Below are positions 1 to 26,705 of a DNA stretch of 26,705 nucleotides, piece after piece. Numbering within the stretch: position 1 is the first letter of the stretch; each line of letters starts with the position of its first letter. Source of the stretch: a virus (lineage: Duplodnaviria > Heunggongvirae > Uroviricota > Caudoviricetes). Both the position numbers and the translations under genes were made by a program. Below the pieces are notes generated by a model. That model made no database searches. It had not been told where the DNA came from and was given only the letters and a program-made list of their open reading frames with translations. The stretch is taken from IMG/VR virus record IMGVR_UViG_2872185964_000003, one strand, 5' to 3'.

Positions 1-9047: not shown

Positions 9048-9102
9048 TGGAGCACCTCAAAAACACCATCATACACTAAATCAGTAAGTTGGCAGCATCA
9101 CC

Positions 9103-10810
9103 ATTCAACCCCATAACCATCACGAGCCGACCTGTAGGAAATGCCACCATTTTTATAATTCACACGGAATTGTACGGCAGGACAGCTACCAGCATTTATA
9201 TTAAAGTGAAGAATTAATGCAGATGCACCACCAATCAGGGCGTTATATGCACTACTATCCCAATTCCATCCAATGGATGTATCACCATTAACAGTATTAC
9301 CTGTTTGTCGGAGTGCAAATGCATTGACATTTTTGGCACTAATTGAAATATCGCTAGAACCATCAAAACCAACTCCAGCAATTTTTCGTGCTGTTTTCAG
9401 CTTTGTTGCAGTAGCGGCATTGCCGGACAGTTCCCCAGAAAGGCCACCGCTGAATGTTTGTCGATTGGTCCAGGTATTCGCTGTACTGAGTAACGGTATT
9501 TTCTCCCCGCTTGTGCCGAGTTCTCGTAAACCGAGGTATTCGATAACGGCAGCAACGGTCGATTTCGCAAGAATATCCCGCCCGACTTTTGTCAGGGTTG
9601 CCAGGCTGGCGACATCATTCCCCGTAAAATACGGAAACCTGTCTGCCGCAGTAGCAAGCCCGGCCAGCGCCGTCAGGGTGGCATCTTTCGGTTGCTTACC
9701 CGCAAGCGCGTTAGTCATGGTGGTCGCAAAATTCGGGTCGTTTCCCAGCGCCGCCGCTAACTCGTTCAGCGTATTCAGTGCGTCAGGTGACGAATCTACA
9801 AGGGCGGCAATCGCAGCCATAACGAAAGCCGTGCTTGCGATTTGGGTATTATTCGTTCCCTGTCGCGCAGTTGGCGTTGTTGGCGTTCCGGTCAGCGCAG
9901 GACTGTTTAAGGGCGCTTTCTTGTTCGTTTCATCCATTACCGCCTTAACCGCTTTCGATGTCGCGGCCAGTGTTTCAGACGTGCTGTTGGTGGCACTACT
10001 GAGCTGGACTATCCCTTTTTGTGCCGTCGTGGCGTCCTGAGCGGTATATTTTGCGTTAGCAAGGTCATACGCGGCCTTTACTGCTTTCGGCGTTGCAGCC
10101 TGCGTTTCAGACGTGCTGTTGGTGGCGCTACTGAGCTGGACAAGGCCTTTTCGCGTCGTGCTGGCATCCTGCGCAGTATATTTACCGTTAGCAAGATCAT
10201 ACGCGGCCTTTACTGCTTTCGGCGTTGCAGCCTGCGTTTCAGACACGCTGTTAGTGGCGCTACTGAGTTGAACAAAGCCTTTTGCGGTCAGCGAGGCGTC
10301 CGGGTGACGTCGTGACTGTTCATGCTCTTTCAGTTTGTCATCCACGTAATCCACTGTGGCCATCACCATGGTGTTGTCCACGGTAAGCGCCACGGTGGCA
10401 GTGCTGGATACGGTCAGAATGGTGCGAAATGTTTGTGCACGACCGGACCCTTCGGCAACGGCTGGCTTGTAACTTTCGGCAGTATTTCCCACCGCGATTA
10501 AATCGCCGTGCTCATCAAATACACCAATTTCCCGGATCCAGAATCCGCCCGTTTCAGGAGGAATAACCAGCTCCGCAATAATGCGGTTCTGATGTGTTGC
10601 GTCCAGGATGACGCGATTAACAGTATGTCGCCACACCTCATGCACCAGACGGGTCTGCTTACTGTCTGGTGTGGGCAACGTGCCGCCACCGTCGCCCACG
10701 GCCATATGAGTCAGGCGGACAGGCTTACCATCTGGCGCGGCTACCTGAGCTAATTTTTTTGCACCCGTATCGGTGATAATGGTTTTAAATTTTCGTGTTG
10801 TGGTACTCAT
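9103..10810 (-). pseudogene. H: Tail fiber protein (P2 gpH-like), C-terminus truncated by IS1
   Basis: N-terminus MSTTTRKFKTIITDTGAKKLAQ... is tail-fiber-like. The reading frame runs into the IS1 terminus, which supplies the final Trp codon and the TGA at 9100..9098. No gpG-like chaperone gene follows. Confidence 0.8.
9933..10328. repeat. Three tandem ~132-bp (44-aa) repeats inside the tail fiber gene
   Basis: Direct repeats with period 132 bp (for example TCATACGCGGCCTTTACTGCTTTCGGCGTTGCAGCCTGCGTTTCAGAC at 10065 and 10197), encoding ...VQLSSATNS.SET.AAT.KAVKAAYDLAN.KYTAQDA... Confidence 0.8.
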
Positions 10811-11342
10811 GCTTAATCGCCTGGATAAATGGTAATAACTTCACCGTCATAAGTTGCCGCCGCTGCGAAAATATCCCCGGAATTTCCTGAATGATATTCA
10901 GCCCTGTCATGTGGCGGCTGACCGGGCGGGCATCAGCAATCAACCGCTCCATTTCCAGATACATTTCCTCCGTCACGCCACTGTCCAGCGTGCCGACTTC
11001 AACGGTAAATGTTCCCGGTTCTCCGCCGAACTCCCACCACTCAGACACGCGAATGAGGTATCCCAGCGGCTCAATGGCCCGGCGCAGTGCGCTGATGGTC
11101 CCTTTGTGTCGGTGTATCAGCCATGCATCACGAATAACCTGTCGCTTTGTCTCTTCCGGCCAGTTGCGATCCCAGCGGTCAACGGAAAACGCCCAGGCGA
11201 GATAAGGCAGCAGATGCACCGGGCAGGTGTCCGGCGACCACAGCGTGTTGAGGTCTACCGGAATGTCTGTAATGCGTGTTCCGACGGCTTCGGCACAACG
11301 CATGAAATTGCTGGCTGATGGTGGTAACAACGAATTACTCAT
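10785..11342 (-). CDS. I: Baseplate protein (P2 gpI-like)
   Basis: ORF with conserved LWSPD.CP..LLPYLAWA.SVDRWD motif. Start placed at the MSNSLLPP Met; the upstream Met at 11375 is an alternative. Confidence 0.8.
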   Translation of the reverse strand: MSNSLLPPSASNFMRCAEAVGTRITDIPVDLNTLWSPDTCPVHLLPYLAWAFSVDRWDRNWPEETKRQVIRDAWLIHRHKGTISALRRAIEPLGYLIRVSEWWEFGGEPGTFTVEVGTLDSGVTEEMYLEMERLIADARPVSRHMTGLNIIQEIPGIFSQRRQLMTVKLLPFIQAIKHEYHNTKI

Positions 11343-12231
11343 TGCGTCCACCTTCGCTGATGGTGAATGACTCACAGCGCGCCGCCTGTATGTCGCTGAT
11401 GGCCATATTCTGTGTGGGTTCGATTATCTCCACGCGTTGCACACCGTGCACATGCAGTGCGGCAGCAATGGCGGACAACGCCACGTCCTGACCGATAAGC
11501 CCCTGCTCAGCCAGCCACTTCCTGAACGACGATTCAGCCGCGGCCAGAATAGGTTCGGATTCCGGGCCGGGGTAAAAGTACAGTTTTGCATTCAGCCGCC
11601 ATGTCACGATTCTGGCACTCTGTACGGTCAGGCGGTCGGCCACCGGGCGGGTATCCTCTGCATTCAGAACGGCGCGAACGGTATTAAGCAACGCCTCCGT
11701 TGCTGTGCCGTCGCCCTCAGTGGACAGGATGGAAACCGTCACGTTGGCCGGAGACGGGCTGATGGCCCGCGCATCGCGTACCAGACCGCTGGCGCTGCGT
11801 GCAAAATACTCGTATGCACCTGACGGGCCAGCAACACTCAGACCGTCATATGCCCGTTGCGCCCGTAGTCTCAGCGAGGTGTCACTTTCCATCACTGCAT
11901 CGGTGGTATCCGTTGCCGGAGTGATAACCAGGCGCTTTGTGTTCATATTGCCCGCGAGGTTGTCCAGGTCTGTCCCGGCGCTGTGGCTTAGCATGCAGGC
12001 GCGTGCACCCTCATTGACCCGCTGGCGTAACAGCATTTCACGAAACGACATGGTTTGAGCGATAACGTTAAGGGGTTCCGATTCCAGCTCCAGCGCGGCG
12101 GAAACGGCTTCACGCTGTTCGGCGGGATAGGACGCAATCATCATGGCCTTTGTGTCAGCCAGAATTGCCTCAAAGTCAGGCTCCGCGATGATGGCGGGTT
12201 CCGGTAACTGTGAAAGGTCAACGGCAGGCAT
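11335..12231 (-). CDS. J: Baseplate assembly protein (P2 gpJ-like), 298 aa
   Basis: Intact ORF, in P2 order between W and I. Confidence 0.85.
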   Translation of the reverse strand: MPAVDLSQLPEPAIIAEPDFEAILADTKAMMIASYPAEQREAVSAALELESEPLNVIAQTMSFREMLLRQRVNEGARACMLSHSAGTDLDNLAGNMNTKRLVITPATDTTDAVMESDTSLRLRAQRAYDGLSVAGPSGAYEYFARSASGLVRDARAISPSPANVTVSILSTEGDGTATEALLNTVRAVLNAEDTRPVADRLTVQSARIVTWRLNAKLYFYPGPESEPILAAAESSFRKWLAEQGLIGQDVALSAIAAALHVHGVQRVEIIEPTQNMAISDIQAARCESFTISEGGRNE

Positions 12232-12234
12232 GAT

Positions 12235-12585
12235 TTACTCCCTCAGCGTGATGGTTAATTCAACATTCTGCATGGTCTGCATGACAGTGCCCGACAGCGT
12301 CACCCCGGCGCGGCCTCCTGCCTTCCAGACAACGTCGATAGCGTCCAGGGCAATGCGGGGTTCCCATCGTGTCAGCGCAATCACGGCAGCACTCATGCAT
12401 TGCAGACGCGTGGTGTTATTCATGGGTTCGTCAATCAAATCAGGCACAAGGCTGCCATATTCCCGTCGCATAACCCGGCTTGCCAGCGGGGTGGTCAGGA
12501 TGTCCCTGACTGACTGTTTCAGGTGCTCCATATCGTTCAGGTTTCCCGTTCCGTCCGGGTTCATTCCTGTGTAGCGGGTTGTCAC
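12235..12585 (-). CDS. W: Baseplate wedge protein (P2 gpW / gp25-like), 116 aa
   Basis: Intact ORF; MTTRYTGMN...VMRREYGS resembles GPW/gp25-family lysozyme-like baseplate proteins. Confidence 0.85.
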   Translation of the reverse strand: MTTRYTGMNPDGTGNLNDMEHLKQSVRDILTTPLASRVMRREYGSLVPDLIDEPMNNTTRLQCMSAAVIALTRWEPRIALDAIDVVWKAGGRAGVTLSGTVMQTMQNVELTITLRE

Positions 12586-13162
12586 TGCGGGCCTCCTGTC
12601 GAATCGCTGCCACCTTTAACGCCACCGTGTTTATGCGTATGCACTGTGATGCCGTTTGAGGTGAAATTGCCGCCGCTGTGCGTGATATTGCCGCTCATCT
12701 TTCCCCCTTTTGTGACGTCAAGCGTCGCCGTTCTCAGAAGGTCTGTGCATTCCACGACGGGCGTATCCAGTGTCACGCTGACGGATGCCTGCAGGGTGGC
12801 TGTTTTCATGCCGCTGGCGCTCAGTGCGCCTGCGTCCGCGTCGTAGCGGAACACCGCGCCATCCGGCGCGCTGACCACGATTTCTTTCAGGCTTTTGCCG
12901 GGGCCGGAATGGCATCACTCCACAGGCTGCCAATTATCATGGCGGTTTCCGGGTTGCCGCCAATGCAGGCAATTACCACCTGTTCGCCTGGTGATGGCGG
13001 CAGCCACACATTGAAGGCTCCCGCGCGAGTGGTGTTCCAGCGCAGCCAACCTGTTTCCAGTTCGCCGCTGCGAACGCGCACGCGCCAGGACTTCTCATCA
13101 ACTTCAGAGATGATCCCGGTGCGGATGATATTGCTCAGTAGCCGCATGAGTTCTGCGCTCAC
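12582..13162 (-). CDS. V: Baseplate spike / assembly protein (P2 gpV-like), apparent -1 frameshift near 12885
   Basis: N-terminal ORF 12887..13162 and C-terminal ORF 12582..12878 are in different frames; the break is at an A/T run (A4 where A5 would restore ...PAPAKSLKEIVVSAPDG...). Confidence 0.75.
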
Positions 13163-13803
13163 CGTACAGCCTCTGCAATCCGGCCCAGCACCGTGTTATA
13201 AATCGGGCGCTCATCTGCCTGGCTGATACCCAGCAGCTCACGTACCGGGTAATCGGTGAAAATGCCCGGCGCAACCTGATCGCGCTCACCGAACTGATGA
13301 ACGCGTGCAATACGTGCGGCCACGCCGCTGTAACCCACCGTCACACCGGAAGCATCTGCACGGGCTTTCAGGTAGCGGGCGGTGCGCAGTTTTACGAACA
13401 TGGGGACGCGCTTTGTGCTGTCCTGGTTGATGCGCCGGGTGCGTATTTCCAGAAAGCGGTCGATGTCATCCCGGTAAAACGTGCGGATGCTGTTTTTATC
13501 CTCATCCCACCCGGTGATGGTTCGCCCGTATTTCCCCGTGTCGTGATGCCAGTTTTTCAGCGTGCGTGCTTCGTTATTCCAGATAAAGCGAATGCGCTCC
13601 TGTATCCGGGTTACGTGGCGTCTGCGTGGTGTCCATGCGGTCCCGTCCGGCGCTTTCTGTGACCGGATACGTGCCTGCTGGGCGCGGCGTAAATCCTGTG
13701 CCAGCTTTCTGGCGATGTTATTGATGGCCTGCTGATTCAGGCTGTCGCGGATGGCTTCAAAGGTTTCATCCACGCGAGTGAATGCCTTATCCATCGCTTT
13801 CAC
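13159..13803 (-). CDS. S: Tail completion / virion morphogenesis protein (P2 gpS-like)
   Basis: Contains ...LRRAQQARIRSQKAPDGTAWTPRR..., resembling the conserved core of gpS-family proteins; lies between R and V as in P2. Confidence 0.7.
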   Translation of the reverse strand: MKAMDKAFTRVDETFEAIRDSLNQQAINNIARKLAQDLRRAQQARIRSQKAPDGTAWTPRRRHVTRIQERIRFIWNNEARTLKNWHHDTGKYGRTITGWDEDKNSIRTFYRDDIDRFLEIRTRRINQDSTKRVPMFVKLRTARYLKARADASGVTVGYSGVAARIARVHQFGERDQVAPGIFTDYPVRELLGISQADERPIYNTVLGRIAEAVR

Positions 13804-14254
13804 CCCACGTCACATCCTGGAATACATGCGACCAGTCGCCTTCGGAAGATGGCAGGCGGGGTTTTGGCTCCAGCAGGTGTTCTGCCTGCGGTGTGCCCTG
13901 ACTGCTGCGCGTGATGCGAACGCGTTCCCGCAGGGGGAGCGTAAACAGGAGATCGGCGCTGTCATCGTCATTGATAACGGCGGAGAATTTGATGTCCTGA
14001 TTACGCTCAGGGTTGAGCAACAACTGTGGCTGATTTTCGGATAACCACGCCAGCAGCGGCAGCGTGAGGTCGTCCAGCTCCCCGGCGTAATCCATGACAA
14101 ACATCACCATCTGATAGCGGTAAACAAACGATGGGGTTTCTCCGGTCGTTTCAATGTTGCCGCTCTCCACGAAAATGGTGAATTTTTCCGGGTTAGCCTG
14201 ACACCATCGGCATGAACGGGTCATGGCTTCACGCAGGGAATCAGTTTTCAGCAT
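13787..14254 (-). CDS. R: Tail completion protein (P2 gpR-like), 155 aa
   Basis: MLKTDSLREAM...LPLLAWLSENQP resembles gpR; position matches P2 order. Confidence 0.75.
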   Translation of the reverse strand: MLKTDSLREAMTRSCRWCQANPEKFTIFVESGNIETTGETPSFVYRYQMVMFVMDYAGELDDLTLPLLAWLSENQPQLLLNPERNQDIKFSAVINDDDSADLLFTLPLRERVRITRSSQGTPQAEHLLEPKPRLPSSEGDWSHVFQDVTWGESDG

Positions 14255-14797
14255 GGTTGTTATCCTCGTTGTTCAGTCGTTGCAGCCTGCGCTGTTCCAG
14301 TAATTCAATGGCCCGTTTATCCGCGTTACAGGTTTCCAGTGCATCCAGAAGGCGGTCGCCCCATATACCGAGATTTCCCCATGTGGGAGTGTCAGGGAAG
14401 GGGGAGGCGTTACCGGTATGGTCAGCGTCTGCGGTATAAGCCGGACTGACGGCGCTGGCAGTGGCGCGTTCTGCGTGCCTGCGCAGCCTGTCAGTAAAAC
14501 GAGCGTCAGGCAAAGCGTGGGCGCATTCATCTTTTGCAATATCGTTGCGTAGCTGTTCACGTCTTACCTCTCCGTCCTGATTGCGTTGCTGATTTTCCAC
14601 GCGGAGTTGCGCCAGCACCTGCTGCATATCCTGTACCCGGCGCTGATGATATTCAGGGTGTCGGCGGTACTTTTCAGGGTGCTGGCCTGCGCTTCGTTTC
14701 TGGCGTTCTCCCGGCCCAGCGACCACGACAGACGCATGGATGTTCCCCATCCGGCAGTCAGAAGGAAAGCGACGCCAAGCGTGGGCCAGAGCTTCAT
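14241..14797 (-). CDS. lysB: Rz-like i-spanin (LysB-like), apparent frameshift near 14645
   Basis: N-terminal TM MKLWPTLGVAFLLTAGWG from ORF 14564..14941, and a coiled-coil C-terminal part (RRVQDMQQVLAQLRVENQQRNQDGEVRREQLRNDIAKDE) in ORF 14241..14750, one frame apart. Confidence 0.6.
14273..14560 (-). CDS. lysC: Rz1-like o-spanin lipoprotein (LysC-like) embedded in the lysB frame
   Basis: Lipobox LLTGC followed by a proline-rich region (APLPAPSVRLIPQTLTIPVTPPPSLTLP), nested in an alternative frame of lysB. The true start may be the internal Met at 14530. Confidence 0.6.
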   Translation of the reverse strand: MNSYATILQKMNAPTLCLTLVLLTGCAGTQNAPLPAPSVRLIPQTLTIPVTPPPSLTLPHGEISVYGATAFWMHWKPVTRINGPLNYWNSAGCND

Positions 14798-15186
14798 GCC
14801 GGATAGGCTCCGTGTGGTAACTGAAAATGCGGTCCGTCTTTCAGGGTCTTCCAGTCGCCGCCCCATTCCACCGGAATATTCAGTTCCCGGCTGGCCTGTC
14901 TGAATGCTGCTGCGATTTTTTCGTACAGCGGCCATTCCCATGACACCTGGCTGCCGATATAAGCCACAACATCCACGGCATGCCCCGTAAGGTGGCGGCT
15001 GTTCATGGTCTGGCTCTTACCCGTGGCCACCAGTTGCTTCTGGCGGTAACGGCTGCGCAACCCTTCGGTGATACCAAAATCCACTTCCGAGATTTCCAGT
15101 GCCCGTCGGGTCACTTTCACCAGATCAGGATTTACACCCTGCAAATTCTTTTCGCTCCGGCTGCTGAATTTAAATGTGTTGCTCAT
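14794..15186 (-). CDS. Endolysin, peptidase M15-type (L-alanyl-D-glutamate endopeptidase-like), 130 aa
   Basis: Zn-binding signature SRHLTGHAVDV ... DGPHFQL; located between holin and spanin genes. Confidence 0.8.
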   Translation of the reverse strand: MSNTFKFSSRSEKNLQGVNPDLVKVTRRALEISEVDFGITEGLRSRYRQKQLVATGKSQTMNSRHLTGHAVDVVAYIGSQVSWEWPLYEKIAAAFRQASRELNIPVEWGGDWKTLKDGPHFQLPHGAYPA

Positions 15187-15506
15187 TCGTCCTTCTCCTT
15201 CACCCTGCGATTAAAGGCCGCAATAACCTTGTCGCGAGCTTTCTCTGCACCCATAAAACCGATTGATGCGCCGATAAACGTCACGGCATCTTCAGGAAAC
15301 CCGAAGAAGCGCAACGACCCGGCCACGGCCATGGCAAGAACGCCGCACGCCAGCGATCCCGTTACGGTCTGAACCAGTGTTCGTCCGTCATAAAGGCTCA
15401 TCAGCGCGGAAATGCTGACCGCCGCGCCTACTGCATACACCGTTGGCAGGTGGTCAAAGAGCCACGCAATAACCTGCTCTGTGATCCCTGTTTGAATGGT
15501 GCTCAC
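15183..15506 (-). CDS. Holin (107 aa, multiple TM segments)
   Basis: Small ORF with hydrophobic helices and a charged C-terminus (RRVKEKDE), immediately upstream of the endolysin with start/stop overlap. Confidence 0.7.
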   Translation of the reverse strand: MSTIQTGITEQVIAWLFDHLPTVYAVGAAVSISALMSLYDGRTLVQTVTGSLACGVLAMAVAGSLRFFGFPEDAVTFIGASIGFMGAEKARDKVIAAFNRRVKEKDE

Positions 15507-15708
15507 TGCTACTCCCCCACAACTGAATCATTTCTCGTTTCTTCTTCTCCGGCTCCGGCATCTCCACTTCCTGCCCGGCGTCCAGAAATACCTGCTGACA
15601 GAGTCCGGGGTTGGCATCCAGCACCTTTTCGGTGACGCCCTGCGTCGTGCCGTAGTACCGGAAACAGAGCGAATCCACGGTGTCGCCTTCCAGTGCCTTC
15701 ACTTTCAT
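15454..15708 (-). CDS. X: Tail protein X (P2 gpX-like, LysM-like)
   Basis: MKVKALEGDTVDSLCFRYYGTTQGVTEKVLDANPGL resembles gpX. The 3' end reads through into the holin start; a G6 instead of the observed G5 near 15495 would create the expected stop after ...IQLWGE. Confidence 0.7.
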   Translation of the reverse strand: MKVKALEGDTVDSLCFRYYGTTQGVTEKVLDANPGLCQQVFLDAGQEVEMPEPEKKKREMIQLWGSSSEHHSNRDHRAGYCVAL

Positions 15709-16202
15709 CAGCACAACTCCGCAAAGATTCGCGGGCGGCACAGAATGTCAGAGATGGCCCAGCTCACATCACGCCACAAATCCGATGTCTGTATATCCAG
15801 AGCGTCTGCCCGGCGGTCGCCCTTGTCCGTAGTGTCTGCATCACGATAACGCTCCAGAATCAGGGCGCGCGTGGCGGTATAAACAGCATTGCGCCAGTGC
15901 CAGAGATTGACGCTTTCTCCGTTAATTACGGGTGCCGGAACATCGGCCAGCGTCTGATGGCCAGCTGCCTGCTGTTCCTGCTGCCATGCTTCCAGCTCGC
16001 GGGTAACGTGTGCCACAGCCCCGGTGGCAGTATGCAGCAGGCGGGAGGTGGTCACGCGCCCCGGCAGTCGTACCGCCAGACGCAGCTCGCGCAGCACAAT
16101 ATCCGGCCAGAATGCACCCGCTGAAATGCGGGTATCGCCATCATCGGTATCGGTGATGTCGTCCTCTGCGGGTCCGGGTTCAGTTCTGGCAACCATAGTC
16201 AT
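15708..16202 (-). CDS. L: Head completion / stabilisation protein (P2 gpL-like)
   Basis: ORF after M in P2 order. Start placed at the Met preceded by AGGAG (16202); the ORF-track start at 16274 lies inside the upstream hairpin. Confidence 0.7.
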   Translation of the reverse strand: MTMVARTEPGPAEDDITDTDDGDTRISAGAFWPDIVLRELRLAVRLPGRVTTSRLLHTATGAVAHVTRELEAWQQEQQAAGHQTLADVPAPVINGESVNLWHWRNAVYTATRALILERYRDADTTDKGDRRADALDIQTSDLWRDVSWAISDILCRPRIFAELC

Positions 16203-16215
16203 GGGGTTCACTCCT

Positions 16216-16288
16216 GAAAAAAAATCGGGCGGTGGGTGCGCGGTGTAAACGGTCACGGAGTCAAACCGGAACACCGCGCACGCCGCCC
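16216..16288 (-). terminator. Strong GC-rich hairpin followed by a T8 tract between M and L
   Basis: Minus strand CGGGCGGCGTGCGCGGTGT...ACACCGCGCACCCACCGCCCG (about 18-bp stem) followed by ATTTTTTTTC, immediately before the L RBS. Confidence 0.5.
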
Positions 16289-16305
16289 GCTGACGGGGTC
16301 AGTCG

Positions 16306-17106
16306 TTAACCGCGCTTCGCCTTCTGCGTCGCGGTGGTTTTTCGTGTTGCAGGCTTCCGCGTTGTCTTTTTACTTTTGCTGCTTTCGTCCTGCGCCTGCT
16401 GTGCGCTGGCGTCTTCTGGTTCGGCTGCGGAATCGGCTTTTTTCAGGGCGCGGGAAAGGGTTGCAATCTCGCGTTTCACACCTGCGTTCGGGTTCAGGTG
16501 CATTGCTTCGCGCAGCAGCTTCAGTGACAGGGCCATGCTGTCCGCATCACTCAGGCCACGGCGGGCAAAGGCGCACGCTTTGCATAATTTGGCGCGCACT
16601 TCGTCCGGCATGTCCTGGTCGGTGACAATCTCCCGGAGGGTGTCCAGTGGTTCGATAAAGGCGGACAAATCCGCGTCGGCATCCGTCCCGGCCTGCGTCA
16701 GTACCGGATTACAGATTTCTTCGGTCAGTACCGTGGCAGCAGTACGGCCAAAGTTATCCGGCATGATGAGGTTGTGACGGACTACATACGCGCCGATACG
16801 CAGCGCAAGCGGAAGATCGCCACAGTCAATCGCCCACACCATCAGCGTGGCAATCACTTCATCCTGCTGCCCGCCGTCAGCCTCCAGCGTTCCCTCAATC
16901 CAGCCGGAAAAATCCGGCAACAACTCTTTTTTGATGGCGGCTTTCGCGCTTCTGGCCTGTACGCCCTTAAGCCGGGCCTGTGCCAGACGCAGACGATACA
17001 GCACCTCTTCATGCGCGGTACGCGCGGCGTGGTCCACGCCTTCATTCGCCCGGCCTGCGCGCTGTGCCATCACGTTCTGCCAGTGTTGTTGTGCAGGAGT
17101 AATCAT
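16306..17106 (-). CDS. M: Terminase small (endonuclease) subunit (P2 gpM-like), 266 aa
   Basis: Intact ORF between N and L with a basic, lysine-rich C-terminal tail. Confidence 0.8.
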   Translation of the reverse strand: MITPAQQHWQNVMAQRAGRANEGVDHAARTAHEEVLYRLRLAQARLKGVQARSAKAAIKKELLPDFSGWIEGTLEADGGQQDEVIATLMVWAIDCGDLPLALRIGAYVVRHNLIMPDNFGRTAATVLTEEICNPVLTQAGTDADADLSAFIEPLDTLREIVTDQDMPDEVRAKLCKACAFARRGLSDADSMALSLKLLREAMHLNPNAGVKREIATLSRALKKADSAAEPEDASAQQAQDESSKSKKTTRKPATRKTTATQKAKRG

Positions 17107-17151
17107 TTTTTCTCTCCGTTACAGGCGGGCATGATGCCCGCCGTGAGTTGA

Positions 17152-18192
17152 TTAGCTGTCGGCGAACTTCAGGCCAGTAACCATCGCGCACTTGCCATAG
17201 TCTTCAACGACATAAGCGTCATTGATGGACTGGTAGGTGGCGATGCGGTTGTATTCCGGCTCGTCTTTCATCAGGCGACGCATTGAACCTTTCTGCCAGT
17301 AAATCGACAGGTTGTTGAACGAGGTGATCAGCATCGTTGCATCCGGGAAGAACGGCGCAAGGAACACGCCCAGCCCGCCAATGGTGCGCGATGACAGGAT
17401 GAGCTGCCCGGCGAGTAATTCCGCATTGGGATTCTGGCCGCTGATGCTGTTCAGCACGGGCAGACGCAGCGAGTTAAACAGGTTGCGCCCCATAATCACC
17501 ACGAGGTCGTCAGCTTCCTTGTGCCATTCATCCAGCAGGGATGAACGCGCGTCCTGTACCAGTGCATCAGCGTTCGCATACTTACCCGCGTGCGCCACGG
17601 TGTTGTCCATGTTGCGGGAGGTCAGCGTCACGTCATTCATAACGCGTTCGCTGGCGTCGGTTCTGATGTGCTCCAGCCAGCCCACGTTAACGTCCTGAAG
17701 CAGCTTGTTGGTGCTGAAGTTGGACTCATCCGCGTGAGACGTGCCGTTGAAACCGATCATGATGCGGTCAAGCGCCACCTGTCGGGCAATCTGTGCGCTG
17801 ATGCGGGACTGAAAATCAGGGTGTGCCGACCAGGCATCAAGCTGCGGATACGAAATAAACGTGTCGTAGTTCACCTGTTCACACTGATATTTGCGGTTTT
17901 TCAGATCAACCACGTTATTCGGGTTACGGCGTTTTGTGCCGTCATAACTGGTATTCGTGCGCGCAATCGGTCCTGTGGTATCTAGGAGGATTTTTTCGCC
18001 TTTCTGGTCGGTCACGCCGATCACGTTATTTTTTTCGTAAATTCGGTACTTTCCTTTGAGGCGTTTTCAAAACGCTGCTGCACCGCGGGTTCGCGACACC
18101 AGTGCAGATACCGGGATATTATTAAGCGACGCCTGCTGCGCCATATAGCAACCCAGCTTGTTGCGGGTAATATCTGACATCACCAGATTCAT
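17152..18192 (-). pseudogene. N: Major capsid protein (P2 gpN-like) with in-frame TGA after codon 41
   Basis: ATG at 18192 with AAGGAG RBS. The frame reads MNLVMSDITRNKLGCYMAQQASLNNIPVSALVSRTRGAAAF-TGA(18069..18067)-KRLKGKYRIYEKNNVIGVTDQKGEK... in the same frame as ORF 17152..18024. Confidence 0.8.
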
Positions 18193-18215
18193 AAAAAATT
18201 TGCTCCTTTGTCTAA

Positions 18216-19085
18216 TCAGAAGTCGGCCAGCTGGTCGGAGGCTGCGCCCGTTGCGGTGAAGCGGTTCTGCGGATCGCCGTCCTGCGTGCGCAGTTTTTCC
18301 TTCAGTGCTGCCAGCTCTGTGGTCAGTGACGTAATTTTCTGGCGGTCCTGCTGATGGCGGGTTTCCAGCACATTAAAACGGTCGATAATGTCGGCCTGTG
18401 ACGTTGCGACGCCTTCCACCGCTTCCTGAATACGGGAAAAACTGGCGTCATCCGCTTTGCGGCCACGGCCAATAATCCCCATTACGCGGTTAAACCACTG
18501 GGTGCCTTCTTCCTGGCGTTGTTCTGCCATTTCGATGATTTCAGACTCGATGGCTTCGGAGATAAGCGGCGCTTCACCCTGGATACTGTTAAACGTCATC
18601 ACCGCCTGACGTTGCTGTGCCGTGAATTTCAGGCGCTCAGTGCCCAGGCTTGCCGGGGTGTCGGTCATCGCCAGCCCGACCAGATAGGCGCGCCCGTTAA
18701 CGGAGAACTGCGGGTGCAGTTCGATACTGGAATAGATTTTCTTGCCGTCCGCAACAAGCTGCTTCATGCGCTCGGTCGGTTCGATTTCTGCATACAGCGC
18801 AGTACGTCCGGCCAGCGGACCTTCCGTAATGTCTTCCGTACTCAGTGCGGTGACATCGCCCATTGCGGAAAATTCGCTTGACGGGCATGGCGAGAGATAG
18901 TGCTCAACGTTCACGCGGGCAGCGTAAACATCCGGGTTGAAGTTCTCGGCGGCTTCACGCAGATGCACCGGACTGATTTCACGGCCATCAACAGTTGATC
19001 CGGAGACAGCCACGCGAAACTTTTTGCGGGATGTCTTTTTTTCATTAGCCATAGTTTTTGCCCCTCTGACTGGTTCTTCAGTCAT
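18216..19085 (-). CDS. O: Capsid scaffolding protein (P2 gpO-like), 289 aa
   Basis: Intact ORF; ...GRAYLVGLAMTDTPASLGTERLKF... resembles gpO. First gene of the leftward capsid operon. Confidence 0.85.
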   Translation of the reverse strand: MTEEPVRGAKTMANEKKTSRKKFRVAVSGSTVDGREISPVHLREAAENFNPDVYAARVNVEHYLSPCPSSEFSAMGDVTALSTEDITEGPLAGRTALYAEIEPTERMKQLVADGKKIYSSIELHPQFSVNGRAYLVGLAMTDTPASLGTERLKFTAQQRQAVMTFNSIQGEAPLISEAIESEIIEMAEQRQEEGTQWFNRVMGIIGRGRKADDASFSRIQEAVEGVATSQADIIDRFNVLETRHQQDRQKITSLTTELAALKEKLRTQDGDPQNRFTATGAASDQLADF

Positions 19086-19205
19086 GATGGCAAAGCGTAA
19101 CAGGCTGATACAAAGGGCTTTTGTTGTAAGAAAACGGCCAGAACAGAGGGTTAAGGAGAACAGTTTCGCGCGCGGGTAATCTTCCTGTAATTACTCAGGG
19201 GAGCA
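19086..19205. promoter_or_regulatory. Divergent late promoter region between O (minus) and P (plus)
   Basis: 120-bp intergenic region between divergently oriented O and P, the position of the Ogr-dependent divergent late promoters in P2. Only imperfect dyads were seen (see rejected list). Confidence 0.4.
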
Positions 19206-20881
19206 ATGATTCAGGACGCTTTTGTGCGCCAGCGTGCGCGGCAACTTTACTGGCAGGGTTATCCGCCCGCAGAAATATCACGTCTGATGGGAATAAACCC
19301 GAACACGATTTATGCGTGGAAAAAACGTGACCAGTGGGATGAAACGCCACCCGGGCAGCGTGTCACGCAGTCCATCGATGCGCGCCTCATCCAGCTTACT
19401 GAAAAACAGAATAAAACAGGCGGTGACTTTAAGGAAATAGACCTGCTGACCCGGCAGCTTAAAAAGCTGCATGATGGCCAGCCGGATGTGATGGCCGCAG
19501 GAAAGAAAGGCCGGGCGAAAAAACTCAAAAATCATTTCACGCCGGAACAGATTGCTGCACTGCGGGAAAAAATCATCAGCAGGCTGGAGTGGCATCAGCG
19601 GGGCTGGTTTGACTCCCTGACCCTTTGCAGGGAAGCCGGGATACGTAACAGGATGATCCTGAAATCCCGACAGATTGGGGCGACCTGGTATTTTGCACAG
19701 GAAGCACTGCTGATGGCGCTGCGTGACGATGTGGCGCAACCTTACCAGCGTAACCAGATTTTTTTGTCTGCGTCGCGTCGTCAGGCGTTCCAGTTTAAAA
19801 GCATTATTCAGAAGGCGCGGCTGAAGTTGATGTGGAGCTGAAAGGGGGCGATAAAATCATCCTCTCCAACGGCGCAGAGCTGCATTTTCTCGGCACTTCT
19901 GCTGCGTCGGCACAGTCCTATACGGGCAATTTTTATTTTGATGAATTTTTCTGGGTCAGTCGCTTTGCTGAACTGCGCAAGGTGGCTGGCGCTATGGCAA
20001 CCCTCAGCGGACTGCGGCGCACCTACTTCTCCACGCCATCCACCGAAACGCACGAGGCATACGCCTACTGGAACGGCGACCGCTGGAACGAGAAAAAGGC
20101 CTCGCATAAACGCCAGCGTTTTTCTGTGGACTGGAAAACGCTGCATAACGGGCTTATCTGCCCTGACCGGACGTGGCGGCAAATTGTCACGCTGGAAGAT
20201 GTGGTTAATCACGGCTGGAAACACACCGATATCGACGAAATTCGTGATGAAAACACCGAAGACGAGTTCCTCAATCTCTATATGTGCGAGTTTGTCCGCG
20301 AAGGGGAATCGGCATTTAACCTGAATATCCTGATTGGCTGCGGCGTTGACGGATACGACGACTGGAAAGACTGGAAACCTTTTGCTCCCCGCCCGATGGG
20401 GAATCGTCCGGTATGGATTGGGTATGACGCAAACGGCAGCAGTGGCAACGGCGACAGCGGCGCTGTGTCCGTGGTGGTTCCTCCGTCTGTTCCTGGTGGC
20501 CGTTTTCGAACGGTGGAGACGCGACGCGTTCAGGGGCTGGAGTTTGAAGAACAGGCCAGAGTCATTGAAGAGTTCACGTGTCGCTACAACGTGGAACACA
20601 TCGGCATTGATGTGACGGGCGGGAACGGGGAGGCTGTTTATCAGATAGTGAAACGGTTTTTCCCTGCCGCTATTCCGTACACCTTCACGCTGTCATCAAA
20701 ACGGTCGCTGGTACTGAAAATGCTGCAAATAATGCGTGCCGGGCGGTGGGAATACGATCGCGCCGAACGCGAGCTGGTCGCGGCCTTTAACGCCGTGCGT
20801 AAGGTGAAAACACCGGGCGGCTTTATCACTTACGAAACGGACCGAGCGAGGGGATCAGCCACGGCGACCTTGCGTGGGTAA
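19206..20881 (+). CDS. P: Terminase large (ATPase) subunit (P2 gpP-like), apparent -1 frameshift near 19825
   Basis: ORFs 19206..19841 and 19832..20881 together span a gpP-like protein. The break is at GCGCGG, where one extra G would restore ...QKARAEVDVELKGGDKIILSNGAE.... Confidence 0.8.
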
Positions 20882-20954
20882 CCATGCTTGCTGTCATTAA
20901 CGAACCGATTGGCGGCGAAGGAGAAAACGAGCGTTTCACGGTTATGGAGTTCTG

Positions 20955-21999
20955 ATGAGCAGAAAAAATAAAAAAGTGCGCATGAGTTCACGCATTGATC
21001 TCGCTGATGCGCTCAGGAAAGAATCATCGCTCAGTGCATTCACATTTGATGGTCCTTATCGCCTGACCGGGCATGACCTGCTGGACAATATGTACTGTGC
21101 TGATAACGGGCGGTGGTATGAACCCCGGTGGACTGGTACGGTCTGGCAAGAGCTGCCCGGCAAACGTCTTGGCATCAGTCTGCGCTTTACTTTAAGCGCA
21201 ATGTATTGCTCGGTTGCTACATCCCGCACCCGCTGCTTTCCCGGTAGGATTTCTCGGCGCTGGCGCTGGACTGGTTTGTGTTCGGTAACGCATTCCTTGA
21301 GCTTCGAAGCAATATGCTCGGCGAACCGCTTAAATTACGGCACGCCCTGGCGAAATACATGCGACGCGGAAGCGATCTTGAATCATGGTGGTATGTGCAG
21401 GATGGCAAGGATGCGTTTCAGTTTCGCCCAGGCAAAGTGTGTCACCTGATGAATCCTGACATTAACCAGGAAATCTACGGCATGCCGGAATATCTCGGCG
21501 CATTACTCTCGGCCAGCCTGTCTCATTCGGCGGACATGTTCAGAAAACTGTATTACGACAACGGATCCCACGCCGGGTGCATCATCTACATCGGTGCCGC
21601 GCAGGTAAACCGCGAAAGCATGGACTCCCTGAAAGAAACGCTACAGGGTGCGCGTGGTGGTGGTGCGTTTAAAAACGTGCTCATTCATGCGCCCAACGGG
21701 GCAAAGAGGGGGTGCAAATTTTGCCGTTCCAGCAGATCACCGCAAAGGATGAGTTCATGAATGTTAAGGCGGCATCCCGTGATGATGTGCTGGCTGCGCA
21801 CCGCGTTCCGCCGCAACTGATGGGGGCGATGCCGGGTGAAAAAAGTGCGTTTGGTGATGTGGAGAAGGCCGCGCGGGTTTACGCAATTAACGAGCTGATG
21901 CCCGTCATGGAGGCCATGAAGCACATCAATGACTGGCTTGGCGAAGAGGTGATCCGCTTTAACCCTTACGCACTGTTAGACATCCAGCCCACATCCTGA
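20955..21999 (+). CDS. Q: Portal protein (P2 gpQ-like), two apparent frameshifts
   Basis: Three overlapping ORFs in three frames (20955..21449, 21278..21760, 21712..21999) together span a portal-like protein downstream of P. Confidence 0.75.
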
Positions 22000-22327
22000 C
22001 GCGCTTCGCTTGTCTGCTGCTTCGCCGGGGCATAAAAAATTTATGCCCGACTCTCCAGCTCCTGTATCAGTCAGATAATTTCACGACGCCTTCCAGTTTA
22101 TCGCCACCATCGACGGTCAGACTCTTACGCAATCCCACCGCGTTGACTGCATGTTCTCGCCGCCTCAGTGCGATTTTGACGGCCTTACCTTTCACCCCAT
22201 CAAATCAGAATCCCTCACGTATTTTTCACGCTCAGCGTGAGAAATACGGCCATTCTGTCGTGTCGCTGCGACATCGTTAAGGGAACGCTATTTACCCCCT
22301 GAAACGCGGGCTGTTCCCCCGTCACCT
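22000..22327. other. Non-coding region downstream of Q; expected position of the cos packaging site
   Basis: No convincing ORF. Contains palindromes GGGCATAAAAAATTTATGCCC (22028-22048) and CGTATTTTTCACGCTCAGCGTGAGAAATACG (22216-22250). A cos core was not positively identified. Confidence 0.25.
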
Positions 22328-22352
22328 GCGCGCAGAAAAAGCGCGTTTTTTT
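22328..22352 (+). terminator. Rho-independent terminator (plus strand)
   Basis: CGCGC-AGAAAAA-GCGCG hairpin followed by TTTTTTT. Confidence 0.45.
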
Positions 22353-22422
22353 GTGCACGCACGGATCCTTGACGGATCCAGCCGCCACGCGGGCTGGAAG
22401 GGCAAAAATTCGTTCAAAAAAA

Positions 22423-22449
22423 TTGTGCAAATTTGTGCACTATTGTGCA
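22423..22449. repeat. Three phased direct repeats of TTGTGCA at 10-bp spacing
   Basis: AATTGTGCAAATTTGTGCACTATTGTGCAG; a fourth copy lies at 22351-22357 next to the terminator. Two copies contain the GTGCAC palindrome. Confidence 0.35.
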
Positions 22450-22487
22450 GCAGGGCGATGTGCGATTATCGCCCTAGTTTGAGGGGA

Positions 22488-23077
22488 TCAGGTGTTATTT
22501 TTATCTGTCGTCAGTGGGCTAAACCATCCACAATTTACATCGCATGACTGATGCGTTCTGTCCTCGTGTTTCTCCTGCCACAATGCTTTTCCGCCAGCCT
22601 TTATGATGGCTCTTTCAACATCCCGCTCGTATCGCAAGGGCTGAAATACGTCATTAATGAAATATTCGCTTATGTCCGGAAGCGATACTGCAAAATTATT
22701 TGTTTGTTGCGCCGTCCTGCTATGCAGCAAAGCGGCATGCTTTAATGCGTCCTGTGCTTTCTGGAATTTAAGTGCATAGTCAGTGGCGATTTTTTCCAGT
22801 TCAGCGATTCGGTTGTCTTTGGTTTCCAGCCAATCAAGTAGCGCCAATACTTCAGGATCCCGACATCCAACACTGTTACGCGTGATTTTTCATAATGTTC
22901 GTCAGCAAGAGTTCGGCCAATTTTGAAATCTCCATCATCACCATAACCGGAGCAGGCATAAACAACCTGTGCTCCAGATATTCGCTGAATTGACATTTCC
23001 TCGCCGCAAATAGGGCATTTCGGTACTGGCACAGGTGAATAACGTTCACGTAATGCCTGATAGTTGATTTCGCTCAT
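22488..23077 (-). CDS. Hypothetical Zn-ribbon protein, apparent frameshift near 22885
   Basis: N-terminus MSEINYQALRERYSPVPVPKCPICGEEM...YACSGYGDD and a coiled-coil C-terminal part in a second frame. The break is at an A5 run; AAGGAG RBS upstream. Confidence 0.55.
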
Positions 23078-23140
23078 TAAGTCGTTCTCCTTGTTTATGT
23101 TCTGAGGTGGAGAGCAGGGCGAACTCGCCCTGATGTTGTG

Positions 23141-23452
23141 TTATTCAGGAAATAACGCCCGGATATTTCCGGCCATCTGACTGGTTATCTGTGCGGTTGA
23201 TACTGGCTGTGATGTGGGGCGTTCTGTCCTGGTTTGTGTCACTGATAACGCTTCATCACCAGCCCATGCAGCCAGTCGATAAGCCTCTGCCGGATTCATT
23301 TTCAGAAGTGCCAGCCCGGCCAGAAAAGCCACGCGTTGGCCGCTTTTGCGGGCTTCTGGTGTAAGGCTGTCCAGCCAGGCGCATGCTTCTCCTTCGTTCT
23401 TGACGGCGGTGGGCTTCAGATAGAAACTTATCCGTCTGGTTGGAGTCGTCAT
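23141..23452 (-). CDS. parR: ParR-like centromere-binding protein (type II partition adaptor), 103 aa
   Basis: The Met at 23452 directly follows the parM stop. RISFYLKPTAVKNEGEACAWLDSLTPEARKSGQRVAFLAGLAL resembles the ParR N-terminal RHH region. Confidence 0.6.
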   Translation of the reverse strand: MTTPTRRISFYLKPTAVKNEGEACAWLDSLTPEARKSGQRVAFLAGLALLKMNPAEAYRLAAWAGDEALSVTQTRTERPTSQPVSTAQITSQMAGNIRALFPE

Positions 23453-23456
23453 TGGT

Positions 23457-25531
<2,075 letters not shown>

Positions 25532-25535
<4 letters not shown>

Positions 25536-25857
25536 TTTTTCCAGAGGCGGTCGAACTCCGCCTTCGCAAAATAAGCGGAAGCCTGGCGAAGGATATCGTT
25601 ACTGCGGCGCAGTTCACGATTTTCACGTTCCAGCTCTTTCAGACGCTGACGTTCAGCGGTGGTGAGCCCGCCATCACCGCCTCCGGTATCCCGCTCATGC
25701 TGGCGTACCCAGACACGCAGAGTCTCCGGTGTACAGCCAATCTTTGGGGCAATGGAACAAATTGCCGCCCACTGTGAGTCATATTCGCCCTGACTTTCCA
25801 GAACCATACGAATCGCCCTCTGACGGACTTCGGGGAAAAACGAGTATTTTTAGTCAT
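25532..25857 (-). CDS. IS629 orfA, apparent frameshift near codon 9
   Basis: MTKNTRFSP at 25857 is in one frame and ...[24 protein letters not shown]... in another; the break is at TTTTCCCCG (C4). Confidence 0.7.
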
Positions 25858-25911
25858 CCTGTTTACCTCTTTCTCAGGGAGTTTAGTCTCCAGGATTCCC
25901 GGGGCGGTTCA

Positions 25912-26705
25912 GTGCTTATTGACTTGTGGTGGAAATACCACGGCCAGCTAATGAAGTCAGGGCATAACACGCGCCTTAAATTGCTGCGCTTGAGTGAAGC
26001 AATGGATGACCCGTGCGTGCATAAACTTAATACAACGATGCTCACCGAGCTACGTGTGTCCAGGATAGAGCAGGGGATACAGCCCAGCACCATAAATCGA
26101 GAGATTGGGGCGTTAAGCGCGATGTTTACCGCACTCATCTCATCCGGCCATTTTCTTAACGATAACCCCGTTCAAGGCCTTAAAGGAATGAAGGTTAAGG
26201 AGCGCGAAATGGGATATCTGAGTAAGTCTGAATGTGTTCAGTTGCTGGATGCACTGGCTGAAAATCCCGATGAACGACTGGCTGTCGAAATCCTTCTGTC
26301 GACCGGGCGCGATGGGGCGAGGTAGCGGCACTGGAGCAGCGCCGTGTTCTTCATTGTCGAATCACTTTTTCAAAAACGAAGAACAGCAAAAACCGTACCG
26401 TTCCTATTTCTGAAAGCCTGTTTGAAAAGATCAAAAAACGGGGCGGGAAACTGGTGTTTCCGACGCTGGATTATTCATTGGTTCGCGATGTCATCAAAAC
26501 GGTCGCACCTGATGTTCCTGACGGCCAGGCTGTTCATGCGCTGCACCACACCTTCGCCAGTCATTTCATGATGAACGGCGGCAATATTCTGACGCTCCAG
26601 AAAATTCTGGGGCACGCAAAGATTCAGACAACGATGATTTATGCCCATCTTGCGCCGGATTACCTGCAGGATGCGGTGAGGTTTAATCCACTAGGAGGTG
26701 CTTAA
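25912..26705 (+). pseudogene. int: P2-type tyrosine integrase, 5'-truncated by IS629, one apparent frameshift near 26307
   Basis: Begins at the IS629 boundary (...LIDLWWKYHGQ...) and ends ...HALHHTFASHFMMNGGNILTLQKILGHAKIQTTMIYAHLAPDYLQDAVRFNPLGGA with the conserved R, H-x-x-R and Tyr. About 60 N-terminal residues are missing. Confidence 0.85.

What the first reader, a model, noticed from the sequence alone, without database searches (positions are those of the whole stretch)
9103..10810. Tail fiber gene with three 44-aa tandem repeats, C-terminally truncated with stop codon donated by IS1
The receptor-binding distal part of the fiber and the downstream chaperone gene are absent. The last codons span the IS1 junction, with the Trp codon and TGA formed by the IS1 terminus. 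The internal 132-bp tandem repeats (9933-10328) are a recombination-prone fiber shaft motif.
Basis: seen in the sequence. Interest (0 to 1): 0.4.

Follow-up and report, generated by a model that had tools for sequence, protein, structure and literature searches.

The report
IS1-truncated tail fibre in dead prophage
This is the stump of a phage tail-fibre gene in a defective P2-like (P88-type) prophage, left when an IS1-associated 6.9-kb deletion removed the fibre tip, its chaperones, the DNA invertase that switches tips and several tail genes; it is ordinary prophage decay.

Summary
A 570-codon ORF (window 9098-10810, minus strand) encodes a P2-gpH-type tail fibre: an N-terminal collar domain followed by three 44-aa Phage_fiber_2 repeats. 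It runs into the left end of a complete 768-bp IS1 (8335-9102). The last native base is 9103, and IS1 supplies the GG of the final Trp codon and the TGA.

Full-length homologues (99% identical) are 661 aa, so 92 C-terminal residues are missing.

IS1 has no target-site duplication, and its other end abuts a tail-tube gene. Relative to an intact prophage at the same chromosomal site, 6,880 bp are replaced: the tube 3' end, gpE/E', tape measure, gpU, a Gin-type DNA invertase, an alternative fibre tip and both fibre chaperones.

The fibre belonged to a Mu-G-segment-type invertible host-range switch. One orphan gix-like site survives inside the gene (9521-9546), and the lost tip is of the Mu S' type.

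The same junction occurs in two other assemblies. One has only two repeats, so copy number either varies or collapses in assembly.

Nothing here is new in kind. Interest is low.

The parts
9098..10810 (-). Truncated tail-fibre ORF of 570 codons plus stop. Codons 1-569 are native. Codon 570 (TGG) and the TGA at 9098-9100 are completed by IS1.
   Evidence: tblastn of the 661-aa full-length relative covers its aa 1-569 at 99.1% identity without indels.
10352..10795 (-). N-terminal collar/baseplate-attachment domain (PF12571, aa 6-153).
   Evidence: E=2.4e-53
9899..10294 (-). Three tandem 44-aa Phage_fiber_2 repeats (aa 173-304). The repeat is detectable at nucleotide level over 9942-10283.
9521..9546 (.). 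Orphan gix-like crossover site for a DNA invertase, TTCTCGTAAACCGAGGTATTCGATAA, lying inside the fibre gene (codons for IEYLGLRE). It marks the boundary between the constant and invertible-variable parts.
   Evidence: It is the only copy in the window. It matches Mu gix at 22 of 26 positions and sits at the same place in the gene. In the intact relative its inverted partner lies next to the invertase gene. Fibres with other tips diverge exactly here.
9104..9520 (-). Retained proximal part of the variable (Mu S'-type) fibre region, about aa 431-569. The distal 92 aa are missing.
8335..9102 (-). Complete 768-bp IS1. insA is 8772-9047 and insB is 8350-8853, both on the minus strand. The left end (IRL) abuts the fibre gene. 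There is no 9-bp target duplication: the flanks are gaaggacgg and attcaaccc.
7874..8334 (+). Tail-tube (FII) pseudogene, lacking its last 15 codons at the other IS1 junction and carrying frameshifts.
   Evidence: tblastn gives aa 1-155 of 170 in four frame pieces. The indels at about 8064 and 8253 are shared with L007, while the one at 7989 is specific to the window.
10785..11375 (-). gpI baseplate gene immediately upstream of the fibre. Its apparent 3' extension into the fibre start comes from a 1-nt homopolymer deletion at about 10875 that L006 and L007 lack.

Best explanation
The window carries a defective P88-like (Peduoviridae, Xuanwuvirus) prophage beside ihfA/pheT.

Its tail-fibre gene originally had four sections: a P2-gpH-type N-terminal domain, three Phage_fiber_2 shaft repeats, a constant shaft, and a receptor-binding tip. 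The tip lay on a Gin-type invertible DNA segment of about 2.7 kb. That segment held two alternative tips, each with its own Tfa chaperone, as in the Mu G segment.

An IS1-associated deletion then joined a point 15 codons before the end of the tail-tube gene to a point 92 codons before the end of the fibre gene. It could have arisen in two ways: intramolecular transposition of one IS1 (adjacent deletion), or homologous recombination between two directly repeated IS1 copies. Either way, one IS1 remains in place of 6,880 bp.

What is lost: the distal Mu-S'-type tip, both chaperones, the second tip, the second crossover site, the invertase, gpU, the tape measure and gpE/E'.

The remaining ORF reads into the IS1 left end and stops at once. 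Its product could not be completed or trimerised, because the C-terminal tip and the Tfa chaperone are gone. No tail could be built around it either. It is therefore a pseudogene in a dead prophage.

Shown here: the anatomy, the extent of the deletion, the homologies, and the presence of the same structure in independent assemblies. Inferred: the mechanism of the deletion and the loss of function.
For: Collinearity and extent of the deletion:
- Compared with E. coli GDSC2BY4G (NZ_CP136025.1), window 1728-8334 matches L004 5434-12047, and window 9103-22482 matches L004 18928-32328.
- IS1 therefore replaces L004 12048-18927.
- tblastn finds no trace in the window of gpE, E', tape measure, gpU, recombinase, the alternative tip or either Tfa.

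Evidence that this was more than a simple insertion:
- There is no target-site duplication.
- The window holds a single IS1.

Full-length relatives:
- They are 661 aa and 99% identical over aa 1-569.

The invertible switch in relatives:
- Inverted 26-30-nt sites lie 2,652 nt apart in L001.
- The relative's recombinase has Resolvase and HTH_7 domains and matches Mu Gin structures 4M6F and 3UJ3 at E about 1e-100.
- The relative's Tfa is 97% identical to Mu U'.
- The tip's last 165 aa are 88.5% identical to Mu S' and match PDB 8JU3.

Closest phages:
- Escherichia phages 520873 and 503458 (98.8%) and P88, all Xuanwuvirus, share the layout fibre-Tfa / Tfa-tip / invertase.

The structure is real:
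- The same fibre-IS1 junction is in IMG/VR contigs L006 and L007.
- L007 matches window 1-14412 end to end, including both junctions.

Literature:
- The Mu G segment and its S/U and S'/U' host-range switch are described in PMC4406740.
- Tfa binds the distal fibre to ensure folding and trimerisation (PMC9608196).
- C-terminal regions of the P88 fibre determine receptor recognition (PMC5285337).
Against: - No ancestor with an IS1 at only one of the two sites was found. Neither junction is present in 5,426 complete E. coli genomes, in the GTDB representatives or in metagenome contigs. The route to the deletion is therefore unresolved.
- Loss of function is inferred. Nothing tests expression or folding.
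- The window assembly has many 1-nt homopolymer errors, so its base-level quality is imperfect. The fibre ORF itself has no indels relative to its relatives.
Confidence: 0.93

Rival explanations
1. A simple IS1 insertion into an otherwise complete fibre gene, with the rest of the gene and the chaperone lying just beyond the IS1.
For: IS1 commonly inserts into prophage genes. An independent IS1 sits directly 3' of the homologous fibre gene in E. coli EC5931.
Against: The DNA beyond IS1 is a tail-tube gene on the opposite strand. There is no 9-bp duplication. The fibre 3' end and the Tfa genes are absent from the whole 26.7-kb window.
Confidence: 0.01
2. An assembly artefact: the genome really has two IS1 copies flanking the 6.9-kb segment and the assembler collapsed them, and/or the repeat number is wrong.
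For: The window shows systematic homopolymer undercalls typical of an unpolished long-read consensus. A sibling assembly, L006, has two rather than three repeats, and its joint falls in a 48-nt run that is identical between units 1 and 2, which a short-k-mer assembler could collapse.
Against: L007, an independent assembly without those homopolymer errors, has the identical single-IS1 structure with both junctions and three repeats. Long reads span 768 bp and 396 bp easily. All intact Xuanwuvirus relatives have three repeats.
Confidence: 0.03
3. The gene is a naturally short, complete fibre variant, and the IS1 merely lies downstream.
For: None beyond the intact reading frame.
Against: The final Trp and stop codons lie inside the IS1 terminal repeat. 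Homologues 99% identical continue for 92 more residues. The truncated protein is a singleton cluster among about 15 billion proteins.
Confidence: 0.005
4. The remnant is retained because it is useful. For example, a fibre stub or partial baseplate might be expressed as an exclusion or decoy factor, or loss of the tail module might have been selected to disarm the prophage.
For: The 1.7-kb fibre ORF is free of indels in three assemblies, although neighbouring genes carry frameshifts.
Against: Codon changes look relaxed: 2 non-synonymous and 0 synonymous between the truncated alleles, 5 and 1 against the intact relative, compared with 2 and 5 between two intact alleles (the numbers are tiny). 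ogr, the late-gene activator, is interrupted by an IS2-like element, so late-operon expression is doubtful. One lineage has lost a repeat and another 3.4 kb.
Confidence: 0.03

Closest known systems
Tail fibre of P88-like phages (Peduoviridae, Xuanwuvirus): Escherichia phages 520873, 503458 and P88, and prophages of many E. coli, including ST131 strains.
   Same: 98.8-99% identity over aa 1-569 to phage 520873 and the GDSC2BY4G prophage. P88 is 94% identical over aa 1-460 and carries a different tip. The three repeats are the same. So is the gene order gpV-W-J-I-fibre, converging on sheath-tube-E-T-U, with an invertase and an invertible tip cassette in between.
   Different: Here the last 92 aa and everything from there to the 3' end of the tube gene are replaced by IS1.
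Phage P2 gpH / gpG
   Same: An N-terminal PF12571 domain, PF03406 repeats, a position after gpI, and about 70% identity over aa 7-460. P2 H even keeps the EYLGLQE relic at the old crossover position.
   Different: P2 H has two repeats rather than three, a different (fixed) tip and, to my knowledge, no invertase. In P2, again from general knowledge, the tail genes FI-D lie in the same orientation downstream rather than convergent.
Phage Mu G segment (S/U, S'/U', gin, gix); the P1 C segment and e14 P segment are of the same kind.
   Same: The crossover site is 22/26 identical to gix and lies at the same place in the fibre gene. The intact relative's invertase matches Gin at E about 1e-100, its Tfa is 97% identical to U', and its tip is 88.5% identical to the S' C-terminus (PDB 8JU3). 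The biology is described in PMC4406740.
   Different: The N-terminal two thirds of the fibre are P2-like, not Mu-like. In the window only one crossover site and part of one tip survive, so no inversion is possible.
IS1-mediated adjacent deletions and IS-driven prophage decay in Shigella and E. coli
   Same: A single intact IS1 without a target duplication bridges two formerly distant points. Other insertion sequences (an IS2-like element and IS3-family elements) lie in the same prophage.
   Different: Nothing distinctive. This particular junction was found only in this genome and two IMG/VR contigs.

Membership tests
P2 gpH-type tail fibre | N-terminal tail-collar fibre domain (PF12571) | tested here: met
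   aa 6-153, 180.6 bits against a cutoff of 23
P2 gpH-type tail fibre | Phage_fiber_2 (PF03406) repeats after the N-terminal domain | tested here: met
   3 stretches, 194 bits. P2 gpH has 2.
P2 gpH-type tail fibre | Encoded directly downstream of the baseplate genes W-J-I | tested here: met
P2 gpH-type tail fibre | Complete C-terminal receptor-binding tip followed by a Tfa chaperone gene (PF02413) | tested here: not met
   92 aa are missing. No Tfa is found in the window.
Gin/Cin/Pin/Hin-type invertible tail-fibre switch | 26-bp crossover site inside the fibre gene at the constant/variable boundary | tested here: met
   Window 9521-9546 matches Mu gix at 22/26.
Gin/Cin/Pin/Hin-type invertible tail-fibre switch | Second site in inverted orientation | tested here: not met
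   Only one match in the window at up to 3 mismatches. The partner site is present in the intact relative.
Gin/Cin/Pin/Hin-type invertible tail-fibre switch | Adjacent serine DNA invertase gene | tested here: not met
   No tblastn hit in the window. It is present in relatives.
Gin/Cin/Pin/Hin-type invertible tail-fibre switch | Alternative tip and chaperone genes in opposite orientation | tested here: not met
   Absent from the window. Present in relatives.
IS1 | A 768-bp element with imperfect terminal inverted repeats and insA/insB | tested here: met
IS1 | A direct target duplication of about 9 bp, as expected for a simple insertion | tested here: not met
   The flanks are gaaggacgg and attcaaccc. 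This points to a deletion or recombination event and does not count against the element being IS1.

The most novel reading that the evidence does not exclude
The truncated fibre stub is not simply dead. It could be kept or expressed in this lineage, for example as an exclusion or decoy protein. Alternatively, the 3-to-2 repeat difference between strains that share the same IS1 junction may be real. In that case it would show the 132-bp shaft repeats contracting by unequal crossover in a gene no longer under selection, giving a natural read-out of the neutral instability of fibre repeats.
Probability: 0.05. Interest if true: 0.3.

Novelty: already known. Interest (0 to 1): 0.1.

Why it matters
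It matters little beyond annotation. The ORF should be labelled a pseudogene, as an IS1-truncated tail fibre. The prophage should be labelled defective: it has no tape measure, no complete tube and no invertase, and ogr is interrupted.

Two practical points follow:
- The window's assembly carries many homopolymer undercalls that create false frameshifts in neighbouring phage genes. Pseudogene counts for this genome would therefore be inflated.
- The fibre's repeat number differs between assemblies that share the same junction. Copy number in such genes should not be trusted from short-read assemblies.

Tried and rejected
- I looked for an ancestral state, meaning an IS1 at only one of the two sites. 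80-nt junction probes against 5,426 complete E. coli genomes gave no true junction match. The hits at up to 96% coverage are IS1 plus chance extension at 85-91% identity.
- Exact junction patterns found nothing in the GTDB representative genomes or in metagenome contigs.
- In IMG/VR they found only two contigs of the same lineage. The order of events therefore stays open.
- I tried to name the source organism. The exact protein occurs once, in NCBI GCA_002950295.1 / CP026872.1, as a singleton cluster without a name, and no paper mentions the accession. My recollection that this accession block holds Shigella genomes is unverified. The density of IS1, IS2-like and IS3-family elements fits it.
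- I treated the stop codon supplied by IS1 as possibly remarkable and rejected that. The IS1 left end has stops in all three frames within 9 codons, read directly from the sequence.
- I considered an inversion instead of a deletion and rejected it. Both flanks keep the orientation and order of the intact prophage, and only one IS1 is present.
- I did not run structure prediction or the large protein searches, because close full-length homologues and a solved structure (8JU3) already answered the question.

Full report
**1. The observation**

The minus strand carries an ORF at 9098-10810 (570 aa, ATG start). Pfam recognises an N-terminal tail-collar fibre domain (PF12571, aa 6-153, E=2.4e-53) and three copies of the Phage_fiber_2 repeat (PF03406, E=1.7e-58).

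Tandem Repeats Finder reports a 132-nt period at 9942-10283: 2.6 copies, 86% matches, score 481. In protein terms the units are aa 173-216, 217-260 and 261-304 (window 9899-10294). Units 1 and 2 are 89% identical. Unit 3 keeps the core GxVQLSSATNSxSET and then diverges.

Downstream lies one complete IS1 (8335-9102). It has both terminal repeats and insA and insB. The minus strand at the junction reads GGG GTT GAA T|GG TGA TGC TGC C. Base 9103 is therefore the last native base, and the Trp and stop codons are completed by the IS1 end. This detail is correct but not special: the IS1 left end contains a stop in every frame within nine codons, read directly from the sequence.

**2. Is the gene truncated, and by how much?**

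- A megablast of 8000-11000 against 5,426 complete E. coli genomes gave many matches that begin exactly at window 9103 and run on, in those genomes, into a longer "tail fiber protein" gene.
- In the closest genome (strain GDSC2BY4G, 99.6% DNA identity) the gene is 1,986 nt, or 661 aa, and is followed by a tail fibre assembly gene.
- The window protein aligns to aa 1-569 of that protein without indels at 99.1% identity.
- Ninety-two residues (14%) are therefore missing. No homologue ends at 569.

**3. The real extent of the event**

- The 9 bp flanking IS1 differ (gaaggacgg on the left, attcaaccc on the right), so this is not a simple insertion.
- The other IS1 end abuts a tail-tube gene on the plus strand that lacks its last 15 codons.
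- A blastn of the whole window against 35 kb of the GDSC2BY4G prophage is collinear. Window 1728-8334 matches L004 5434-12047, and window 9103-22482 matches L004 18928-32328. IS1 therefore replaces 6,880 bp.
- That interval is annotated as the tube 3' end, a gpE-like protein, GpE', the tape measure, a gpU-like tail protein, a recombinase, a second fibre tip ORF, two tail fibre assembly genes and the 3' end of the fibre gene.
- tblastn with each of these proteins finds nothing in the window.
- Both flanks keep their original order and orientation, and only one IS1 is present. The event is therefore a deletion, not an inversion.
- Whether it arose by IS1 intramolecular transposition or by recombination between two IS1 copies cannot be decided, because no intermediate was found.

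**4. What kind of fibre it was**

The closest phages are Escherichia phages 520873 and 503458 (98.8% over aa 1-569) and P88 (94% over aa 1-460). All three are Peduoviridae of the genus Xuanwuvirus. P2 gpH is about 70% identical over aa 7-460.

In these relatives the fibre gene is followed by this series: Tfa, an oppositely oriented Tfa, an oppositely oriented tip ORF, and a DNA invertase.

Evidence for an invertible switch:
- In the intact relative a pair of inverted sites lies 2,652 nt apart. One is inside the fibre gene and the other is next to the recombinase gene.
- The site inside the gene is present in the window at 9521-9546 and occurs only once.
- It matches the Mu gix sites (TTCCTGTAAACCGAGGTTTTGGATAA, read from the Mu record at the annotated G-segment boundaries) at 22 of 26 positions. 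It lies at the same place in the coding sequence: IEYLGLRE here and IQNLGLQE in Mu.
- Fibres with different tips (EC5931, P88, P2) are near-identical up to EYLGL and diverge immediately after it.
- The relative's recombinase has Resolvase and HTH_7 domains and matches the Gin crystal structures 4M6F and 3UJ3 at E about 1e-100.
- Its Tfa is 97% identical to Mu U'.
- The last 165 residues of its fibre are 88.5% identical to Mu S'. Mu S' is PDB 8JU3, which is Mu gp52 according to PMC11821841.

The fibre is therefore a mosaic. It has a P2-type attachment domain and shaft, and a Mu-G-segment-type switchable tip that was locked in the S'-like orientation.

In Mu, S/U and S'/U' give the G(+) and G(-) host ranges. 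[quoted passage not shown]

**5. Consequences (inferred)**

- The window retains about 139 residues of the variable part but lacks the distal 92, which correspond to Mu S' residues about 397-488.
- Tfa proteins bind the distal part of the fibre and are needed for folding and trimerisation (PMC9608196, citing the Mu Tfa work).
- C-terminal regions of the P88 fibre determine receptor recognition (PMC5285337).
- With the tip and both chaperones gone, the stub should not fold or bind a receptor. The tape measure, gpU, gpE/E' and the end of the tube gene are also gone, so no tail can be made in any case.
- The invertase and the partner site are lost, so the surviving crossover site is inert.
- ogr, the late activator, is split by an IS2-like element with a 5-bp duplication (window 401-1727).
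- Codon changes hint at relaxed constraint: 2 non-synonymous and 0 synonymous between the truncated alleles, 5 and 1 against the intact relative, and 2 and 5 between two intact alleles. The counts are too small to carry weight.

**6. Is it an artefact?**

The exact 570-aa protein occurs once, in NCBI GCA_002950295.1 (CP026872.1, 4.71 Mb).

The fibre-IS1 junction is also present in two IMG/VR contigs from other assemblies:
- L007 matches window 1-14412 end to end at 99.88%. That span includes both IS1 junctions, the IS2-like element and three repeats.
- L006 ends inside IS1 and has a 526-aa fibre lacking exactly one 132-nt unit. The joint falls within a 48-nt run that is identical between units 1 and 2. 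This could be a real unequal crossover or a short-read collapse, and reads are needed to tell.

All intact Xuanwuvirus fibres examined have three repeats, and P2 gpH has two.

The window differs from L007 by nine 1-nt deletions, all in G/C runs. It differs from the intact relative by about twenty 1-nt deletions, most of them in G/C homopolymer runs. This looks like long-read consensus error. It explains several apparent frameshifts, in gpI, gpV, lysB and probably in the terminase and portal genes. Two tube frameshifts are shared with L007 and are probably real.

None of this touches the fibre ORF, which has no indels.

**7. Verdict**

The locus is an IS1-generated stump of a Mu-type switchable, P2/P88-type tail fibre in a decayed prophage. 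Every component belongs to a well-described class, and similar IS hits in the same module occur elsewhere: IS1 in EC5931 and IS5 in OZ121069. Novelty: already known. Interest: low.

Noticed in passing
window 2591, 4862, 6496, 6575, 7989, 10875, 12900, 14400, 14636, 15514, 19198, 19816, 20850, 21121, 21698, 22046: There are single-base deletions relative to close relatives, most of them in G or C homopolymer runs. Nine of them fall within window 1-14412 and are absent from the sibling assembly L007. They look like long-read consensus errors and create apparent frameshifts in gpI, gpV, lysB/lysC, terminase gpP, portal gpQ and the cargo ORF.
   Followed up: partly
window 401-1727: An IS2-like IS3-family element (301-aa OrfB with HTH_21/rve/rve_3 domains) is inserted in the ogr late-activator gene. 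It has a 5-bp duplication relative to the intact prophage.
   Followed up: partly
window 2062-5176 (-); intact copy at L004 5765-8884: A 1039-aa ORF lies between ogr and gpD, a cargo position in this prophage family. It has no Pfam or PADLOC match. RefSeq labels it 'MFS transporter', which seems doubtful. Its function is unknown.
   Followed up: partly
L006 (IMGVR_UViG_2751185958_000006) 6027-6039 and 10431-12011: This sibling assembly shares the fibre-IS1 junction but lacks window 15212-18571 (gpX to part of gpO). It also has a fibre with only two repeats, having lost exactly 132 nt.
   Followed up: partly
window 23995-26325: Two IS3-family transposase ORFs (23995-24591 and 24645-25535) cut the ParM-like gene at 24062. 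An N-terminal fragment of a phage integrase lies at 25729-26325. The early region of the prophage appears to be largely gone.
   Followed up: no
window 22488-23077: Two overlapping Ead/Ea22-like ORF fragments sit where the intact relative has a PAPS-reductase-domain pseudogene. This is a variable cargo spot between the portal and partition genes.
   Followed up: no
L002 (E. coli EC5931) 4348-5749; hit H7 (NZ_OZ121069.1): There are independent IS hits in the same module elsewhere. In EC5931, IS1 lies immediately 3' of the fibre gene, with both Tfa genes missing and the alternative tip truncated. In OZ121069, an IS5 lies within the fibre region.
   Followed up: no
L008 (phage P2) gpH aa 377-383: P2 gpH keeps the EYLGLQE motif at the position of the Mu-type crossover site, although I do not know of an invertase in P2. 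This looks like a relic of an invertible ancestor.
   Followed up: no

What the first reader, a model, noticed from the sequence alone, without database searches (positions are those of the whole stretch)
17152..18192. In-frame TGA early in the major capsid gene N
The N-terminal 41 codons (from the ATG with a good RBS at 18192) and the 290-aa ORF are in the same frame, separated only by TGA at 18069..18067. This looks like a nonsense mutation rather than a frameshift; an intact capsid protein would need read-through.
Basis: seen in the sequence. Interest (0 to 1): 0.4.

Follow-up and report, generated by a model that had tools for sequence, protein, structure and literature searches.

The report
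Two-deletion capsid pseudogene in Shigella prophage
The in-frame TGA is real, but it comes from two inherited deletions (1 bp, then 11 bp) that put 21 codons of a P2-like capsid gene out of frame, making it an ordinary dead gene in a decaying Shigella prophage.

Summary
ATG 18192, 41 codons, TGA at 18069..18067 and the 290-aa ORF (18024..17152) are all in one frame on the minus strand.

The interpretation does not hold. In intact relatives (96-99.6% nt identity) the TGA bases are unchanged and are read as CGT-TTT-GAA-AAC (R-F-E-N). The window instead lacks 11 bp (junction 18093..18090) and 1 bp (at 18028/18027). The total loss of 12 bp restores the frame downstream. The 21 codons in between are out of frame, and one of them is the TGA. 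Read-through would not give an intact capsid protein.

Both deletions are real. The window is identical to NCBI CP026872.1, which one paper lists among Shigella genomes. Of 16 related loci (13 assemblies besides the window's own record), all carry the 1-bp deletion, including CP000036.1. Eleven also carry the 11-bp deletion, including Illumina-type drafts and Logan assemblies. So the frameshift came first and the 11-bp deletion followed in a sub-lineage.

The prophage has other lesions: a terminase frameshift, IS1, IS2 and IS3-family insertions, and loss of the tape-measure region. Many other single-base deletions in this window are private homopolymer contractions, probably consensus errors.

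This is ordinary prophage decay and of low interest.

The parts
17152..18192 (-). Whole pseudogene of the P2-family major capsid protein (gpN homologue). The intact gene in relatives is 1053 nt (350 aa); here it is 1041 nt.
18203..18208 (-). Shine-Dalgarno AAGGAG, 10 nt upstream of ATG 18192. It is conserved in intact relatives.
18067..18192 (-). 41-codon N-terminal remnant ORF plus TGA. Codons 1-34 are native; codons 35-41 (TRGAAAF) are out of frame.
   Evidence: The exact 41-aa product is indexed in 46 blocks of public assemblies.
18090..18093 (-). Junction of the 11-bp deletion. Intact relatives read CGC-GATTTACCGTG-GAACCC. The position is ambiguous over a 2-nt GA microhomology. The deletion removes codons F-T-V, which align with the gpO cleavage site of P2 gpN.
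   Evidence: Present in 11 of 16 related loci.
18028..18090 (-). 63-nt stretch (codons 35-55) read in the wrong frame. It replaces 25 native codons (FTVEPAVQQRFENASKESTEFTKKI).
18067..18069 (-). The TGA. Its nucleotides are unchanged relative to intact genes, where they are read as TT|TGA|A within CGT TTT GAA AAC.
18027..18035 (-). A7 run (18035..18029) followed by the site of the 1-bp deletion. Intact relatives have ...AATTAAC and the window has ...AATAAC. The native frame resumes at AAC 18027..18025.
   Evidence: Present in 16 of 16 related loci, including CP000036.1.
17152..18024 (-). 290-aa C-terminal ORF from GTG with no Shine-Dalgarno. It shows no visible difference from residues 61-350 of the intact ETEC4088 capsid protein in alignment A3.
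   Evidence: The exact product is indexed in 1219 blocks.

Best explanation
The capsid gene of a P2-like (Peduoviridae, P88/Gemsvirus-type) prophage in a Shigella chromosome was inactivated in two sequential, vertically inherited steps.

Step 1 was loss of one base just after an A7 run (window 18028/18027). This split the gene into a 60-codon ORF and a 290-codon ORF. That state is widespread, including CP000036.1.

Step 2 occurred in a sub-lineage. An 11-bp deletion with 2-nt GA microhomology, 63 nt upstream (junction 18093..18090), shifted the frame earlier. Ribosomes starting at ATG 18192 now leave the native frame at codon 35 and stop at a TGA that is out of frame in intact genes.

Because 11 + 1 = 12, the two remnant ORFs share a frame, which mimics a point nonsense mutation. 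The product is a 41-aa peptide. No functional capsid protein is made.

Shown here: the two deletions, their order, their presence in independent assemblies, and the unchanged TGA bases. Inferred: that there is no selection or function, and that frame restoration is coincidental.
For: 1. DNA alignments to three intact phage genes and to the 99.6%-identical intact ETEC4088 prophage show exactly two gaps in the gene, 11 bp and 1 bp. The sequence between them, including TTTTGAAAAC, is identical.

2. The second reading frame of the window gives EPAVQQRFENASKESTEFTKKI, which is the native sequence.

3. The window is 100% identical to CP026872.1.

4. A per-indel survey of 16 related loci (15 after a duplicate look-up is removed; two belong to the window's own record) covers 13 other assemblies. 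The 1-bp deletion is in all of them. The 11-bp deletion is in 11 loci: 3 Logan read-set assemblies, 5 NCBI drafts and 3 complete genomes. It always co-occurs with a terminase 1-bp deletion at 19816.

5. An Illumina-type contig of the sub-lineage (L025) differs from the intact prophage over 12.2 kb by only three deletions, and two of them are these.

6. The prophage is defective in other ways. IS1 at 8335-9102 replaces the end of FII, the E, T and U genes and the invertase, and it truncates H. There are IS2 and IS3-family insertions, and the integrase is fragmented.
Against: No raw reads were examined; independent assemblies served as a proxy. Two of the only three real deletions in 12.2 kb lie within 63 nt of each other and together restore the frame. 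A rough post-hoc estimate puts that at p of about 0.01-0.03, which leaves a small opening for a non-random relation between them. The species of GCA_002950295.1 was established only as 'Shigella sp.' from one paper.
Confidence: 0.93

Rival explanations
1. A single-base nonsense mutation converted a sense codon to TGA, and an otherwise intact capsid gene could be rescued by stop-codon read-through.
For: The two ORFs share a frame and are separated by a single TGA.
Against: The TGA bases and their neighbours are identical in all intact homologues and are read in another frame there. The window's gene is 12 nt shorter, with two clear gaps. Twenty-one codons around the TGA are non-native.
Confidence: 0.01
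2. The interruption is a sequencing or assembly artefact of this record, and the real gene is intact.
For: Against a 99.6%-identical intact prophage the window has 19 single-base deletions and no insertions, all in runs of two or more identical bases and most in G/C runs of 4-6. At least six are private to CP026872.1, and three more are seen only in sister long-read-style complete genomes. So this record does appear to contain consensus errors.
Against: The two capsid deletions are not in that class. The same 41-aa and 290-aa products are encoded in many independent assemblies, including Illumina-type drafts, Logan assemblies of separate runs and CP000036.1. An 11-bp loss is also not a homopolymer error.
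Confidence: 0.02
3. The 11-bp deletion is a selected second-site suppressor. It restores the downstream frame, and a leaky UGA (UGA-A context) lets a small amount of a variant capsid protein be made.
For: The sum of 12 nt restores the frame. Two of the three real indels in 12.2 kb cluster within 63 nt. UGA followed by A is a comparatively weak stop in E. coli (general knowledge, not tested here).
Against: The product would lack the aligned gpO cleavage site and carry 21 wrong residues in the N-arm. The same sub-lineage carries a terminase frameshift. At least the window's strain has lost the tape-measure region and part of the tail fibre to IS1. Selection for capsid function is therefore implausible.
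Confidence: 0.02
4. Programmed recoding (frameshift or read-through) is a native feature of this capsid gene family.
For: An A7 run lies next to the 1-bp deletion.
Against: Intact relatives, namely the phages P88, 500465-2, Shae_phiSM and P2 and more than 1000 E. coli prophages, have one uninterrupted ORF of about 350 aa annotated as major capsid protein.
Confidence: 0.005

Closest known systems
Major capsid protein gpN of phage P2 and P2-like phages (Pfam PF05125; closest by DNA: Escherichia phages 500465-2, 520873, P88, Citrobacter phage Shae_phiSM; intact prophage of E. coli ETEC4088)
   Same: It has 95-99.6% nt identity to the P88/Gemsvirus-type genes and the same O-N-M gene order. The 290-aa part shows no visible difference from residues 61-350 of the ETEC4088 protein in alignment A3. 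The Pfam hit has E=7e-102.
   Different: It is 12 nt shorter, interrupted after codon 34 and stopped at codon 42. The segment aligned with the gpO cleavage site (P2 F31|T32) is deleted.
Frameshifted capsid pseudogene in CP000036.1 (Shigella boydii Sb227; organism name from my own knowledge) and related assemblies
   Same: It carries the same 1-bp deletation-free context: same prophage, same 1-bp deletion and same 290-aa ORF.
   Different: That allele lacks the 11-bp deletion. Its upstream ORF is 60 codons long and its TGA overlaps the GTG of the 290-aa ORF (GTGA). The window's allele is a further-decayed derivative.
Defective, IS-riddled prophages and pseudogene accumulation in Shigella (general knowledge)
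   Same: There are multiple IS1, IS2 and IS3-family insertions, an IS-adjacent deletion, a fragmented integrase and frameshifted structural genes.
   Different: Nothing distinguishes it. This is a typical example.

Membership tests
P2-family major capsid protein (PF05125, gpN) | Sequence match to the family profile above the curated cut-off | tested here: met
   The 290-aa ORF scores 341 bits against a cut-off of 27, covering profile positions 50-324 of 327. The intact ETEC4088 homologue covers positions 4-324.
P2-family major capsid protein (PF05125, gpN) | Position between the scaffold/protease gene (gpO) and the small terminase gene (gpM), divergent from P and Q | tested here: met
   The annotated relatives and the Pfam calls on the same locus show this order.
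P2-family major capsid protein (PF05125, gpN) | One uninterrupted ORF of about 350 aa with the N-terminal propeptide and gpO cleavage site | tested here: not met
   The ORF is interrupted at codon 42. The F-T-V codons aligned with the P2 F31|T32 site are deleted. It is therefore a pseudogene of the family, not a functional member.
Point nonsense mutation | The stop codon differs by substitution from a sense codon in the same register in intact relatives | tested here: not met
   The TGA bases are invariant in 8 of 8 aligned sequences, and the register differs because of an 11-bp gap.
Programmed stop-codon read-through or programmed frameshift gene | The recoding site is conserved in functional relatives | tested here: not met
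   Functional phages and intact prophages have a single continuous ORF.
Sequencing artefact | The lesion is absent from independent assemblies of the same lineage | tested here: not met
   The 11-bp deletion is in 11 of 16 loci and the 1-bp deletion in 16 of 16 (13 assemblies besides the window's own record), including Illumina-type and Logan assemblies. Reads themselves could not be tested with these tools.

The most novel reading that the evidence does not exclude
The 11-bp deletion arose as a selected second-site event that restores the reading frame after the older 1-bp frameshift. Leaky termination at the exposed UGA-A would then yield a low level of a capsid variant with a rewritten N-arm and no gpO cleavage site, possibly used by the host or by a satellite element.
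Probability: 0.02. Interest if true: 0.35.

Novelty: already known. Interest (0 to 1): 0.06.

Why it matters
It matters mainly as a caution. An in-frame stop between two same-frame ORFs can look like a nonsense mutation when it is really two indels whose lengths sum to a multiple of three. Only alignment to intact relatives shows the difference.

It also shows that, within this window, real inherited lesions sit beside probable homopolymer consensus errors. The real ones are the capsid -11 and -1 deletions, the terminase -1 deletion and the IS insertions. Other 'frameshifts' in this record should therefore not be read as biology without a check against independent assemblies.

Biologically it is one more decaying prophage gene in Shigella.

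Tried and rejected
- An exact search for the 32-nt deletion junction found nothing in genome contigs (one genome per species) or in viral contigs. This is uninformative, because the source is a non-representative Shigella genome.
- No E. coli complete genome carries the allele. The best hits are 98.8% identical and all intact.
- Literature searches for CP026872 and sister accessions gave only one paper, which lists the assembly among Shigella genomes without naming the species.
- Tandem Repeats Finder found nothing in 16200-18300, so the 11-bp loss is not a repeat-unit change.
- I compared the IS2 copy with a canonical IS2 to look for homopolymer errors. It showed only a 4-bp CAGC deletion and one mismatch, which does not bear on error rate.
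- I first suspected that all indels, including the capsid ones, were sequencing errors. I rejected this for the capsid lesions after the per-indel survey.

Full report
**1. Observation**

On the minus strand an ATG at 18192 follows an AAGGAG (18208..18203) with a 10-nt spacer, directly after the stop of the upstream scaffold gene. The ORF list gives 18067..18192(-) at 41 aa and 17152..18024(-) at 290 aa. Translating 18192..17152 in one frame gives a single internal stop at codon 42, TGA at 18069..18067. The 290-aa product matches Pfam PF05125, the P2-family major capsid protein, at E=7e-102.

**2. What the stop really is**

The second reading frame of the same stretch reads ...EPAVQQRFENASKESTEFTKKIT*. 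That is the native capsid sequence of relatives.

A blastn search of the phage collection found intact genes at 95-97% identity in Escherichia phages 500465-2, 520873, 503458 and P88 and in Citrobacter phage Shae_phiSM. In each case 1161 window bases aligned to 1172-1173 record bases. The DNA alignment shows two gaps in the window:
- An 11-bp gap: intact CGC-GATTTACCGTG-GAACCC becomes CGC-GAACCC in the window.
- A 1-bp gap: intact AATTAAC becomes AATAAC in the window.

Everything between the gaps, including GCGTTTTGAAAAC, is identical. In intact genes those bases are read CGT TTT GAA AAC (R F E N). The TGA is therefore not a mutated codon. It is an out-of-frame triplet exposed by the upstream deletion.

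In window coordinates:
- The 11-bp junction lies at 18093..18090, ambiguous over a GA microhomology.
- The 1-bp site lies at 18028/18027, just after an A7 run (18035..18029).
- Codons 35-55 (21 codons) are out of frame and replace 25 native codons.
- The native frame resumes at AAC 18027..18025.

**3. Real or artefact**

The closest intact relative in E. coli complete genomes is a prophage of strain ETEC4088, 99.6-99.7% identical over about 19.5 kb. Against it the window shows 19 single-base deletions, no insertions, and the 11-bp deletion. All of the single-base deletions fall in runs of two or more identical bases, and most are in G/C runs of 4-6. That pattern looks like consensus error, so I tested each indel against independent assemblies.

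Exact-product look-ups gave the following:
- The 41-aa ORF, which requires the 11-bp deletion, is indexed in 46 blocks.
- The 290-aa ORF is indexed in 1219 blocks.
- Carriers include complete genomes, NCBI drafts and Logan assemblies of separate sequencing runs.

The window is 100% identical to CP026872.1 (GCA_002950295.1). One paper lists that assembly among Shigella genomes.

A k-mer survey of 16 loci (one a duplicate look-up, two from the window's own record, so 13 other assemblies) gave a clear split:

| Indel | Loci carrying it |
|---|---|
| 1-bp capsid deletion | 16 of 16, including CP000036.1 |
| 11-bp capsid deletion | 11 of 16; always with a terminase 1-bp deletion at 19816 |
| 14639, 15518, 19198, 20850, 21698, 22046 | only the window's own record |
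| 10879, 12904, 21121 | only sister complete genomes |

A Logan contig of the sub-lineage differs from the intact prophage over 12.2 kb by only three deletions: the terminase -1, the capsid -11 and the capsid -1. The alignment of window, two Logan contigs, CP000036.1, CP026766.1, ETEC4088 and two phages shows a clean three-state series: intact, then -1, then -1 with -11.

The two capsid lesions are therefore genuine and inherited, and the 1-bp frameshift came first. Many of the other 'frameshifts' in this window are probably errors of this particular assembly.

**4. Consequence for the protein**

In the -1-only allele a 60-codon ORF ends in a TGA that overlaps the GTG of the 290-aa ORF. In the window's allele, translation leaves the native frame at codon 35 and ends at codon 42.

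[quoted passage not shown] The 11-bp deletion removes exactly F-T-V. Even complete read-through of the TGA would give a protein with 21 foreign residues, four fewer residues overall, and no cleavage site. It would not be an intact capsid protein.

The remaining 290 residues show no visible difference from the intact ETEC4088 protein in alignment A3. That suggests the decay is recent.

**5. Context**

The element is a P2-like prophage remnant of the Peduoviridae; its nearest named phages belong to the genera Gemsvirus and Xuanwuvirus. It carries these further lesions:
- **IS1 at 8335-9102** replaces the 3' end of the tube gene, the E, T (tape measure) and U genes and the invertase, and it truncates the tail fibre gene to 570 aa.
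- **IS2 at 401-1727**, with a 5-bp target duplication, sits between hok and ogr.
- **A further IS3-family element and a truncated transposase** lie in the early region, and the integrase is fragmented.

The prophage cannot make particles, so there is no reason to expect selection for capsid expression.

**6. Mechanism and rivals**

The best explanation, at about 0.93 confidence, is two sequential neutral deletions in a decaying prophage gene, with frame restoration by coincidence (a 1-in-3 prior).

The rivals fare as follows:
- **Point nonsense mutation.** The invariant TGA bases refute it.
- **Artefact.** The independent assemblies refute it for these two lesions.
- **Programmed recoding.** The uninterrupted ORFs in functional phages refute it.
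- **Selected second-site suppressor acting through a leaky UGA.** This is not strictly excluded. Two of the three real deletions lie within 63 nt of each other and their lengths sum to 12, which a rough post-hoc estimate puts at p of about 0.01-0.03. It is implausible given the other lesions, and I put it at about 0.02.

**7. Novelty**

There is none of substance. This is a pseudogene in a public Shigella genome, of a familiar kind. Its value is methodological. It shows how two indels can mimic a nonsense mutation, and it flags probable homopolymer errors elsewhere in this record.

Noticed in passing
window 14639, 15518, 19198, 20850, 21698, 22046 (private); 10879, 12904, 21121 (shared only with sister complete genomes); also 260, 2593, 4862, 6490, 6575, 7989, 8064, 8253 (not covered by other assemblies): These are single-base homopolymer contractions, mostly G/C runs of 4-6, relative to a 99.6%-identical intact prophage. 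All are deletions. They are absent from Illumina-type assemblies of the same sub-lineage wherever those cover the site. They are probably long-read consensus errors in CP026872.1. They artificially split the portal gene, the terminase gene (second site), X, LysB, V, I, the tube gene and a cargo gene.
   Followed up: partly
window ~19816 (terminase large subunit, + strand gene 19206..20881): This is a real 1-bp deletion (GGCC to GGC). It is shared by all 11 loci that carry the 11-bp capsid deletion and is absent from the 5 that lack it. It splits the terminase into 211-aa and 374-aa ORFs in the Illumina-type assemblies.
   Followed up: partly
window 8335-9102: An IS1 copy of 768 bp carries intact insA and insB'. 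One side abuts the tube gene truncated by 49 nt. The other abuts an inverted piece of the tail-fibre invertible segment. About 4.6 kb present in ETEC4088 is missing: the E, T (tape measure) and U genes and the invertase. The tail fibre H gene is truncated to 570 aa from 716 aa.
   Followed up: partly
window 401-1727: An IS2 copy lies between hok and ogr with a 5-bp target duplication. Relative to canonical IS2 it has a 4-bp deletion (CAGC within CAGCCAGC, at about 620) in orfA and one mismatch.
   Followed up: yes
window 23457-26705: The early region holds ParM/StbA-like and StbB-like partition genes, an Ead/Ea22-like gene, a complete IS3-family element (24645-25807), a truncated rve transposase (23995-24591) and a fragmented integrase (about 25729-26705).
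   Followed up: partly
window ~16385 (3' part of the small terminase gene gpM, 16306..17106 minus strand): The copy number of a 10-bp unit, AAAGCAGCAA, varies between assemblies. The window and ETEC4088 share the in-frame count (266 aa). CP000036.1, CP162080, CP162048 and a draft have one extra unit, which is a frameshift. CP026766.1 has two extra units.
   Followed up: partly
window 2059-5176 (minus strand): A cargo ORF of about 3.1 kb lies between ogr and gene D. It is annotated 'MFS transporter' in ETEC4088, but the 786-aa fragment here has no Pfam hit. In the window it is broken into three ORFs by two homopolymer deletions (2593 and 4862).
   Followed up: no
L013 (CP000036.1) 2822-3004; window 18022-18035: In the -1-only allele the 60-codon ORF stops at a TGA overlapping the GTG of the 290-aa ORF (GTGA), and an A7 run lies 1 nt upstream of the deletion. 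Both termination-reinitiation and transcriptional slippage could in principle give some capsid product in that older allele. Neither was tested.
   Followed up: no
L021 (QWTG01000072.1), portal gene, at ETEC4088 locus L005 ~31063: One draft assembly has a 12-bp tandem insertion (AGCGCC x2) in the portal gene. Across the sub-lineage drafts the portal gene is called as 228-aa and 97-aa ORFs, although no indel was found relative to ETEC4088 in L025. The cause may be a substitution and was not resolved.
   Followed up: no
L005 24184-24588 (ETEC4088): The 'intact' reference prophage itself has a LysB pseudogene caused by a C-run one base shorter than in the Shigella Illumina-type assemblies.
   Followed up: no

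What the first reader, a model, noticed from the sequence alone, without database searches (positions are those of the whole stretch)
22000..22490. Structured non-coding region beyond Q: palindromes, a terminator and phased TTGTGCA repeats
About 490 bp without a convincing ORF contains a 21-bp palindrome (22028-22048), a roughly 35-bp imperfect palindrome (22216-22250), a terminator (22328-22352) and four TTGTGCA copies, three of them at exact 10-bp phasing (22423-22449). This is the expected location of the cos/terminase recognition region, but the phased repeats could also be an operator or iteron array.
Basis: seen in the sequence. Interest (0 to 1): 0.4.

Follow-up and report, generated by a model that had tools for sequence, protein, structure and literature searches.

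The report
Packaging (cos) site of P2-like prophage
This non-coding stretch is the DNA-packaging (cos) site of a P88/P2-family prophage, and the phased TTGTGCA repeats are a conserved outer arm of that site, most likely where the phage's packaging enzyme docks, so the feature is real but of a known kind.

Summary
All the listed features are present at the stated coordinates. The window is a P88-like (Xuanwuvirus, P2-family) prophage, and 22000-22449 lies between the portal gene Q and a variable cargo region.

Homology with P2, P4 and 186 places the cohesive-end sequence at about 22308-22328.

The three phased TTGTGCA boxes (22423-49) lie 72, 82 and 92 bp from box0. That geometry recurs in P2, P4, 186, phiCTX, RSA1 and more than 100 portal-linked loci, although the spacer sequence differs between lineages. 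The box sequence co-varies between box0 and the array: ATGCA in P2/P4/186/RSA1, GTGCA here, CTGCR in phiCTX.

P4-like satellites keep the boxes. Homology to P88 and its relatives stops at the last base of box 3, whatever cargo follows.

Best reading: an extended cos site whose four boxes are the terminase recognition arm, probably read by the small subunit gpM. Binding is inferred, not shown. Operator, iteron and terminator readings are poorly supported. The 42-aa ORF shows no coding signature, and the 31-bp palindrome remains unexplained. This is a new member of a known kind.

The parts
20953..21999 (+). Portal gene Q (context). In this window it is broken into three ORFs by single-base homopolymer deletions.
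   Evidence: It is 97.6% identical to the P88 terminase-portal-cos block.
22027..22048 (+). GC-clamped, AT-centred hairpin 28 bp after the Q stop. It occupies the position of P2 tQ and 186 tW, the terminator of the P-Q late operon. No T-run follows it on either strand.
   Evidence: I6. (the relatives have 10+10 bp). (tQ and tW annotated at the same place). (other lineages carry unrelated hairpins here, and L084 has the identical one).
22067..22195 (-). 42-aa ORF annotated as a hypothetical protein in P88-type records. Probably not a gene.
   Evidence: (variable sites 8:8:8 by codon position, one frameshifted relative). (no Pfam hit).
22218..22248 (.). 31-bp near-perfect palindrome in the Q-cos spacer; function unresolved. 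The inner core TTTTTCACGCT-C-AGCGTGAGAAA is invariant in P88-like relatives, while the outer arms are often mismatched.
   Evidence: I1. (the commonest variant, 35 loci, has outer mismatches; only a few variants are compensated).
22301..22357 (.). Homolog of the 55-bp cos core of P2-family phages: left flank, cohesive-end sequence, TGCGCGC, T-run and the first TGCA box.
   Evidence: The core is cited from Ziermann & Calendar 1990 through PMC5694545 and PMC9594776. High information content.
22308..22328 (.). Predicted cohesive-end (nicking) segment, uncertain by about 2 nt. On the - strand it reads GGTGACGGGGGAACAGCCC, a 13/19 match to the P2 cohesive end GGCGAGGCGGGGAAAGCAC.
   Evidence: Read from the sequences, and compared with the RSA1 cohesive end GGTGAGGCGGGG... 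quoted in PMC5694545. The nick positions were not measured.
22328..22352 (+). P2, P4 and 186 have an equivalent hairpin plus T-run; many relatives keep TGCGCGC and the T-run but not the hairpin.
22351..22357 (+). Box 0: TTGTGCA, about 26 bp to the right of the cohesive-end segment.
   Evidence: The equivalents are TTTTAATGCA in P2, P4, 186 and RSA1, and TTTTTCTGCA in phiCTX.
22377..22398 (.). Inverted repeat in the spacer, TCCAGCC-N8-GGCTGGA, centred 33.5 bp from box 0.
   Evidence: Unrelated inverted repeats are centred at the same +33.5 in P4, 186 and phiCTX. P2 and several other relatives have none.
22410..22422 (.). A-rich tract (TCGTTCAAAAAAA) just before the array. In relatives it reads CATCAAAAAAATTG, which resembles the IHF core but is one base off in spacing.
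   Evidence: The IHF resemblance rests on my recollection of the WATCAANNNNTTR consensus and was not tested.
22423..22449 (+). Boxes 1-3: three TTGTGCA copies at exactly 10-bp spacing, with their TGCA cores 72, 82 and 92 bp from the box 0 TGCA. This is the outer edge of the conserved cos module.
   Evidence: Homology to P88 and its relatives ends at 22449/22450.

Best explanation
Positions 22000-22449 are the Q-to-cos spacer plus the complete cos (DNA packaging) site of a P88-like, P2-family prophage.

Proposed mechanism:
- The phage terminase consists of the large subunit gpP and the small subunit gpM (gpM is encoded at 16306-17106, - strand).
- It makes staggered nicks in the GC-rich cohesive-end sequence at about 22308-22328.
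- All recognition elements lie on the side away from Q. They are one TTGTGCA box about 26 bp from the nicking segment (box 0), then a 72-bp spacer, then three more boxes at 10-bp steps.
- The four boxes would lie on roughly one face of the helix if the DNA is wrapped at about 10.3 bp per turn.
- They are proposed to be read by one phage-encoded protein, most likely an oligomer of gpM, which bends or wraps the spacer and positions gpP on the nicking site.

What is shown and what is inferred:
- Shown here: homology to characterised cos sites, conservation, fixed geometry, co-variation of box sequence, retention in satellites, and the sharp homology boundary.
- Inferred: the identity of the binding protein, the wrapping, and the exact nick positions.
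- The hairpin at 22027-48 probably ends the P-Q transcript. The hairpin plus T-run at 22328-52 may stop read-through as a side function.
For: Identity of the locus:
- The region is 92-98% identical to the equivalent region of phages P88, 520873, Chuche and P884B11, immediately after the portal gene.

Alignment with experimentally defined cos sites:
- P2, P4 and 186 show the same order as the window: cohesive end, GC hairpin, T-run, xTGCA box, spacer, three xTGCA boxes.

Fixed geometry:
- The distance from the box 0 TGCA to the array TGCAs is +72/+82/+92 in the window and its relatives.
- It is +72/+82/+94-95 in P2 and P4 and +72/+82/+91 or +95 in 186.
- It is +71/+81 in phiCTX and RSA1.
- The spacer sequences between these lineages are unrelated.

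Co-variation of box sequence:
- Box 0 and the array share the same type within a genome: ATGCA in P2/P4/186/RSA1, GTGCA here, CTGCR in phiCTX.
- P2 and P88 both infect E. coli, which argues for a phage-encoded rather than a host reader.

Conservation in loci found through the portal gene alone:
- All 75 such loci with enough downstream sequence carry the array or a degenerate version of it.
- Information content is high over the core, box 0 and the array, and falls to zero immediately after box 3.
- Among the 80 listed exact-match hits in IMG/VR, every one with enough upstream sequence (74) has a portal gene ending about 350-420 bp upstream, or about 1 kb upstream where there is an insertion.

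Satellites:
- P4 and 17 of the 18 psu-linked satellites from many genera keep the core plus three boxes; the 18th (L226) has a deletion within cos but still keeps the boxes. Everything to the left of GCGCGCA is variable in them.
- P2 and P4 are reported to share homology only at cos (PMC9122126; PMC9594776).

Small terminase subunit:
- gpM (Pfam PF05944) is only 36% identical to P2 gpM, but 55% identical to gpM of Klebsiella phage 3LV2017, which also has GTGCA boxes.

Experimental hint:
- P2/P4 cosmids with longer cos flanks transduced about 2000-fold better (0.035 against 1.7e-5; PMC9594776).
Against: - No binding, footprint or terminus data exist for this phage or its close relatives. The P88 paper does not mention cos.
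- The only record that starts inside the region (P884B11, at 22404/22405) had its first base chosen by comparison with reference genomes, not measured.
- The agreement between gpM similarity and box type follows overall phylogeny, so it is not independent evidence.
- Box sequences are degenerate in some lineages, for example L074, L079 and L080.
- The primary paper (Ziermann & Calendar 1990) could not be read. I therefore cannot say whether the outer boxes are already known to be needed, or known not to be needed.
- In P2, box 3 abuts the -35 element of the old promoter, so at least one box also has a transcriptional context.
- 72 bp equals 6.86 turns at 10.5 bp per turn. The same-face argument therefore needs over-twisted or wrapped DNA.
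Confidence: 0.7

Rival explanations
1. The phased boxes are promoter or operator elements that control the cargo genes of the adjacent variable 'hotspot'.
For: In P2, the mapped old-tin transcript starts (33424 and 33426) place a TTGAAT -35 hexamer that overlaps box 3 by one base. Each TTGTGCA begins with TTG, as a -35 element does.
Against: - In the window the neighbouring genes (22488-23077) are on the - strand and converge on the array.
- No sigma-70-like site was found in 21800-23200.
- The array is identical in front of many unrelated cargos in both orientations.
- It is retained next to psu in P4-like satellites.
- The fixed 72-bp distance to box 0 inside the cos core has no explanation under this model.
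Confidence: 0.08
2. The hairpin plus T-run elements are a pair of convergent intrinsic terminators that insulate cos from transcription, and the repeats merely build the - strand hairpin. The two elements are 22328-52 on the + strand and GTGCACAAATTTGCAC followed by T7 on the - strand (22440-22416).
For: Both sites are picked up by the terminator pattern scan. P2, P4 and 186 also have a hairpin plus T-run to the right of the cohesive end. The cargo in the window is transcribed towards cos.
Against: - The - strand stem has only 5 pairs.
- The boxes of P2, P4, 186 and phiCTX do not form such a hairpin plus T-run, yet they keep the same positions.
- Many relatives lose the + strand hairpin but keep the T-run and the TGCA.
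- This model does not explain why box 0 and the array co-vary in sequence.
- It could be a secondary function in this lineage.
Confidence: 0.1
3. The boxes are bound by a host architectural protein of the IHF or Fis type, which bends cos as IHF does at lambda cosB, rather than by the terminase itself.
For: An A-rich tract resembling an IHF core (CATCAAAAAAATTG) precedes the array in most relatives. The phiCTX record annotates IHF sites within about 300-420 bp of cos.
Against: - Box sequence differs between phages of the same host: P2 has ATGCA and P88-like phages have GTGCA, both in E. coli.
- Box sequence co-varies within each genome.
- The IHF-like match is one base off in spacing, judged against my recollection of the consensus.
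- The phiCTX IHF sites lie next to attP, which is close to cos in that phage.
- A host factor acting in the spacer in addition to gpM on the boxes remains possible.
Confidence: 0.1
4. The repeats are iterons of a replication origin or a partition site.
For: Phased direct repeats are typical of iterons. parM/parR-like genes lie 0.7-1.6 kb to the right.
Against: - The array sits at the same place in P2, 186, P4 and phiCTX. None of the cos-flank stretches retrieved for them shows a par gene.
- From my own knowledge, not tested here, P2 replication starts within gene A and P4 replication at ori/crr elsewhere in the genome.
- The array is separated from parR by unrelated, swappable cargo.
- The repeats are tied by fixed spacing to the cos core.
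Confidence: 0.02

Closest known systems
cos site of phages P2, 186 and satellite P4 (19-nt 5' cohesive ends; 55-bp conserved core, Ziermann & Calendar 1990)
   Same: - It has the same position, between portal gene Q and the variable right-end region.
- It has a homologous GC-rich cohesive-end sequence (13/19 to P2).
- It has the same order of elements: TGCGCGC-type flank, hairpin, T-run, TGCA box.
- It has three further TGCA boxes at +72/+82/+92.
   Different: - The boxes read TTGTGCA instead of (A/C)ATGCA.
- The CCCCCGTCACC segment is 2 nt shorter than CCCCGCCTCGCC, so the nick positions are uncertain by about 2 nt.
- The Q-cos spacer is about 300 bp, against about 165 bp in P2, and carries an extra palindrome.
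- gpM is only 36% identical to P2 gpM.
- The literature I could read describes only the 55-bp core, not the outer boxes.
Lambda cosB (R3-I1-R2-R1 sites for the small terminase subunit gpNu1, plus IHF)
   Same: Several repeated recognition sites lie on one side of the nicking site, one close to it and the others beyond a spacer that must bend. This describes how the region probably works. The lambda layout is from my own knowledge and is only partly echoed in PMC4669245.
   Different: - gpM belongs to Pfam PF05944, not to the gpNu1 family, and has no PDB relative.
- The box sequence, number and spacing differ.
- No convincing IHF site was found.
- P2-type terminase is reported to prefer monomeric circles (my own knowledge).
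- The region is therefore not a member of this family.
SPP1 pac region (multiple small-terminase binding boxes flanking the cut site)
   Same: Phased short repeats are bound by a ring-shaped small terminase subunit that wraps or loops DNA around the cut site (PMC4669245, supplemented by my own knowledge).
   Different: SPP1 uses headful packaging with no cohesive ends. Its boxes lie on both sides of the cut and are unrelated in sequence, and its small terminase subunit belongs to a different family.
phiCTX cos-attP region with annotated R4-R6 repeats
   Same: It is a P2-family cos site in whose GenBank record repeats spanning cos are annotated. I find CTGCR boxes there at +55/+71/+81 from a CTGCA box 0.
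   Different: The box sequence differs. attP and IHF sites lie close by. I could not check whether the annotated R repeats are the same elements as these boxes.

Membership tests
P2-family cos site | Located between the portal gene (Q) and the right-end variable region of a P2-like genome | tested here: met
   The portal gene ends at 21999. Cargo, parR/parM and the gpA-side genes follow after 22450.
P2-family cos site | GC-rich cohesive-end sequence homologous to GGCGAGGCGGGGAAAGCAC, flanked by GCGCGC-type sequence | tested here: met
   Positions 22308-22326 read GGTGACGGGGGAACAGCCC on the - strand, a 13/19 match, followed by TGCGCGC.
P2-family cos site | Conserved 55-bp core ending in a T-run plus TGCA | tested here: met
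   Alignment with P2, P4, 186 and 12 other lineages. Information content profile.
P2-family cos site | Terminase cuts here to give 19-nt 5' overhangs, and the DNA is packaged | not testable with these tools
   No terminus data exist. The start of the P884B11 record was chosen, not measured.
P2-family cos site | Cognate terminase genes (gpP large subunit, gpM small subunit) are present | tested here: met
   gpM at 16306-17106 matches PF05944. gpP at about 19202-20953 is homologous to the P88 large subunit but is frameshifted in this sequence.
Lambda-type cosB | Small terminase subunit of the gpNu1 winged-helix family | tested here: not met
   gpM matches PF05944 only.
Lambda-type cosB | IHF site between the repeats | tested here: inconclusive
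   CATCAAAAAAATTG-like tract in relatives, GTTCAAAAAAATTG in the window. The spacing is one base off my recollection of the consensus.
Operator array | Overlaps or adjoins a promoter that it regulates | tested here: not met
   No promoter-like site in 21800-23200. The neighbouring genes converge on the array. The array is independent of the cargo that follows.
Iteron origin or partition site | Linked to its Rep or Par protein gene and moves with it | tested here: not met
   The array stays with cos and the portal gene while the neighbouring genes are swapped. It is present in the cos flanks of P2, 186 and P4, where the stretches retrieved show no par genes.
Rho-independent terminator (22328-22352) | GC-rich hairpin followed by a U-run | tested here: met
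   6-pair stem, loop of 7, T7.
Rho-independent terminator (22328-22352) | Hairpin potential conserved in homologous loci | tested here: inconclusive
   Present in P2, P4, 186 and P88-like phages. Absent in many relatives that keep the T-run and the TGCA.

The most novel reading that the evidence does not exclude
All P2-family phages and their P4-like satellites share an extended cos of about 150 bp, in which four TGCA boxes at fixed positions (0, +72, +82, +92) form a wrapping platform for the small terminase subunit.

Three consequences would follow:
- The lineage-specific box sequence (ATGCA, GTGCA or CTGCR) would set which helper can package which genome or satellite.
- The box sequence would evolve independently of the cohesive-end sequence. 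Klebsiella 3LV2017-type phages, for example, combine a P2-like cohesive end with GTGCA boxes.
- The outer edge of box 3 would be the fixed recombination boundary of the anti-phage defence hotspot.

As far as I could read, the literature describes only a 55-bp core.
Probability: 0.4. Interest if true: 0.6.

Novelty: new member of a known kind. Interest (0 to 1): 0.38.

Why it matters
For this window, the result explains an apparently odd non-coding stretch as an ordinary and probably intact phage packaging site. More broadly, three points follow.

- P2/P4 cosmids are used as DNA-delivery vehicles. If boxes 1-3 are needed, a "55-bp cos" is too short, which could explain the roughly 2000-fold differences in transduction reported in PMC9594776.
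- The box sequence could be an engineerable specificity code between helper phages and satellites.
- The array gives a base-precise landmark for the start of the cos-adjacent defence hotspot described in PMC9122126.

Tried and rejected
- **P884B11 record ends (22404/22405) as a measured terminus.** Rejected: the paper says the first base was chosen relative to reference genomes.
- **Rfam search of 21800-22900.** Only a sub-threshold nadA hit outside the region.
- **RNA folding of 22000-22360 on both strands.** z-scores of -1.6 and -2.2, not decisive.
- **Coding test of the 42-aa ORF.** No codon-position bias and no Pfam hit. The 71-aa ORF 22215-22430(-) runs through the cos core and was not pursued.
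- **Covariation test of the 31-bp palindrome.** The inner part is invariant and the outer part is often mismatched. A few variants are compensated (L034, L134), but the relatives are too close to be informative.
- **Search for satellites carrying GTGCA-type cos.** All 18 psu-linked loci are of the ATGCA type. The 12.5-kb contigs with a truncated portal gene (L126, L160) look like prophage remnants carrying gpA and parM, not satellites.
- **Literature.**
  - Ziermann & Calendar 1990, the 1993 P4 review and the 2016 P2 review are not held in the library.
  - No accessible paper describes the outer boxes or the direction of P2 packaging.
- **gpM against the PDB.** No relative found.
- **K139.** The end of the record is not at cos, so it was not used.
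- **CRP-like and Ogr-like (TGT-N12-ACA) readings of the array.** Checked by eye against my recollection of these consensus sequences; the spacings do not fit.
Full report
**What the locus is.** The window carries a P2-family prophage of the P88 type (genus Xuanwuvirus).
- Positions 21900-22449 are 92-98% identical to Escherichia phages P88, 520873, Chuche, P884B11 and others. In all of them the stretch follows the portal gene (annotation).
- The block from the large terminase subunit through the portal gene to 22448 is 97.6% identical to P88.
- The portal gene Q ends at 21999 on the + strand.
- In P2 the gene order is cos-Q-P, with Q read away from... the rest of the late genes and ending next to cos. 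The space after Q is therefore where cos is expected.

**Check of the observation.**
- The 9+9 palindrome lies at 22028-48 and the 15+15 palindrome at 22218-48.
- A hairpin plus T7 lies at 22328-52.
- TTGTGCA occurs at 22351, 22423, 22433 and 22443.
- The overall count of the heptamer is not unusual (6 found, 6.25 expected). A heptamer repeated three times at a period of 9-12 bp occurs only here in the window, and never in 300 Markov simulations.
- The region has no convincing gene.
  - The 42-aa ORF 22067-22195(-), annotated as hypothetical in P88 records, has no Pfam hit.
  - Its variable sites are spread 8:8:8 over the codon positions.
- No Rfam family matches inside 22000-22490.

**Where cos is.**
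- I joined the ends of P2, P4 and 186 and turned them to the window's orientation.
  - All three read: GCGCGC-type flank, 19-nt cohesive end (GTGCTTTCCCCGCCTCGCC in P2), a GC hairpin, a T-run, AATGCA.
  - These elements together make up the 55-bp core that later papers cite from Ziermann & Calendar 1990 (PMC5694545; PMC9594776).
- The window aligns to this core at 22301-22357.
  - GGGCTGTTCCCCCGTCACC (22308-26; 13/19 to P2 on the opposite strand) is followed by TGCGCGC.
  - The CCCCCGTCACC segment is 2 nt shorter than its P2 counterpart, so I give the nicking segment as 22308-22328, uncertain by about 2 nt.
- The linear P884B11 record begins at window position 22404/22405. Its authors state that base 1 was chosen relative to reference genomes (PMC6969025), so this is not evidence for a terminus.

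**The phased repeats belong to cos.**
- Geometry.
  - In P2, P4 and 186, three further xATGCA boxes follow the core. Their TGCA cores lie +72, +82 and +91 to +95 bp from the core's TGCA.
  - In the window and its relatives the values are +72, +82 and +92.
  - Pseudomonas phage phiCTX has TGCG/TGCA at +71/+81, and Ralstonia phage RSA1 has TATGCA at +71/+81.
  - The spacer sequences of these lineages are unrelated, so the distance itself is conserved.
- Box sequence.
  - The type of box 0 and the type of the array go together: ATGCA in P2/P4/186/RSA1, GTGCA in the P88-like, Novemvirus and Reginaelenavirus lineages, CTGCR in phiCTX.
- Survey of loci.
  - Eighty IMG/VR loci were retrieved through the portal protein alone (57-100% identity). 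All 75 with enough downstream sequence show the core followed by the array or a degenerate version of it.
  - Among the 80 listed exact matches to the array in IMG/VR, the 74 with enough upstream sequence have a portal gene ending about 350-420 bp upstream, or about 1 kb upstream where an insertion is present.
  - Across 142 distinct sequences, information content is high over the core, box 0 and the array, and falls to zero at the base after box 3.
  - The matches to P88, 520873 and most other relatives end at window 22449/22450, the last base of box 3. After that point unrelated cargo follows, in either orientation.
- Satellites.
  - P4 keeps the core and the three boxes.
  - So do 17 of 18 psu-linked satellites from Citrobacter, Enterobacter, Tatumella, Photorhabdus and other genera; the 18th (L226) has a deletion within cos. 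Everything to the left of GCGCGCA differs among them.
  - P2 and P4 are reported to share only cos (PMC9122126; PMC9594776).
- Conclusion. The conserved cos module is therefore asymmetric. It extends at most about 10-30 bp to the left of the cohesive end and about 125 bp to the right.

**Most likely mechanism.**
- The layout is one box next to the nicking site and three phased boxes seven turns away. This is what is expected for a recognition arm bound by an oligomeric small terminase subunit that bends or wraps the DNA. It works like lambda cosB or the SPP1 pac boxes. The lambda and SPP1 layouts are from my own knowledge, and PMC4669245 states the multiple SPP1 sites.
- The small terminase subunit here is gpM (16306-17106, - strand; PF05944).
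  - It is 36% identical to P2 gpM.
  - It is 55% identical to gpM of Klebsiella phage 3LV2017, which has GTGCA boxes but a P2-like cohesive end.
  - That pattern fits boxes that follow gpM and a cohesive end that evolves separately. It also follows overall phylogeny, so it is weak evidence.
- Binding, wrapping, the nick positions and the direction of packaging are all inferred.
- A report that P2/P4 cosmids with longer cos flanks transduce about 2000-fold better is consistent with a need for more than the core (PMC9594776).

**Other elements of the interval.**
- The hairpin at 22027-48 sits where P2 and 186 have the annotated terminators tQ and tW. It has no T-run. It is identical in a relative whose portal protein is only 70% identical (L084).
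- The 31-bp palindrome has an invariant inner core among the close relatives, but its outer arms are often mismatched there. I cannot assign it a function.
- The spacer holds an inverted repeat (22377-83 and 22392-98) centred 33.5 bp from box 0. Unrelated inverted repeats are centred at the same offset in P4, 186 and phiCTX, but P2 has none.

**Rival readings.**
- Promoter or operator. In P2 the -35 element inferred from the mapped old transcript starts overlaps box 3 by one base. In the window, however, the neighbouring genes converge on the array, no promoter-like site was found, and the array does not depend on the cargo.
- Terminators or insulators. The - strand of the array gives a 5-pair hairpin plus T7. 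The boxes of other lineages cannot form it, yet they keep their positions.
- Host factor. An A-rich tract resembling an IHF core precedes the array, but its spacing is one base off. The lineage-specific box sequence within a single host also argues against a host reader.
- Iterons. Nothing links the array to a replication or partition gene.

**State of this copy.**
- Relative to P88, the window has six single-base deletions, all in homopolymer runs: 19197, 19815, 20849, 21120, 21697 and 22045.
  - They break the large terminase subunit and the portal gene into pieces.
  - All six are homopolymer deletions. This looks like long-read sequencing error, although real decay cannot be excluded.
- parM is interrupted at about 24062 and is followed by transposase ORFs.
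- The cos region itself differs from that of the plaque-forming phage P88 (PMC5285337) only by point changes and one of those deletions.

**Verdict.**
- The site is a new member of a known kind.
- The fixed four-box geometry and the co-varying box sequence across the whole family may not have been described. I could not read the 1990 primary paper to check this.

Noticed in passing
window 19197, 19815, 20849, 21120, 21697, 22045: There are six single-base deletions relative to phage P88, all in homopolymer runs. They split the large terminase subunit into 2 ORFs and the portal gene into 3. The pattern suggests long-read sequencing errors rather than gene decay, but decay cannot be excluded.
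   Followed up: partly
window 23457-25535: The parM-like gene loses homology to P88 at about 24062 and is followed by two ORFs with transposase (rve) domains (23995-24591 and 24645-25535). This looks like an IS insertion in the prophage's partition module.
   Followed up: partly
window 22488-23077 (- strand): The cargo next to cos is an Ead/Ea22-like protein split into two overlapping ORFs (the N-terminal half at 22742-23077, the C-terminal half at 22488-22847). This is probably another frameshift artefact. P88 carries different genes at this position, which fits the cos-adjacent variable hotspot.
   Followed up: partly
L060 (IMG/VR 2675903480_000004), about 520-720 nt after the portal stop: A second, degenerate copy of the cos right arm lies about 130 bp beyond the first array (GGCCTCGCCTGCGCGC..TTTTTGTGCA..AAAAAATTGTGAAAATTCGCTC..TTGCA). 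It looks like a remnant of recombination between two cos regions.
   Followed up: no
L226 (uncultured Enterobacteriaceae MAG, psu-linked satellite): This P4-like satellite has a cohesive-end sequence fused directly to the spacer (AATGCTTTCCGCGCCGGGGCTGG...). It has lost the hairpin, the T-run and box 0 but keeps boxes 1-3, and is probably a packaging-defective element.
   Followed up: no
L113, L121, L125, L144, L163, L168, L171 (IMG/VR): In these P88-like loci the array lies about 1046 bp after the portal gene, or about 995 bp in L113, instead of about 421 bp. This means about 570-620 bp are inserted between Q and cos, a second insertion spot on the other side of cos.
   Followed up: no
L126, L154, L160 (IMG/VR): In these contigs only the last 210 codons of the portal gene remain upstream of an intact cos and array, with unrelated ORFs further upstream. 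They appear to be truncated prophage remnants that keep cos.
   Followed up: partly
L232 (phiCTX NC_003278, 35100-35580): The GenBank record annotates 'R4, R5, R6 repeats' spanning cos and two IHF sites nearby. I could not check whether those repeats are the CTGCR boxes I see at +55/+71/+81.
   Followed up: no
L008, L052, L053, L059, L062, L065, L068, L088, L092: These Klebsiella-type relatives combine a nearly P2-like cohesive end (TTGCTCCCCCGCCTCGCC) with GTGCA-type boxes. The nicking sequence and the boxes therefore vary independently.
   Followed up: partly
window 22361-22379: ACGGATCC is directly repeated 11 bp apart (two BamHI sites) in the cos spacer, just before the inverted repeat. 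The more distant relatives do not conserve it.
   Followed up: no
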